Positions 1-64,000 of a stretch of DNA of 64,000 nt are shown here, one piece after another. The translations under genes were made by a program, and so were the position numbers. Every line of letters starts with the position of its first letter. Positions within the stretch are counted from its first letter, which is position 1. The DNA is from an uncultured bacterium. Its GTDB lineage: Bacteria; Patescibacteriota; Minisyncoccia; UBA6257; 2-01-FULL-56-20. The notes beneath the pieces were generated by a model, which did not search any database, was not told where the DNA came from, and worked only from the letters and a program-made list of their open reading frames with translations. The DNA is taken from positions 289,521 to 353,520 of the forward strand of contig CAWDZM010000001.1 in NCBI GenBank assembly GCA_963807165.1, in the 5' to 3' direction.

Positions 1-473
1 TCAATGATCATGCTCGCCGACGGCGTCATGATCGGCAAGCCCGCGCCAAGCGCGGCCGCCGTCGGCGATTCCACAAGATATACTTTTGAACAGCCGGCAT
101 TCAGCGCCGCGTCCTCAACGGACTTTCGCTCCACTTCCGTAAGATTATTCGGGATCGCAAGGATCGCGCGGCGGTATGACATGATCGGGCTGGCCTTCGG
201 ACGGCTGAGCAAATGGCGCAACATCTCTTCGGTCATTTCAAAATCGGAGATCACCCCATTCACGAGCGGGCGCACCACGTTGATGTGCGGCGGCACGCGA
301 CCCAACATTTTTTTTGCTTCATCACCAACGGCCAATACGTGGTTGGTTTTGGTATTGATCGCCGCGACGGACGGCTCGTTCACAACAATTCCTTTGTTCT
401 TTAAATAGATGAGCGAGTTCGCCGTGCCAAGATCGATGCCAATATCTTTAAAAACGTTGTCGAAGAGTGCCAT
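1..473 (-). CDS. mreB: Rod shape-determining protein MreB, N-terminal part; the gene runs off the window start
   Basis: Minus-strand translation from the ATG at 473-471 gives MALFDNVFKDIGIDLGTANSLIYLKNKGIVVNEPSVAAIN, the actin-fold phosphate-1 motif and MreB-like N-terminus. No stop codon inside the window. Confidence 0.75.
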   Translation of the reverse strand, partial: MALFDNVFKDIGIDLGTANSLIYLKNKGIVVNEPSVAAINTKTNHVLAVGDEAKKMLGRVPPHINVVRPLVNGVISDFEMTEEMLRHLLSRPKASPIMSYRRAILAIPNNLTEVERKSVEDAALNAGCSKVYLVESPTAAALGAGLPIMTPSASMII

Positions 474-495
474 AGGTATGCCGAGTGAATATTAA

Positions 496-1722
496 TTATT
501 TTTTAATAAGTTCCAATGCTTCCTTAAGATCCATCACGCGAGCCTCTTTTTCGGTGCGTTTTTTGACCTCTACCGTGCCATCGCCAAGCTTGGCACTGAC
601 GACAATCCTCCACGGAATGCCGATCAAATCGGCCTCCGCAAACTTCTCTCCCGCGGATATTTCCCTATCGTCATAGAGTACTTTGATGCCTGCCTTTTGT
701 AAAGAATCGTAGATTTTTTCGCCGTCGGCGCCGCCGAGGGCAAGCACATGCACCGCAAACGGTGCGACCGATTCGGGCCAGATGATGCCGTGCTCGTCAT
801 TATATTTTTCCACAATCACGCCCATGGCGCGGGAGATACCCAACCCAAAACACCCCATCGTCGCATATCGTTTTTTACCATCCTTGTCATTAAAAGTGAG
901 ATCGAACGCCTTGGTGAATTTCTGTCCCAGATCAAAAACATTTCCCACTTCCGACGCGCGCGCTTTTGCGAGCGTACCCTTATTGCAGCGCGTACACTCT
1001 TGACCCTCTTTTTCTTTTGCAATCTCCACATTCACGCAAAAATCGCAGACATCGCAGTATAAAATATCATCCTCGCCCGCGTCGGTAAGCACCATAAATT
1101 CGTACGAAATTTTTTCTGTGAATGCACCGCCGGATGCTTCGGTCACTTTTGCCGTAAGACCCATTCGCTTGAATATCTTCAGGTACGCTTTCTTCATCTC
1201 CGCGTAGAACCGCTCAAAATCTTCCTGCGTCTCATGGAAGCTGTACATATCCTTCATCAAAAACTCCACGCCGCGCATGAGGCCGGACTTCGAGCGCAAT
1301 TCATCGCGAAACTTCCAATTGATCTGGTACACCGCCTTCGGCAGATCTTTGTAATTATTGATATAGCGCATGACGAGCGGCGTCACCACTTCTTCCTCGC
1401 TCTGGCCAAGGGCATATTCTTTTTCCGTCCGGCTCTTGATCTTAAAAAGCACATCGATCTTGTCCCAACCGCCGGTCGTCGCCCAAATGCTCTTTGGGTG
1501 GATCATCGGCATGGAAATTTCCTGGCCACCGGCGGCATCCATTTCCTCGCGGACGATGTTTTCTATATTATTCAATACGCGCAGACCAAGCGGCAGATAG
1601 CTGTATACCCCCGCCATCAATTTGGAAACAAATCCCGCACGCGCCAAGAGCTGGGCATTTACCGTCGCCTCATCCTTTGGGGCGTTCCGCTCGGTCTTCG
1701 TGAACAATTGAGATTGGCGCAT
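496..1722 (-). CDS. proS: Prolyl-tRNA synthetase, compact form with a zinc-ribbon insertion and no INS editing domain
   Basis: The 414-aa ORF carries class II aaRS motifs and a C-terminal anticodon-binding region, plus a CxxC...CxxC insertion. The start was taken as MRQSQLF at 1722. Confidence 0.8.
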   Translation of the reverse strand: MRQSQLFTKTERNAPKDEATVNAQLLARAGFVSKLMAGVYSYLPLGLRVLNNIENIVREEMDAAGGQEISMPMIHPKSIWATTGGWDKIDVLFKIKSRTEKEYALGQSEEEVVTPLVMRYINNYKDLPKAVYQINWKFRDELRSKSGLMRGVEFLMKDMYSFHETQEDFERFYAEMKKAYLKIFKRMGLTAKVTEASGGAFTEKISYEFMVLTDAGEDDILYCDVCDFCVNVEIAKEKEGQECTRCNKGTLAKARASEVGNVFDLGQKFTKAFDLTFNDKDGKKRYATMGCFGLGISRAMGVIVEKYNDEHGIIWPESVAPFAVHVLALGGADGEKIYDSLQKAGIKVLYDDREISAGEKFAEADLIGIPWRIVVSAKLGDGTVEVKKRTEKEARVMDLKEALELIKK

Positions 1723-1800
1723 ATAGGCACATTTTAGCACCGACGCGCATGCTAATCAATCGCCAAAAATAACGACTTTGCATGCGCGCCGGGACATCGC

Positions 1801-2019
1801 CTAATCCATTCCCCTAAGAGAAGAGATTGCCTCGCACAACTCCTCTATTCCCTCGAGAAACAAGAGTATGCGCTCGTCCACCTCGTCGAACCGCCCGTCG
1901 ACATATTCCATGAGCGTGTCCAATACCGGACCCATTTCCTCGTGGACAATGCCACGGAATTGCTGTATTAATTCGTCCTTTTCTGATTGTTCCATGCAAC
2001 AATCATACTCATCGCACAT
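1801..2019 (-). CDS. Hypothetical small acidic protein
   Basis: 72-aa ORF rich in Glu/Asp. No recognisable domain. Confidence 0.35.
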   Translation of the reverse strand: MCDEYDCCMEQSEKDELIQQFRGIVHEEMGPVLDTLMEYVDGRFDEVDERILLFLEGIEELCEAISSLRGMD

Positions 2020-2034
2020 TAAAACTTTCTAAAC

Positions 2035-2199
2035 TCATTTTTGCGCGCTCGCAAGCTGAAAATTTGCCAAAAACACCAGCACCGGCTCGCCACATTCATT
2101 GCAAAATGAATACTGACTGAATATTCCCCGATCGCTCACCCGCACGCACTTCGTCCGCTCCAACTCCTTTCCGCACAGATCACATGTTTCTATGTGCAT
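2035..2199 (-). CDS. Hypothetical small zinc-ribbon protein (two CxxC pairs), 54 aa
   Basis: My own translation: MHIETCDLCGKELERTKCVRVSDRGIFSQYSFCNECGEPVLVFLANFQLASAQK. It lies downstream of a near-consensus sigma70 promoter. It is under 60 aa, so it is absent from the ORF track. Confidence 0.4.
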   Translation of the reverse strand: MHIETCDLCGKELERTKCVRVSDRGIFSQYSFCNECGEPVLVFLANFQLASAQK

Positions 2200-2240
2200 A
2201 TTTTTTATTAAAATTAATTAAAATGACCTTTGTTGGATAA

Positions 2241-2268
2241 ATTATAGGCGCACAAAAAAGTAAGTCAA
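2241..2268 (-). promoter_or_regulatory. Sigma70-like promoter (TTGACT-N16-TATAAT) for the zinc-ribbon gene
   Basis: On the minus strand, TTGACT (plus-strand coordinates 2263-2268) is followed 16 nt later by TATAAT (2241-2246), about 40 nt upstream of the ATG at 2199. Confidence 0.5.
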
Positions 2269-2324
2269 AAAACTTTTAATGAAAATTTAATGCTTTTTTC
2301 TATTGCCGCCCGCGATACCAAAGA

Positions 2325-2951
2325 CTATTTTTTATTACTCCGCTTTTTCTTTCTGGCCAGCTTCGGATCACGCGAGACGAACCACTTGTCGTTCACATCA
2401 AACCACCATGCGTCGGAGTGAGTGGAAAGAAGGTATTTTCCAACCGCCTTGCCCTGCTTTGTCTTCAAGCGCGGAAGCGCGCTCTTGAGCCACGCACGCG
2501 CCTTTGTGTTTCCCCTCAACTCCTGTTCGCGCAACGTTGCGATCCATTCAAGCGAATCGGCATCTTTCACCAACTTAGCCTCCAACGTTTGCTTCGCCTG
2601 TTCTTCGGTATAAAATTCCCCCATCTCTTTTCCGAACGGAACTTCCATCGCAAGATCTTTAAACGCCTGCGATTCCGCAAGACGACCGTACCGCTGGTGA
2701 ACATAATTAAGATCGGATGTCCGCCCTTCTGCAAAATCGTGGAACATGCTCATATAAACAACTCTGGCCCGATCGGCCCCTGGCGTCAAATAACAGAGCG
2801 CATACGCAATGTAGGTGGTGCGAAGAAGATGCTCCGCCACCGACTGCTCGCCGGTTCCCAAGAACCAAAGCCCCGAGCGCGGCGTCTTGCTCAAAATGCC
2901 AGCCTCATAAATGAAGTGGGCAATAGACTGGAGCTGATCCTCTTTTTTCAT
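2325..2951 (-). CDS. HD-domain phosphohydrolase (YfbR-like 5'-nucleotidase family)
   Basis: It has the H...HD...D metal-binding pattern (AEHLLRT ... MFHDFAEGRTSD ... VKDAD), which is typical of HD hydrolases. Confidence 0.65.
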   Translation of the reverse strand: MKKEDQLQSIAHFIYEAGILSKTPRSGLWFLGTGEQSVAEHLLRTTYIAYALCYLTPGADRARVVYMSMFHDFAEGRTSDLNYVHQRYGRLAESQAFKDLAMEVPFGKEMGEFYTEEQAKQTLEAKLVKDADSLEWIATLREQELRGNTKARAWLKSALPRLKTKQGKAVGKYLLSTHSDAWWFDVNDKWFVSRDPKLARKKKRSNKK

Positions 2952-2982
2952 GGATTAATAATAACACACCCGACCAGCTGGC

Positions 2983-4132
2983 CTATAAGATCACGCCGCC
3001 GCCGAACATTTCACCATCCGCACCATAAAATACTGCCGACTGACCCTCAGCCACAAATTTTTGTGGGGTAGCGAACACGAGTTTGTAATTCCCATTCCTT
3101 GATTTTGAAAGCGATGCCTCTGAAAGTGGCTGGCGATAGCGCACGCGAGCGCGCACGGAAAACCACCCACTATCTACCGATATACTATTTGTCGGAGTTC
3201 CATCGGAAATAAAATTTATCTGTGTCAGCTCAACTTCCGTGCGATAGAGTGCCGGATCATCACTCCCTTCCGCAAGTACCACGGTGTTCGTCATCGCATC
3301 CTTCGATGCCACATACAATGGTTTGCGCGCCGCGCCGGCGACGCCGGTCTTCGGAAACGCAAAATCGGCATCAATGTGCCGCTGGCCGATGGTATAGAAT
3401 TCAGTTCCCGAATGCTCACCGATTTTCTCACCCGCGGTCGTCATCAACGCGCCGCGATGTTCCGGAATATATTCTTTAAGAAAATCATCAAGCGAAAATT
3501 TTCCGAGAAAACAGATGCCCTGCGAATCTTTTTTCTCCGCTGTTGGCAATCCGGCGCGGCGCGCGATCGCGCGCACCTCCGGCTTTACCATTCCGCCAAT
3601 CGGGAACAAACAACGCGCGAGCTGCTTTTGACCGAGCGTCCATAAAAAGTATGACTGATCTTTGTTAGTATCAACGGCCTCGTACAATTTATAAATCACA
3701 TTTTGTGATTTATGCGGAGCCTGCAGTTTGGCTTCCGAAGCTTCCGCCGTTAGCCTCACGTAGTGCCCCGTCGCCACATAGTCCGCACCGCTCGCGAGCG
3801 CCTTCTCCAAGAACAACCCAAACTTGATCTCGCGATTGCACATCACGTCCGGATTCGGCGTGATCCCGGCGCGATAGCCCTCTATCATATATTGCACCAC
3901 ACGATCTTTATATTCCTGCCTCGAAATCCCACACATAGAACGGGATGCCGATATGTTCCGCCACGCGACGCGCGTCTTCTGCGTCGGTCTCGGCGCAGCC
4001 GTCGATGTTGTAACACTTCATGAAAACACCCACGACCTCGTAGCCTTGTTCGTTTAATAAATACGCCGCGACGGAGCTGTCCACCCCGCCCGACATGCCG
4101 ACGAAGACGGCCTTTTTTGAGATACTTGACAT
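2983..4132 (-). pseudogene. mnmA: tRNA-specific 2-thiouridylase MnmA, split by a frameshift near 3908-3936
   Basis: The N-terminal ORF (4132..3908) has the PP-loop MSGGVDSSV. The C-terminal ORF (3936..2983) continues in another frame with the conserved GITPNPDVMCNREIKFG and MnmA-like downstream regions, and the two frames overlap. The cause could be an authentic frameshift or a sequencing indel. Confidence 0.7.
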
Positions 4133-4585
4133 TTCTATAATATAAAGTATAATACTCTCAGAACCACTTGGAGGACTTCTATGATTACCACCATGAAATG
4201 GATGGCCGGCGCTTGCGCAGGCTGTGCTGTCTACTTTGCATTCAACCATCTAGCGATACCGACTGCTCTTTGTACCGCTAGCGCAGTAGTAAACGCCCTT
4301 AGCAGCATCAACTTTAGCAATAAATAATAATACCTATTTATTGCCCCCCGGCGCAGCACACTCGTGTTGCGCCGCTTTCTTTATTTTATACCTTTATATG
4401 AGCGGGCGTAACTCGCGTCCTGCGCTGTTTCGAAAACCTTGTTGCCGCAAGGAAATTGCAGCGTTCGAAGCGAGTAGAAATTTTTCCGGGCACCCGCGAG
4501 TCCGCGAGCTGGGTGGAAAAATTTCGTTATGAGCGAGAACGATGCCCGAGCGGCAACCGGTTTGAGGGACAGCGCAGGATGCGAG

Positions 4586-5149
4586 CTACACCCGTTCCAC
4601 GTAATCCCCCGTCTGCGTGTTCACGCGGATCATGTCGCCTTCGTTCACGAAGAGCGGCGCAGAGATCTTTGCGCCTCCCTCGATCGTCACCACCTTGCTA
4701 CCACCCTGCGCGGTATTACCTTTGAGCGCCGGCGGGGCTTCCACTACTTTGAACTCCATCTTGACTGGGATTTCGATCGTGATCACTTTGTCCTCGAAGA
4801 TCATCGTCTGCACGCGGGTGTTCGGCTTCAAAAACCTCGCCTGCTCACCGGCAACTTCAGCATCGAGCGCAAAACGATCCTTTGGATTATTTTCCGTATG
4901 GAACCAATATTGCCCCTTCGCTTCATAAATAAAAATCGCGTGCTTGCGCTCGATCTCCGCCTCTTCGAACGAATCGCTCGCCTGGAAGTTGCGATCCAAA
5001 AGCTTGCCCGTGATGAGATTGCGGATGCGCGTCTGCACGACTGCCTTGCGTTGCTGCATGCGCAAAAAATGCGTCTCGAGCACCTCGTACGGCGCGCCAT
5101 CCATGATGAATAGAACTCCCTTGGTTAAGTCGGTATATGCAAGTGCCAT
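4586..5149 (-). CDS. efp: Elongation factor P
   Basis: Starting at MALAYTDLTKGV, the ORF shows three-domain EF-P-like sequence (KPGKGQAF-like region, C-terminal OB folds). Confidence 0.85.
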   Translation of the reverse strand: MALAYTDLTKGVLFIMDGAPYEVLETHFLRMQQRKAVVQTRIRNLITGKLLDRNFQASDSFEEAEIERKHAIFIYEAKGQYWFHTENNPKDRFALDAEVAGEQARFLKPNTRVQTMIFEDKVITIEIPVKMEFKVVEAPPALKGNTAQGGSKVVTIEGGAKISAPLFVNEGDMIRVNTQTGDYVERV

Positions 5150-5165
5150 GTCGGTAATATGATAT

Positions 5166-5202
5166 AACAAAAAACCGCCCTTTTGCAAGAGCGGTTTTTT
5201 TA
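5166..5202. terminator. Rho-independent terminator hairpin, probably bidirectional
   Basis: AAAAACCGC-loop-GCGGTTTTTTT hairpin between the KH-protein gene and efp. Confidence 0.5.
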
Positions 5203-5213
5203 TGAAAATTTCG

Positions 5214-5534
5214 TTACTCTTTTCCGCCTTCTGCCGGCGGCTGTTCCGCTCGCCCAGAGCTCGTAGAGCGGGTGCCGCCTTCCGGCTCTTCGATCTTGAG
5301 ATTGACGCGGGCGTTGTTCTTGACGCCGACGATCCTTAAAAGCGAGCGAATGGCCTTGGCAGTCGCACCCTGGCGGCCGACAACCTGGCCCATGTCCTGC
5401 GCATTCACATGAAGCGAAAGCAATACGCCCATCTCGTCAACCTTGCGGTCAACCTTCACATCATCCGGATGGTCCACAAGGGACTTCACCAAGTACTCGA
5501 GGAATTCCTGATCTGCTGAAGATGTATTCGTCAT
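5214..5534 (-). CDS. KH-domain RNA-binding protein (UPF0109/YlqC-like)
   Basis: It has the GxxG KH motif (VVGRQGATAKAIRSL) and sits directly downstream of rpsP, as in conserved rpsP-KH operons. Confidence 0.7.
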   Translation of the reverse strand: MTNTSSADQEFLEYLVKSLVDHPDDVKVDRKVDEMGVLLSLHVNAQDMGQVVGRQGATAKAIRSLLRIVGVKNNARVNLKIEEPEGGTRSTSSGRAEQPPAEGGKE

Positions 5535-5587
5535 TGATATTCGGTATGTACTTTTTGTTCGATGATTCGAACCGTCGACCTTTTTTA

Positions 5588-5959
5588 CTACGCGGCTGCT
5601 TCTGCTTCTGCGGCTACTTCGGCAACGGGAGTTTCTGCGACGGCCTCTTCCGCTGGCGCGGCAGCTTTCTTTTCTTCAACAACCTTGGCAACTGCCTTTG
5701 GCATCTTTATTGCGATCGCTTTTCCGGTGAGCGTCCCCTGCTTTACCAAAAGATTATGCGCGGTGACGGTCGGCTGGGCGCCCATCTTTACCCAGTGCAA
5801 AACGCGCTCCTTTTTGACAGTCGTCGCCTTCGTGCGCGGATCGTATGCACCAAGATCCTCCACCGGCGGAGCCGCCATCTTTGAGCGTTTTTCTGCCACA
5901 ACCACCCGATAGCTCGGCTGGTGCTTCTTTCCAATGCGTTGTAATTTAATAGCCAACAT
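5588..5959 (-). CDS. rpsP: 30S ribosomal protein S16 with a low-complexity Ala/Glu-rich C-terminal tail
   Basis: MLAIKLQRIGKKHQPSYRVVVAEKRSK is the S16 N-terminal signature. The start was taken at 5959. Confidence 0.85.
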   Translation of the reverse strand: MLAIKLQRIGKKHQPSYRVVVAEKRSKMAAPPVEDLGAYDPRTKATTVKKERVLHWVKMGAQPTVTAHNLLVKQGTLTGKAIAIKMPKAVAKVVEEKKAAAPAEEAVAETPVAEVAAEAEAAA

Positions 5960-6081
5960 GCGTTCCATTATACTAAATGACGCGTAAAGGTCAAGCTTCC
6001 CTTCCGCCGAAGTGGGTCGGCTTGATGGAATAGTAATATGTGTGATAAAAAGATATTGGAACACAAGCGACGGGAGGCAGT

Positions 6082-6291
6082 ATGCGTAAGAGATTGAAGG
6101 AGTATATTCTCCTTTCCTTCCTTAAGTGGAAGTTGGTAAGGATGGAAGATTATCTTAACCTCCAGCGGGCAAGCGCGAGCACCTACCAGCAGGGGCGCAG
6201 GCGAATCGAACCGCTCCAGGCGAGGATCGCGAAAGTAAAGCGGAAGATTGCTCAACTTGACCCTCGCGGCCCTCTAGTCCCGCTCTCCTAA
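6082..6291 (+). CDS. Hypothetical small basic protein (69 aa)
   Basis: A GGGAGG Shine-Dalgarno sits 6 nt upstream of the ATG and a hairpin plus T-run terminator lies downstream at 6299-6340. There is no recognisable similarity. Confidence 0.3.
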   Translation: MRKRLKEYILLSFLKWKLVRMEDYLNLQRASASTYQQGRRRIEPLQARIAKVKRKIAQLDPRGPLVPLS

Positions 6292-6298
6292 CAAACCA

Positions 6299-6340
6299 AA
6301 ATGGCGGCTCGCATTTCAGCGGGTCGCCATTTTTTATTTT
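6299..6340 (+). terminator. Rho-independent terminator
   Basis: ATGGCG...CGCCAT hairpin followed by TTTTTTATTTT. Confidence 0.45.
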
Positions 6341-6356
6341 ACGATCGGCGCAGAAC

Positions 6357-7040
6357 TTAGTGCGCTTCCGTGCGATCCTTGAACTTGTTCAAGAGATGCG
6401 CAGCGTAGTCCTTGCCGCCAAGGCCGAAGGCCAAGCCGCCGGCGAGCGCCATCATCGCGATGAATCCCGTCACGATCGTCTGGATGATCGTCGACGCGAT
6501 GTTCAACTGCGTAAGCGCCGTCAGCAATCCAAACACGGCGATCGCCCAATACGTCACCGTACCCAGGAACGGTCCCGAGTGAAGCTTTGCGCTCATCACC
6601 GACGCCGTCACGATCCTGCGCGCGAAGTGCGCGAGTACGAACGCCGCGAGCATGATGAGCACCGCCGCGATCACGTTCGGCAAGTAGTTCAACACCGCCG
6701 TCAGAAACTCTGACAACGCGTAGAGCTGAAGACTGTCAGCCACCGCGAGCAAGAACGCGATGATGATGAACCAGTACACGAGCTTGCCAAAAAAGTATGC
6801 CGCACGCAATTTGAGCCCGGCGCGTTCAAAGATCGGCTTCAACCCGATCTTCTCAAGGAACACATCAAGGCGGATCCCCTCGAGGATCTTCTCCACGAGT
6901 GCGCCCAATCCCGCCGCAACGATCAAACCGATGACCAGCACGACGAGCGCGCCGATCAGGTTCGGCACATAATTGACAACTCCCCACCAAAGGTTCTGAA
7001 GCGAACCTACCACCACATCTGTCCAACTTTGTACAACCAT
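6357..7040 (-). CDS. Integral membrane protein with repeated TM-helix modules (MscS N-terminal-like conserved TM helix family)
   Basis: 227 aa with about 5-6 hydrophobic helices. Domain assignment is tentative. Confidence 0.5.
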   Translation of the reverse strand: MVVQSWTDVVVGSLQNLWWGVVNYVPNLIGALVVLVIGLIVAAGLGALVEKILEGIRLDVFLEKIGLKPIFERAGLKLRAAYFFGKLVYWFIIIAFLLAVADSLQLYALSEFLTAVLNYLPNVIAAVLIMLAAFVLAHFARRIVTASVMSAKLHSGPFLGTVTYWAIAVFGLLTALTQLNIASTIIQTIVTGFIAMMALAGGLAFGLGGKDYAAHLLNKFKDRTEAH

Positions 7041-7097
7041 AGTAATGATTAAATAGTTATGAAATCCGCAAACTCGACCTTTTATTCATTACTTCTA

Positions 7098-7697
7098 TTA
7101 TAGCAAACCGAGCGGAGCCATCTCGTTCGCGAGCTGTGCATTGTTGTTGAACTGGATGCACTTGATGCCAAGCTCCCGCGCGACGCGCAAGTTCGATTCC
7201 TTGTCGTCAATAAACAACGCCTCTTCCGGCTTCACCTTCAACTTCTTCAGCGCATAGTGATACATCGCTTTGGACGGCTTCTGCATTCCCAATTTATACG
7301 AAAGGAACGTGTGATCAAAATGCGAATAGAGATCGAAGTGCTCATCCACAAGACTTCGCGTCTGGCTCACATTCGAAAGGAGCGCCACCGGATACTGTTT
7401 GCGCAATTTGTCCACCGTCCTTAAAAGATCTTTGTTCAATTTGATATTTTTTATCGCTATCGACACCCATATCTTTTTGAGATTTCCTTTGGTGTGAAAT
7501 TTTTTCTTGATCAGCGCAAAGAACTGCGCGGCGGAAACTTTACCGTAGAGCATCCGGTCGAGATATTGATTGTGGAGCTTTACGATCTTTTCCGGCGGCG
7601 CGCCGATGGCCTTGGCAAACTCTTCATAGATGCCGTCGAACGACCGCTCCGAATCAATAAGCACTCCCCCGATGTCGAATAAAATTACTTTGATCAT
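7098..7697 (-). CDS. HAD-superfamily hydrolase
   Basis: It has the DxG motif I of HAD hydrolases (N-terminal FDIGGVLIDSE) and a C-terminal FIDD motif. Confidence 0.7.
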   Translation of the reverse strand: MIKVILFDIGGVLIDSERSFDGIYEEFAKAIGAPPEKIVKLHNQYLDRMLYGKVSAAQFFALIKKKFHTKGNLKKIWVSIAIKNIKLNKDLLRTVDKLRKQYPVALLSNVSQTRSLVDEHFDLYSHFDHTFLSYKLGMQKPSKAMYHYALKKLKVKPEEALFIDDKESNLRVARELGIKCIQFNNNAQLANEMAPLGLL

Positions 7698-7726
7698 ATC
7701 TTATGTATACCATAGATACTGTCCGC

Positions 7727-7757
7727 CGCTTGAAATTATTACTAGGTTCTCTATAAT
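7727..7757 (+). promoter_or_regulatory. Sigma70-like promoter (TTGAAA-N16-TATAAT) upstream of tRNA-Ala
   Basis: TTGAAA at 7727, a 16-nt spacer, then TATAAT at 7752-7757, about 35 nt before the tRNA. Confidence 0.45.
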
Positions 7758-7791
7758 CAGTGAGCAAAGACGGTCGCCGGTCGATCGCATT

Positions 7792-7862
7792 GGGCCCATA
7801 GTAAAGTGGTATTACGCGGCATTCGCATTGCTGAGGCGGGAGTCCGATTCTCCCTGGGTCCA
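7792..7862 (+). tRNA. tRNA-Ala (anticodon CGC)
   Basis: Folded by hand as a cloverleaf: acceptor GGGCCCA/TGGGTCC with the G3:U70 alanine identity pair, anticodon loop TTCGCAT, T-loop GAGTCCGATTCTC. CCA is not encoded. Confidence 0.8.
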
Positions 7863-7881
7863 CTAACCAGTAACTATAGAA

Positions 7882-8226
7882 ATGAGTAATAATTTTGGAA
7901 AATCAATTGAGGAACTAACAGAGCGAGAATTAGTGGACAGCGTCAATGCTGCTAATCCTGCCTATGGACAGGTTGCAATGGGTGAGCTGACAAGGCGTAG
8001 TATGAATCGATTAAGAGAGTCGATTGACGGTCTTAATAAATCAACAGGTATTTATTCGAAAGTTATTATCGTATTAACAGTACTTCTCGTAATTCTTGCC
8101 GTTGAACAAGAACTAATTATTATCTTTCCTCCACACGGACTTTGGATTCTGATATATATCCTCCCTTTAATTGTGCTAGCCCTAATTGCAATATGGATGG
8201 CAAATAGGTCTCTTGATGTGAAATAA
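7882..8226 (+). CDS. Hypothetical small membrane protein
   Basis: 114 aa, with a C-terminal hydrophobic stretch. Confidence 0.4.
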   Translation: MSNNFGKSIEELTERELVDSVNAANPAYGQVAMGELTRRSMNRLRESIDGLNKSTGIYSKVIIVLTVLLVILAVEQELIIIFPPHGLWILIYILPLIVLALIAIWMANRSLDVK

Positions 8227-8240
8227 AAGCCTGATTAGAT

Positions 8241-10562
8241 TTATTTCGCCACAGCAACCTCCCCTTCCGGCTCCAGCTTGAGCGACACCACCTTTGAGCT
8301 GCCATCTTCTGCGAGCGTGACGCCGTAGAGGATGTTGGCTGCCTCCATCGTGGCGCGGTTGTGCGTGACGACGATGAACTGCGTGCGTTTGGAGAAATCC
8401 TTGAGCATAGTACCGAAGCGGCGAGCGTTGCGCTCGTCGAGCGGCGCGTCGATCTCGTCGAGCACGAGGAATGGCGGCGGGCTGACGGAGACCATCGCAA
8501 AGAGCGCGGCGATGCCGACCAGCGACCGCTCGCCGCCGGAGAGCATATCGAGCGACGTCGTTTTCTTGCGCGGCAGCTTGATCTCGATATCCACGCCGCC
8601 GTTCTTTTCCTGATAGAGCTCGTCTTCGGTCTGCTCGATAGCATCCTTTACATCGCCACCTTCTGCGCTGTCCTCGTCTTCATCTTCCGCCGTGCGCTCA
8701 CTTTTCGGCTTTAACACTTTTAATTTTGCAGAACCGCCATCGAACATCAGCGCAAAGAATTTGGCGAACTCGTCGTTTATTTTGTGGAGTGATTTATCGA
8801 ACTCGGTTTTTATTTTTTCGTTCAGCTCATGCATAAGCGCGGAAAGATCCGCGACCGCCTTGTTGAGATCCTCTGATTCTTTTATTAAAAATGCGTGGCG
8901 GGTGGCCGTATCCTCGGCTTCCTTCATCAACGCCTGATCCACTTCGCCAATGCTCGCCAAGTCGCCGCGCAAGCGGAAGATGCGATGCTCCATGTCTGCG
9001 AAATTGCCCGCAAAACCTGATAGACCGCTCGCGCCGGCGGAGACAGCGTCAGCAAGCGACGCATCGCGGAATTCCTCCGCTTTGCGGCCGGCCTGGTCTA
9101 CTTGGCGCAAGACCTCGTCGCGACGCAGATCGATACGCTCCTTCTCGAGCAACAATTCACGATTGATCTTTTCCCATGCGTCGAGCTTTCCCTGCGCCTG
9201 CTGAACGTCGGCGACCGCGCCCTTGAACGTGGCATAAAACGTTTCCTGACCGGACTCGAGCTCTTTTTCTTTTGAGCGAAGCGATGTGATGCTCTCTTCA
9301 AGCTCGGCGAGATCCTTCGCCGCCGTCTCAAAATCGCGACGCAAGGATTCCGGCACGGCTGCAGCTGCAGCAGATTTTGTATTGCTCTGCACTTCAACTT
9401 CGCGCGGTTCATCTTTTTCCTCGAGCGCAAACGTGATCTCCTCCAACACCGTTTCGATTGCGGCAAGTATCGCAAGCGGCTCCTCGTCGAGCACGGATTC
9501 CAGCTCTGCCTTTATCTTCTGCAACACATCAATGAAATGTTCCGACGAATGGTCTGCAGATGATGCAGCACCGCGGGCGGCGTTGTTCACCACGGCGTGC
9601 TTTGCCATTTCAATCTGCGCCTCAATGCGCCCAACATCCTTTTGCACCTTGCTCCGCGCATCCATCAGCGCCGTCACCTCATCTTTTATCTTCGCCAAGC
9701 GCTTGCGCTCCTCCGGCTGGCTTTCTTCGATCGCCACCTGGCGCGTCTCCGCCGCGCGCTTTTCTTTTTCTAAAATTTCGTACTGTGTGGTGTGCCCCGC
9801 GATGCGCGACTCCACCTGCTCGCCCTTCGCGCGCAACTCATGGAGTTGCGAACCGAAGAACTGGTTCTCGAGCGAGCGCAATTCTTCTTCGAGCGCCCCG
9901 CGGCGTTCCCACCGGCTCGTCTGGCGCTTGAGCGATCGTAAATGCGGCTCTATCTCTTCGACGAGCGCCGTTACTTTGTCAAGATTTATTTTACTGTTTT
10001 TTAATCTCCGCTCAGCGTCAGCTTTTTTGATCTGATATTCGCGCAAGCCCAAAATTTCCTCTATCATTTCGCGACGCTCAAGCGGCGTGGAACGGATAAA
10101 AAGATCGCTATCCCCTTGTCCAATGATGATAAGCCCCTTGGAGCCCAACCGCGCCTTCGCCAAAAAATCGATGAGGTCGCGGAGTAAGATCTCTGACTTA
10201 TTCAAATAATATTTACTTGCACCGTCGCGCGAGATCTGGCGCGAAACGACGACTTCCTCAAAATCCACCGGAAAAAATTTATTCTTGTTCTCAAAATATA
10301 AACTTGCCTGCGCCATGCCGACGCGGGCGCGCTTCTGCGTGCCGGCAAAGATCAAATCCTCCACCTTTGCGCCACGCAAATTCTTTGCATCACGCTCGCC
10401 GAGCAACCATCGCAACGCATCCACGATATTCGATTTGCCGGAACCGTTTGGCCCCACGACCGCCACGATCCCCGCCGGAAATTCCAAAACGGTCTTTCCC
10501 GCAAAGGATTTGAATCCGTTCAGTTCGAGCCGTTTGAGAAAGTGGGATTCGGAAGATGACAT
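8241..10562 (-). CDS. smc: Chromosome partition protein SMC, unusually short (773 aa)
   Basis: The N-terminal Walker A (GPNGSGKSNIVDALRWLLGE) and the C-terminal signature/Walker B (LSGGERSLVGIA...LVLDEIDAPLD) are separated by a coiled-coil of reduced length. Confidence 0.8.
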   Translation of the reverse strand: MSSSESHFLKRLELNGFKSFAGKTVLEFPAGIVAVVGPNGSGKSNIVDALRWLLGERDAKNLRGAKVEDLIFAGTQKRARVGMAQASLYFENKNKFFPVDFEEVVVSRQISRDGASKYYLNKSEILLRDLIDFLAKARLGSKGLIIIGQGDSDLFIRSTPLERREMIEEILGLREYQIKKADAERRLKNSKINLDKVTALVEEIEPHLRSLKRQTSRWERRGALEEELRSLENQFFGSQLHELRAKGEQVESRIAGHTTQYEILEKEKRAAETRQVAIEESQPEERKRLAKIKDEVTALMDARSKVQKDVGRIEAQIEMAKHAVVNNAARGAASSADHSSEHFIDVLQKIKAELESVLDEEPLAILAAIETVLEEITFALEEKDEPREVEVQSNTKSAAAAAVPESLRRDFETAAKDLAELEESITSLRSKEKELESGQETFYATFKGAVADVQQAQGKLDAWEKINRELLLEKERIDLRRDEVLRQVDQAGRKAEEFRDASLADAVSAGASGLSGFAGNFADMEHRIFRLRGDLASIGEVDQALMKEAEDTATRHAFLIKESEDLNKAVADLSALMHELNEKIKTEFDKSLHKINDEFAKFFALMFDGGSAKLKVLKPKSERTAEDEDEDSAEGGDVKDAIEQTEDELYQEKNGGVDIEIKLPRKKTTSLDMLSGGERSLVGIAALFAMVSVSPPPFLVLDEIDAPLDERNARRFGTMLKDFSKRTQFIVVTHNRATMEAANILYGVTLAEDGSSKVVSLKLEPEGEVAVAK

Positions 10563-10593
10563 GATAAAAATTCGCCGGGATTATTTTGCAGGC

Positions 10594-11280
10594 CTATTTG
10601 TGTTTCTTCAGCGCGTTCTTTGCCGCCTCGAGCTCGGCCTCCTGTTTTGAGGGACCGCTCCCATTCGCGATCAGCTTGTCACCATAATAGACGCCCATCG
10701 TAAAAATGCGCTTGTGTGCCGGGCCCACCTCATCGATCATCTGATACGTCGGCGTCAGCTTAAATTTTTCCTGCACCATTTCCTGCAACTCGCTCTTTGC
10801 ATCCTTATACGTTTTATTTTTCAACACCCCGTCGAGATTGCTCATCACGAAATCGTGCACGAACGGCCGCATCTTTTCAAACCCTTGATCGAGATAGATC
10901 GCGCCGATCAGCGCTTCCATCGCATTCGCAAGAATGACCTCGCGCGCCTTGCCGGTGTCCTTCTTTTCGCCGCGCGACATCAAAATAAATTTCTGCATGC
11001 CAAGTTTTTCAGCGACCTTCGCGAGGATCTGATAGTTCACCAGCGCAGCGCGAAACACCGTCAGCTGACCTTCCGGTTCTTTGGGAAATTTCTTAAAGAG
11101 CTCCTCGGAGACGAGGAGTTCGAGCACAGCATCACCCAAATATTCCAAACGCTCATTGTGCGGCAACGGCCAGCGCGGATATTCGTTGAGGTATGAACGG
11201 TGCGTGAGTGCCTCCGTCAAAAGATCCTTATTGATAAACGTGATCCCAATATTTTTTTCTAGTTCGTCTGATGATGCCAT
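10594..11280 (-). CDS. rnc: Ribonuclease III
   Basis: It has the RNase III signature ERLEYLGDAVLEL and a C-terminal dsRBD. Confidence 0.9.
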   Translation of the reverse strand: MASSDELEKNIGITFINKDLLTEALTHRSYLNEYPRWPLPHNERLEYLGDAVLELLVSEELFKKFPKEPEGQLTVFRAALVNYQILAKVAEKLGMQKFILMSRGEKKDTGKAREVILANAMEALIGAIYLDQGFEKMRPFVHDFVMSNLDGVLKNKTYKDAKSELQEMVQEKFKLTPTYQMIDEVGPAHKRIFTMGVYYGDKLIANGSGPSKQEAELEAAKNALKKHK

Positions 11281-11708
11281 TATGATGCAGCGGGTACTTT
11301 CTCCCGATAGACCGTTCCCAACACGCCGTTGATGAACCGCGCGGCGTTCGGACCTCCATAGTTTTTTGCAAGCTCGATCGATTCGTTGATGGCAACTTTC
11401 GGCGGCACTTCATTCGGATCCGCGTAGAGCAACTCATAGAGACCGATGCGCAAAATATTGCGATCGATCACCGCGATCTTTTCGAGCGGCCATTCCGGCG
11501 CGGCGCGACGGATGACAGCATCGATATCTTTCAGATGCACGGCCACGCCCTGCAAGATCTTCCAGCCGAACTCCGGCTCATCAACGCCCGGCGCAAACTC
11601 CGCCATGTTGCGCTCAAGAATGTCGGTGATGTCCTTTTTTTGATTATAAAAATCCCACTCGTAGAGTGACTGCAGGACGACGGTTCGGATTAAGTGCCGT
11701 GTGGCCAT
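11280..11708 (-). CDS. nusB: Transcription antitermination factor NusB
   Basis: NusB-like all-helical 142-aa protein with a conserved Arg-rich N-terminal region. Confidence 0.7.
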
Positions 11709-11760
11709 GATTAGGAAAGAACAATTTCTGCAAAGAGCGACTGCTTCATAGTGCTATGTG

Positions 11761-11913
11761 TTACATTTTTCCGCACTGCGCGCATGTCCGATGCGCGACC
11801 CGCGGTGCTCCGCAATTTTTGCAGACCAATAACTTGCGCTTCTTCATCGCGAGATGCGAGCGCCGGTTTCCGGTCTTACTCCTGGTATGATGCTTAGTTG
11901 GTACGCCACCCAT
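11761..11913 (-). CDS. rpmF: 50S ribosomal protein L32 (bL32)
   Basis: My own translation: MGGVPTKHHTRSKTGNRRSHLAMKKRKLLVCKNCGAPRVAHRTCAQCGKM. It matches the bL32 pattern of VPKRR-type basic N-terminus, SH, and a CxxC...CxxC zinc ribbon. It is absent from the ORF track because it is under 60 aa. Confidence 0.7.
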   Translation of the reverse strand: MGGVPTKHHTRSKTGNRRSHLAMKKRKLLVCKNCGAPRVAHRTCAQCGKM

Positions 11914-11933
11914 AAAAATGATTAAAAGTTAAT

Positions 11934-12593
11934 TTATCTGTTCATTTTAGGACGCGGGGCCAAAAAAGTCAACCGGTGCGCGGCGCACGGGCCATTTTTC
12001 TTGAGCGCCCGCATGTGGGCGGCGGTGCCATAGCCCTTATGGATATTAAAGCCGTATTGCGGATATTGCTTAACCAACCGGACCATACACCGATCGCGCG
12101 ACACCTTGGCGATGATAGATGCTGCGGCGACCGCGGGAAATTTCTCGTCCGCTTTGATAACTGTCCTGGCGTTGATCCTCTCTTTCATGCCCGGCATGAC
12201 AGCTTTTTGTTGACGCACCTTACTCCCGATGTACAGCCCGCCGTCGAGATACACCTCCGTACCTCGCGGCATTTTATGTTTTTTTAATAATCGCAAAAGG
12301 GCGCTCTCCGCGGCGCGGTTCGCAGCGGCGGAAATATTCAAGCGCTCTATCCCGCGCGGGTATACACGCGCCAGCGCAAAATATACGCCGGGGCTAGCTC
12401 GAAGCTCCTTCGCCAAAATCTCCCGCCGCGGCGCGGAGAGTTTTTTAGAATCTTTTAATGCGCGGAACGGGGCGTGCGCAACGCGGCCGCGTGAGTCGAG
12501 CGTGAGCGCGGCGGCGGCGACCACCACCGGCCCTGCCAACGCGCCACGCCCCACTTCATCGATGCCGATCATCCACGTTACCCGCGACATCAA
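11934..12593 (-). CDS. rnhB: Ribonuclease HII
   Basis: MIGIDEVGRGALAGPVVVAA is the RNase HII N-terminal catalytic motif. The exact start is uncertain. Confidence 0.85.
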   Translation of the reverse strand: MMSRVTWMIGIDEVGRGALAGPVVVAAAALTLDSRGRVAHAPFRALKDSKKLSAPRREILAKELRASPGVYFALARVYPRGIERLNISAAANRAAESALLRLLKKHKMPRGTEVYLDGGLYIGSKVRQQKAVMPGMKERINARTVIKADEKFPAVAAASIIAKVSRDRCMVRLVKQYPQYGFNIHKGYGTAAHMRALKKNGPCAAHRLTFLAPRPKMNR

Positions 12594-13045
12594 AAACTCG
12601 TTCCTGTTCCCAAATTATTTACATCACTAATGGACTGCTGAACATATCCCTGCAATTGAACAATACTCCACCAGAAAAAAATAATGCTTGAAATAATAAG
12701 CAATGCAAGAGCAATATATCCTATCTGTTTCGCTCGCGGATCCACAGAGCGCATATATTTAATCCCCTGCCATTTAGTAATCGCAAGATAAAAAATTATG
12801 GGGAGCACGATACTAAAACCATAGAGCAACAGCTGATCCATAACGCCGGTGCCGAGCGGAGCCTCAGTCAGTTTGGCGCCGCAGTTGGGACAGAAATAAT
12901 ATTCCGGCTTTACGGGAAAATGACATTGCGGGCATATCTGCGGTCCAAAAGTCGTCGGTTCCATAACAGGAACGGCGGGAGTAGAGACCGGCGTCTGCAT
13001 AGGCGATTGAGATGGCGGCTGCGGCGGCAACGGTATTTCATCCAT
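12590..13045 (-). CDS. Hypothetical membrane protein with an N-terminal zinc ribbon (CPQC...CPNC)
   Basis: 151 aa, with a Pro-rich N-terminus, two CxxC pairs and two TM helices. Confidence 0.45.
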   Translation of the reverse strand: MDEIPLPPQPPSQSPMQTPVSTPAVPVMEPTTFGPQICPQCHFPVKPEYYFCPNCGAKLTEAPLGTGVMDQLLLYGFSIVLPIIFYLAITKWQGIKYMRSVDPRAKQIGYIALALLIISSIIFFWWSIVQLQGYVQQSISDVNNLGTGTSF

Positions 13046-13223
13046 ATAAATTTATTCTACCATTTTTACCGCCGCAGCCGCCAAAATCTAATGTGGTCGG
13101 CGTACCTCTGCCGTCTTTAAATGCGGCAGTTCGCGATACGAAGCCGACGGCCTGTTCTCAAAAAAAAGCCCGCGCGATCTGGTTGGATCGTACGGGCAAG
13201 ACGGGAGAACAGGAGTGCAATGC

Positions 13224-14081
13224 TTATTGCTTAAGTGATTCGCTCGGCGCGGGCATGAGGGTCGGGATCGGAGCTGACCCCGGTTTTTCCAATGAGACGT
13301 CAGCGGGTTGCTGACCATCTTTGCGCGCCTGGTCGAAGTTCAGCGCGATATGCGTCACGTGACCGGCGCGCACCGCAACGGACATAGCAATTTCTTGTCC
13401 GCCCTTGATCCTGACGGTGATGTCATGGTCTCCAGGTCCGAGGAGTAATACTTTACCCCTCCCCAAACCGGAAAAGTTTTTTACCCGGCCGTTTGTGGCG
13501 CCATCTCCATCGAGAAGGACGTTTCCATTTTCCACAGCCTTCCGCTCATCCTTCGGAATCTGGTCGAGGTCAAACTTGATACCCGACAGATCAGAAGGTT
13601 CTCCAACGGAGTATTGGTAACCATATCCATAGGATCCGTAGTACCAGAACCCTGGATAGAATCCCATAGAGTAATACCAGCCGGGGCCGTACGACACTCC
13701 CCAGAAGAATCCGCCGGGCCACCATCCGCGATGATGGAATGTTCCCGTAGCAACATAATTGCCGTTGCCATGGAATTCATTCACGGGGCGGTTGGTGACG
13801 AACGTTCTCGGAGAGACGCTGGCGTTATTCCTTGGTTGGTTGTGGCCGCGAGGGATCGCTTGATTCCTCGGTTGGTTGTGGTTGCTGTTGCTGTGGTTGC
13901 TGTTGTTGCGTGGCGCGCGGACAGTATTGCCGGCGCTTCTTGTAGCGCCGCCTGTGCTTCGCGCACCACCGCCGCTCGATGAAGATCCGCCGCGGGATCC
14001 GCCACCACCGCGCTGCGCCTCTGCCGCGAACGGCAGAAGAGCGAGCAATGTCACCATTACCGCAATCATTCTGATTTTCAT
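13224..14081 (-). CDS. Secreted low-complexity Gly/Ser/Asn/Tyr-rich protein with a signal peptide
   Basis: N-terminal signal peptide MKIRMIAVMVTLLALLPFAAEA, a long G/S/N-rich region, a GY-rich block and a C-terminal globular part. Confidence 0.5.
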   Translation of the reverse strand: MKIRMIAVMVTLLALLPFAAEAQRGGGGSRGGSSSSGGGARSTGGATRSAGNTVRAPRNNSNHSNSNHNQPRNQAIPRGHNQPRNNASVSPRTFVTNRPVNEFHGNGNYVATGTFHHRGWWPGGFFWGVSYGPGWYYSMGFYPGFWYYGSYGYGYQYSVGEPSDLSGIKFDLDQIPKDERKAVENGNVLLDGDGATNGRVKNFSGLGRGKVLLLGPGDHDITVRIKGGQEIAMSVAVRAGHVTHIALNFDQARKDGQQPADVSLEKPGSAPIPTLMPAPSESLKQ

Positions 14082-14328
14082 AACCCCTTCACTGCCTTTG
14101 TGATGTTCTTCGCTTCTGAGGTGCTTTACGGCTTTGTCTGGTTATTACTCACAGTTCTTGGATCTGTTTTCCAGTTCTATTTTTGAAACAATTCCGCATG
14201 GGTCTGCATACCGAATATTCGGCGAAAGCGCCGGGAACCAATCCGTCGGTTGCACAATATCCTTTTACGATTGATATGTGCAGGGTTAGAGAAGTAAAAA
14301 TAGAATGGATGACTTTTTCCGCGCGCTG

Positions 14329-14402
14329 TGCCCCCACCTGGATTTGAACCAGGGACCATCTCCTTAAAAGGGAGCTGCTCTACCAGACTGAGCTATAGGG
14401 GC
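14329..14402 (-). tRNA. tRNA-Lys (anticodon TTT)
   Basis: Reverse complement GCCCCTATAGCTCAGTCTGGTAGAGCAGCTCCCTTTTAAGGAG...GGTTCAAATCC...GGGGGCA forms a canonical cloverleaf with anticodon loop CTTTTAA. Confidence 0.85.
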
Positions 14403-14454
14403 AATTCCTGCTAATAGTAGTGAAAATCGTCAGAAATTTCAACCGGGCGTGGCG

Positions 14455-14838
14455 TTATTTTCTTTTCGCGCGATATTCGTTCTTAATCTTGAGATACGCC
14501 TCCTGCGTTCCATGCTCACTTTTATTTTTTCGCATAAGCCGTGCAGGATATTTTTTCTTAACGCGCGCGAGCTTCGCGCGGATGATCTTTTCGGAATCAA
14601 GATCCAACAACACCGCCATCTCGATTGCATATAAGAACACGTCGGCAAGCTCGCCTTTCAGTTTTTCCAATTTCTCCTTATCTTTTTTTGTGCCTTCGAT
14701 ATCCAAACTCTGCCACTGGAAAAGTTCCAGTAGTTCGGCGGCTTCGATTGATATGGACTTTGCAATATCGGACGGGCGAAGCATGTGCCAATTTCTCGCC
14801 TTTAGATACGCCTTGATGTCTTTCTCTAATTTCTTCAT
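14455..14838 (-). CDS. MazG-like nucleotide pyrophosphohydrolase
   Basis: It has the EExxE metal-binding motif (IEAAELLELFQW) and a second E-rich helix (ELADVFLYAIEMA). Confidence 0.65.
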   Translation of the reverse strand: MKKLEKDIKAYLKARNWHMLRPSDIAKSISIEAAELLELFQWQSLDIEGTKKDKEKLEKLKGELADVFLYAIEMAVLLDLDSEKIIRAKLARVKKKYPARLMRKNKSEHGTQEAYLKIKNEYRAKRK

Positions 14839-14847
14839 GCCTGTTTA

Positions 14848-15258
14848 TTATGCCTTCTTACGGAACACCGTCAAGCCGGCGCGTTTTGAGTAGCCACACT
14901 TTGCGGCGAACGCGAAGTTTTTGCGCTCAGTTTCAAAATAGATCGATGTGCCCTTCACCGCCGCGGCAAGCTTCTTCATCATCGCCTGCCCCAACCCCTG
15001 GCGCTGATATTCCGGCGTGATGATAAGATCGAGCACTTTCGTATCAATCGCAAAGTCGGAGAGCGCGCGGCCGATGGCGACGAGCTCGCCGTCGGCGTTC
15101 CGCGCGGAGACGACAATATCGCACTGCGCAAGCGAGTGCTTCATGCGCTCTGCAGAATATTGCTTCATCGTCCCCCAACCGAGCTCTCTATAGAGCGCCG
15201 CCGCCTCGGCGGGCTTCACCATTTTTTTATCGGTCGAAATAATAATGCCACGCTCCAT
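14848..15258 (-). CDS. GNAT family N-acetyltransferase
   Basis: It has the acetyl-CoA binding motif YQRQGLGQAMM. Confidence 0.7.
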   Translation of the reverse strand: MERGIIISTDKKMVKPAEAAALYRELGWGTMKQYSAERMKHSLAQCDIVVSARNADGELVAIGRALSDFAIDTKVLDLIITPEYQRQGLGQAMMKKLAAAVKGTSIYFETERKNFAFAAKCGYSKRAGLTVFRKKA

Positions 15259-15278
15259 AAAAATCGTACTGAAAAAAA

Positions 15279-16343
15279 TTACTGTTCTTTTTCAAGCTTC
15301 TCCAACAATTCTTTTTCCTTCGAACCCGGCTTCTTCGGCGCCTTGATCACAAAACTGACGAGTAAGTCGCCGCGCGCGCGAGAACCGATGTGCGGCATGC
15401 CCTGCCCGCTGATCCGTAAATGTTCCTTAAGATTGAACCCTGCCGGAATCTCCACCGTGATCGTGCCGCCGGAGATGACCGGCACCGCGATCGCTTTGCC
15501 GAGGAGCACATCAATCAATTTGAGTTCCTTCGTGACAATAAGATCACTGCCATGCCGTGCGAACGCGGCGCTCGGGCGCACGCGCACGCGCACGTAAAGA
15601 TCACCCGCAGCAGTACCGCGCTCACCAGCCTCGCCCATCCCCTTCACTTTAATGATCTGGTTGTCGTCGATGCCCGCCATGATGTCGATCTTGATCTCGC
15701 AATCGGATTCCACACGGCCGGCGCCGCGGCACGTGGCGCACGGTTTTTTTGGCACCTCGCCCGCGCCATGACACTGTGCGCACGTCTTCACCTGCGAGAA
15801 GCTGCCGAAAAATGTCCGGCGTTGTTCGCGCACCTGACCTTGGCCGTCGCACGTGGAACATTTTTCAAAACCACTGCCCGGTTCCGCGCCTTTGCCGCCG
15901 CACTTTGCGCAATGCACCAACGTCCTCAGGCGCACCGTCTTCACCGTGCCGGCGAATGCTTCCTCCAGCGTGATCTGCTCTTGCATCTCAAGATCGGAAC
16001 CCTTTTCGTACGTCTTGCGACGCGGCTGCCCGCCGCCAAAAAAACTTTCGAAGATGTCGCCGAAATCACCCATATCGCCAAACTGCGACGGATCGAAACC
16101 GCCAAAGCCGCCGCCTGCGCCGCCGAATCCTCCCATCGGATCCGCCGTGCCAAAGCGATCGTATTGCGCACGCTTATTTTTATCCGAAAGCACCTGGTAC
16201 GCCTCGTTGATCTCCTTGAACTTCGCCTCATTACCACCGGCCTTATCCGGATGGTGCTGATGAGCCATTTTGCGATACGCCTTTTTGACCTCCTCCTCCG
16301 AGGCAGTTTTTGCTATCCCTAAAATGGTGTAATAATCCTTCAT
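15279..16343 (-). CDS. dnaJ: Chaperone DnaJ
   Basis: J domain (HPD), G/F region and four CxxCxGxG zinc-finger repeats. Confidence 0.9.
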   Translation of the reverse strand: MKDYYTILGIAKTASEEEVKKAYRKMAHQHHPDKAGGNEAKFKEINEAYQVLSDKNKRAQYDRFGTADPMGGFGGAGGGFGGFDPSQFGDMGDFGDIFESFFGGGQPRRKTYEKGSDLEMQEQITLEEAFAGTVKTVRLRTLVHCAKCGGKGAEPGSGFEKCSTCDGQGQVREQRRTFFGSFSQVKTCAQCHGAGEVPKKPCATCRGAGRVESDCEIKIDIMAGIDDNQIIKVKGMGEAGERGTAAGDLYVRVRVRPSAAFARHGSDLIVTKELKLIDVLLGKAIAVPVISGGTITVEIPAGFNLKEHLRISGQGMPHIGSRARGDLLVSFVIKAPKKPGSKEKELLEKLEKEQ

Positions 16344-16361
16344 TACCTTTTTCTAAAAAAA

Positions 16362-17405
16362 TTAGTAGCCGAGAATTTCGCGCTGGCGCGTTTCTTCGGA
16401 TATTTTCATAAAGCCCGACGCGAGCAGGATCTCATAAAAGATGAGCGAAACAAATTGCGCGAGCCACACAAAAAGGATACCGAGCGTGCGCAAACCGATA
16501 AAGAGCACCGTCACCCAGCCAATATCGAACCATCCCGAAGACTGGCTCTGCCATGCATTCAGCACTCCGTCGAGAACATTATAGAACGCATCGCTCGTGG
16601 GAGACGATGTGGCGACGGGCTGTATCGCACTCTGAAGAAAGCTCTGCGTGAACTGCGCCGTCTCCTGTTGCACCGCGGCATTCTGTTGCGCAGCGCTCAA
16701 GCTTTGAAAGCTGGGATTATTTGCGAGCTCCATCTCCGAAACGCTTTGCGCAAAGTTGCCGAACGAACCGTTCAATGAAAGTTCCGGGTAGAATCCATTC
16801 ACCAAGCCAGAGGTCCAATCAAAAAATGTGCGGAAGCTTTGCCGCGAGATCACAAGCGCATTGCCGCCGATCTGTGGAACATACGCAAGGATCATAAAGA
16901 GCAATACTGCGGTCGTAAACTTGCCGAGCATATCCCCGCTCACACCGAAGAATGGCACCTGGATCGCATTCTGCATGCGCCCGTGCGCAGAAAAATGTCC
17001 CCACACCAACATGATCAACATGATGAGCCCGATGATTCCGAGCACACGCGCATCATCCTTCCAAAAGAAGCAAAGCATCGCTGCCGTTTCAAGAACGATA
17101 ATGAAGAAACTCCGCCATCCACTTTTTGAGAGGAAGACCTCCATGACGGATGCAACGCCAAAGAACATCACCGCGGCGAGCAGAAGCCACACCGAAACTC
17201 CTTGTGTAAGATAGCGGTAATAGAGATAGCCAAAGAGCGTAGCGGAAAGCACCGCCACCGCATCAAGCGCAAGCGTGCGCCAAAACCCCGCGCCGCGCGG
17301 GGCAGAGGTGTCGATCTTAGACTGATCGATCAGGTTCTGGTCCTGCCCCACCGGACTCACCGGTTGGCGCTGATCCGTCCCCGCCATTATCGCTTTGAGG
17401 TCCAT
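16362..17405 (-). CDS. Hypothetical polytopic membrane protein inside the dnaK-dnaJ operon
   Basis: Multiple TM helices and a Q-rich C-terminal region. The start is uncertain because the ORF overlaps the dnaK 3' end. Confidence 0.5.
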
Positions 17406-19269
17406 TGGTATTATTATACGCCGCTTGTCCGATCTTTTGTATCTCCGTCGAAAGTGCTTCAATCGCGGATTTGATCGCCGCTTCATCTTCACCGTCCTTT
17501 ACCGCCTTGAGTGCTGTCAATTTTTCTTCAATACCCGCTTTGATATCCGCAGGCAATTTATCTCCCGCATCCTTAACGGATTTCTCTGCAAGGTACACGA
17601 TCGACTCCGCCTGATTGCGCACTTCAATGAGCGCCTTCTTTTTTTCATCTTCCACCGCATGCTCAGCGGCATCCTTTTTCAATTTTTCAATTTCTTCTTT
17701 AGAAAGATTGCTTGACGCCTCCACTTTAACGGACTGCACCTTGCCGCTCGCCTTATCTTTTGCCGAGACGTTCAAGATGCCGTTCGCGTCGATGTCGAAC
17801 GTGACCTCCACCTGCGGAATGCCACGCGGCGACGGCGGGATACCATCGAGAATGAACTTCGCGAGCGTCTTATTGTCGCCGGCCATCGGACGCTCGCCTT
17901 GCAACACATGTACCTCCACGGACGTCTGGTTGTCCGCGGCCGTGCTGAACACCTGCGACTTTGCCGTCGGCACCGTCGTGTTCTTTGGGATCATCGGCGT
18001 CGCAACGCCGCCATAGGTTTCAATACTCAAGCCCAATGGCGTGACATCGAGTAAAAGAATATCCTTCACTTCGCCTTCCGTCTTGCGACCCTCCGCCTTC
18101 GCGGCGAGGATCTCTCCCTGAATACCCGCGCCGAGCGCCACCACCTCATCCGGATTAATTCCCTGATGCGGTTCCTTGCCGAACAACGCCTTCACCGCAT
18201 CCTGCATCGCTGGCATACGCGTCTGTCCGCCGACGAGGATCACTTCCGCAATCTCGCTCAATTGATATCCGGCGCCCTTCGGCGCGGGCGATGTTACCGT
18301 CTCCTTCGTCAACTGAATCGAGCGGTCGATATATTCCTGGACGAGATCAACGAGCTTCGCGCGTGTCATCTTAATCTGGAAATGCTTCGGCCCGTTTGCG
18401 TCACTCGAAATGTATGGGATGTTGATCTCTGTTTCCACCGCAGTCGAGAGCTCATGCTTCGCGCGCTCGGCGGCTTCCTTCAACCGCTGAACCGCAAGCG
18501 GATCCTTCGAGATATCGATGCCTTCCTGCTTTTTATACTCACCCACCAAATATTCTTGGATTTTTTTGTCGAAGTCGTCGCCGCCGAGGTGCGTGTCGCC
18601 GCCGGTCGCGCGAACTTCTACCGTCTGCTCTTTTGATTCGGCATCATATCCCATTTCCAAAACAGACACGTCGAATGTGCCTCCCCCGAAATCGTAGACG
18701 ACGATCTTCTGGTTCTTTTCTTTGTTCACGCCATACGCGAACGCGGCTGCCGTCGGCTCGTTCAAGATGCGATCCACTTTCAAGCCCGCGATCTCGCCGG
18801 CGTTCTTCGTCGCCTGGCGCTGGGAATCGTCAAAGTATGCAGGCACGGTGATCACCGCTTCGGTGATTTTCTCGCCGAGCTTTGCTTCGGCATCAGCCTT
18901 CAACTTGCTCAGAATGAATGCGGAAATCTCTTCCGGCGAAAACCATTTGTCGCCCATCTTCACTTCCACGCCGCCCGTCGCGCCCGCGCGGATTTCGTAC
19001 GGCAACCACGCTTTATCGCGCTGGACCTCCGGATCCGTAAACTTGCGACCGATCAAGCGCTTGACTGAAAAGATCGTGTTCGTCGGATTCGTTACCGACT
19101 GCCGCTTCGCGAGCAATCCCACCAGCCGCTCCCCGCCTTTTGAGAGCGCCACGATCGAAGGCGTCGTGCGATTGCCCTCGGCGTTTTCCAAAATCTGCAA
19201 CTCGCCGTTCTTCATGACGGAGACGGCAGAGTTCGTTGTTCCCAAATCTATTCCTATAATTTTTGCCAT
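17317..19269 (-). CDS. dnaK: Chaperone DnaK (Hsp70)
   Basis: [17 protein letters not shown]-terminus, DLGGGTFD, and the full Hsp70 architecture. Confidence 0.95.
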
Positions 19270-19285
19270 ATTATTTTTATAATGA

Positions 19286-19756
19286 TTATTTTCTTCCGAC
19301 GACTTTTTTATTTTTCCTTTCACTCTTTAAAAACGCTTTTGTCCCTTCCAGCCATCCACTCTTGAAGTATTTTTCCGGCTTGAATGTTTTTATCGAAACC
19401 CATTCGTACTTTGTGTGATGCGACGCGAGAGCGACTCTTCCGCCCAGAAACTCTCCGTGATATCCAATGGCAAATATTCTCGCCTTCGTCGGTCCATGAG
19501 GCATCACTTCGTCTCTTTCGTGCCTCATGAACACGAACGGCTCGCCTATCTTATACTTTATCGCACCTCCAAGCTCTTCTTTTAATTTCCTTTTAATGAC
19601 CAATCCAAGTGACTTCTTAAATTCTTCATATCGTATTCGTCCGCCCGGCAAATCCCAATTTCCAAACCCATCTTTAAATATCAAAAGTTTGTCATCCTTC
19701 TTAAGGAAAACTTTTACTGCCACGTAATATAGATCTTTTGCTTTTTTCTTCATCAT
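19286..19756 (-). CDS. NUDIX hydrolase
   Basis: Nudix box [26 protein letters not shown] (Gx5Ex7REUxEExGU). Confidence 0.7.
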
Positions 19757-20271
19757 TGTATGGTTTTTTCTTTTTCGCCCTTACTGACTATTACTCTCGC
19801 CGGACGCAATACTTTCTCGTAGAGCCGATATCCCGGCTCTGCAACCTCCACTATTGATCCTGCGGGATACTCCGACTCAACTTCCACCATTGCCTCGGCG
19901 ATCATAGGATCAAAACCATCGCCCGGTTTTATATCTATTTTGATCAATCCTCGTTTCTTTAAAATATCCTCTATTTGTGAACGGATGATGATGATACCGT
20001 TATCGATCACGCTCTCGTTATTATTTTTTGTCATCCGAAGCGCAAGATCATAGCCGTCCAAAATAAGTATTAAGTCTTTAATAAGATCCTTGCTCCCGTA
20101 TTGCGTGATCTCTTGTAGGCGCACCGCTTCTTCTTTCTTATAATTCACAAAATCCGCCTTTGCGCGTTGCCATCCGGCAAGATATTCGTCGCGTTGGACG
20201 GTCATCTCTTCTATCTGCTCCTTAAGATCATCGATCGTCGGCTCCGGCAATTTGTTTTCTTCGTCAGCCAT
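19753..20271 (-). CDS. grpE: Nucleotide exchange factor GrpE
   Basis: Coiled-coil N-terminus and GrpE C-terminal beta domain. It sits between hrcA and dnaK. Confidence 0.85.
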   Translation of the reverse strand: MADEENKLPEPTIDDLKEQIEEMTVQRDEYLAGWQRAKADFVNYKKEEAVRLQEITQYGSKDLIKDLILILDGYDLALRMTKNNNESVIDNGIIIIRSQIEDILKKRGLIKIDIKPGDGFDPMIAEAMVEVESEYPAGSIVEVAEPGYRLYEKVLRPARVIVSKGEKEKTIQ

Positions 20272-20285
20272 AATGTTGTAAATGA

Positions 20286-20960
20286 TTAAAGATTTTTAAA
20301 AATTCGTATGACCTTTTTGTAATCCATCCGCTTGGGACCGATGGCAAAGATGGAGATCGTCGCGTCGCCTATCTGATAGTTACCGCCCACCACGGAGAGA
20401 TTGTCACTCGACGTGACCGGACTTTTCTTTCCGATGAATATTTGCGGACCGATGCCCATCTTTTCCGCCGCGCGCGGCAGGCGGTCGTCCACTTCCTCAA
20501 AATCGTGGATGACGGAACGGATGCCGTTCTGATCTTCCCAATCCAGATGGTCAATAAGATGCTGAAGCCCTGCTTTATACACCGACTCGCGCGCGAGGTC
20601 CGCGGCGACGGAGAGCAGTCCCAGCTGTGCCGAGAGCTCGTTCAAAAGATCCGGCCACGCCTGTTCTTTTAAAAGAAGATGGAGATCGTTCTGTCTCGTT
20701 GCCGCCGTGGTCGGCGCGCTCATGCCGAGCATCCGCTTGGCAAAAAATTCATAACCGCTGTTTGTCGGCACGCGTCCCGCCGAGTGGTGCGGCTGTTCCA
20801 GATAACCCTGGTCTTCGAGCTCATCAAGCTCAAGCCGGATCATCGCCGGTTTTATGCCAAACTCGTAACGATCGTATAGCAACCCGGAACTCACCGGCTC
20901 GCCGGTGTTGATGTGCTCCTGGATCGCTGCCTCCAAAATTTGTGCCGTTCGGTCAGTCAT
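20286..20960 (-). CDS. hrcA: Heat-inducible transcription repressor HrcA
   Basis: N-terminal winged-helix MTDRTAQILEAAIQEH...PVSS, and its position upstream of grpE-dnaK. Confidence 0.8.
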   Translation of the reverse strand: MTDRTAQILEAAIQEHINTGEPVSSGLLYDRYEFGIKPAMIRLELDELEDQGYLEQPHHSAGRVPTNSGYEFFAKRMLGMSAPTTAATRQNDLHLLLKEQAWPDLLNELSAQLGLLSVAADLARESVYKAGLQHLIDHLDWEDQNGIRSVIHDFEEVDDRLPRAAEKMGIGPQIFIGKKSPVTSSDNLSVVGGNYQIGDATISIFAIGPKRMDYKKVIRIFKNL

Positions 20961-20988
20961 TGTATTACGCTATCCATTTTACCCGCCG

Positions 20989-21015
20989 TTAGCAATCGAG
21001 TCAAGAGAGTGCCAG
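20989..21015. promoter_or_regulatory. CIRCE-like inverted repeat (HrcA operator) upstream of hrcA
   Basis: TTAGCAATC-N9-GAGTGCCAG against the CIRCE consensus TTAGCACTC-N9-GAGTGCTAA gives 3 mismatches. It lies in the hrcA promoter region. Confidence 0.55.
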
Positions 21016-21088
21016 TGGGCGATCGTGGCGGTAAAAAAAGGCGGTCGAATTGGATATTCGGCCGCGTGTGAGAAAAAACAAACAATCG

Positions 21089-21454
21089 TTAGGTTTCCCA
21101 AATGGGATCCTTGAAAACACTGGGGCTTCTCCACCCATTGCTTCCGTGCTTCCAACCAGCAAGCACAAAAACGGTGTCAGGAACGCATTCGGGGGTGTCC
21201 GGAAATAATATTCGGGAAACCTCCCTCTCGATCCGGTCGTCGTCCGCCTTTCCGTCGAGACGAAGCAAGAGCTGGCGCAATTCCTTGCCTGCCACAACAC
21301 CCTCGGCACAATATTCATTCCGAAAGTGACATGGGTTGTTAATATCGTGGTAGCCAGCGATGAGACCCGAAAGATGATCCGGATCTGCCTTTTTAGATCT
21401 AAGTTGCTCGAGCGCGATTGCCAGCAACTTACTTTCCGTCATAAAACCTGTCAT
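21089..21454 (-). CDS. Hypothetical protein
   Basis: 121-aa ORF with no recognised motif. Confidence 0.35.
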   Translation of the reverse strand: MTGFMTESKLLAIALEQLRSKKADPDHLSGLIAGYHDINNPCHFRNEYCAEGVVAGKELRQLLLRLDGKADDDRIEREVSRILFPDTPECVPDTVFVLAGWKHGSNGWRSPSVFKDPIWET

Positions 21455-21567
21455 TGAAAAACCTTTCTTGTTGGAGTAAACCGCTAAAAAGATTATACCA
21501 CAAACAAGATAAAAAGGAAGTCCGAAATCCTGGCGCGCGCAATATAGTGGTATGGTAAAATATCATT

Positions 21568-22449
21568 ATGGAAACTAAAAAAGGGAAAGGGGTGCAATGG
21601 GTGGACGCCGAGAAGCCGTCGGACAAGGATCTTGCGTGGCTTGGAAAGGAATATAAACTTCATCCCATCATCGTGGACGAGCTGCGCGGGCCTTCGGCGC
21701 GCGGACGCGTGGAGGCGTACAAGGATTATCTTTTTTTCATCTATTACTTCCCCGTCTATGACCACAACGACGAAGCGTCCGCGCGCACAGAGATAGACTT
21801 CATTGTTACGAAGGACAGCGTCGCGACCGTCCATTACGACGCGCTGGGCGATGCGATGAGCGGGATCAATATCACGCAGTGCGATTCGTCGCTCGCGGTG
21901 ATGTATAAGATCATAGAACATCTTATCGCTTTTCAGGAACGGCAACTGCGCCACATCCGCGAAAAAGTGGAGTTGGTCGGCAAGGATATTTTTAAAGATA
22001 AAGAGAAAGAAATTCTGGAGCGCATCACCTACGTTAAACGCGATGTCTCGGAATATCGCATCATCGTCCGCCTGCAGGAACCAATCCTCCGCTCACTCCT
22101 TGCTAAAGGAAAAAAATTCTGGGGAGATAGCGCCGAAGTCTATCTGAGCGACCTCATGGGCGACCAACTAAAAATAGTGAACCAGCTTGAGGATTATCGC
22201 GAGGCGATCTCCGACTTCGAAGACACCAACAACCAGCTGATGAACCTCAAAATCAACAGCGTGATGAAGACGTTCACATCGCTCTCGTTCCTTACCTTCC
22301 CTTTTATGCTCATCGCGGCACTCTTTAGTATGAACACGCGCGGCACGCCGATTATTGGCCTGCCTTACGCGTTCTGGATCATCCTCGGCATCATGATCGT
22401 CGGAATGGTCGCCATGACTATTTACTTTAAACGGAAAGGGTGGTTCTAA
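21568..22449 (+). CDS. corA: CorA-family Mg2+/Co2+ transporter-like protein with a variant SMN motif
   Basis: Two C-terminal TM helices are preceded by LFSMNTRG, where the canonical motif is GMN, and there is a cytoplasmic N-domain. Confidence 0.65.
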   Translation: METKKGKGVQWVDAEKPSDKDLAWLGKEYKLHPIIVDELRGPSARGRVEAYKDYLFFIYYFPVYDHNDEASARTEIDFIVTKDSVATVHYDALGDAMSGINITQCDSSLAVMYKIIEHLIAFQERQLRHIREKVELVGKDIFKDKEKEILERITYVKRDVSEYRIIVRLQEPILRSLLAKGKKFWGDSAEVYLSDLMGDQLKIVNQLEDYREAISDFEDTNNQLMNLKINSVMKTFTSLSFLTFPFMLIAALFSMNTRGTPIIGLPYAFWIILGIMIVGMVAMTIYFKRKGWF

Positions 22450-22467
22450 TCGTGTTGCTTTCAACCC

Positions 22468-23877
22468 ATGATCACGCTCTATAATACGCTCTCAAAAAAG
22501 AAAGAGCCGCTCACTCCTATTCATCCGGACTGGGTCGGTCTCTATACCTGTGGACCGACCGTCTACCACTTTGCGCACATCGGCAATCTTCGCACGTATA
22601 TCTTTGAGGATATTCTTGAACGCACACTGCGGTATGACGGATACACCGTGCGGCGCGTGATGAACATCACGGACGTCGGGCACCTGACCGGTGACACCGA
22701 CGCGGGCGATGACAAATTGCAAAACGCGGCAGAAGCCCAGAAAAAATCCGTGGAAGAGATCGCACAGTTCTATACCGACGCATTCTTTGCCGATCTCGCA
22801 AAATTGAACATTATAAAACCGGATGTCGTAGCCCCTGCAAGTGAATACGTACGAGAGCAGATCGCCATGGTTCAAATATTACTGGAAAAAGGTTTTGCCT
22901 ACGACACGCCGCAGGCAGTCTACTTCGATGTAACTAAATTCCCAAACTACGGCGCACTCTCTGGGCAATCGCTTGAGGAAAAAATGACTGGCGCGCGCGA
23001 GGAGGTCGTCGTGGACGACGACAAGCGCAATCCCGCTGACTTCGCGCTCTGGTTCAAGTTGGAAGGAAAGTTCAAAACGCACCTCCTCCACTGGGCCGCA
23101 CCGTGGGGCGAAGGATTTCCGGGATGGCACATTGAGTGCTCCGCGATCGCGCGGCACTTTCTCGGACAGCCGTTCGATATCCATGCTGGCGCTATCGATC
23201 TTGTCGGCACGCACCACACGAATGAGATCGCACAATCGGAGGGCGCGTATGATGTTCCCCTCGCCCACGTCTGGATGCACGGCGAACATCTTTTGATCGA
23301 CGGCGGCAAGATGGCAAAATCGGAGGGAAACTTTCTTACACTCACGGAACTCGCCACGAAAGGATACGATCCACTCGTCTATCGCTATCTCGTGCTCGGC
23401 GCACACTACCGTACGCGGCTGAACTTCACATGGGAAAGCTTGGATGCGGCGAAAAGCGCAATACAACATCTCTATGAAAATATTTATGTGCTCTCCCAAA
23501 GTCCAACGGATGGCGGAACGTCTCCTGAACAGTTTGAGAAGGATTTTTTAGAGGCCATCAATGATGACCTCAATACCCCTCGCGCGCTTGCGATACTCCA
23601 CGAAGTTATCGCGGCCGAAGGAAGCAGCCTATCGAACAAGAGTAAATTGGCTCTTATAAGACACTTCGACGAGGTGCTCGGCCTGGATCTTAAAGCCGCC
23701 ACGGTGATGACCACTATCGACCCTACTATCATAAAAAAAATCGAGGAATATAAGGAGTTTCGGAGTAATAAACAGTTTATCCAGTCCGACGCTTTGAGAA
23801 AAGAAATAGAAGGATTAGGATACAGTGTAAGAGATACCGCAGAAGGCGTCTCTGTCGTCAGAAAATTTTTCCCATAA
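22468..23877 (+). CDS. cysS: Cysteinyl-tRNA synthetase
   Basis: YTCGPTVY...HIGN (HIGH) and KMAKS (KMSKS) motifs, plus the C-terminal anticodon-binding domain. Confidence 0.9.
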   Translation: MITLYNTLSKKKEPLTPIHPDWVGLYTCGPTVYHFAHIGNLRTYIFEDILERTLRYDGYTVRRVMNITDVGHLTGDTDAGDDKLQNAAEAQKKSVEEIAQFYTDAFFADLAKLNIIKPDVVAPASEYVREQIAMVQILLEKGFAYDTPQAVYFDVTKFPNYGALSGQSLEEKMTGAREEVVVDDDKRNPADFALWFKLEGKFKTHLLHWAAPWGEGFPGWHIECSAIARHFLGQPFDIHAGAIDLVGTHHTNEIAQSEGAYDVPLAHVWMHGEHLLIDGGKMAKSEGNFLTLTELATKGYDPLVYRYLVLGAHYRTRLNFTWESLDAAKSAIQHLYENIYVLSQSPTDGGTSPEQFEKDFLEAINDDLNTPRALAILHEVIAAEGSSLSNKSKLALIRHFDEVLGLDLKAATVMTTIDPTIIKKIEEYKEFRSNKQFIQSDALRKEIEGLGYSVRDTAEGVSVVRKFFP

Positions 23878-23889
23878 ACCCATTAACCC

Positions 23890-25254
23890 ATGGCGATCAG
23901 CAAAAAATCACAACTCAAGCTTCCACCCCAGAACCTTGAGGCGGAACAGGCAGTACTTGGCTCCATCCTTATCGACAAGAATGCGATCTTCCGCGTGGCG
24001 GATATTTTGTTGCCTGAAGATTTTTACACACCGTCGCACGAGCGGATCTATAAAGCCATCCTCTCGTTGTACGAAAAACATCAGCCGATTGATGTGCTCA
24101 GCCTGACGAACTTCCTTAAAGAACACGAATGGCTGAAGGATGTCGGCGGCTCGGCATATCTTGCGGACCTTACGAATCACGTGTCGAGTGCATCGCACGT
24201 GCAGCACTATGCCACGAACGTAAAGGAGAAGAAGATCTTGCGCGACCTGATCCGCGCGTCGGCGGAGATCGCAGAAAATGTTTTTTCGAATGGCGGCGAA
24301 GTGGAAGATCTGCTCGACGACGTCGAACAGAAGATCCTTTCGATCTCACAAAAATCCTTGCCGCAAAACTTTACGTCGCTTAAAGATGATCTGACAACCG
24401 CGTACGAGCGCATCGCAAACCTCCATGCCGGTGGCGGAAAGTTGCGCGGCGTGCCAACCGGCTTCCCCGCGCTCGACGAATGCCTCTCCGGACTCCATAA
24501 ATCAGAGCTCGTGATCCTCGGCGCACGGCCGTCCGTTGGAAAAACGTCGTTCGCACTCGACATCGCGCGCAATGCCGGCAAGGCAGGATTCAGCGTCGGA
24601 TTATTCTCGCTCGAAATGTCGCGCGAATCGTTGCAAGACCGCATCATCTCCGCCGAGTCGCAGGTGCCGCTCTGGAACATCCTCACCGGCCGCATTCGCA
24701 ACGACAGCGAGTTCTCTATGATCCAGGAAGCGCTCGATCGCCTTTCCGCGGTAAAGATTTATATCGACGACTCGCCGTCGCTCAACGTGCTCCAGATGCG
24801 CTCCATGGCGCGACGCTTGCAAGTTGAACACGGCCTCGACCTACTCGTCGTGGACTACCTCCAGCTCATTCGCCCGCGCACGAACAGTGACAATATGGTG
24901 AATATGATTACCGAGATTTCGCGCGGACTCAAATCGCTCGCGCGCGAACTTAAAGTGCCGGTGCTCGCGCTCTCACAGCTTTCGCGCGGACTTGAACAGC
25001 GCGATCACAAAATCCCCCGCCTCTCCGACCTCCGCGACTCCGGCTCCATCGAGCAGGACGCAGACGTCGTCATGTTCCTCTACCGTGATGAGCGCAACCC
25101 GAACGATACCGCCTCCGCGGGCGACAACACCGTCCACCTCCGCGTCGCCAAGCACCGCAACGGCGCACTCAAAGACATGGACTTCTTCTTCAACGGCGAA
25201 CTCGCGAGCTTCAAGGCGATAGAGAAGAGATACGAAGAACTGCCGGCGTTATGA
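23890..25254 (+). CDS. dnaB: Replicative DNA helicase DnaB
   Basis: N-terminal DnaB domain, Walker A GARPSVGKTSFALD, Walker B LLVVDYLQL and the RecA-like C-domain. Confidence 0.9.
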   Translation: MAISKKSQLKLPPQNLEAEQAVLGSILIDKNAIFRVADILLPEDFYTPSHERIYKAILSLYEKHQPIDVLSLTNFLKEHEWLKDVGGSAYLADLTNHVSSASHVQHYATNVKEKKILRDLIRASAEIAENVFSNGGEVEDLLDDVEQKILSISQKSLPQNFTSLKDDLTTAYERIANLHAGGGKLRGVPTGFPALDECLSGLHKSELVILGARPSVGKTSFALDIARNAGKAGFSVGLFSLEMSRESLQDRIISAESQVPLWNILTGRIRNDSEFSMIQEALDRLSAVKIYIDDSPSLNVLQMRSMARRLQVEHGLDLLVVDYLQLIRPRTNSDNMVNMITEISRGLKSLARELKVPVLALSQLSRGLEQRDHKIPRLSDLRDSGSIEQDADVVMFLYRDERNPNDTASAGDNTVHLRVAKHRNGALKDMDFFFNGELASFKAIEKRYEELPAL

Positions 25255-25370
25255 GGCGCACGAATATGTCCTTCGGGGACGGGTCGCGTTCTGCTGAACG
25301 CGCCCTAACGCTCGCCGCCTACGCGGCTCCGCGATTCCCCTCAGGACATATTCGTGCGCCTCATAACGCC
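25245..25370. repeat. Copy A of the structured hairpin repeat family: perfect 27-bp basal stem enclosing a conserved two-hairpin core
   Basis: GGCGTTATGAGGCGCACGAATATGTCC ... GGACATATTCGTGCGCCTCATAACGCC is a perfect inverted repeat. The core aligns with the copies at 28.6, 52.7 and 62.8 kb. The dnaB stop codon lies inside the stem. Confidence 0.7.
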
Positions 25371-25399
25371 ATCGCTTTTTGTAATATTCCTCCATCGCG

Positions 25400-26041
25400 A
25401 TGAAATACGAGATTAGTATTCGGATCAATTTTCCGGAAGAGATCACGGGAGTACTTCGCGAAGAAAAGCAGCGCTTCATTAGCCAATATGGCAGTAGTTA
25501 TAAGTCGGAGCCGCACATCACTTTATATCTCGACAGCTACACTGCTGATGGGTATCCAAAATTATTGGAGGGTCTTCGAAATCTCCATATAAAACCATTT
25601 ACGATTTCTCTTCTCGAGCCACAGATGAGAATTGAAAACGATCGCCATCGCAATCTTTACATAATGGAAATTTCCAATGAAGATGCTCTGCGCGAATTGC
25701 AACATAAGATATCAATACTTGCCATTCCATATCGAAGTCCGTTTATTAGAGAAAAAACTCAAAAGGAACTGAAGCGGCTGGGCATTGATTCTGATGGCGT
25801 ACGTAAAAATCTAGAAAAGCTTCACGTCCCCGAAGATGCATTTGACCCCCATATCACGCTCGGTGAGATCGATTTTGATAAGCCACAGGCTGATATTACT
25901 GAATCGCGCGCAAATCTCAAATCAATGGAAGGTCGGGAAATAATCGTTTCAGACGTCACTGTTTTTTGGTATGGGAAAGAAGACGGCGACGAAAAAGCGC
26001 ATTTGATCGGAGAGGTCGCAATCCCCTTCAATCAAAACTAA
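25400..26041 (+). CDS. 2H phosphoesterase superfamily protein (LigT / 2',3'-cyclic phosphodiesterase-like)
   Basis: Two H-x-T-x motifs (PHITLY and PHITLG) about 100 aa apart, which is typical of the 2H fold. Confidence 0.6.
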   Translation: MKYEISIRINFPEEITGVLREEKQRFISQYGSSYKSEPHITLYLDSYTADGYPKLLEGLRNLHIKPFTISLLEPQMRIENDRHRNLYIMEISNEDALRELQHKISILAIPYRSPFIREKTQKELKRLGIDSDGVRKNLEKLHVPEDAFDPHITLGEIDFDKPQADITESRANLKSMEGREIIVSDVTVFWYGKEDGDEKAHLIGEVAIPFNQN

Positions 26042-26070
26042 AATCGCGGTATCATAAGAGTAATCATTCC

Positions 26071-26601
26071 ATGAAAACAATTTTTATCTACGGAGCACCC
26101 GCCGCAGGAAAACTGACGGTTGCCAATGAACTCGCAAAGCTTACCGGGTTTAGCGTGCTGCATAATCATCTTATCAACGATCTCATACAATCCGTCGAAG
26201 AGATTGGAACCCCTGAATTTTGGGCTATCGCCCGAGAATATCGTTTGGACCTTATGGAACGCGCGGCAAAAGCCAAGCGCAAAGGAATTATCCTTACCTG
26301 GATTTATGGAAAGCCAAACGATGATGCCGCGTTAAAAAAGATTGTTTTGCAAGCGAAGAAACATAATGGAAAAATTCTATTCGTGCATCTTGTCCCCGAA
26401 CGCGAGGAACTTTTTAAACGCATAAAAGGCCCATCAAGGAAAGCGTTCAGAAAGGTTAAGACTGCGAAAATGCTGCGCGTTATCATGGGGCGACGCGATA
26501 TCTTTTCCGACGTTCCTTATAAGCCTAATTTCGTTATCGACAATACCAAAGTTTCGCCTCGTAAAACAGCAAAGCTCATTCAGGAACATTATCGATTGTA
26601 A
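26071..26601 (+). CDS. P-loop NTPase/kinase (AAA_33 / polynucleotide-kinase-like small kinase)
   Basis: MKTIFIYGAPAAGKLTV Walker A at the N-terminus in a small 176-aa protein. The start was taken at 26071, not at the upstream in-frame extension. Confidence 0.55.
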   Translation: MKTIFIYGAPAAGKLTVANELAKLTGFSVLHNHLINDLIQSVEEIGTPEFWAIAREYRLDLMERAAKAKRKGIILTWIYGKPNDDAALKKIVLQAKKHNGKILFVHLVPEREELFKRIKGPSRKAFRKVKTAKMLRVIMGRRDIFSDVPYKPNFVIDNTKVSPRKTAKLIQEHYRL

Positions 26602-26606
26602 AAATC

Positions 26607-27032
26607 TTATTGCCCCTCTTTCTGATCTTTCTTTAGATCTCTTCCTAGCGCGGCAATTTTATCTTCAACAGCATAGCCCATCCCCTTATTGTCGGTTATG
26701 AGATCCTGCATCTCTTGTGCCGTGCCATATAATTTCTCCAGAGCATCACTAAGACTTCTAATGAGATCTAAATCGGCTTCCTCAAAAGGCTTTGCGACCT
26801 CTGCATTCACAAGATTTTCTTTTTCTTCTATAGAGCTATAGATCTCTTCTAAGAACACAGCAGCGCTCTCACTCACTCGATCGATTTCTTGTCGTAATTG
26901 CTCTAATTCTCTCTTTGCAGATTCTTTCGTATGCGTGAACGCCTTTTCTCTTTCAGCCAATTCTTTTTTCCAACGCTCAAACATTGTCTTTCGATCCTCC
27001 GAATTCTCGTTTGAAGACTTTAGTTGTTCCAT
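26607..27032 (-). CDS. Hypothetical coiled-coil protein
   Basis: 141 aa, E/K/L-rich with heptad-like repeats. Confidence 0.4.
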   Translation of the reverse strand: MEQLKSSNENSEDRKTMFERWKKELAEREKAFTHTKESAKRELEQLRQEIDRVSESAAVFLEEIYSSIEEKENLVNAEVAKPFEEADLDLIRSLSDALEKLYGTAQEMQDLITDNKGMGYAVEDKIAALGRDLKKDQKEGQ

Positions 27033-27122
27033 GTGTCTACTATATCACATGGAATAATTTGCTTGAATAGCGCCTCAAACCACTACTGGTTCATCAAGCC
27101 ACGGACGGGTATAATAGTGGAT

Positions 27123-27730
27123 ATGATGAAACTTCCCGACCCGGTGCAGAAGGTGGTGGATGAGCTTGCGGAACTCCCCTCCATCGGGCCGCGACAGGCG
27201 GTGCGCCTTGCGTTCTATCTGATCGGACGGCCAAAGGAGGACCTGCGCGTGCTTGCACAAAGCATTGACGCGCTCCGCTCGATCAAGATCTGCGAGCGAT
27301 GTTTCTTTATTCATCAGAACGCAGGGCACGCTGTGCGACGTCTGCGCGAACCCCGCGCGGAACCAGCGCATCATCATGGTGGTGGAAAAAGAGACCGACT
27401 ATCTTTCGCTTGAGAACACCAAAAAGTTCACGGGGCGATATTTTATCATCGGCCCGGTGCCGAAGACGGGATTCCTTGAAGCATGGCAAAAGACGCGCCT
27501 GCAAAGTTTGAAGGCATACATCACGACCTCGCTCGGCGGCGCGGCGGATGAGATCATCCTCGGGTTCAGCCCCACCACGCTAGGCGATTTCCAGGCATGG
27601 CTTATTATTGAAAGAGCTCGCGCCGCTCACCAAGCGGATCAGCCGCCTCGGGCGCGGACTGCCCACCGGCGGCGAGATCGAGTTCGCGGACGACGAAACG
27701 CTCGGCTCGGCCCTTGACCGACGGAATTAA
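27123..27730 (+). pseudogene. recR: Recombination protein RecR disrupted by two +1 frameshifts (near 27315-27330 and 27595-27612)
   Basis: Frame 0 carries the HhH N-terminus and the first CxxC (CERC). Frame +1 carries the second CxxC and the Toprim domain (GTLCDVCANPARNQRIIMVVEKETD...GRYFIIG). Frame +2 carries the conserved C-terminus (ELAPLTKRISRLGRGLPTGGEIEFADDETLGSALDRRN). Confidence 0.75.
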
Positions 27731-27903
27731 TTTGTAGTAGGATAATTCCAGTCCTCCGGTGCGCGCTCTAGGGGTCTTTCTGGGGGAGGAAGACCGCATG
27801 AGCCGCCGGAGACCGGGCGAGCAGACCTGCCCAACAAAGGCCGGCGTGTCACCTCGACGCGCCGGCCTTTCCTATTTTCAGGATTCACGATCTCCCCTTC
27901 TTT

Positions 27904-28548
27904 TTATTTCTTCTTCCACTCCACGATCTTCCCCGCTTCGATCTCACTCTTATCCGCACGACGCAACGTTCTCTCGTCGCCCTTTTTTAAAATGTGAAAA
28001 TGCTTTGAGAAGTCGAGGGCCTCGGCGATAGCAGCAAGATCACCGCGCGCCGTGATCCATTCATCGCCATGTTTTGCACCGTAGCTCAAAAGATCGAACG
28101 GCGCGGAATAACTGCGCATCGTCTTTACGCCACTGTCCAAAAAATATTCATTAAAGTACGACATCGCGAGCTCGCGCGGATCACGATAGATCGCGTCGCG
28201 GTAGCGTAACACGGCGTGGTTCGTCTTGCTCACCGCGCCCCAGCGATTCCCCTCTTTGAAGAGCGCAACGACATGATCGGCGTCGGCGTCAGTGGTTTTG
28301 AGGTCGAACAAGAATGGATGATATCCGGCGTGCCACAGCGCGGCGGCGGCAAGGAGGGCCCCTTCCATACAATGCGCCTTTCCCGTCCGCAAGACCATAA
28401 GCGGCGACGCATACGTATGCCGCCGCCCGGGGAAATTGATCTCCAGGCTATTCAAAAAATCCTGAATCGTACCCGGCGTTCGCAATTTTTTAAATATCGA
28501 AAACTCATCGGGGAATTCTTTGAGCATCGATTTCGGAAACTGCCTCAT
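27904..28548 (-). CDS. Hypothetical protein with a transglutaminase/papain-like Cys-His-Asp core
   Basis: KAHCMEGALLAAAALWHAGY followed downstream by H and D residues. Fold assignment is tentative. Confidence 0.4.
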   Translation of the reverse strand: MRQFPKSMLKEFPDEFSIFKKLRTPGTIQDFLNSLEINFPGRRHTYASPLMVLRTGKAHCMEGALLAAAALWHAGYHPFLFDLKTTDADADHVVALFKEGNRWGAVSKTNHAVLRYRDAIYRDPRELAMSYFNEYFLDSGVKTMRSYSAPFDLLSYGAKHGDEWITARGDLAAIAEALDFSKHFHILKKGDERTLRRADKSEIEAGKIVEWKKK

Positions 28549-28566
28549 TATCTAAATTGTACCACT

Positions 28567-28702
28567 CGCCACGGATAACATAGCAGGCACACATACTTTT
28601 GAGAACATCTCGGAAGCGCGTAGGCGCTGAGAGTAAGCGCGCGACCAGCAGGTCGCGACGCGGTTCTCAAACGTATGTGTGCCTGCTATGTTATCCGTGG
28701 CG
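28567..28702. repeat. Copy D of the structured hairpin repeat family: perfect 29-bp basal stem with a conserved core
   Basis: CGCCACGGATAACATAGCAGGCACACATA ... TATGTGTGCCTGCTATGTTATCCGTGGCG is a perfect inverted repeat. The core GCGC-GTAG-GCGC / CGCGCGACC-AGCA-GGTCGCGAC aligns with the other copies. The last codons and stop of ychF lie in the stem. Confidence 0.7.
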
Positions 28703-29719
28703 CACCTCCACCACATCCCCATCTGCAACGACGTATTCCTTTCCTTCCACGCGCAGCCAGCCTTTCTGCTTCGCTTTGCTCCAGCCGCCGGCTTCCAATA
28801 ATTTGTCGGTAGCGATTGCCTCCAACCGGATGAACTTGCTCTCGAAGTCGGTGTGGATGACGCCCGACGCTTGCGGCGCCTTCATGCCGCGCTCGATGGT
28901 CCACGCACGCGTCTCGTCCTCGCCGGTCGTAAAGAAGCTGATGAGGTCGAGCGTGTGATACGCTTTTTTTACGAGCTGAGCGATGCCCTGCGCGGCGGCA
29001 TCCTCCGACGCCAGGTCCACAACGAGATAATCCGCACCAAGCGACGCGATCTTATCTATCAATTCCCTTGATACGTCTGACTCTTTTCCGTTGATAAGAT
29101 AGAGTTGGCGTTTGATGGTCAGCAATCGCAGATCATTCAACCGCGGCTCGCTCTTTATCGCATTCGAAAGATCCGAGTCGCTCACCGGCAAGACGCCTTC
29201 TTCAAGCGACTTCTTCAACCGCAATAATATTTCTTTATCCAACAACGCCTCTTTCTTTCCCGAGCGCGCTTCCGCCTCAGTGCGCACCAATCGCTTATCT
29301 ACCGCCGCCAAATCTTTCAACATCAGTTCCAAATTGATCACATCAATGTCGCGTACCGGATCAACGGAATTGTCCACGTGGATGATGTCGGGGTTCTCGA
29401 ACGCGCGGACCACCATCACGATCGCCTGGGTCAGCTGGATGTCATCCAAGAATGCGTTGCCCAATCCCTCGCCCTTGTTCGCTCCCTTTACCAAACCGGC
29501 GATATCAAAAAATTCCACGACTGCGGGGATCTTCTTTTTTGATTTGCTCAGTTCGTTCAGTTTTTCCAGGCGCTCGTCCGGAACGGCAACGACGCCCACG
29601 TTCGGGTCGATCGTCGCGAACGGATAGTTCGCGATCGTAATGTTCTGCTTGGTGATCAAATGAAACAGCGTGGACTTGCCCACGTTCGGAAGCCCGACGA
29701 TGCCGATGGAGAGTTTCAT
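28691..29719 (-). CDS. ychF: Ribosome-binding ATPase YchF (Obg-family GTPase, TGS domain)
   Basis: MKLSIGIVGLPNVGKSTLF G1 motif, DIAGLV, NxxD and the C-terminal TGS domain. The start was taken at 29719. Confidence 0.85.
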   Translation of the reverse strand: MKLSIGIVGLPNVGKSTLFHLITKQNITIANYPFATIDPNVGVVAVPDERLEKLNELSKSKKKIPAVVEFFDIAGLVKGANKGEGLGNAFLDDIQLTQAIVMVVRAFENPDIIHVDNSVDPVRDIDVINLELMLKDLAAVDKRLVRTEAEARSGKKEALLDKEILLRLKKSLEEGVLPVSDSDLSNAIKSEPRLNDLRLLTIKRQLYLINGKESDVSRELIDKIASLGADYLVVDLASEDAAAQGIAQLVKKAYHTLDLISFFTTGEDETRAWTIERGMKAPQASGVIHTDFESKFIRLEAIATDKLLEAGGWSKAKQKGWLRVEGKEYVVADGDVVEVRHG

Positions 29720-29831
29720 ATTATGAATAACTATGTCGTGTTTTCGGAGAAAATTCAATCTTGACATTTTATTAAAAAACTTATACGATTTATTCGCATT
29801 ATCATCCAGCACCTTCACAAAGGAGATCGCA

Positions 29832-30332
29832 ATGGAATTGAACACTGACAATCGCGCGGCCAAGGCGGGAATTGGCTTAGCCATTCTCTTCGTAGTGGCC
29901 CTCTTCGCCCTGCTCATCTTCCGCATCATGTTCGTCAACTTCGTAGACAACTATGAGCTCGGCTACAAATTCGACGCACGCACCGGCCAAATCGAGATCC
30001 TCAAGCAACAGGGATACATCGTCACTCCTCCGTTTCTCGTGACGGTTCACACCGTGGACCTTCGCCCGATGCAGGTCTGCATCAACGCCAATGCCCGCGT
30101 TCTCAACTGCAAGCTGGTCAAATTCAACCCTGACGGCCTGCAGAAGTTCCTCGCATGGCACGGCCGCGCTGACTACACGAACGACGGTACACAGGATACA
30201 CCATCCAACTTCAACAAGATCATGATGAGCTACGCGTTCGACGGCAGCGGCAATACCTACCCGTTTCTGACCATTCTCCGGGAATTGAAACCCGAAGACC
30301 GGCCAGAACTCGAACAGGAGATCAAGAAGTGA
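29832..30332 (+). CDS. Membrane-anchored SPFH/band-7-like protein, tandem paralog 1
   Basis: N-terminal TM helix, then GYIVTPPFLVTVHTVDLRPMQV, which resembles the stomatin GLHFIVPFIDRVRKVDLR block. An AAGGAG SD precedes the ATG at 29832. Confidence 0.45.
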   Translation: MELNTDNRAAKAGIGLAILFVVALFALLIFRIMFVNFVDNYELGYKFDARTGQIEILKQQGYIVTPPFLVTVHTVDLRPMQVCINANARVLNCKLVKFNPDGLQKFLAWHGRADYTNDGTQDTPSNFNKIMMSYAFDGSGNTYPFLTILRELKPEDRPELEQEIKK

Positions 30333-30778
30333 GAAAGAAACTCTCGCTCTTCAGCACGGCCATCTTCGGCCTGCTGGCACTCTGCTATCTGTTCTGCTTT
30401 CACTACACGGAGGCATATCAGATCGGGATCAGGTGGAACTGGCTCACAGGCGAGTTGCAGAGCGATACCCACTCCGGGTTTCACTTCACTCCTCCTTGGG
30501 TACAGGTCGCACGGATCGACACACGGCCCGTCCGCGTTTGCATCACTTCGGCAAGTCGCGGCTTTAGCTGCAAGCTCGTGCAGTTCAACCCCGACGAATA
30601 TAAAACATTCATCGCCGTGCAGGGCTTCCACTATTACTGGTGGGCCAATCGCTTTTCCTTCAACTCGGGATACAGCGAGGAATACCGCGGAATGAAAGAC
30701 ATCATGCGCGGCTATGCCTACAGTTCGAAGCAATATCCCTTCATCGCCGTACTCCGCGAGTACAAGGATGCACCGTGA
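30329..30778 (+). CDS. Membrane-anchored SPFH/band-7-like protein, tandem paralog 2
   Basis: SGFHFTPPWVQVARIDTRPVRV is homologous to the upstream paralog. Its start overlaps the upstream stop. Confidence 0.45.
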   Translation: MRKKLSLFSTAIFGLLALCYLFCFHYTEAYQIGIRWNWLTGELQSDTHSGFHFTPPWVQVARIDTRPVRVCITSASRGFSCKLVQFNPDEYKTFIAVQGFHYYWWANRFSFNSGYSEEYRGMKDIMRGYAYSSKQYPFIAVLREYKDAP

Positions 30779-30850
30779 TCAATCTCTATCTTCTACTATT
30801 CGGCTGCCGTGAAATATCGGCAGCCGTTTTCTATTCTATAGATTATTACC

Positions 30851-31711
30851 CTACTGCGCCGTGCTTGTCGACATATATGACGGCAATGCGGTGAGATCGA
30901 TTGCCGATGTGCCGTCCTTCTGGATGATAAACGTAAACCCGAATGGATCCACCGGTACGGATGGGATGATCCCCTTTGCTACGAGCTCGTCAGTGGACGT
31001 CGGGAAAACGCCAAACTCTTTTTTGTATATCGCGGACGCGGCATCGAGATAATCAAAATCCTGCAAGTGGTCGATGTACGCCTGTGCGCGTGCCTGCACC
31101 TCCGGATCGTTCGTGGAATCTTTGATCGTCTCCCACAGCTGTTCGGTCTTTTGTCGCTGGTTGGTCTCAATGCCAAAATTCAGCGAGAACCGCTCGGCGT
31201 AACCGGGGATGCCCGGCGTCTCCGCGGCAAGGTTATAATACTTCGCCGCCTCCACATCGTCCTTCGCATAAAGAAATTCATTCGTCGCCATGTAGTACGG
31301 AATCCGCCAATCGGTATCGCCATTCGCGATCCCCTGCACGCCGATCGCATAAGCCTGCGCGACCGCCTGCGGATCATCCTCTGCCGGCACCGCGGGCAAC
31401 GTAAGCACTGCGAATGCGTATGGATAGCTCATCTTCGGATCGACGGCGTTCACAAACGCAAGGTCGGGAAAGAACTCTGTTTTTTTATTAAATAAATCTA
31501 AAATCTCCGGCATCGTCGTTGCCCACAAGAATGACGCGACCGCGGGATGGAATCCCATATCAATGAGCCGCACCATAAACGGCGACGCAGTCTGCGTGGT
31601 CGACGCGGGCAGAGTGATCTTCGTCGCATCATATTCGAACTGCAGAAGCGCCACGAGCGCGAGCAACAATCCCAACACCACTATTTTTGTGTAGCCGTTC
31701 AGCCGCGCCAT
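30851..31711 (-). CDS. Secreted/periplasmic hypothetical protein encoded next to the ABC-2 exporter
   Basis: Signal peptide plus a 286-aa soluble domain. Confidence 0.5.
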   Translation of the reverse strand: MARLNGYTKIVVLGLLLALVALLQFEYDATKITLPASTTQTASPFMVRLIDMGFHPAVASFLWATTMPEILDLFNKKTEFFPDLAFVNAVDPKMSYPYAFAVLTLPAVPAEDDPQAVAQAYAIGVQGIANGDTDWRIPYYMATNEFLYAKDDVEAAKYYNLAAETPGIPGYAERFSLNFGIETNQRQKTEQLWETIKDSTNDPEVQARAQAYIDHLQDFDYLDAASAIYKKEFGVFPTSTDELVAKGIIPSVPVDPFGFTFIIQKDGTSAIDLTALPSYMSTSTAQ

Positions 31712-32476
31712 TTATATTTCCTTCTTATCAAATATCCACACTGCGGCGGTAAGAAGAAGAATGATGTACACCACGGCGTACGCAACGGCGAGGCCGAACG
31801 AGATCCATGGCGTGGCGACCGCGTGGATCGCAAAATTTCGCGCGTCGAACTTTTCCAGGTTTGGGAATACGTAATAGAGGATTTCCACGAACAGTAATTT
31901 GATGCCGCCCAGATTGATCGCTTTCGCATCGGCGACGAGCTGGCTCACGATATGGCCAAGGAAGAACACGCCGGAGGTATAGACGATGGAAAGCAACGAA
32001 CTGCTGAATGTGGAGACAAAGATCGCGAACGCGAGGAAGAGTGCCATCTCCAGGAATTGCATCGCGATGGCCGCAAGCCCGATCCAATCGAACCCCGCGT
32101 GCTCAAAAAGCACAACGCCTGCATACGCCGCGCCAAGAATCGCACTCGTAAGCAGGAGCACCATGCACAGCCCGAAGAATTTTCCCAACAGGAACTGCAT
32201 GCGCGACACCGGCTTGGAGAGAATAAAGTAGACCACTTTGCGATCCACATCTTTAAAAAATGACGTCGTCCCGAGGAACAGCGCGATGATCGCGTTAAAG
32301 AAATAGATGCCCGTCAAGCCGAACGCCTTGATCATCGTCGGCTCTTTGAGTACCAGATCGGCAAGGAACAGCATAAAGAAAATATAGAGCAGGCCGAACA
32401 CGATGATGCCGTAGAGGATCTTGTCGCGAATCTCGAGTGTGAGGGTATTTTTTGCGATGATGAAGATATTTTTCAT
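31712..32476 (-). CDS. ABC-2 type transporter permease
   Basis: Six-TM 254-aa permease immediately downstream of the ABC ATPase. Confidence 0.7.
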   Translation of the reverse strand: MKNIFIIAKNTLTLEIRDKILYGIIVFGLLYIFFMLFLADLVLKEPTMIKAFGLTGIYFFNAIIALFLGTTSFFKDVDRKVVYFILSKPVSRMQFLLGKFFGLCMVLLLTSAILGAAYAGVVLFEHAGFDWIGLAAIAMQFLEMALFLAFAIFVSTFSSSLLSIVYTSGVFFLGHIVSQLVADAKAINLGGIKLLFVEILYYVFPNLEKFDARNFAIHAVATPWISFGLAVAYAVVYIILLLTAAVWIFDKKEI

Positions 32477-32480
32477 ATTA

Positions 32481-33233
32481 TTATGCGATAGCAGGCGCGG
32501 CAGAATGTTCCGCCGCTTCGTGTGCCTCGACGACCTCCATAAATCGCTCCTCGAGCGGCTTACCCGCGCAGAAAGCTTTTACCGATCCGGCATAAAGCAA
32601 TTTCCCGTGATGAATGATCCCTACTTCATCACATATCTCTTCCACGTCGGCAAGAATATGCGTATTGAGAAAAACCTTCCGGCCTTCGTGCTTAAGATCA
32701 AGCATCACCTCTTTCATTTCGCGGCGGCCGATCGGATCAAGGCCGTCGAGCGGCTCGTCTAAAAATAAATACTCCGGATCATTGACGAGTGATTGTGCAA
32801 AGCCGAGGCGCTGGCGCATACCCTTGGAGTATGTGCGGATCTCCGCATTGCGCGCGCCGAAGATGCCCACCTTTTTTAAAATTTCCTCGTAATGCGTCCG
32901 CCGCGCCGCCGGACTCGCACCGCTGTTATTGTTATCAAACAGCTCGTCACAAAATCGCAAAAATTCCATGCCGGTCATGCGCTCGTAGAAGTACGGCGTC
33001 TCCGGCATGTAGCCCAGCTTCTTCTTGAAAATCGGATGCGACGAGAGCGCCCCGTCGATCGTGATCGTGCCGCTTGTGGGCGCAAGCAGGCCCACGATCA
33101 TCTTCATGATCGTCGTCTTCCCCGCACCGTTCTGCCCCAAAAACCCAAAGATCGGCACATCCACGGAAAGGGTGAAGTCGTCCACGACCACCCGTTTTTT
33201 ATAGGCCTTCGTTAAATGCGAGAAATCCACCAT
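32481..33233 (-). CDS. ABC transporter ATP-binding protein
   Basis: Walker A GQNGAGKTT, signature LSKGMRQRL and Walker B LFLDEP. Confidence 0.85.
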   Translation of the reverse strand: MVDFSHLTKAYKKRVVVDDFTLSVDVPIFGFLGQNGAGKTTIMKMIVGLLAPTSGTITIDGALSSHPIFKKKLGYMPETPYFYERMTGMEFLRFCDELFDNNNSGASPAARRTHYEEILKKVGIFGARNAEIRTYSKGMRQRLGFAQSLVNDPEYLFLDEPLDGLDPIGRREMKEVMLDLKHEGRKVFLNTHILADVEEICDEVGIIHHGKLLYAGSVKAFCAGKPLEERFMEVVEAHEAAEHSAAPAIA

Positions 33234-33274
33234 AGGGAGATTATAGCAAGAAAAACCAACTCTGAAAAAGCCTC

Positions 33275-34045
33275 CTAGCTATATTCCACCGGCACACTCT
33301 CAAACTTGTTTTTGGTAACAATGACATGATCCAATAAGCTGATGCCGAGGATCTTCCCCGCTTCCACGATCTGGCGCGTGATCGCGATGTCCGCGTCGCT
33401 CGGCTTCGCCACGCCGGAGGGATGGTTGTGCGCGAGGATCACCGCCGATGCGGAATACTCGAGCGCCGGACGAAACACTTCGCGCGGATGGATAATGTTC
33501 GACGTCAGTGTGCCGATGGAAACGACCTCGTCGTGGATCAATTGGTAGTGCGCATCCAAATATAATCCGCGCAAGTGCTCCTTTGGTAAATCCTGCATAT
33601 CTTTAAGGTACGCGTAGACTTGGCTCGCAGTGCGAATAGTAATCGGCTTCTTGCCGGACTGATCCTTAAAAAACCGGCGGCCAAGCTCGAAACACGCAAC
33701 AACCTGACACGCCTTGCCGAGCGGGATATCGAGCAGTTCGGAGATCTTCGCCGGATCCTTTTGGTTGACGATCGCGCTATCGCCATACTCTTTTAATAAC
33801 CGATGAGACATAGTGAGTACTTCTTCCTTCTTTGTTCCGACATTCAGCACCACCGCAAAGAGTTCAGCGAGCGAGAGCACTGACGGGCCATACTTCACCA
33901 GCTTCTCACGCGGCTTCTCGTTGGCGGGAAGGTCACGGAGTTTTAGAACATAGTGTTTCTCTTTTTCGCTGTCGTTATCGAGGACGAGATCGCCCGACGA
34001 CGCCTGAAGATAGATTTTTTTGGAGGCCATAGTGGTTTGATTCAT
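33275..34045 (-). CDS. radC: RadC-like JAB/MPN domain protein
   Basis: HNHPSG JAMM motif with a HhH-containing N-terminal region. Confidence 0.8.
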   Translation of the reverse strand: MNQTTMASKKIYLQASSGDLVLDNDSEKEKHYVLKLRDLPANEKPREKLVKYGPSVLSLAELFAVVLNVGTKKEEVLTMSHRLLKEYGDSAIVNQKDPAKISELLDIPLGKACQVVACFELGRRFFKDQSGKKPITIRTASQVYAYLKDMQDLPKEHLRGLYLDAHYQLIHDEVVSIGTLTSNIIHPREVFRPALEYSASAVILAHNHPSGVAKPSDADIAITRQIVEAGKILGISLLDHVIVTKNKFESVPVEYS

Positions 34046-35067
34046 GAGTTAATTATAGCAGAAATGTCTTGGGGCGGGCTGGCGGAAGGATGCACTGCCT
34101 GCCCGACGGAGGGCGGTGCGGCGAGCGGCAAAGATACGATGAACCGGCTCCCCTTACCAACGTCGCTTTCCGCGACGATCTTTCCACCGTGCGCCTCCAC
34201 AATCTCCTGGCAAATATTAAGGCCTATGCCGTGGCTTGGCTCAACGGGTTGGACGCTTGCAGCAGAGCTATCACCATCAGCAAAAGCAATCGGGTGATGC
34301 GCTATCCGATAGAACCGCTCAAAGATGTGCGGCAGAGCATCCGGCGCGATCCCACGACCCGAGTCCTCTACCGTGACCAACGCGGCAGCGGTAGCCCGCT
34401 CTGTCCGCAAAACGATAGCGCCGCCGCGCGGCGTGTGCTTGAGCGCATTGCTGATGAGGTTCAAAAATACTTCTCTCAATCTATCCCGGTCAGCATATAC
34501 GATCATAGTATCCATACCGTCGCTTTTTGAATTGATATCTCTATCGAGCGAAAGACGAATGCCTCTGTCTTCGGCAAGAAGCTGGCAATCCTCGCATATT
34601 TCAAGGAGTAGAACATCCAACGCAACGGGCGTTTTGTTTAATATTTTTTTAGAAAATTTTAACTTTGCGCCCTCGAGGACGTTACCGATCATACGCGACA
34701 TACCGTCGAGTGTTGCCACGATCACCCGCTCCGCGCGTTCACGTTCTGCTTCCGCAATATTCTTTCGCTGGAGCAGCTCCACATTGCCACGCAGGATGGC
34801 AATCGGCGTTTGAAGCTCGTGGGAAATATTAGTGATAAATTCTGCGTGGAGATCCCGCTCGCCGCGTGAGAATATGGCATCGGTGGCGCAGTCAAAGAAT
34901 CGCTTGCATGGCGCAAACGAAAGCGCCCCGATGATCGCGGCTAAAATATCAACGACCTCGTCATTGGGGTATAAATATTTTTCAGTGACGAACTCGACAG
35001 TGAAAAATATGGCCGCGATCGCGGTGATCGATAGAAAGTAGGATATGGTGCGGACGCGCATTCTCAC
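34042..35067 (-). CDS. Sensor histidine kinase with no adjacent response regulator
   Basis: H-box ISHELQTPIA, plus N, G1 and G2 boxes (GGKIVAESDVGKGSRF), and N-terminal TM helices. Confidence 0.8.
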   Translation of the reverse strand: MRMRVRTISYFLSITAIAAIFFTVEFVTEKYLYPNDEVVDILAAIIGALSFAPCKRFFDCATDAIFSRGERDLHAEFITNISHELQTPIAILRGNVELLQRKNIAEAERERAERVIVATLDGMSRMIGNVLEGAKLKFSKKILNKTPVALDVLLLEICEDCQLLAEDRGIRLSLDRDINSKSDGMDTMIVYADRDRLREVFLNLISNALKHTPRGGAIVLRTERATAAALVTVEDSGRGIAPDALPHIFERFYRIAHHPIAFADGDSSAASVQPVEPSHGIGLNICQEIVEAHGGKIVAESDVGKGSRFIVSLPLAAPPSVGQAVHPSASPPQDISAIINS

Positions 35068-35109
35068 TTCCCCACCATACCAAAACGGTGTATAAAGAAA
35101 AGATAAAGA

Positions 35110-35191
35110 CGCAATAAGACAAGCCCCTCCTTTTTCACCGTTGATTATTATTACTAGGTGAAAAAGGAGGGGCTTGTCTTATTGCGTCGCC
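35110..35191. terminator. Long perfect hairpin (32-bp stem, 17-nt loop) at the 3' end of the FAD-oxidase gene
   Basis: GACGCAATAAGACAAGCCCCTCCTTTTTCACC / GGTGAAAAAGGAGGGGCTTGTCTTATTGCGTC is a perfect inverted repeat. The stop codon at 35179 lies in the stem. Confidence 0.5.
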
Positions 35192-36840
35192 TGGATGTGG
35201 TCCTCGCTGTATTTCAGGCTTCCGCCCACCTTTTTGCCCGGATTGAAGATATTCAGCGGATCGAAAATCTTCTTCGTCTCTATAAATAGCTGTTCAATCT
35301 TCGCCCCATACATTTCTTCTAGATATGGCGTGCGAATCAGGCCGTCGTTATGTTCCGCCGTGATCGAGCCTTTATATTGGAACACCAGCCGATAGACTTC
35401 CTCGGAAATCTTTGGGATCAATGCCTTTACGCGGGGATCCTTTAGATTCATCAACGGAATGATATGAAAGTTGCCATTGCCGGGATGGCCGGCGATGGTA
35501 TAGATCAAATCCTTTTTATATTTATCCAGGATCGCATTCACTTTTGGCAATACCTCCGGCATATATTCCGGCTTAACGATGAAGTCGTCAATGAACGGCG
35601 CAGTATCCAAGCCGGTCGTATTGTTATGGAGCAGGGCAAAGCTTTGTCGGCGAATTGTCCAATACTTCCCCTCTGCCTTCTCATTATGCAAGGGATGAAC
35701 GCGAATGCCCTTATGCGTCTTCGCAAACGTGCGAATATCCGCGGCAAGCGCGACAAGCTGTGTATCGAGTTCCTTCTCATCATTGCCGGTCAATTCCACA
35801 AGCATAATCATCTTCGGCATGCCGCCGCTCAATACCATCCACGCTTCGGGAATAAACTGGAATCCCAGCGTAAAAATATTGCCTTCCATCGATTTCATCA
35901 CTTGACGCCAGAGCTTCATCGCAAATCCGATGGTTTTATCATCATATGACTCGATGCTTTCCGGGTGGAACGGCAAAATATTTTCCACGAGCTCTGCCAC
36001 CGGCACAAGATCCTTCAAGAACACAACGCAGAGACGCGAATGTTTTTTGATCGGCACCAACTTGATCTTCGCCTCGGTAAGCATGCCGAACGTCCCCTGC
36101 GAACCGACGATCACTTTAGTGATATCGAACACACCGGTCGTGCGATCCCATACATTCCATAAATAATATCCCGCGGAATTTTTGGAGACGTCCGGCTTGG
36201 CAGCTTTGATGATATCGTAGTTGTCGTCGACAAGCTTATAGAGCTTGCGGTACAGTTCACCTTCAAAACTCTGTTCGGCAAGTTTTGCCTTAAGCGTATC
36301 ACCCGCGAGCGGCTGCAGGGTGTGCTCTTCTCCGTCGGCGAGTACGATCTTGACCGCTTGCACGTAATCCTCCGTTTTTCCGTATGCGAGCGTCTTTTCG
36401 CCGCCGGAATTGTTATTAATCATTCCACCCAGCGCACAAAGATCTTTCGATGCGGGGTATGGCGGATACAATAATTCCTTCTCGGTCAGCGCCTTCTCAA
36501 AATCGCGGAAGTAAACACCGGGCTGAACCTTTGCCTCGTCCGCGCCGATCTCTATAATATGATTGAAATATTTTGTGAACGAAACAATAATCCCCTGATT
36601 AAGCGGCCCGCCCGTCATATCCGTTCCTGCGGAACGGCCGGTGAGTGACATATCCTCCCCCGCCGCTTTTTTCTGCGCGACGAGCTTTACCAGATTTTTT
36701 ATATCGTCCACATCTTTTGGAAACACCACCACCTGTGGCCGGACTTTGAACAGCGAATAGTCGCGGCTATATTTTGTAAGCGTGGCATCGTCCACTGCAA
36801 CATCCCCGTGGAAAAACTGTTTTATTTCGTCGGCGATCAT
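35179..36840 (-). CDS. FAD-linked oxidase (GlcD / D-lactate dehydrogenase family)
   Basis: N-terminal FAD-binding PCMH domain and a C-terminal FAD-oxidase domain, 553 aa. Confidence 0.75.
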   Translation of the reverse strand: MIADEIKQFFHGDVAVDDATLTKYSRDYSLFKVRPQVVVFPKDVDDIKNLVKLVAQKKAAGEDMSLTGRSAGTDMTGGPLNQGIIVSFTKYFNHIIEIGADEAKVQPGVYFRDFEKALTEKELLYPPYPASKDLCALGGMINNNSGGEKTLAYGKTEDYVQAVKIVLADGEEHTLQPLAGDTLKAKLAEQSFEGELYRKLYKLVDDNYDIIKAAKPDVSKNSAGYYLWNVWDRTTGVFDITKVIVGSQGTFGMLTEAKIKLVPIKKHSRLCVVFLKDLVPVAELVENILPFHPESIESYDDKTIGFAMKLWRQVMKSMEGNIFTLGFQFIPEAWMVLSGGMPKMIMLVELTGNDEKELDTQLVALAADIRTFAKTHKGIRVHPLHNEKAEGKYWTIRRQSFALLHNNTTGLDTAPFIDDFIVKPEYMPEVLPKVNAILDKYKKDLIYTIAGHPGNGNFHIIPLMNLKDPRVKALIPKISEEVYRLVFQYKGSITAEHNDGLIRTPYLEEMYGAKIEQLFIETKKIFDPLNIFNPGKKVGGSLKYSEDHIQATQ

Positions 36841-36866
36841 ACTATTAATAATACCATGCGCGCGTA

Positions 36867-38171
36867 TCAGTGAAACGTGGCAACGCGACGCAACGCCCGA
36901 TGATAGCCAATCGCGAACCGATGCGCCTCGTCACGCACTTTAATGAGCGTCGCTTTTTGCACGCCCTTCGGTATGAGGCCGATGATATCATTGCGATCGC
37001 GGCGCGGGCCCTTCGCGATACCAACGATAGGGATCTTTATACCGGCGCGGAGCAAAACGCGCCGCGCGGTGTTCACTTGCGCCAAGCCGCCGTCGATGAG
37101 CACAAGGTCGGGCATCGGCCAGCGGTTTTTTATCGAAGCGGCGCCATCCATCGGAGCCTCGTGCGCAAAGCGCCGCTCTAATACTTCCTTCAGCATGCCG
37201 ACATCGTTCGGCTGGAAGATACTTTTAATCTTAAACTTGCGATACTCACTCTTGTTGGGCTCGCCATCCTCGAAGACCACCATTGATCCGACGGCACTCG
37301 TACCAGAGATGTTCGAGATATCATAGCCCTCGATGCGATAGCCGGCGCGGAGCGTCGTGCCAACGCCAACCGCGCCCCGCGCCCCCGGCGCCACCAACGC
37401 ATCAGTGTCGGAGATGAGCGCCGTATCGCGAATATGCCGGAGTGCGAACATCTGCCGCCGCAACGTCTCCGCCCGTTCAAACTCCTGCTTCTTGCTCGCC
37501 GCCTTCATATCTTTTTCGATCGCGCGGATGATACGCGCCTTCTTGCCGCCAAAAAATAGCGCGAGCCGATCGATGTTTTTCATATAATCATCGTGCGTGA
37601 TCGCGCCAACGCACGTGCCCGGGCATAATCCGATCTCGTAGTTAAAACAAGGTCGCTTCATCCGGCCGATCTCATCCGCATCGTGAGTATTCCATGGAAA
37701 TATTTTACGCAAAATGCGCAACGCCTCACGCGCGCTCGAGGCGGATGTGAACGGGCCGAAGCGTTTGCCCTGCACAACGCCCCCGCCAGCACTTGCAACG
37801 CCGCGACCCTCTGCCACCCCACTCCCGCGCACAAGCAACACCCGCGGGAACTTTTCGCGCGTGATCTCAAAGTATAAAAAACTCTTGTCATCTTTTTCAC
37901 GCACATTGAACGGCGGCGTGATCGTTTTGATCAACTCCGCTTCGCGAATCAACGCCTCGAGCGCGGTATCTTTTTGTTCGAAATCGATCGTAGCGATCTT
38001 ACTCACCAGCGTCTGGATGCGCACATCGTGCGGGCGCTCGAAATAGCTCGACACGCGCCGCCGCAGATTGGCCGCCTTGCCGACATATAAAATATGGCCG
38101 GCTACGTCCTTCATGATATAGACGCCCGGCGTTTCAGGAAACTTTTTATATGGGACAGAAGTTTTTACCAT
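36867..38171 (-). CDS. uvrC: Excinuclease ABC subunit C, short form (434 aa)
   Basis: GIY-YIG N-terminus (GVYIMKDVAGHILYVGKAANLRRR), a UvrBC-interaction region and an RNase H-like endonuclease domain. Confidence 0.8.
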   Translation of the reverse strand: MVKTSVPYKKFPETPGVYIMKDVAGHILYVGKAANLRRRVSSYFERPHDVRIQTLVSKIATIDFEQKDTALEALIREAELIKTITPPFNVREKDDKSFLYFEITREKFPRVLLVRGSGVAEGRGVASAGGGVVQGKRFGPFTSASSAREALRILRKIFPWNTHDADEIGRMKRPCFNYEIGLCPGTCVGAITHDDYMKNIDRLALFFGGKKARIIRAIEKDMKAASKKQEFERAETLRRQMFALRHIRDTALISDTDALVAPGARGAVGVGTTLRAGYRIEGYDISNISGTSAVGSMVVFEDGEPNKSEYRKFKIKSIFQPNDVGMLKEVLERRFAHEAPMDGAASIKNRWPMPDLVLIDGGLAQVNTARRVLLRAGIKIPIVGIAKGPRRDRNDIIGLIPKGVQKATLIKVRDEAHRFAIGYHRALRRVATFH

Positions 38172-38450
38172 CTAGTCCTGCAGTAACACATGCACCGCGC
38201 ACTTCTCAAGCATCGGCACCGCGCCCTCTATCTCCTCGTTGATATGCTCAAGCGGGATTGCCGCGCCACCGTTCTCAAACCGCAATTCATTTTCATAAAT
38301 ATAGGCAACCTTATGACCCTCCATATTATAAATAAAATTATTCTCAAAATAGCCGAGCTTTTGGCCGCCCTGATCCGTACGGACGTGATTGCCATCAATC
38401 CACGCGATCTTTTGCCCATCCCGCCATATCTTGTTTTCGAAGATTTTCAT
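38172..38450 (-). CDS. Hypothetical repeat protein between uvrA and uvrC
   Basis: 92 aa with three roughly 17-aa repeats (GQKIAWIDGNHVRTDQG-like). Confidence 0.4.
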   Translation of the reverse strand: MKIFENKIWRDGQKIAWIDGNHVRTDQGGQKLGYFENNFIYNMEGHKVAYIYENELRFENGGAAIPLEHINEEIEGAVPMLEKCAVHVLLQD

Positions 38451-38487
38451 AATATGATTATACCTTTTTTAATTAAAATTTAATCTT

Positions 38488-41076
<2,589 letters not shown>

Positions 41077-41196
41077 AAAGTTTTAATGTTTCTGTACGTT
41101 AGGCTTACCTCGCTAAATAGACAAAAATGCCCCACGCGTGGCTTATATAGGGATCTATGAGAGAAAGTTTAGCCCGCTTTATGGCGGAGGTCAACT

Positions 41197-41739
41197 TTAT
41201 TGGGTCGGCGCAGAACCGGCGCGGGAGAGGACGGTAAATGTTCCAACGTTCTGCGTGATATCCCCGGATATAACTGAAACGCTATAGGTGTGCGGCGGCG
41301 TAATTACCATGATAAATTGCGGACATGGCTCGGTCGGCTTGCAGTTTGGGCCAAGCGTCGACGGCACAGTGAACGTCAACATTTTTCCGTCCGGAGAAGA
41401 AATATCTTTCATTGAAGGCCCCACCAAACCACCGAACGTTACGGTATTTCCGGTCGCTGCAAAACCGCTTCCATGAATGGTCACCATCGTCCCAACGAGA
41501 CCGCTTGATGGAGAAAGGGAAAATCCTGTACTCGTGGAAGTGCTTATACCGGTTGAAGTTGGTGTTGTTGTCGTCGCAATGACTGGCGGAGTACTCGAAG
41601 CCGGAGCCGTAGACACGGGCGCAGGCACGGACGGTGCTTGCATATGGAAGTAATAGAACACGCCTCCGAGCACCACAATCCCGGCGGCGATCAACAATAT
41701 CATGATTACAGGAGCAAGCCCTCTACGATTGATATTCAT
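41197..41739 (-). CDS. Membrane-anchored Thr/Ser-rich protein with an IPT/TIG-like beta domain
   Basis: TM helix, T/S-rich linker, then GTMVTIHGSGFAATGNTVTFGG. Confidence 0.45.
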   Translation of the reverse strand: MNINRRGLAPVIMILLIAAGIVVLGGVFYYFHMQAPSVPAPVSTAPASSTPPVIATTTTPTSTGISTSTSTGFSLSPSSGLVGTMVTIHGSGFAATGNTVTFGGLVGPSMKDISSPDGKMLTFTVPSTLGPNCKPTEPCPQFIMVITPPHTYSVSVISGDITQNVGTFTVLSRAGSAPTQ

Positions 41740-41775
41740 ACTATATGAAAACGTTCCAGGGAGGAAAGGGTTACA

Positions 41776-43554
41776 CTACGCCGCACCATCATCCGCATTC
41801 CCACTTTGTTCTTTCCACAACGCAGAATACAAGCCGTCAGGATTTTTCAGAAGCTCATGATGATTCCCCTGCTCGATCACATTCCCTTTGCGCATCACAT
41901 AGATGCGATCCGCGCGCGCGAGCGTCGAAAGCCGGTGCGCCACCATCACGATGATCAGATTCGGACGCGAGCGCGCGATCTGATGGATCGTCTCGGTGAT
42001 GGATTTTTCGGTGATGGAATCCAAGCTTGACGTCGCCTCATCAAAGATGATCAATTCCGGATCGCGCAACAACGCACGGGCGATGGCAAGACGCTGACGC
42101 TCGCCGCCAGAGATCTTGATGCCGCCTTCGCCGATCTTCGTGTCCAGACCTCGCGCAACTTCGCCGCCCGCACCGCCGCGCTCTGCGATCCCTTCAACCG
42201 ACGCGCTCCGCAACGCGTTCCAGCAATCATCATCGGTGGCGGCCGGTCGCACAAAGACCAGGTTGTCGCGCAGAGTACCCGCAAAGAGCTGAGTGTCTTG
42301 GGAAACGTAACCGATCTTCCGGCGCATCGCATCGTAATCGACGGTATCGCTATTTACTCCGTTCAATAAAATAGTCCCCTTGGTGGGTTTATATAGCCCG
42401 ACCAATAATTTGATCAGCGTCGTCTTCCCCGAACCGGAGTATCCGGCGAATGCGACCGTCTCGCCGCTCTTGATCGTCAGGTTCATATTCTGCAACGCGG
42501 TGAGTGCGCCGCTCTGATAGCCAAATTCCACATCCTTGAACTCCACCGTCTTCAGCGACTCGATCGTCACCGGATGCTCTGGCTTTTTCTCCGAAGGAAT
42601 TGCAAGGATCTCCTCAAGCTTCTCCATACTCCCACGCGACTCCTGATATTGCGAAGCCACCGTGCCGATGTCGCCGAGCGGCGAGAAGATATAGAAGGAA
42701 TAGAACCACAGCGCAAGGAATTCTCCGAGCGAGATCTTTCCGAGGAATATCAGCCAGAGCATCACGAACAAAATAATGGAGCGCATCGCGTTCACGATCG
42801 TGCCCTGCGTGAAGCTCAATTTGCGAATAAGTGTCAACTTGGAAAGCTCCAATGACAAAACTTTGTTATTGACCTCGTTAAGCCGCTTCGTTTCCTGCTC
42901 CTCTAATCCAAGACTCTTTACCAACTCCACGTTGCGGATCGTCTCCGTCGTGGACCCCGCAAGGTTCGCCGATTCGATGACGATATTTTTCTGGATTGCT
43001 TTTATCTTCTTCCCGAGGAAAAATAATGCCGTTCCCATGATCGGGATGACCATGAAATATAAAAGCCCGATGATCCAATTAACAAAGAACGCGTAGATAA
43101 GCACGAGCGTGATACCGACGAGCGATACAAAGATCACGTCCACAAAACTGATAATGAGTTGTTGCGCATCGAGCCGCGCCTTCTGCAATTTTTGCAGCAG
43201 CTCGCCCGAGCGCTGGTCCTCGAATATCGCGTATGGCAGCGAGAACGAATGCGCGACGCTGTGCGCATAGAGCTCCGTGCCGACGCGCTGGGCAACCATG
43301 TTCTCATAATATTGCTGAAAGTTCTTTGCGGTGCGGGAAATAAGCGCGGCGGTAATGGAGATCAGCAACAACAATCCCACGCCGCGCAAAAAATCGCTGT
43401 TCGATATCGAGCCAATTTTTGCGACGTAGTTATCAATAATGAACTGGAACACCTGCGGATCCACCAGCGAGAACGCGATGTTCACCGCCGCAAAGACGAG
43501 CGTCAACGTGAGCGCTTTTTTATGCCTTTTAATATAGCTGAAAAGAAGTTGCAT
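41776..43554 (-). CDS. ABC exporter, fused permease-ATPase (MsbA/Sav1866-like)
   Basis: Six-TM N-domain and a C-terminal NBD with GYSGSGKTT, LSGGERQR and IFDEATS. Confidence 0.85.
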   Translation of the reverse strand: MQLLFSYIKRHKKALTLTLVFAAVNIAFSLVDPQVFQFIIDNYVAKIGSISNSDFLRGVGLLLLISITAALISRTAKNFQQYYENMVAQRVGTELYAHSVAHSFSLPYAIFEDQRSGELLQKLQKARLDAQQLIISFVDVIFVSLVGITLVLIYAFFVNWIIGLLYFMVIPIMGTALFFLGKKIKAIQKNIVIESANLAGSTTETIRNVELVKSLGLEEQETKRLNEVNNKVLSLELSKLTLIRKLSFTQGTIVNAMRSIILFVMLWLIFLGKISLGEFLALWFYSFYIFSPLGDIGTVASQYQESRGSMEKLEEILAIPSEKKPEHPVTIESLKTVEFKDVEFGYQSGALTALQNMNLTIKSGETVAFAGYSGSGKTTLIKLLVGLYKPTKGTILLNGVNSDTVDYDAMRRKIGYVSQDTQLFAGTLRDNLVFVRPAATDDDCWNALRSASVEGIAERGGAGGEVARGLDTKIGEGGIKISGGERQRLAIARALLRDPELIIFDEATSSLDSITEKSITETIHQIARSRPNLIIVMVAHRLSTLARADRIYVMRKGNVIEQGNHHELLKNPDGLYSALWKEQSGNADDGAA

Positions 43555-43555
43555 G

Positions 43556-45604
43556 TTATTTCTTTTTCTTCATGATCTTCGCGTCCTTCATAATCTCTTC
43601 CACCGTCTCCGCCTTCTTGTTCAGCTCGCGTATCTCATCGCGCAAAATTCCGGCAAGCTCGAAGTTCAACTCCTTCGCCGCCGCGCGCATATCTTTTTCC
43701 TTCTCCGCAATCAGGCGCTGAAGCGCAGTCTTGGAACGCGGCACCGGCATGGTTTCCAACTTCAATATCTCATCAATGTTCGGCAAGATGTCCGAGATCT
43801 TGCGCACGATCGTGCGCGGCGTAATGTTGTGCTCTTTATTATACGCAACCTGGATCGCGCGGCGGCGATCGGTCTCGCGGATGGCGCGTTCAATGGAACC
43901 AGTGATGTTGTCCGCGTACATTACCACCTCGCCCTCCACGTTACGCGCCGCCCGCCCAATGGTCTGGATGAGTGAAACTTCGCTCCGCAAAAATCCTTCT
44001 TTATCCGCATCCAAAATAGCGACGAGCGAAACCTCCGGCAAGTCGAGCCCCTCGCGGAGCAAGTTCACGCCGACGAGCACTTCTATCTTGCCACGGCGAA
44101 GATCGGTCAGGATTTTGATGCGATCCATCGTCTTCACATCGCTGTGCAAATAATTCACTTTTATTTTTTTCTCTTCAAGGTAACTCGAAAGGTCTTCCGC
44201 CATACGCTTGGTGAGCGTTGTCACAAGCACGCGCTCGTGCTTCGCCACGCGCTCCTCTATGCGCGGGATAAGATCCTCCACCTGGCCGCGCGCGGGCTTA
44301 ATCGTGATCTTTGGATCCACAAGGCCGGTCGGACGAATGATCTGCTCCACCACCTGGCCCTTCGGCGGCTGACTGACTTTGATCTCGTACGGCGACGGCG
44401 TGGCAGAAGTATAGATAACCTGACCGATGCGCTCGTCGAACTCACTAAATCGGAGCGGGCGGTTATCGATCGCGGACGGCAAACGGAAGCCGTATTCCAC
44501 GAGCGTCTTCTTTCGCGCCGCGTCGCCGTTGAACATGCCCTGCAATTGCGGCACCGTCATGTGCGATTCGTCGATGATCGTGAGAAAATCCGGCGAGCCG
44601 TCATCAAGGTGCGGGAAATAATCGAGCAGCGTTGCGGGCGGCTCGCCTGCGGCGCGGCCGGAGAGATGGCGCGAATAGTTCTCGATGCCGTGACAATAGC
44701 CCACCTCATCCATCATGGCGAGGTCGAACTTGGTGCGACGCTCCAGCCGCTCCGCCTCCAAAAACTTCTTTTCCTTTTCAAAAAGCGCGAGTTGATCTTT
44801 TAATTCTTTTTTAATACTTACCAACGCGCGCTCACGCGACGCAGGCGCGGTGATAAAGTGTTTTGCCGGCGCAAATAATATATCCGGAATGGACGGCGTC
44901 TTACCCGGCTGAAAGCCGGCGACCGGATCAATCTCATAGATCGCGCGGATGATGCCACCCGAAACCTCCAGGTTATAGATGACCTCGCGGTCCGCTGGCA
45001 TGATCTCCCAGTTCTCGCCACGCAAGCGATACGTGGCGCGCTTAAGATCCGCCGTCGTGCGGTTGAATTGCAGAGAGATCAGCTTGCGCGAGAACTCGCG
45101 GCGCTCCACCGCATCGCCCACCTTGAAGCGGATGATATTTTTTGCATATTCCTCCGGCGCGCCGAGACCGTAGATGCACGACACGGATGCCACGATGATC
45201 ACATCGCGCCGCGTGAGGAGCGCCATCGTCGCTGCGTGGCGCAACTTGTCAATCTCGTCATTGATCAACGCCTCCTTGTCTATATAGGTATCGCTCGACG
45301 GCATGTACGCCTCCGGCTGATAGTAGTCATAGTACGAAACAAAATAATTGACGGACGAATTCGGAAAGAGCTCGCGGAACTCATTGCACAGCTGTGCAGC
45401 GAGCGTCTTGTTGTGCGCGATCACGAGCGTCGGCTTGCCCATCTGCTGGATCACATTCGCCATCGTGAATGTTTTTCCGGAGCCGGTCACGCCGAGCAGA
45501 GTCTGATCGCGCAAGCCTTAGCGCAAACCCGAAACAAGCGATGCAATCGCTTTCGGCTGGTCCCCCGCGGGCTGGTTGTCTGATTCGATCTTAAAGTAGT
45601 TCAT
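43556..45604 (-). pseudogene. uvrB: Excinuclease ABC subunit B interrupted by an in-frame TAA at codon 29 (plus-strand 45518-45520)
   Basis: The upstream reading MNYFKIESDNQPAGDQPKAIASLVSGLR* matches the UvrB N-terminus (FKL..F.P.GDQP.AI..L..GL). The main ORF continues in the same frame with GLRDQTLLGVTGSGKT... through the C-terminal UvrB/C-interaction coiled coil. Confidence 0.75.
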
Positions 45605-45881
45605 AGTACTCTACGATATAAATGGCGCCCCTTGCCCGAGGGCTATAGGGGTTGCTCATCCAAACTTCTACCAGACTATTTTAATGTTTTTTTAATGGGG
45701 AGTCAAAATATAAAAACGAAAAACCGCGTTTCGGCCTCACACCGGAAAGCGGTCTTTCTTCTAACTAACAGTATCCATTCTAGCACATTTTGGACCAGGT
45801 CAAAATGGGGATAGCGGCGATATAAAAATGCCCGGATGCGCTTTCGCTTTTCCGGGCATTTGCCCAACAAGTTTGGATAGA

Positions 45882-46301
45882 TCAACGACGATCGATGTAT
45901 TCGTGGCTGATGCCCGGCAACTGACGTTCCACTTGACGAATCGCCCGGCCGACATCGACCTTCTGTTCGGAACTCCACGATCCCTCTTTTTGATCGATGG
46001 GATGCACACGAACCTGAATAAAGGCATCAGGAGAAAATTCCGCAATCTTGGCTCCAAGCACCCGCGCGAAAAGGTTACGACTTCCATTCCTGGACTTTAC
46101 AGAGAGACCCTCAACGGTGATGCTGATCACCCGGCTCCTGTTTATGCAAAATCCCGCGGCCGGAAAAAAATGAAAGATAAGATCTTTTTCCGTGAAATCC
46201 CAAGCCCTCTGAAGGCATAAAGCGGCCACACAATTGCGATAGAGCGACCGTTGTGCATTTTCGTCCATCTCCGGCAATCCAAAAATCATTACAGTTATCA
46301 T
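45882..46301 (-). CDS. Hypothetical protein
   Basis: 139-aa ORF followed by a hairpin terminator at about 45828-45870. Confidence 0.35.
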   Translation of the reverse strand: MITVMIFGLPEMDENAQRSLYRNCVAALCLQRAWDFTEKDLIFHFFPAAGFCINRSRVISITVEGLSVKSRNGSRNLFARVLGAKIAEFSPDAFIQVRVHPIDQKEGSWSSEQKVDVGRAIRQVERQLPGISHEYIDRR

Positions 46302-46374
46302 TTTCGCCTCCTACTAGAAATGTGCTACTGCCCCGATAGAATACGATTCTAAAGCGGCACTGTCAAATCATTCC

Positions 46375-47031
46375 CTACCCCAGCACCTTCGTCAGCGGGC
46401 ATAGCTCGTGCTTGTGCGGGCGCGCAACGCAGTAGGCGCGGCCGTAGTCGATGATCATATACGTGGCGGTGAACCAATCTTTGCGCGGGATGATGGCCAT
46501 CAGATCCTGCTCGATCTTTTCCGGCGTCTTCTCGCGCGTGAGGCCGAGCAGCTGCGACAGGCGCATCACGTGTGTGTCCACCGCGATCCCCTCCACCACG
46601 CCGTAGGCGTTGCCGAGGATGACATTCGCCGACTTGCGCCCGACGCCGGGCACTTTGATCATTTCCGCCATCGTGCGCGGCAGAGTGCCGCCGCACTTCT
46701 CTTTTATATACTTTGCCGCCGCCAGAATGTTCTTCGTCTTCGCGCGATAGAAGCCGCAGGCGTGGATCATATTCTCGAACTGCCGGACGCCGGCCGCGGT
46801 CTTGCCCGCCTTCACATATGCATCAAGTGTGGGATATTTTTTGAACAATGCGGGCGTCACCTGGTTCACTTTTTTGTCCGTGCACTGCGCGGAGAGCTGA
46901 ACCGCCACGAGCAGTTCCCATGAGTTGCCAAAGGTCAGCGCGATCTTTGGATGCGGAAAAAGCTTATGCAAAGTTTTAGCAATCTTTACCCAGCGCTTTT
47001 TATAATACGGAAGGTCTTTTCCTGAAATCAT
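46375..47031 (-). CDS. nth: Endonuclease III (HhH-GPD glycosylase with a 4Fe-4S cluster loop)
   Basis: HhH-GPD motif and C-terminal Cx6Cx2Cx5C (CVARPHKHELCPLTKV). Confidence 0.85.
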   Translation of the reverse strand: MISGKDLPYYKKRWVKIAKTLHKLFPHPKIALTFGNSWELLVAVQLSAQCTDKKVNQVTPALFKKYPTLDAYVKAGKTAAGVRQFENMIHACGFYRAKTKNILAAAKYIKEKCGGTLPRTMAEMIKVPGVGRKSANVILGNAYGVVEGIAVDTHVMRLSQLLGLTREKTPEKIEQDLMAIIPRKDWFTATYMIIDYGRAYCVARPHKHELCPLTKVLG

Positions 47032-47129
47032 AGATAGATGATATGGTTTATCTTTATTATAGCCGAGATAAAAAATATTGCCTAAAAGTAATTTTTATGC
47101 CATATTAAATTCAGCGAAAGGAGCGGCTT

Positions 47130-47405
47130 ATGCCAACCAAAAAACGGAAAAAGCCGGGAGTGTTGACGAAAATCGCCATTCGAGAAACCTCCAAAACCTA
47201 TTCTAAGTGCCGCCCCGATTTCTTGGGATCCCGAGAAGCCGCGCTGGATAAGATGCAGCTCGAACCTTACTCCACGACAAAAAACGAAGTCCGCAGTGAA
47301 ATCTCTCGAAATGGAGCTCACCGTAGCAATGCAGTTCAGCGGAAAAAGAGACGAATCAAGTTTATCAATGACCACCACGGGAATCTCTTCCCGCCCGCCG
47401 CCTAG
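47130..47405 (+). CDS. Hypothetical small basic protein
   Basis: 91 aa, K/R-rich. An AAAGGAG SD lies upstream. Confidence 0.35.
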   Translation: MPTKKRKKPGVLTKIAIRETSKTYSKCRPDFLGSREAALDKMQLEPYSTTKNEVRSEISRNGAHRSNAVQRKKRRIKFINDHHGNLFPPAA

Positions 47406-47427
47406 CACATGCTGGGCGGATTTTTTA

Positions 47428-47961
47428 TTAAGAGATTTCGTCGCCCGTGCGCTTCAACTTCCGCATCGTAACTTTTCCCGGAATGCTAAAGTCCACCTCA
47501 TCACAGGAGTCTATAATACCGCGAATTCCCCGGCCGCTCGTCTTTAATAATCCTTCAGGAGAAGTGGGATCGGGAATATGTTTGGAGTCGATAACTTTTT
47601 TTGCTTCATCTTCCACAACCACCACCACGTCATGATTGGAGAGCGTGATTTCCACGGTGATATTTTTATTATTCAGGGCGCTCTCCTGTGCTGCGAGAAT
47701 GCGCGCCTCATAACTTTCTTTCGATTCATCAGGCTCCCATTCTATAGCTAAATTTCCATGAATGATCGCATTCGTGATCGCTTCATCAATCGCATAATCA
47801 AATGTCCCGATCTCATCTTCGGTCCATCCGGCTTCGCTAAGACGTTTTTCTAACGCCTCTGCCGCAGCAGCGCCTTCGGTAACCCGGCTTTCGAGCGTCC
47901 AGCGATCCCCCTCATATTTATTATTCTCTCTTTCCAAGCCGCCGGAATGTTCGATGCTCAT
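47428..47961 (-). CDS. GHKL-type ATPase/serine kinase, anti-sigma factor (RsbW/SpoIIAB)-like
   Basis: N-box DEAITNAIIHGN and G-box GRGIRGI in a 177-aa protein. Confidence 0.55.
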   Translation of the reverse strand: MSIEHSGGLERENNKYEGDRWTLESRVTEGAAAAEALEKRLSEAGWTEDEIGTFDYAIDEAITNAIIHGNLAIEWEPDESKESYEARILAAQESALNNKNITVEITLSNHDVVVVVEDEAKKVIDSKHIPDPTSPEGLLKTSGRGIRGIIDSCDEVDFSIPGKVTMRKLKRTGDEIS

Positions 47962-48100
47962 GAGCGGATTGGATTATATAAAAACAGCACGCCGAGCAAA
48001 ACGACAATGATCACGCCGAGTACAATCACCAAAATCCAAGCCATTTTCATGCTTTTATTATACCAAAAGGCAGATGGTGGTGCGTAACGCCGGACAGTCC

Positions 48101-48379
48101 TTATTTCAGCGCCCCTTCGCGCCGTAGGAGCGCGATCTTTTTTGCCGCGCCCCACGCGTAGCCGCCCGGCGTGCCGTCGGAGCGGACCACCCGATGGCAT
48201 GGCACCTTTTTGGTGTCGGGATTCTTGTTCATGATGTTCCCCACCGCGCGATAGGCCTTCGGCCGTCCCGCGCGCCGCGCCACCTCCGCGTACGTCAACG
48301 TCTTCCCCCGCGGGATCTTTGCAACGACGGCGTACACTTTTTCAGCAAAAGATGTGGATCGAGGCTTTTTCATATACAC
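48101..48379 (-). CDS. ogt: Methylated-DNA-protein-cysteine methyltransferase, DNA-binding/active-site domain only
   Basis: IPRGKTLTYAEVA ... VPCHRVV, where PCHR is the active-site motif. Confidence 0.8.
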   Translation of the reverse strand: MYMKKPRSTSFAEKVYAVVAKIPRGKTLTYAEVARRAGRPKAYRAVGNIMNKNPDTKKVPCHRVVRSDGTPGGYAWGAAKKIALLRREGALK

Positions 48380-48462
48380 CCATTATAAAACAATCTCCCA
48401 GACGTTGTCTAAATATAAAAAAACGGGCCGGGAGCGTTGCTCCCAGCCCATGCTGTAGTGAT

Positions 48463-48975
48463 CTACCAAATCTGACGAAACACCGCTTCGGTCCCCTCCT
48501 CATTGACAAGATCCATATGGAACGTGTAGATAGTAAGCAAGGGCGGAGCGAGACCCCGCACTGTGTGCGAGTAGGTTTCAAGATCTCTCTCCTGAAGAGC
48601 CTTCATCGTAGAGCACTCTCCAAGAAATTGCTCTCCGTAAGCTACAAGTGCCTCTGCATACCGAGCACAACGATCGTGGGTGATGCCGATAGAGTGGGTG
48701 ATGCTGGGAAATTTCTCGAATGCGAACTTCAGATCGCCCTCGAAATGCCTGAACGTGCTAGGCAGACGGAACTGTTGGGCGGCGGGAAATGCCCCTCCGA
48801 ATTCCGACATAAACAGGCATTCGTCGAGCTCAAAACCAAGCACTCGTTGGATAAACATTTGCACCGCGCCCTGGATCTTTATATCGCGACAACAATGAAT
48901 CAGTGCGCGAGGGGAAGCAGCAGGGAGCACATGGTATGTATTAGCAGCGGTGGATATTGCAACAGCACTAGACAC
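48463..48975 (-). CDS. Hypothetical protein
   Basis: 170-aa ORF with no recognised motif. Confidence 0.35.
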   Translation of the reverse strand: MSSAVAISTAANTYHVLPAASPRALIHCCRDIKIQGAVQMFIQRVLGFELDECLFMSEFGGAFPAAQQFRLPSTFRHFEGDLKFAFEKFPSITHSIGITHDRCARYAEALVAYGEQFLGECSTMKALQERDLETYSHTVRGLAPPLLTIYTFHMDLVNEEGTEAVFRQIW

Positions 48976-49023
48976 TAGGCCTTCTCCAGGTTGGATTTTG
49001 TACTGGAAAGAAGTATACCATAA

Positions 49024-49461
49024 CTACACTATCTTGTACAATCCATCAAAATCCGCGAAGACTGCATCGATGACCAAAATATTCGGCAACTCTTTTTTTA
49101 TAAAATCGCGGGCCGCTGACAGCTGCTTCGAAAGCTCCACCTTTTCCGCATCAGCATCAGCAAAGCTCTTCGAGCCGCCAAACGCGCCGCAATCGCGATG
49201 GAGCATAAGAACGACGTGGTTCGTGCCATGCAACCGCACCGAGGTCTTGATCTGGTTCAAGACAAAATCCCGGTCAGGCGATGCTTCGCCCGCGAGCGCC
49301 TTCGCGCCGCCGGCGAGCTTCACGAGATCGATATGCGCAAAGCCTTCCTGCTTTCCAAACGCCTTTAATAATTTATAAAATCGGTCGTCGAAGCACCACA
49401 CGACACACGCATTGGCGGCATAATGTTCTTTTGACGATGCAAACTTAACGAATGGTTCCAT
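49024..49461 (-). CDS. Beta-carbonic-anhydrase-like protein (short)
   Basis: CFDDR ... HRDCGA, matching the beta-CA zinc ligand pattern CxDxR...HxxC. Confidence 0.45.
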   Translation of the reverse strand: MEPFVKFASSKEHYAANACVVWCFDDRFYKLLKAFGKQEGFAHIDLVKLAGGAKALAGEASPDRDFVLNQIKTSVRLHGTNHVVLMLHRDCGAFGGSKSFADADAEKVELSKQLSAARDFIKKELPNILVIDAVFADFDGLYKIV

Positions 49462-49485
49462 AATAAAGTATTAAAATTTTGTTAA

Positions 49486-49734
49486 TTATTTTGCTTCCTC
49501 CACTAAGATCTTCGCCTGGCTTCCCGAATCAACTTCCAAAAAACCGGACCTGACGGGGATATAGATCTCCTTTCCTTCCCTGTCCACGATCGTCATCGTC
49601 CCCTTTTCCAAAAGGGAGATGAGCGGCTCGTGATGATCAAGAATGGTGATCTCGCCGGAGCGCGTATTGCAATTTACCGACTTCGCGTCGCCCTGGAATA
49701 ATATTTTTTGCAATGAGTAAACGCCGAGCTTCAT
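49486..49734 (-). CDS. atpC: ATP synthase epsilon subunit (beta-sandwich domain only)
   Basis: 82 aa, immediately downstream of atpD. Confidence 0.75.
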   Translation of the reverse strand: MKLGVYSLQKILFQGDAKSVNCNTRSGEITILDHHEPLISLLEKGTMTIVDREGKEIYIPVRSGFLEVDSGSQAKILVEEAK

Positions 49735-49737
49735 AGA

Positions 49738-51156
<1,419 letters not shown>

Positions 51157-51552
51157 CTATGGCGCGTGCAAACGCTGTATCGCCTCAATCTTTTCTACGC
51201 GATGACCAAGAGCAACTATCGCTTCTTTATCCGCCTTTCTGCGCAAATCCCCCGCGAGGCCGTCGAATTTTTTATCTAACTTATCGAGCTTTCCATCCAC
51301 CTTGATGAGTTTTCCTTTAAGCCCAACAAGATGTTCTTCTGTTAACATTGATTTTACCTCTAGGCGCATAACTTTATCCTCGAGTTGGCTAAATCTTCCC
51401 GATAACGCATCAATACTTTCATTGGTGCCAGTCTGCCCCTCTATGATAAGATCCATTTTATCATTTAGCACCTCAGACATCATTCCATCGGAAAACGACG
51501 TCTTCTGCTTCTTTTTGTTCGATATTTTTTTATTTTCCATAACTCCAATCAT
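51157..51552 (-). CDS. Hypothetical coiled-coil protein
   Basis: 131 aa with heptad repeats. Confidence 0.4.
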   Translation of the reverse strand: MIGVMENKKISNKKKQKTSFSDGMMSEVLNDKMDLIIEGQTGTNESIDALSGRFSQLEDKVMRLEVKSMLTEEHLVGLKGKLIKVDGKLDKLDKKFDGLAGDLRRKADKEAIVALGHRVEKIEAIQRLHAP

Positions 51553-51699
51553 AGAAGTTTATTATAGCATTGCAAATAATTTTTCATAAACATTTAATGT
51601 TTTACAGAACCGCATTTCGATCATTAAAAATTGATGAAAAACTTTTTGACTAAAATTTTTCACGCACTAAAATGAGAGATTTTAAAAGTTATTCAGATC

Positions 51700-52260
51700 T
51701 TTCACGCTGGAAATAATGGCCGAACAATCCCCGTGGTATGGGATAAGACATCTCCCCGTGGCTAGTAGGGTGATTCCAAAAGCCTGACGCCGGCGGCTGA
51801 AACGCCGCCGTCTAAGCCAACGAGCAAGTGCTCGAGGCATGAGGAGAGAGTACGAGGCGCAACTCCTACACGATTAACAATTGAAGGGGTAGTACCCCGC
51901 GCATAGCTCCGGGTAAGGCCGAGGGTTCTATTCGGCTACACATACGCCCGCGTTGTGCGGAATAAAACAAGAGCGCTAGACGCGACGAGGAGACAGTAGT
52001 TTTACTACGACTCCGAGGAGCAACGACACGCTCTTGTTTTATAACCACAACCCGAAGGGATCTTAGAAAAATACCATAAGCCTGCGTTACTCCTCCTTGG
52101 AGTGATAAAATCACACCATCGTCGCCGCGCCTTGGCTTGCGGTCTTTTTCTAAGATCGCGGGCGTATGTGTAGCCGAATAGAACCCCACCCAGTCATTCC
52201 GGTTGTTTCCAGCGTGAAGGGTCGGAATAATTTTTATGATAAAAAAATGAACCTTGCTCA
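51700..52260. other. Large structured non-coding region with nested perfect inverted repeats; the segment 51924-52185 is a MITE-like or ncRNA-like element with 29-bp terminal inverted repeats
   Basis: GGTTCTATTCGGCTACACATACGCCCGCG (51924-51952) and its exact reverse complement (52157-52185) flank 204 bp that contain a further 12-bp inverted repeat (AAAACAAGAGCG/CGCTCTTGTTTT) and several GC hairpins. No convincing ORF is present; the track ORF 51866..52261 has no SD and has odd composition. Confidence 0.45.
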
Positions 52261-52296
52261 AGGGTTCTACTTTTTACACGCAAAAGCGTGTAAGCA

Positions 52297-52569
52297 TTAT
52301 GACCACCAGTCGCCTTCATTTCTGATTGGACCGGAATCGCATTCCAGGCCTCCATGTGCAACATATTGCATCAGGAGGTAGTTGGCTGCGGAGATTGGCC
52401 ACATAAAGAGACTGATGAGGATCCAGAGCGGCATCGCAACGCGCGGGCTGAATCCGTTGTTGGGATTGTAAGGTTCGCCACGACGGATTACGAACTCTCG
52501 AACCCATAGACAGGCCATAAGTAACGCCGGACCTACCCATAGGATAAAAAACCATACCCATTCCTTCAT
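52297..52569 (-). CDS. Hypothetical small membrane protein (two TM helices)
   Basis: 90 aa, W-rich and hydrophobic. Confidence 0.45.
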   Translation of the reverse strand: MKEWVWFFILWVGPALLMACLWVREFVIRRGEPYNPNNGFSPRVAMPLWILISLFMWPISAANYLLMQYVAHGGLECDSGPIRNEGDWWS

Positions 52570-52711
52570 GATTCCTCCTCGCTGACTGACAAGCGGCGTA
52601 GATATTGAACTATCGAAATGAAGCCGCTGACTGCATTATAACATATCAATATATCTTGTCAAATTCATGCGTTTTTACCGCCTCACGCATATCGCTGCAG
52701 TAGCAAAGGCC

Positions 52712-52811
52712 CTCAGGATTGTCTTTGAGGGGAATCGCGGAGGCACGGAGGTGCCGAGCGTTAGGGCGCGGCTAGTAAGCCGCGACCCGTCCCCGAAAAG
52801 ATGATCCTGAG
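52712..52811. repeat. Copy B of the structured hairpin repeat family: imperfect basal stem with a conserved core
   Basis: Core GGAATCGCGGAG-GCAC-GGAG-GTGC-CGAGCGTTAGGGCGCG-GCT-AGTA-AGC-CGCGACCCGTCCCC, flanked by CTCAGGAT...ATCCTGAG. It ends 8 nt before the atpG stop. Confidence 0.7.
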
Positions 52812-52819
52812 AGCTTTTG

Positions 52820-53755
52820 CTATTGCAGCGACTCTGCGCCACTTGTGATCTCGATGATCTGCCCCGTGATGGCGGCTTGACGGGACTTATTATAGACCAT
52901 CGTAAGCGTCTCCGAAAGGTCGGATGCATTATCGGAAGCGTTCTTCATCGCTACGCGCCGCGCGGAATGTTCGGAAGCATTTGCCTCGAGGATAGCGTGG
53001 TAGAGACGGATCTTTAATAATTTTGGCGCAAGCTCGTCGAGCACTTCCTTCGGCGACGGCTCGATGATATATTCTTTTACCTTGCCGTCCAAAAACGTCT
53101 CCGACTTTGCGTAGTCCGCGTAGCGGCCTGCGCGCGGGATCGTCTCCTCAATGGACTGCTTAATGGTATCGTAGCTTACCGGCAAAAAATCACGGACAAC
53201 GGGGTCTTGCCGGAGCGCGGTGACGAATGTGGTAAAGAATGCGATGACGCTGTCGAAGTCGCGGCGCGCGTATCCGTCGATCAAGAAATCCGCAATTGGC
53301 TCGGCGTCGAGAATATTACTCGCATCGCCAACGCGAGTGAACGATGCAACGACGTTCGCTTTGCGCCGCTCAAGATAGCTCTTCGCTTTTTGTCCGACGG
53401 CGATGAATGAATAGCGCGAGTCAAGGATGTCGATATTATTCGCCTTCATATATTTTTCGAACTCGCGGGTGACGGCGCCATTGAACGAACCAGCGAGGCC
53501 GCGATCGGACATCATAAGAAGGAACGCGGTGTGCTCCACCGTGCGCTTCTCAAAGATCGCAGGCACCGGCACATCCTTGAGCGACGACAAAATGCCGAGC
53601 AATTCAAGCGCAGCGTACGCGTATGGGCGCGAGGTGAGCGCGAGCTCCTGGCTCTTGCGCATCTTCGTGGCGGATACGAGCTCCATCGCCTTCGTGATCT
53701 GCCCGATATTCTGGACGCTCTTCATGCGTCGCTTGAGGCTCTGTCCGGATTCCAT
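52820..53755 (-). CDS. atpG: ATP synthase gamma subunit
   Basis: 311 aa, with N- and C-terminal coiled-coil helices typical of gamma. Confidence 0.9.
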   Translation of the reverse strand: MESGQSLKRRMKSVQNIGQITKAMELVSATKMRKSQELALTSRPYAYAALELLGILSSLKDVPVPAIFEKRTVEHTAFLLMMSDRGLAGSFNGAVTREFEKYMKANNIDILDSRYSFIAVGQKAKSYLERRKANVVASFTRVGDASNILDAEPIADFLIDGYARRDFDSVIAFFTTFVTALRQDPVVRDFLPVSYDTIKQSIEETIPRAGRYADYAKSETFLDGKVKEYIIEPSPKEVLDELAPKLLKIRLYHAILEANASEHSARRVAMKNASDNASDLSETLTMVYNKSRQAAITGQIIEITSGAESLQ

Positions 53756-53773
53756 AGTGATCTTTGTGTGCGA

Positions 53774-55312
53774 TTATTTTACGAGGAAGTGCGTGATTGC
53801 CTCTTTTAATTTCGTTTCAGTCGCGTCTTCGAATAATCCCGTTTCGCGGATCGGTTTCAAAATATCCTCTTCGTGCAATGTATCGAGGTAATCAACCAAT
53901 TCGTTCTGCGTCTTTTTAATATCTTCCACTGCGATGTTCTCAAAATAGTTATTGAGTACGGCGTAGAAAATACAGACCTGCTTTTCTACCGGCAGCGGAT
54001 CCTGATCGTCCTGCTTGAGGATTTCATTAATCTTCTGACCCTGTAAAATTTTCTTGCGCGTCGCTTCGTCCACGTCGGTGGCGAACTGTGCAAAAGCCTG
54101 CAGCTCCCGGAACTGCGCGTGCGCGAGTTTGAGCTTGCCCGCGACTTTCTTCATCGCCTTCGTCTGCGCGGCGGAACCGACGCGCGAAACGGAGATGCCC
54201 ACGTTTAACGCCGGGCGCTGGCCCTGGTTGAAAAGATCGGTCTCTAAATAGATCTGACCATCCGTGATGGAAATGATGTTTGTCGGAATGTATGCCGTAA
54301 CGTCGCCAAGCTGTGTTTCAACAATTGGAAGCGCGGTAAGCGATCCTCCACCAAGCTCTTTAGAAAGCTTTGCCGCGCGCTCCAACAAGCGCGAGTGCAG
54401 ATAGAAGACGTCGCCCGGATATGCTTCGCGGCCCGGCGGGCGGCGGAGTAAGAGCGAGATCTGGCGATACGCCCACGCGTGCTTGGAAAGATCATCGTAG
54501 ACGATAAGCGCGTCCATGCCTTTGTCGCGGAAATATTCGCCGATTGCGGCGCCGGCATACGGCGCAAGATACCACATCGCCGCCGGTGAGCCCGCCGATG
54601 CCGAAACGATGATGCTGTACTTGAGCGAGTCGAACTTCTTCAACGTCTCGGCGATCTTTACGATCTTGGATTCCTTCTGGCCAATCGCCACATAAATACA
54701 GATCGGTGTGCGGCGGCCGGTGTCATTCTTCTGATTTAAAATAGTGTCGAGCGCGACGGCGGTCTTTCCCACCTGGCGGTCGCCGATGATGAGTTCGCGC
54801 TGGCCGCGACCGATCGGGATCAACGCATCGATCGCTTTGATGCCGGTGTGAAGCGGCGTGTTGACCGACTCGCGTTCCAAGATGCCTGGTGCACGCGCCT
54901 CGAGCGGATTGCGCTGCGGCTCCTTGCCGCCGCTTTTTCCATCTTTAAAAATCGGACCTTGCCCGTCAAGCGGCTGGCCAAGCGGATCCACCACGCGGCC
55001 GATCAGCTCATCACCTACTTGAAGCGAAAGAATATCACCCGTGCGGCGCACGGTATCGCCCACTGCGACGGAAAGAAAATCGCCGAGCACGAGGCCGCCG
55101 ATCGATTCCTCTTCCAAACTGAGCGCCAACGCCGGCCGTTCTCCATGAATGGTCTCAATGATCAACACTTCCTGGCTGACCGCGTTGCGCAAGCCAAGGA
55201 TCTTGACGATGCCGTCACCGACTTCGATGACGCGTCCAACCTCGGCCCATTCGGGCTTCTCTTTATATCCCTCGATATCCTTTTTCAATTTTTCGATTAT
55301 TTCGTATGACAT
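53774..55312 (-). CDS. atpA: ATP synthase alpha subunit
   Basis: GDRQVGKT Walker A, 512 aa. Confidence 0.95.
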
Positions 55313-55335
55313 ATAGATAATGGTGACGACGGGCG

Positions 55336-55728
55336 TTACACGCTCGAAAACACTCTATTCAATTTATTTTTTAACGACCCGTCAAACTGCAGCTCTTCAT
55401 TCAGGGTGATCTTGACCCCCGCAATAAGACTGGGATCGATCCGCTCCTCCACCACATCCCCCGCTTTCATAAAATGCTTTATCGCATCTTTTTGTGATGC
55501 GCTCAACGCGCGCGCGGACTCGATGGTGACCTTCCGCACGCCGCTCCGGCCGCGGGCGAACCGCGACGCCTCCTCTAGTATTTTTTTAAGATGCCCCGCG
55601 TCGCCGTTCCGTTCCACCAGCTCGAGAAAGTTCTTTGCAATAACCTCGTCGCTCCTTGAGCCTGTCTTAGTGGAATCGCTCAACACTTCTACGAGCGCCT
55701 TCGCGTATATATGTGCGGGATACTTCAT
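55336..55728 (-). CDS. atpH: ATP synthase delta (OSCP) subunit, short
   Basis: 130 aa, between atpF and atpA. Confidence 0.7.
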
Positions 55729-56228
55729 GCCGCTCGTTGCGCCTCGCCGACCGCCTTTGCGATCAACGCGTCGTCGATCTTTTCCGGCGAGAGCTCGACG
55801 GTTCTCGTGATGGCCAGACGCACCAGCGCCGCCGCTTCCTTTTCCATCGCCCGGCGCGACTCTTCTTCTTGCGAACGCAACCGTATGGCGGTGCCCTTCA
55901 CTGCATCCTCTTCTTTGCGCTTTGCCTCGGCAAGCAGACGCTCCTCGAGCGTCTTTGCATCCAGTTCTGTCTTCTTTAAGATGCCGATCGCCTCGTTCTC
56001 GGCGTGTTTAATCTTTTCTTTGCCGATCAGATCCACCTCATGGAGCCGCTGCTCGGCCTCGTCCGCCTGCAACAATCCTTTTTCGATCTTCGCGCGCCGG
56101 TCGTGCAGTAACTTCAAAAGCGGCTTATAGACAAAGATCCGCAACACGATCAAGAGCAACGCAAAATTGACCACCTGACTGAGCAGAAGGGACCAATTGA
56201 TGCCGAGTTGATCTAACAGTTGTTGCAT
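55725..56228 (-). CDS. atpF: ATP synthase b subunit
   Basis: N-terminal TM helix followed by a long charged helix. Confidence 0.8.
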   Translation of the reverse strand: MQQLLDQLGINWSLLLSQVVNFALLLIVLRIFVYKPLLKLLHDRRAKIEKGLLQADEAEQRLHEVDLIGKEKIKHAENEAIGILKKTELDAKTLEERLLAEAKRKEEDAVKGTAIRLRSQEEESRRAMEKEAAALVRLAITRTVELSPEKIDDALIAKAVGEAQRAA

Positions 56229-56270
56229 GAATTGTTTTTTCTCTATAACCCATTACCGCACGACGACGGA

Positions 56271-56522
<252 letters not shown>

Positions 56523-56568
56523 TTATTTTTTAATGATTATTTCGACCGTTTATAATTTTCTTCGTACA

Positions 56569-57333
56569 TTAGTGGCCAGCATTCTCCCCTTCGTGAGGAG
56601 TGACCGCCAATGAGACGAATACGAGGGTGAGCATTCCGAAAATGAATGCTTGAATGAATCCGACGAATATTTCCAAAAACATAAATGGGAGCGGAACGAG
56701 ATAAGGCGCCAGAAGCGCCATGATCGCGAGCAGCACCTCGCCGGCGAACACATTACCGAAAAGACGGAACGTGAACGAGATAATTCTAGCAAATTCTGAG
56801 ATAAGCTCAAGTATGCCCACGAAAAACTTAAGCGGACTGCTGAAGTTGAAAAATACTGAAAAACGCGCGCGCAATCCCATCGCGGCGATGCCAAAAAAAT
56901 TTATCATCGTAACCGCGATGAGCGCGAGCGCCAACGTGAAGTTGATGTCGCTTGCGGGCGAACGAAGCAACGGCACCGCATCCGCGCCATGGCCGATCAC
57001 AATAGACCCCACCCCCGGCACCAAGCCGAACCAGTTCGAAAACAATACAAAAAGAAAAATTGTGAACACGAGCGGAAGATATTTTTCCGACGTCTTACGG
57101 TTGCCCAGCACCGAATCCATCAGGCCGAGCGCGCCTTCAATCACCAGCTCAACGACGTTCTGCAGCATGCCGGGAACCATTTTTATTTTATTCCTCAGCG
57201 TGATGGAAAGAATAGTAAGCACCACCAACACCAAAAACGCGAGAAGTACCGCGTTCGTCACCGGCCATGAGCCGATGGAAAAAATATTCTCCGCCCTGAG
57301 CGAAATGTTCAACATACAGGGAAATGATAGCAA
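56569..57333 (-). CDS. atpB: ATP synthase a subunit
   Basis: Polytopic 254-aa protein with a conserved Arg in the penultimate helix region. Confidence 0.85.
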   Translation of the reverse strand: MLSFPCMLNISLRAENIFSIGSWPVTNAVLLAFLVLVVLTILSITLRNKIKMVPGMLQNVVELVIEGALGLMDSVLGNRKTSEKYLPLVFTIFLFVLFSNWFGLVPGVGSIVIGHGADAVPLLRSPASDINFTLALALIAVTMINFFGIAAMGLRARFSVFFNFSSPLKFFVGILELISEFARIISFTFRLFGNVFAGEVLLAIMALLAPYLVPLPFMFLEIFVGFIQAFIFGMLTLVFVSLAVTPHEGENAGH

Positions 57334-57354
57334 AAATGGAGTGATTTTGCCAAT

Positions 57355-58341
57355 CTACTCTGCCAGGCACTGATTGAACGCCTCCACTTCCGTATTATAG
57401 GTATCGATCGCCGTCTTTGTCTCTGTGGCAAGGTTGTTATATTGCGCGGCGAGATTATTGTAATCCTCCACCGCCGCGTTATAGTCCGGACCAGATTGCG
57501 GGGACATCGCATCGATAGCGACCTTGTCGGACTGGAGCTGTGCCGCCATCGTGTTTATCTGATTTTCGGAAAGATTGATCGTGATCTGAAGATTCGCATC
57601 CGGCGATGAACAATCGGATGCAGGCCTGCCGAAGATCTGTACCGCGATCCACGTCTCGGCGCCCTGAAACATCCCCTCGCGCACGGCGACGCCGATCTGC
57701 GTGTAATGCGTGTTTAAGATATTCGCGCGATGACCCGGACTATTCATCCACGCCATGACGACGCCGGCGTCGCCGGCATACGATCCGAGCGCAAGGTTCT
57801 CGCCGAGCGCAAGATGCGCGTACCCAACACTGCTCGCCACGGTAAGCGCGCTCTCTCCTTGCGGACCAACGTGCGCAAAATATTGTTGCTGAAAAAGATC
57901 ATCAATGCGCAACGTGGCAATGGCATCAAGCGTCGGGCTCTCGGCAAGCGCGCGCAGATTGCCATTCTGCGCGCGTTGAAGATTCGTCTGCGTAATCACC
58001 CCCGCAGTCGTAAGCGCATTCGATTTTTTTGCCGTCGCCTTCGGCGCTTGTTGTAACGGCGATGGTGCGGAAAAATTTTGCGCGAGTTGGTTGCCTACTG
58101 AATTTTCAATGGAGTTCTCAAATGGGGCAATACCTTGTAGTGATAATGAAAAAGTTTTTTGAAGATACCATGTGGCAAAGCCAACAACGATCACTACGCC
58201 AGCGATGACCGCAAGGCGCCGCTTCGCCATTTTTTTTCGCGCGGCGGAAACCACATGCGCCGGCCGCGCCTCATCCGGCGGCGGAACCGGCGGTTCATGG
58301 GGCGATGGCGGCAAAACGTGTGGAGTGTTTTCGGTGGTCAT
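57355..58341 (-). CDS. Membrane-anchored CAP/SCP/PR-1 domain protein
   Basis: Pro-rich N-terminus, TM helix and a CAP domain with HYTQIGVAV and MNSPGHRANIL motifs. Confidence 0.7.
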   Translation of the reverse strand: MTTENTPHVLPPSPHEPPVPPPDEARPAHVVSAARKKMAKRRLAVIAGVVIVVGFATWYLQKTFSLSLQGIAPFENSIENSVGNQLAQNFSAPSPLQQAPKATAKKSNALTTAGVITQTNLQRAQNGNLRALAESPTLDAIATLRIDDLFQQQYFAHVGPQGESALTVASSVGYAHLALGENLALGSYAGDAGVVMAWMNSPGHRANILNTHYTQIGVAVREGMFQGAETWIAVQIFGRPASDCSSPDANLQITINLSENQINTMAAQLQSDKVAIDAMSPQSGPDYNAAVEDYNNLAAQYNNLATETKTAIDTYNTEVEAFNQCLAE

Positions 58342-58362
58342 CGAACACCCGCTCGCGCGGAA

Positions 58363-59271
58363 TTAGTTTTTCAAATAGCGTCGCACGGCCCAAAAACTGG
58401 AGAGTCCGCCGATAACGACGCCGAAGAGCAATTCATAGATGAACAGCTGGATGATATGCGTATAAAAATATTGGAAGATATTCAATCCCGGAATAAATTC
58501 GTTCAAGTAGGGCGAGATGAAAAAGAGCGTCGGCGCAAAGACAATAATACTCACCAATGCCGCGATCAATCCCCATATCATACCTTCCACCACAAACGGT
58601 CCACGCACCAAGCTGTTGGAGGCGCCTACCACGCGCATCACGCCGATCTCATCACGGTTAGAATAGATGGCAAGGCGAATCGTATTAAACATCACAAGCC
58701 CCGCGACAAGCGCGAGGAAGATCGTCATGATCCATCCGCCGATCGAAACGTCGCGCACGATCGCGGCAAGCCGGTTGATCACATCCTGATTCTGCGTATA
58801 GCTGATGGTGTCTATGTAAGAGGAAAGATCCGGTGAGCTCAGGTAGCTATTGATCGCGCCATACTGGCTGGGATCCTTCGCCTTGATATTGAGCGATGCC
58901 TCAAGCGGATTGGTATCGAGCTCGTTGATCGCTTGGCTAACCGTCGCATCATTCGCATGATTCTGCTGGAAGGTCGCGAGCGCCTGATCCTGAGAAATAT
59001 AATCCACGCTCGCCACCTGCGAAAGTCCCTCGAGTGATTGCTGGATATTTAAGATCTCATCCTCCGACGTATTGGTATTGAAATAGACGCTGATGTCGAT
59101 CTTGTCCTGGATGGCGGATGCCGCCGCGTGCGTGACAACGCCGAAGATGATGAGTCCAAGAAATCCGATGGACGCGAGCGTCATGATGGCAATCGTCGCA
59201 GTGGACAGCCAGCCGTTGCGCCAGAAATTTTTGAAGCCAAAATGGAAAATTCTTGAAATAATAGTGAACAT
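58363..59271 (-). CDS. ftsX: Cell division ABC transporter permease FtsX
   Basis: Four-TM FtsX topology with a large periplasmic loop, downstream of ftsE. Confidence 0.8.
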   Translation of the reverse strand: MFTIISRIFHFGFKNFWRNGWLSTATIAIMTLASIGFLGLIIFGVVTHAAASAIQDKIDISVYFNTNTSEDEILNIQQSLEGLSQVASVDYISQDQALATFQQNHANDATVSQAINELDTNPLEASLNIKAKDPSQYGAINSYLSSPDLSSYIDTISYTQNQDVINRLAAIVRDVSIGGWIMTIFLALVAGLVMFNTIRLAIYSNRDEIGVMRVVGASNSLVRGPFVVEGMIWGLIAALVSIIVFAPTLFFISPYLNEFIPGLNIFQYFYTHIIQLFIYELLFGVVIGGLSSFWAVRRYLKN

Positions 59272-59297
59272 TGGATTTGGATATTGGTACTTGATTT

Positions 59298-59981
59298 TTA
59301 GACCAAAATATATTTCCCTTTCTTTTCGTCTCTGATCAGACGACCCTTATCTAAGGTTATCACTCTCCGCTCAAGATTGTTAATGACCTCCTTATCGTGC
59401 GTCGCAAGCACTACGGTAGTACCCAACTGATTGATCTTTTCGAGCAGTTTGATGATCTCGAATGTGTGGAACGGATCAAGGTTGCCCGTGGGCTCATCGG
59501 CGATCACCACTTCGGGGCGATGGATCATGGCGCGGGCGATGGCGACGCGCTGGCGTTCGCCGCCGGAAAGTTCATGGGGAAAATTCTTCATCTTATCCCC
59601 CAATCCCACCATGTCGAGCACCTGCGGCACAAGCTCCGCGATCTCACGCTGTGGCCGTCCGGCCACTTCGAGCGCGAAAGCAACGTTCTCATACGCCGTC
59701 TTTGTCGGCAACAACCGGAAATCCTGGAACACGACGCCGATATGGCGCCGGAATGCGGGCAGTTCGTTATCCTGTAACTTATTTACCTCATACTGTCCAA
59801 AAAATACCCGCCCCTTGGAGGGTTTTTCTTCCCCGATCAACAATTTTATAATAGTGGACTTTCCAGCGCCGGAGCGACCCGCAAGAGAAACGAATTCTCC
59901 CGGGTCAATTTGAAAGTTTACGTCCTCGAGCGCGACCCCATGGCCCGTGTAATGTTTGGAAACTCCTTGAAAAACAATCAC
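59298..59981 (-). CDS. ftsE: Cell division ATP-binding protein FtsE
   Basis: GRSGAGKST Walker A, LSGGERQR and VIADEPTGNLD. Confidence 0.9.
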   Translation of the reverse strand: MIVFQGVSKHYTGHGVALEDVNFQIDPGEFVSLAGRSGAGKSTIIKLLIGEEKPSKGRVFFGQYEVNKLQDNELPAFRRHIGVVFQDFRLLPTKTAYENVAFALEVAGRPQREIAELVPQVLDMVGLGDKMKNFPHELSGGERQRVAIARAMIHRPEVVIADEPTGNLDPFHTFEIIKLLEKINQLGTTVVLATHDKEVINNLERRVITLDKGRLIRDEKKGKYILV

Positions 59982-60012
59982 GTATCTAATGATACACTAT
60001 TTTTGAAAAATA

Positions 60013-60432
60013 TTACACGTTCACTTTTTTCTCCAACTTACCTACGCGAAGATCGAGACCATCGACATTGGCGCGAGTGCTCCGCTCGTTGATGCTTATT
60101 TCCTTGCGGGTATCCTTTAGCTCCGAAGAGGCTTTTTCAAAACTCCTATCCATCTTTTCAAATCGCGCGTCCATCTTATCAAATCGTATATCTACTTTTT
60201 TAAACCTTTCATTCATCTGCTTGGCGGCGGCCTCAAAACTCTTCTCCACCATAATCGCCAAACCACCGATGGCGGCATCGATTTTTGTATCTATTTTTGC
60301 TTCGATTCTGGTTTCGATCCTTGTCGCGAATTCGCTCAATGTTTCTATAAGTGTTTCTCGAAGAACCCCTCTCGTCATGACATCACTATCATTATTATTT
60401 TTTATTTTCATACCAATAAGGATAGTCCGCAT
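60013..60432 (-). CDS. Hypothetical coiled-coil protein
   Basis: 139 aa with repeated KMD/RFEK heptad-like units. The start may be the internal M at 60411. Confidence 0.4.
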   Translation of the reverse strand: MRTILIGMKIKNNNDSDVMTRGVLRETLIETLSEFATRIETRIEAKIDTKIDAAIGGLAIMVEKSFEAAAKQMNERFKKVDIRFDKMDARFEKMDRSFEKASSELKDTRKEISINERSTRANVDGLDLRVGKLEKKVNV

Positions 60433-60470
60433 AAAACAAAAGTCAAAAACTTTTTAAGGAAAATTTAATG

Positions 60471-61512
60471 TTATTTTTCGGACGCTTTTCGCTCCGCCAT
60501 CGCCTCGATAAACATATCAAGATTTCCCGCGAGAACATCATCCACGCGCGAAGTTTCGACGTCGGTGCGATGGTCTTTCACCATCTGATATGGGTTCAAC
60601 ACGTATGAACGAATCTGATTCCCCCACTCGGGCTTGACCTTCGTGCGCAATGCGCCGACCTCCTCCACTTTTTCCTGCTCCATCAACTGAAATAGCCGCG
60701 CCTTCAAAATTTTCAGCGCAAACTCACGATTCTGTTGCTGACTGCGTTGCGCACGCGAGCTGATCGCTATGCCAGTGGGAATATGCACCACGCGCACGGC
60801 GGTCTCCACCTTGTTCACGTTCTGACCGCCCGGCCCGCCGGCGCGCGAGAATTCAAACCGCAGGTCGGCTTCCGGAATTTGCAACTTCGATTCGTCGGGT
60901 ACGGGAAGATCGGGCACCACTTCCACGAGCGCAAACGACGTTTCGCGCGAATGCTTTGCGTTGAACGGCGAGATGCGCACCAGGCGATGCACCCCCTGCT
61001 CATTCTTTAAATAACCGTAGGCGTACGCGCCGCTGATCTCGATGGTATACGATCGCGGATTATCATCCACCAAGCGCGTCTTCCATCCACGCAGTTTTGC
61101 GTAGCCTTCATACATCTCGCCCAGCATGCGCGCCCAATCTTCCGCGTCTTCGCCGCCCGCGCCGGGATAGATCGCAAGCACCGCAGACTGTTTATCATAG
61201 CGGGCAATAAAAAGCTGAGTCAGTTCAAACTCACGGAACTTTCGTTTTGTCTCGTGAAAGCTATTTTCATCAAACTGCAGTTTAAGCGCATCGAGCGCGG
61301 TGCGGATGTCATTATACTTTGAAACAACTTCACTCAGCTCGCCGAGCTCGCGGATCTTTATATCCGCATTCTGGCGATCACCCCAAAAATCAGCGGATGC
61401 CATTTCCGCCGTCAGCAGTGCGATCTTTTTTTCTTTGTCCGCGAGGTCAAAGACGCTCGCCCAACCGGCGAGCTTCGGCGTCTAATTCGTTAAGCGGTTC
61501 GGTGTAGTCCAT
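60471..61512 (-). CDS. prfB: Peptide chain release factor 2 with a programmed +1 ribosomal frameshift (CTT TGA C)
   Basis: ORF0 is [21 protein letters not shown] followed by TGA (plus-strand 61447-61449). A +1 shift at CTTTGAC continues into [24 protein letters not shown]..., with SPF and GGQ motifs downstream. Confidence 0.85.
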
Positions 61513-61518
61513 TAATGG

Positions 61519-61797
61519 TTAAAAATTACTTTTTTCATCACGACGATATCGATCTCCCGTAAAGGTAAACCTGAGGTCAGGACCTTTATCCGCGCGCGGG
61601 AGCACTGCTTCATAGATCCAATCCTCATCATCAATGTATCGCCCATCGCCGATGCTGGTAAGTCGACGCTTCACTACCTTTTTTTGAAAAGGTCTCCGAT
61701 CATCGAAACACTCTGCCGACGCTATAACAACCCCTTCCCGGTCAAAATTAAACTCGCCCTGCTCTTGCCTATCGGGGATAACCTCATGATGGTTCAT
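61519..61797 (-). CDS. Hypothetical protein
   Basis: 92-aa ORF just upstream of prfB on the same strand. Confidence 0.35.
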   Translation of the reverse strand: MNHHEVIPDRQEQGEFNFDREGVVIASAECFDDRRPFQKKVVKRRLTSIGDGRYIDDEDWIYEAVLPRADKGPDLRFTFTGDRYRRDEKSNF

Positions 61798-61839
61798 ATC
61801 ACTATTATAATACGTTTTCGCAACACTACATCATTTCTG

Positions 61840-61912
61840 AGCCACCTCCCGGATTTGAACCGGGGACCTTTGCTTTACGAAAGCACTGCTCTACCAACTG
61901 AGCTAAGGTGGC
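61840..61912 (-). tRNA. tRNA-Thr (anticodon CGT)
   Basis: Reverse complement GCCACCTTAGCTCAGTTGGTAGAGCAGTGCTTTCGTAAAGCAAAGGTCCCCGGTTCAAATCCGGGAGGTGGCT forms a cloverleaf with anticodon loop TTCGTAA. There is a G27:A43 mismatch. Confidence 0.7.
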
Positions 61913-62014
61913 ATCCGCGACACGCGAGCGGCATCGCTATCTCAAGAAAATATAGCGAAAAAATGAGGATTGCGCAATAAGAAGTAGACCTTATAAAAAT
62001 TTACATATGCAAAG

Positions 62015-62101
62015 CGGTGAGGGTGGGATTTGAACCCACGGTACCCTTTCAGGTACACCGCATTTCGAGTGCGGCGCCTTCGACCACTCAGCCACCTCAC
62101 C
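62015..62101 (-). tRNA. tRNA-Ser (anticodon CGA), type II with a long variable arm
   Basis: Reverse complement GGTGAGGTGGCTGAGTGGTCGAAGGCGCCGCACTCGAAATGCGG-TGTACCTGAAAGGGTACCG-TGGGTTCAAATCCCACCCTCACCG, with anticodon loop CTCGAAA. Confidence 0.8.
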
Positions 62102-62214
62102 GCTTTGCATGTGTGTCACTCTATGGTTACAGAAATGCGACGCTATTTCAAGTATTAAAACGAAGGAAAGCGCTGTCTCCGAAGAAACAGCGCTTTTTGA
62201 GGTGAACGAGGAAA

Positions 62215-62559
62215 TCAATCCCCATCGACGGAGTTGGGGGCTTGTCGCATCGGGCTGGCGGGGGCACGTCCGAATTGGAGCACACAGCAGGGGTAGCAGA
62301 CCCTGGCGTGTGCCATGATCTGTTCGACTTGATGGACGGGGAGAGAGCGCTTTTCGCGTGGGCTCATCTCATGGTATTCCTTGACCCTATCCCCTAACTC
62401 GGTATCGGGACAGGCAAAATCTGTTGATTGGGGCGTTCTTGTTCCAGTCGGAATCATAGTGATCCCGACGCCGTTGGCGATAGCTAAACTTAAAACTCCC
62501 ATGGGGGTTCCTCGATTAGTAGAATGAGCTTCCTCACCTCGGTTAAGGTGTCGAAGCAA
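62215..62559 (-). CDS. Hypothetical protein
   Basis: 114-aa ORF followed by a hairpin terminator at about 62165-62200. Confidence 0.3.
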   Translation of the reverse strand: MLRHLNRGEEAHSTNRGTPMGVLSLAIANGVGITMIPTGTRTPQSTDFACPDTELGDRVKEYHEMSPREKRSLPVHQVEQIMAHARVCYPCCVLQFGRAPASPMRQAPNSVDGD

Positions 62560-62728
62560 CTTCCATTACCATACCACTCCTGTAAAAAAAGAAAAGTCTT
62601 TGTGCCCTCGGGGAGAATCGCCCGCGACTCAAATGCTCGTCGCCGCTCGCATTTGGTCTGGGCACCGCCTCACAAGATTTTTCTGCTGAAAAATCTTGCT
62701 CCGGCGTTCGATTCTCACATCAATAATA

Positions 62729-62844
62729 CCGTGAGGAGAGGCACACTCTTTTGAAAGTATTTCGGAGCCGCGAAGGCGGCGAGAATAAGTGCGCGGCCAG
62801 TAGGCCGCGACACGTCTTTCAAAAGAGCGTACCTCTCCTCACGG
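62729..62844. repeat. Copy C of the structured hairpin repeat family: 29-bp basal stem with a conserved core, abutting the 3' end of tRNA-Arg
   Basis: CCGTGAGGAGAGGCACACTCTTTTGAAAG ... CTTTCAAAAGAGCGTACCTCTCCTCACGG form a 29-bp inverted repeat with two adjacent mismatches (CA opposite AC near the middle). The core CGGAG-CCGC-GAAG-GCGG-CGAGAATAAGTGCGCG-GCC-AGTA-GGC-CGCGAC shows compensatory changes relative to the other copies. Confidence 0.7.
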
Positions 62845-62916
62845 TGCCCTCGGGGAGAATCGAACTCTCATTTTATCCTTAGGACGGATTTGTTCTATCC
62901 ATTGAACTACGAGGGC
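62845..62916 (-). tRNA. tRNA-Arg (anticodon CCT), candidate with two stem mismatches
   Basis: Reverse complement GCCCTCGTAGTTCAATGGATAGAACAAATCCGTCCTAAGGATAAATGAGAGTTCGATTCTCCCCGAGGGCA. Anticodon loop GTCCTAA. There are A27:A43 and A50:C64 mismatches. Its 3' 19 nt recur as a direct repeat at 62602-62620. Confidence 0.5.
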
Positions 62917-62996
62917 GTTGAACAAACTATAGATGATTGACGCAAGGGCTGCAATATATATAGAATGAGTGACAGGCGTGACGAATTGTTATGCAC

Positions 62997-63067
62997 GGGC
63001 CCATAGTAAAATGGTATTACGCCTCCATGGCATGGAGGAGGTTGGGGTTCGATTCCCCATGGGTCCA
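62997..63067 (+). tRNA. tRNA-Ala (anticodon GGC)
   Basis: GGGCCCATAGTAAAATGGTATTACGCCTCCATGGCATGGAGGAGGTTGGGGTTCGATTCCCCATGGGTCCA, with the G3:U70 pair. An upstream promoter-like TTGACG-N17-TATAGAAT lies at about 62944-62974. Confidence 0.8.
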
Positions 63068-63109
63068 CAGGAATTTATTTACGGATAAGTAATTCTCTGG
63101 TATACTGGC

Positions 63110-63586
63110 TTGGTGATTGAGCAATATAAAAGAAATCCAAATACCGTTTGTATTGTTTGTAAAAAAGCTATCTATCGAAGACCGATAGAGATGCGAAGGA
63201 ACAAGGGGAATGTTTTTTGTGGCGCTATGTGCTACGGGATTTTTTGTAGAAAAGAATTCCCTTGTATAATCTGTGGAAAGCCGATATTATCAGGCCTGAA
63301 CAGAAAGACTTGCAGCAGAGTCTGCGCAAATAAAAATAGGGTGGGCATCAAATATAAAAGCGGCGGCCTAAAGGATCGAGTGATATCGCAACGAGCTCTC
63401 AAAATAAGATTGCTGAAAATCAGAGGTGAAAAATGTGAACGTTGCGACTATAATAAAATTGAGATACTACAGACTCATCACAAGGACAGAAATAGAAATA
63501 ATAATTCATTAAAAAATCTGGCATTGATTTGCCCGAACTGCCACTTCGAAGAACACTACCTAGAGAAAAGTTGGCTGAGAAGATAA
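63110..63586 (+). CDS. HNH endonuclease with an N-terminal Cys-rich zinc-binding region, lying between tRNA genes
   Basis: C-terminal HNH motif CERCDY...LQTHHKDRNRNNNSLKNLALICPNCHFEEH. The N-terminal region has seven Cys residues (CIVCKK...FCGAMC...FCRKEFPCIIC). Confidence 0.7.
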   Translation: MVIEQYKRNPNTVCIVCKKAIYRRPIEMRRNKGNVFCGAMCYGIFCRKEFPCIICGKPILSGLNRKTCSRVCANKNRVGIKYKSGGLKDRVISQRALKIRLLKIRGEKCERCDYNKIEILQTHHKDRNRNNNSLKNLALICPNCHFEEHYLEKSWLRR

Positions 63587-63591
63587 ATTAT

Positions 63592-63676
63592 GGAGGGGTC
63601 GGATAGTGGTTTATTCCACCGCACTTGAAATGCGGCCGCCCGCAAGGGCCCGTGGGTTCGAATCCCACCCCCTCCG
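63592..63676 (+). tRNA. tRNA-Ser (anticodon TGA), type II
   Basis: GGAGGGGTCGGATAGTGGTTTATTCCACCGCACTTGAAATGCGG-CCGCCCGCAAGGGCCCG-TGGGTTCGAATCCCACCCCCTCCG, with anticodon loop CTTGAAA. Confidence 0.8.
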
Positions 63677-63705
63677 CAACAACGAAGTACGTTATAATAA
63701 CTATC

Positions 63706-64000
63706 ATGTCCAATACCTCGCACGAAGCGGTCGTGATCCCGGAACCGAAGCTCGCGGAGTTTTTGTTCGCCGATACGCGCGTGGCGTGGGTGTGGCTTTT
63801 GCTTCGCCTCTATATTTCATATACCTGGGTGATGGCGGGGTGGGAAAAAGTGACAAGCCAGACGTGGGTAGGTTCGCAGGCGGGGACGGCATTGCACGGA
63901 TTTCTCGCGGGCGCGGCAGCGAAAGCTTCCGGCGCAAACCCTGCGGTGCAAACATGGTATGCGTGGTTTATCAATAACGCCGCGCTTCCTCACGTCGCAC
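63706..64000 (+). CDS. DoxX-like small membrane protein, N-terminal part; the gene runs off the window end
   Basis: My own translation from the ATG at 63706: MSNTSHEAVVIPEPKLAEFLFADTRVAWVWLLLRLYISYTWVMAGWEKV..., a DoxX-like pattern of hydrophobic and Trp-rich residues. Confidence 0.35.
   Translation, partial: MSNTSHEAVVIPEPKLAEFLFADTRVAWVWLLLRLYISYTWVMAGWEKVTSQTWVGSQAGTALHGFLAGAAAKASGANPAVQTWYAWFINNAALPHVA

What the first reader, a model, noticed from the sequence alone, without database searches (positions are those of the whole stretch)
25245..25370. Family of four hairpin elements with unique basal stems and a conserved, covarying two-hairpin core, each at the 3' end of a gene
Four copies were found: A 25245-25370, D 28567-28702, B 52712-52811 and C 62729-62844. 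Each has a long basal stem whose sequence is unrelated between copies and which is perfect or near-perfect within three of them (27, 29 and 29 bp, the last with two adjacent mismatches in C); copy B has an imperfect stem. The enclosed core of about 55 nt is conserved: CGGAG-[hairpin 1]-CGAG-nnTAAGn-GCGCG-[hairpin 2]-CGCGAC. Both internal hairpins change by compensatory substitutions. Hairpin 1 is CCGC-GTAG-GCGG in A, GCAC-GGAG-GTGC in B, CCGC-GAAG-GCGG in C and GCGC-GTAG-GCGC in D. Hairpin 2 is CGCGGCT-AGTA-AGCCGCG in B, CGCGGCC-AGTA-GGCCGCG in C, CGCGTTC-AGCA-GAACGCG in A and CGCGACC-AGCA-GGTCGCG in D. That pattern is the signature of selection on RNA or ssDNA structure, not of transposase-recognised inverted repeats, where the ends are conserved and the interior varies. 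All four abut the 3' end of a gene (dnaB, ychF, atpG, tRNA-Arg), with the stop codon inside or within 10 nt of the stem. All are in the same orientation relative to that upstream gene, even though the genes lie on different strands. A/B and C/D also differ at a mismatch within the stem (GA opposite TC), so the family has subtypes. I do not recognise this as any named repeat, riboswitch or ribozyme class. Candidate functions include a 3' UTR processing or termination module, a substrate for a dsRNA/ssDNA enzyme, or a structured small mobile element that targets gene ends.
Basis: seen in the sequence. Interest (0 to 1): 0.75.

Follow-up and report, generated by a model that had tools for sequence, protein, structure and literature searches.

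The report
Conserved-cap hairpins with locally copied stems
Tiny-genome Paceibacterota (CPR) bacteria carry a family of intergenic DNA hairpins in which a conserved folded cap of about 75 nt sits on a long, near-perfect stem that differs at every site because one arm is an inverted copy of the neighbouring DNA, and no described repeat, RNA family or recombination site matches it.

Summary
Four copies (A 25245-25370, D 28567-28702, B 52692-52831, C 62728-62845) share a three-way-junction core whose helices covary. Each core sits on a stem of unrelated sequence.

A scan of public genomes and metagenomes found about 25 more copies, all named ones in Paceibacterota/Minisyncoccia MAGs, and all with the same build. 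There is no Rfam match and no viral hit.

The stems look like DNA palindromes rather than RNA helices kept by selection:
- 664 of 698 stem positions are Watson-Crick, and G.T equals A.C (7 each).
- Substitutions, indels and even synonymous changes in the last codons of dnaB are mirrored in the far arm.
- Relatives lacking D or B keep the same gene ends, so the far arm is an inverted copy of the gene end.
- A tRNA-Lys gene in two relatives is enclosed the same way.

Stems run from the upstream stop codon towards, and at D and two related loci right up to, the next gene's -10 box. None is followed by a U-tract. The shared orientation seen in the window is only a roughly 3:1 bias family-wide.

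Best reading: this is a REP-like gene-end hairpin element. The cap is the inherited, occasionally mobile part. Hairpin-templated DNA synthesis makes the stems and keeps them matched. The cap's partner and the way it spreads are unknown.

The parts
25245..25370 (-). Copy A, whole hairpin (core read as CGGAG... on the minus strand). It lies between dnaB and a LigT-like gene.
   Evidence: Inverted repeat I2. The fold gives -95 to -101 kcal/mol with z of -13. The covariance model scores 91 bits. Orthologs sit at the same site in L020, L021 and L023, a truncated copy in L030, and the site is empty in L024-L027 and L029; in L028 a plain perfect hairpin occupies the dnaB-recR gap instead.
25245..25271 (+). 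A, gene-side unique arm. It includes the last two dnaB codons and the stop (GCG TTA TGA; stop at 25252-25254).
   Evidence: The same codons occur in L027, which has no element, so this arm is the original sequence.
25272..25343 (-). A, conserved cap. It comprises the inner helix with a tandem G.A, P2 (3 bp + GGA/GA loop + 5-bp hairpin 1 with a GNAG loop), a junction, and P3 (3 bp + bulged A + 7-bp hairpin 2 with an AGYA loop).
25344..25370 (+). A, far arm. It is an exact inverted copy of 25245-25271.
   Evidence: 27 of 27 positions are complementary. In L021 the far arm matches that genome's different synonymous dnaB codons.
28567..28702 (+). Copy D, whole hairpin, with 40-nt arms (28567-28606 / 28663-28702) and one mismatch. 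The ychF stop (28691-28693) and the codons for R-H-G lie in the right arm.
   Evidence: There is no model match at the ychF 3' end in L020, L021, L023, L024, L026 or L027. The ychF ends printed for five of them (L020, L021, L023, L026, L027) keep the same YchF C-terminus (my translation of those sequences), so 28567-28579 is an inverted copy of the gene end. An ortholog with a different stem is present in L029.
28556..28564 (-). Extended -10 box (TGGTACAAT) of the next gene (27904-28548). It lies 2 nt beyond D's far arm and 7 nt before the ATG.
   Evidence: Read. The same motif abuts the elements in L025 and L028.
52692..52831 (+). Copy B, whole hairpin with a decayed 42-position stem. The cap is at 52717-52806 and the atpG stop (52820-52822) lies in the right arm.
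   Evidence: In relatives L031 and L032, atpG and atpD are 2 nt apart. B is therefore the first part of a 1.69-kb lineage-specific insertion, and its far arm (52692-52703) is an inverted copy of the last atpG codons.
52635..52662 (-). A 12/12 sigma-70 promoter (TTGACA, 16 nt, TATAAT, with TG) just downstream of B. It drives the inserted 90-aa ORF.
62728..62845 (+). Copy C, whole hairpin, with 30-nt arms and two transition mismatches. The right arm overlaps the ACC end of tRNA-Arg(cct), which lies at 62843-62916(-).
   Evidence: An ortholog sits next to what reads as the same tRNA-Arg gene in L026 (1394-1507; the tRNA was recognised by eye from its similarity to the window's, not run through a tRNA finder). 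Its cap is conserved and its stem sequence is unrelated, yet 27 of 28 positions pair.

Best explanation
This is a lineage-specific (Paceibacterota/Minisyncoccia) family of REP-like intergenic hairpin elements with two parts of different origin.

(1) The cap is the inherited unit, about 75 nt long. It has a short inner helix, usually with a tandem G.A, and a three-way junction carrying two GC-rich hairpins. Its unpaired bases are invariant: the GGA/GA loop, the GNAG and AGYA loops, a bulged A, and a junction GT. The cap is kept at the same sites over long divergence, is gained or lost between close relatives, and is sometimes patched from other copies. Some partner therefore recognises it, most probably a protein, and it can reach new sites.

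(2) The long outer stem is not inherited with the cap. It is made on the spot. The cap folds in single-stranded DNA, and a nascent 3' end then copies its own strand (a quasipalindrome-type template switch). One flank is thereby rewritten as the inverted complement of the other. The same process keeps the arms identical while their sequence drifts. The palindrome grows until it meets constrained sequence: the last codons and stop of the upstream gene (or a tRNA 3' end) on one side and, where this could be read (D, L025, L028), the -10 box of the next gene on the other.

The finished hairpin then serves as the 3'-end hairpin of the upstream transcription unit, as an insulator, terminator or 3'-end protection or processing site.

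What is shown: the architecture, the DNA-level copying, the gain and loss, and the boundaries at the window copies and several related loci. What is inferred: the template-switch chemistry, the 3'-end function, and the existence of a cap-binding partner.
For: Architecture and covariation.

Same build in every copy from other genomes and metagenomes, with unrelated stems of 11 to about 50 bp.

Stems are Watson-Crick only, with no wobble excess (664 WC, 7 G.T, 7 A.C), and so are the core helices (458 WC, 2 G.T).

Arms evolve in concert:
- Arm-to-arm identity within a copy (22-27 of 27, 31/31, 34/34) exceeds identity between orthologs (16-17 of 28, 26 of 34).
- Five substitutions between L015 and L016, and two 2-nt indels between L021 and L023, are mirrored.
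- The dnaB codons GCC CTC TGA in L021 are matched by its far arm.

Far arms hold inverted copies of conserved gene ends. The ychF end is unchanged in relatives without D. atpG and atpD are adjacent in L031 and L032, yet window B's far arm copies TCG CTG CAA TAG. The tRNA-Arg 3' end is copied in C and in L026.

The process is generic. tRNA-Lys in L020 and L023 is enclosed by an 8-bp acceptor extension plus a 20-bp perfect repeat. L024 and the window keep the same trailer without a complementary leader. Window tRNA-Ser has a 12-bp extension. The internal hairpins of one copy are themselves expanded (L029 7510-7639).

Template switching that 'universally perfects' and extends inverted repeats is established (PMC6357072, PMC3820800).

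Gene-end role: stems start in or at the stop codon. At D, L025 and L028 they end at an extended -10 box, and B is followed about 30 nt later by a 12/12 promoter. Where the atp operon is split by an insertion, a hairpin appears after atpG and a new promoter appears before atpD.

Gain, loss and relics.
Against: - No transcript data exist, so the 3'-end function is inferred from position only.
- None of the copies read out here is followed by a U-tract, and the terminator scan does not score the window copies it covered (A, D, B).
- Some copies lie between divergent genes, where no transcript should end (L005; upstream of corA in L025, L028 and L029).
- The strand with the purine-rich loops and the tandem G.A is antisense to the abutting gene at about 13 of 17 sites. 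This is awkward if the cap acts in the mRNA.
- Only about 3 of roughly 30 tRNA genes show palindromised flanks, so the process is not indiscriminate.
- How the cap reaches new sites is unknown. No transposase, reverse transcriptase or HUH enzyme was found among the window ORFs scanned, and no autonomous partner was seen.
- A clean filled-versus-empty pair with identical flanks on both sides was not obtained. It is therefore unresolved whether the stem is made at insertion or grows afterwards.
Confidence: 0.5

Rival explanations
1. RNA-level module. The whole hairpin is a selected feature of the upstream transcript: a long double-stranded RNA stem cut by RNase III or bound by a factor, with the cap as a protein-binding or excised small RNA. 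On this view the stems are kept paired by selection on the RNA, as in the processing stems around rRNA.
For: - The elements sit at gene and tRNA 3' ends, and promoters follow them.
- Orientation is biased about 3:1 relative to the abutting gene.
- The cap is conserved at orthologous sites while the stems turn over.
- tRNAs are enclosed by similar stems.
- An RNase III gene is present in a relative (L025).
Against: - Wobble pairs are almost absent and G.T equals A.C, so neither strand's RNA is favoured.
- Indels and blocks of changes are mirrored exactly. Selection on pairing does not produce this quickly.
- In the usual orientation the transcript carries the pyrimidine-rich complement, with a U.C/C.U tandem mismatch instead of G.A.
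- Some copies lie in divergent promoter regions.
Confidence: 0.2
2. Loop-targeting mobile cap. These genomes already end their genes with long perfect hairpins. On this view the cap is a miniature transposable element that inserts into the apical loop or centre of such palindromes. The GA...GA around GGGG...CCCC would be a 2-bp target duplication.
For: - Plain long perfect hairpins at gene and tRNA ends exist in the same genomes: window 35108-35188, L005 3309-3348, L008 473-511, L016 1359-1454 and L028 near 4890.
- Several unrelated cap families occur on such stems.
- The cap is present or absent between close relatives.
- The cap ends are GA-GGGG...CCCC-GA in many copies.
Against: - Relatives lacking D or B have no hairpin at all at those gene ends.
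- tRNA genes, which are not insertions, are enclosed by the same kind of perfect repeat, and orthologs show that one flank was rewritten.
- This view does not explain how the plain hairpins themselves come to contain inverted copies of coding ends, nor why the arms stay identical.
Confidence: 0.15
3. Folded single-strand recombination site, in the manner of integron attC or CTX-phage attP. A recombinase would recognise the hairpin, which would mark the places where foreign gene islets are integrated.
For: - The hairpins have unique stems at ORF 3' ends, with the stop codon in the stem, and an orientation bias.
- A sits at the edge of the variable dnaB-recR islet, and B sits at the edge of a 1.69-kb insertion that splits atpG and atpD.
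Against: - The conserved part is apical, not basal, and there are no R'/R'' type core sites.
- There are no arrays and no integrase or recombinase nearby in the window.
- Most copies flank housekeeping genes in conserved synteny (tuf, recA, rplL, tRNAs).
- Islets also occur without the element (L027, L024).
Confidence: 0.08
4. Assembly or amplification artefact: inverted chimeras produced by strand-displacing polymerases or by assemblers.
For: Palindromic junctions are a known artefact class (own knowledge).
Against: - The same sites carry the element in independent assemblies from JGI, ENA, NCBI and Logan, with diverged sequence and partly decayed arms.
- Arms begin and end at functional boundaries.
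- The cap is conserved across genera.
Confidence: 0.02

Closest known systems
REP / BIME / REPIN elements of proteobacteria (mobilised by RAYT transposases)
   Same: Both are short, structured, multi-copy intergenic palindromes placed mostly after genes. REP elements are thought to be both selfish and co-opted as mRNA 3'-end stabilisers or terminators, and they are lineage-specific.
   Different: In REP elements the paired sequence itself is conserved within a genome. Here only the apex is conserved and the 20-50 bp stem is unique per site. No RAYT gene was seen. The cap is a three-way junction, not a simple imperfect hairpin.
Bacterial MITEs with folding potential (Correia/NEMIS, RUP, ERIC, RPE)
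   Same: Both are non-autonomous and present or absent between close relatives. Both have a short terminal inverted repeat (here GGGG...CCCC) with a possible 2-bp flanking duplicate, and both can provide hairpins at gene ends.
   Different: MITE ends are conserved and their flanks are ordinary DNA. Here the flanks are converted into inverted copies of each other. No parent IS is known.
Integron attC sites
   Same: Both are hairpins of unique sequence at the 3' end of ORFs, often overlapping the stop codon. Both have conserved structural asymmetries (bulged bases) and an orientation bias.
   Different: In attC the conserved boxes are at the base, and the apex is the variable part. attC sites occur in cassette arrays next to an integrase. 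The arms of attC are imperfect and do not copy the neighbouring gene.
Quasipalindrome template-switch mutagenesis (Ripley model; Lovett and Jinks-Robertson laboratories)
   Same: In both, one arm of an inverted repeat templates the other, which perfects and extends the palindrome (PMC6357072, PMC3820800). This is the only known process that mirrors substitutions and indels between arms.
   Different: It is known as a mutational hotspot phenomenon of a few bases in laboratory reporters. It is not known as a genome-wide builder of 20-50 bp palindromes around a dedicated conserved module or around tRNA genes.
Mitochondrial palindromic mobile elements (yeast GC clusters, double-hairpin elements of Allomyces and other mtDNAs)
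   Same: Both are small, GC-rich, two-hairpin modules dispersed in the intergenic DNA of a small genome, with no enzyme of their own known (one search lists papers; details are from own knowledge).
   Different: The mitochondrial elements occur in a different domain of life and have no reported unique perfect basal stems copied from flanks. No sequence relation was tested.
Intrinsic (Rho-independent) terminators
   Same: Both are hairpins immediately after the stop codon or tRNA end and are followed by the next promoter.
   Different: The stems here are three to five times longer. They carry a 56-73 nt structured apex and have no U-tract.

Membership tests
REP/REPIN | The palindromic sequence, stem included, is conserved among copies in one genome | tested here: not met
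   The outer stems of A, B, C and D and of four copies in MAG JARLIC01 are unrelated.
REP/REPIN | A RAYT (IS200/IS605-type TnpA) gene is present in the genome | tested here: inconclusive
   No such domain was found in the roughly 40 window ORFs scanned. The rest of the genome is not available.
MITE | Conserved terminal inverted repeats at the element ends | tested here: inconclusive
   The inner helix GGGG...CCCC (or variants of it) is conserved. It could be a terminal inverted repeat if the unique stems are counted as flank.
MITE | A direct target-site duplication, shown by filled and empty sites | tested here: inconclusive
   GA...GA flanks many caps. The empty sites found (L027, L031/L032 and others) differ in downstream content, so the insertion boundaries cannot be read.
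MITE | A related autonomous IS with the same ends | tested here: inconclusive
   No cap-flanked gene was seen in about 480 kb of held sequence. The rve gene next to L028 is cut by the contig end. Collections could not be searched further.
Integron attC | Conserved R''/R' core sites at the base of the hairpin | tested here: not met
   The bases of the stems are unique sequence.
Integron attC | Cassette array next to an intI integrase | tested here: not met
   The neighbours are dnaB, ychF, atpG and tRNA-Arg, the copies are solitary, and no integrase is present in the window.
Intrinsic terminator | A GC-rich hairpin followed at once by a U-tract | tested here: not met
   No T-run follows within 2 nt of any stem. 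The scan lists none of the three copies it covered, A, D and B; C was judged from its sequence only.
Any Rfam 15 family | A match at or near the gathering score | tested here: not met
   The window yields tRNAs only. Copy A gives only weak generic long-hairpin (miRNA precursor) hits of 32 bits against a 168-bit cut-off. Relatives yield tRNA and rRNA only.
Quasipalindrome template-switch product | Differences between arms are resolved by copying, so substitutions and indels appear on both arms | tested here: met
   supported by the wobble census.
Quasipalindrome template-switch product | Direct observation of the switch (mutation assays, dependence on exonucleases) | not testable with these tools
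   This needs experiments, or at least whole-genome gene inventories for xonA, xseAB, sbcCD and recJ.
CRISPR / TIGR-type guide arrays | Tandem arrays of repeat-spacer units next to an effector gene | tested here: not met
   The copies are solitary and 3-34 kb apart, and the unique parts derive from local sequence.

The most novel reading that the evidence does not exclude
The cap would be a dedicated 'palindrome seed': a small mobile DNA module whose fold makes the replication machinery rewrite its flanks into long perfect inverted repeats. These reduced genomes would thereby manufacture their own gene-end hairpins, by a process that also acts on tRNA genes. This would be a new class of repeat in which the element's ends are created from host sequence, as an inverted rather than a direct target duplication. 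It would also be a natural, genome-wide case of template-switch mutagenesis shaping gene boundaries.
Probability: 0.35. Interest if true: 0.8.

Novelty: new variant of a known kind. Interest (0 to 1): 0.65.

Why it matters
Nearly nothing is known about how CPR/Patescibacteria end their transcripts or organise their very short intergenic regions.

This family offers three things. First, it is a concrete, searchable element (covariance model R1) that marks gene boundaries in Paceibacterota. Second, it shows that 'compensatory' changes can be produced by DNA copying rather than by selection on RNA, which matters for anyone using covariation to call structured RNAs in such genomes. Third, it is a natural system in which hairpin-templated DNA synthesis appears to build and maintain 20-50 bp palindromes, including ones that overwrite the last codons of essential genes and the leaders of tRNAs.

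If the cap has a protein partner, that protein is an unknown player in termination, RNA processing or DNA transposition in a major uncultivated lineage.

Tried and rejected
- Rfam at gathering and at permissive thresholds gave nothing: the window, copy A, the composite hairpin at 51923-52186, and nine related loci.
- A viral contig scan for the core gave no hit.
- I tested the idea that every tRNA acceptor stem is extended. Only 1 of 23 has an immediate extension, and two further cases with a spacer turned up later. The process is real but selective.
- I asked whether replication direction explains orientation. Local GC skew is confounded by gene strand, and neither rule is perfect. A follows its gene, not the skew, while the corA-upstream copies do the reverse.
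- I tested whether the hairpins are canonical terminators. They lack a U-tract.
- I tried reading a small ORF or a Shine-Dalgarno sequence in the cap (GGAGG...GTG). It works only in copies with the GGCAC hairpin 1, so I dropped it.
- I considered hammerhead, K-turn, group II domain V/VI and 5S-like readings of the junction. The required loop sizes or motifs are not present. These were judged by eye only and not formally tested.
- TIGR/CRISPR came up in a literature search. I rejected it because there are no arrays.
- Pfam, PHROG and NCBIfam scans of ORFs next to the copies looked for a transposase, reverse transcriptase or HUH enzyme. They found only a stand-alone HNH endonuclease near C.
- Literature searches for CPR palindromes or hairpin repeats returned nothing relevant.
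- I did not obtain a filled/empty pair with identical flanks on both sides. The regions next to A and D are variable islets in all relatives fetched.
Full report
OBSERVATION. A degenerate core pattern matches exactly four times (25283-25331 on the minus strand; 28611-28659, 52738-52786 and 62763-62811 on the plus strand), against none in 100 shuffles. A covariance model built later finds no fifth copy in the window. Each copy folds into a long basal stem carrying a three-way junction, with z-scores between -8 and -14.5 on either strand.

The cap has these parts:
- an inner helix of about 9 bp, which in A and B contains a tandem G.A mismatch and in C and D is fully paired;
- arm P2, made of 3 bp, a GGA/GA internal loop, and a 5-bp hairpin with a GNAG loop;
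- a short junction;
- arm P3, made of 3 bp, a bulged A, and a 7-bp hairpin with an AGYA loop.

Three small corrections apply. B has a decayed 42-position stem (52692-52831). The two mismatches in C are 3 nt apart. The innermost stem belongs to the conserved part. The gene ends are as stated: the dnaB, ychF and atpG stops lie inside the stems, and the tRNA-Arg 3' end overlaps the stem of C.

THE FAMILY OUTSIDE THE WINDOW. A loosened core pattern was scanned against one genome per species (185,579 species). It hit 8 loci in four assemblies, three named Paceibacterota or Minisyncoccia and one labelled only 'uncultured bacterium'. It also hit 11 metagenome contigs and no viral contig. DnaB and AtpG homologs of the window are likewise named Paceibacterota, so the window comes from this CPR lineage.

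Every copy has the same build: a conserved cap on a long stem whose sequence is unique. On 20 copies, 97% of core cells are paired and 16 of 22 pairs change on both sides. No shuffle out of 500 reaches the observed values, and sliding the partners collapses the signal. Rfam has nothing comparable.

THE STEMS ARE DNA PALINDROMES. Over 26 copies the stems contain 664 Watson-Crick pairs, 15 G.A (the conserved tandem), 7 G.T, 7 A.C and 5 other pairs. The core helices contain 458 Watson-Crick pairs and only 2 G.T. By my general knowledge of curated RNA families (not measured here), a helix held together by selection on an RNA normally carries several per cent wobble pairs, and they are favoured on the functional strand. 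Here wobble is nearly absent and symmetric between strands.

Orthologous copies show that the two arms evolve in concert.
- L015 and L016 differ at five stem positions, and both are perfect.
- L023 differs from L021 by two 2-nt indels present in both arms.
- In L021 the last dnaB codons are GCC CTC TGA instead of GCG TTA TGA, and the far arm matches the changed codons.
- Arm-to-arm identity within a copy always exceeds identity between orthologs.

The far arm is a copy of the gene side, not the reverse. Relatives without D keep the same YchF end, R-H-G-stop. Relatives L031 and L032 have atpG and atpD 2 nt apart, while in the window B's far arm contains the inverted last three atpG codons and the stop. 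The far arms of C and of its L026 ortholog copy the tRNA-Arg 3' end.

THE PROCESS IS GENERIC. The same genomes carry other long perfect hairpins with unique stems:
- some are plain (window 35108-35188, with the stop codon of the upstream gene inside the stem);
- some carry other conserved caps, in at least two more families;
- one cap is flipped between orthologous hairpins in L023 and L024.

Most tellingly, tRNA-Lys in L020 and L023 is enclosed by an 8-bp extension of its acceptor stem plus a 20-bp perfect repeat. The orthologs in L024 and in the window have the same trailer but an unrelated leader. The leader was therefore rewritten as an inverted copy of the trailer across a folded gene that is certainly not an insertion. 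Window tRNA-Ser has a 12-bp extension of the same kind. In one copy the internal hairpins of the cap are themselves expanded, and in another an extra hairpin sits in the junction.

CONTEXT. Stems begin 3-13 nt inside the upstream gene or tRNA. At D, L025 and L028 they stop at the next gene's extended -10 box, TGGTACAAT, only 7-12 nt from the ATG. B is followed by a perfect sigma-70 promoter about 30 nt beyond its far arm. No stem read out here is followed by a U-tract.

Gain and loss between relatives are as follows.
- A is present in relatives with 94, 91 and 89% DnaB identity. It is truncated in one at 87%. It is absent in the closest relative (95%) and in several others.
- D is absent in six relatives and present in one.
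- B belongs to a 1.69-kb insertion that splits atpG from atpD.
- Degenerate relics without stems also exist.

Orientation is a bias, not a rule. The CGGAG strand is antisense to the abutting gene at about 13 sites and sense at about 4 (p of about 0.05). A few copies lie between divergent genes. GC skew does not explain the orientation any better.

MECHANISM. The only established process that transfers substitutions and indels from one arm of an inverted repeat to the other, and that lengthens the repeat, is intrastrand template switching at quasipalindromes (PMC6357072, PMC3820800). I therefore read the cap as the inherited module and the stem as its locally made product.

The cap's invariant asymmetric features survive a process that perfects everything pairable. 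They must therefore be under selection, either for recognition by an unknown partner or for spread. The position between stop codon and promoter points the same way. So does the appearance of a hairpin and a new promoter exactly where an operon was split. Both suggest that the finished hairpin works as the 3'-end hairpin of the upstream unit. This last step is an inference.

LIMITS. There are no transcript data, no complete genome and no clean filled/empty pair. The route by which the cap reaches new sites, and the acting strand, remain open (notebook, 'unexplained').

Noticed in passing
window 35108-35188: A 32-bp perfect hairpin with a 17-nt AT-rich loop and no cap. The stop codon (35179-35181) of the FAD-oxidase gene lies inside the stem. 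This looks like a plain version of the same phenomenon.
   Followed up: partly
window 51133-52819: The atp operon is split. About 1.69 kb lies between atpG and atpD, which are 2 nt apart in relatives L031 and L032. The insertion holds copy B, a 90-aa ORF behind a 12/12 promoter, a nested hairpin, a 131-aa ORF, and a new TGCTACAAT promoter for atpD. The ORFs have no family match.
   Followed up: partly
window 51923-52186: A composite Y-shaped structure: a 30-bp perfect outer stem enclosing two further long hairpins (51962-52042 and 52059-52157). The fold has z = -13 and there is no Rfam match.
   Followed up: partly
window 62003-62114 and 7733-7895: The acceptor stem of tRNA-Ser(cga) is prolonged by 12 bp of leader-trailer pairing. 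tRNA-Ala(cgc) is flanked by a 21-nt inverted repeat that is 81% complementary.
   Followed up: partly
L020 1186-1330, L023 656-801 (versus L024 1101-1173 and window 14328-14402): tRNA-Lys is enclosed by an 8-bp acceptor extension plus a 20-bp perfect repeat in two relatives only. The trailer is shared by all four, and the complementary leader is new.
   Followed up: yes
L002 1952-2032, L002 2990-3070, L019 3560-3638; L016 3175-3243, L023 526-600, L023 8466-8532, L024 8507-8567: There are two further families of unique-stem hairpins with their own conserved small caps (loop AAATGCCACGTAGGAACGTGA; loop GAACGGTC.ATC..GGGA closed by CGCC/GGCG). The cap is inverted between the orthologous corA 3' hairpins of L023 and L024.
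   Followed up: partly
window 4400-4597: A degenerate 39-nt inverted repeat (79% complementary) enclosing 120 nt lies right after the efp stop. It fills a 336-nt gap that is only 30 nt long in relative L026.
   Followed up: no
window 25255-27250 and syntenic loci L020-L030: dnaB-recR is a variable islet. The two genes overlap or are adjacent in L025, L026 and L029. Elsewhere they are separated by different small genes (LigT-like, AAA_18 kinase, acetyltransferase, unknown ORFs), with or without copy A.
   Followed up: partly
window 2983-4249: mnmA (tRNA 2-thiouridine synthase) is split into two overlapping ORFs, 3908-4249 and 2983-3936, which match consecutive parts of the same Pfam profile. 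This is either a frameshift or a sequencing error.
   Followed up: partly
window 63110-63586: A stand-alone phage-type HNH endonuclease ORF lies between tRNA-Ala(ggc) and tRNA-Ser(tga), about 265 nt from copy C.
   Followed up: no
window 28546-28564, 51133-51160; L025 about 7680, L028 about 1140: Extended -10 boxes (TGnTACAAT) lie only 7-12 nt before start codons with no Shine-Dalgarno sequence between them. This suggests largely leaderless mRNAs in this lineage.
   Followed up: no
L020 11338-11427 versus window 25263-25352 and L021 3950-4039: The tip of hairpin 2 (3 bp plus loop) is replaced as a block in L020, while the rest of the cap is identical. This suggests patch conversion from another copy.
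   Followed up: no
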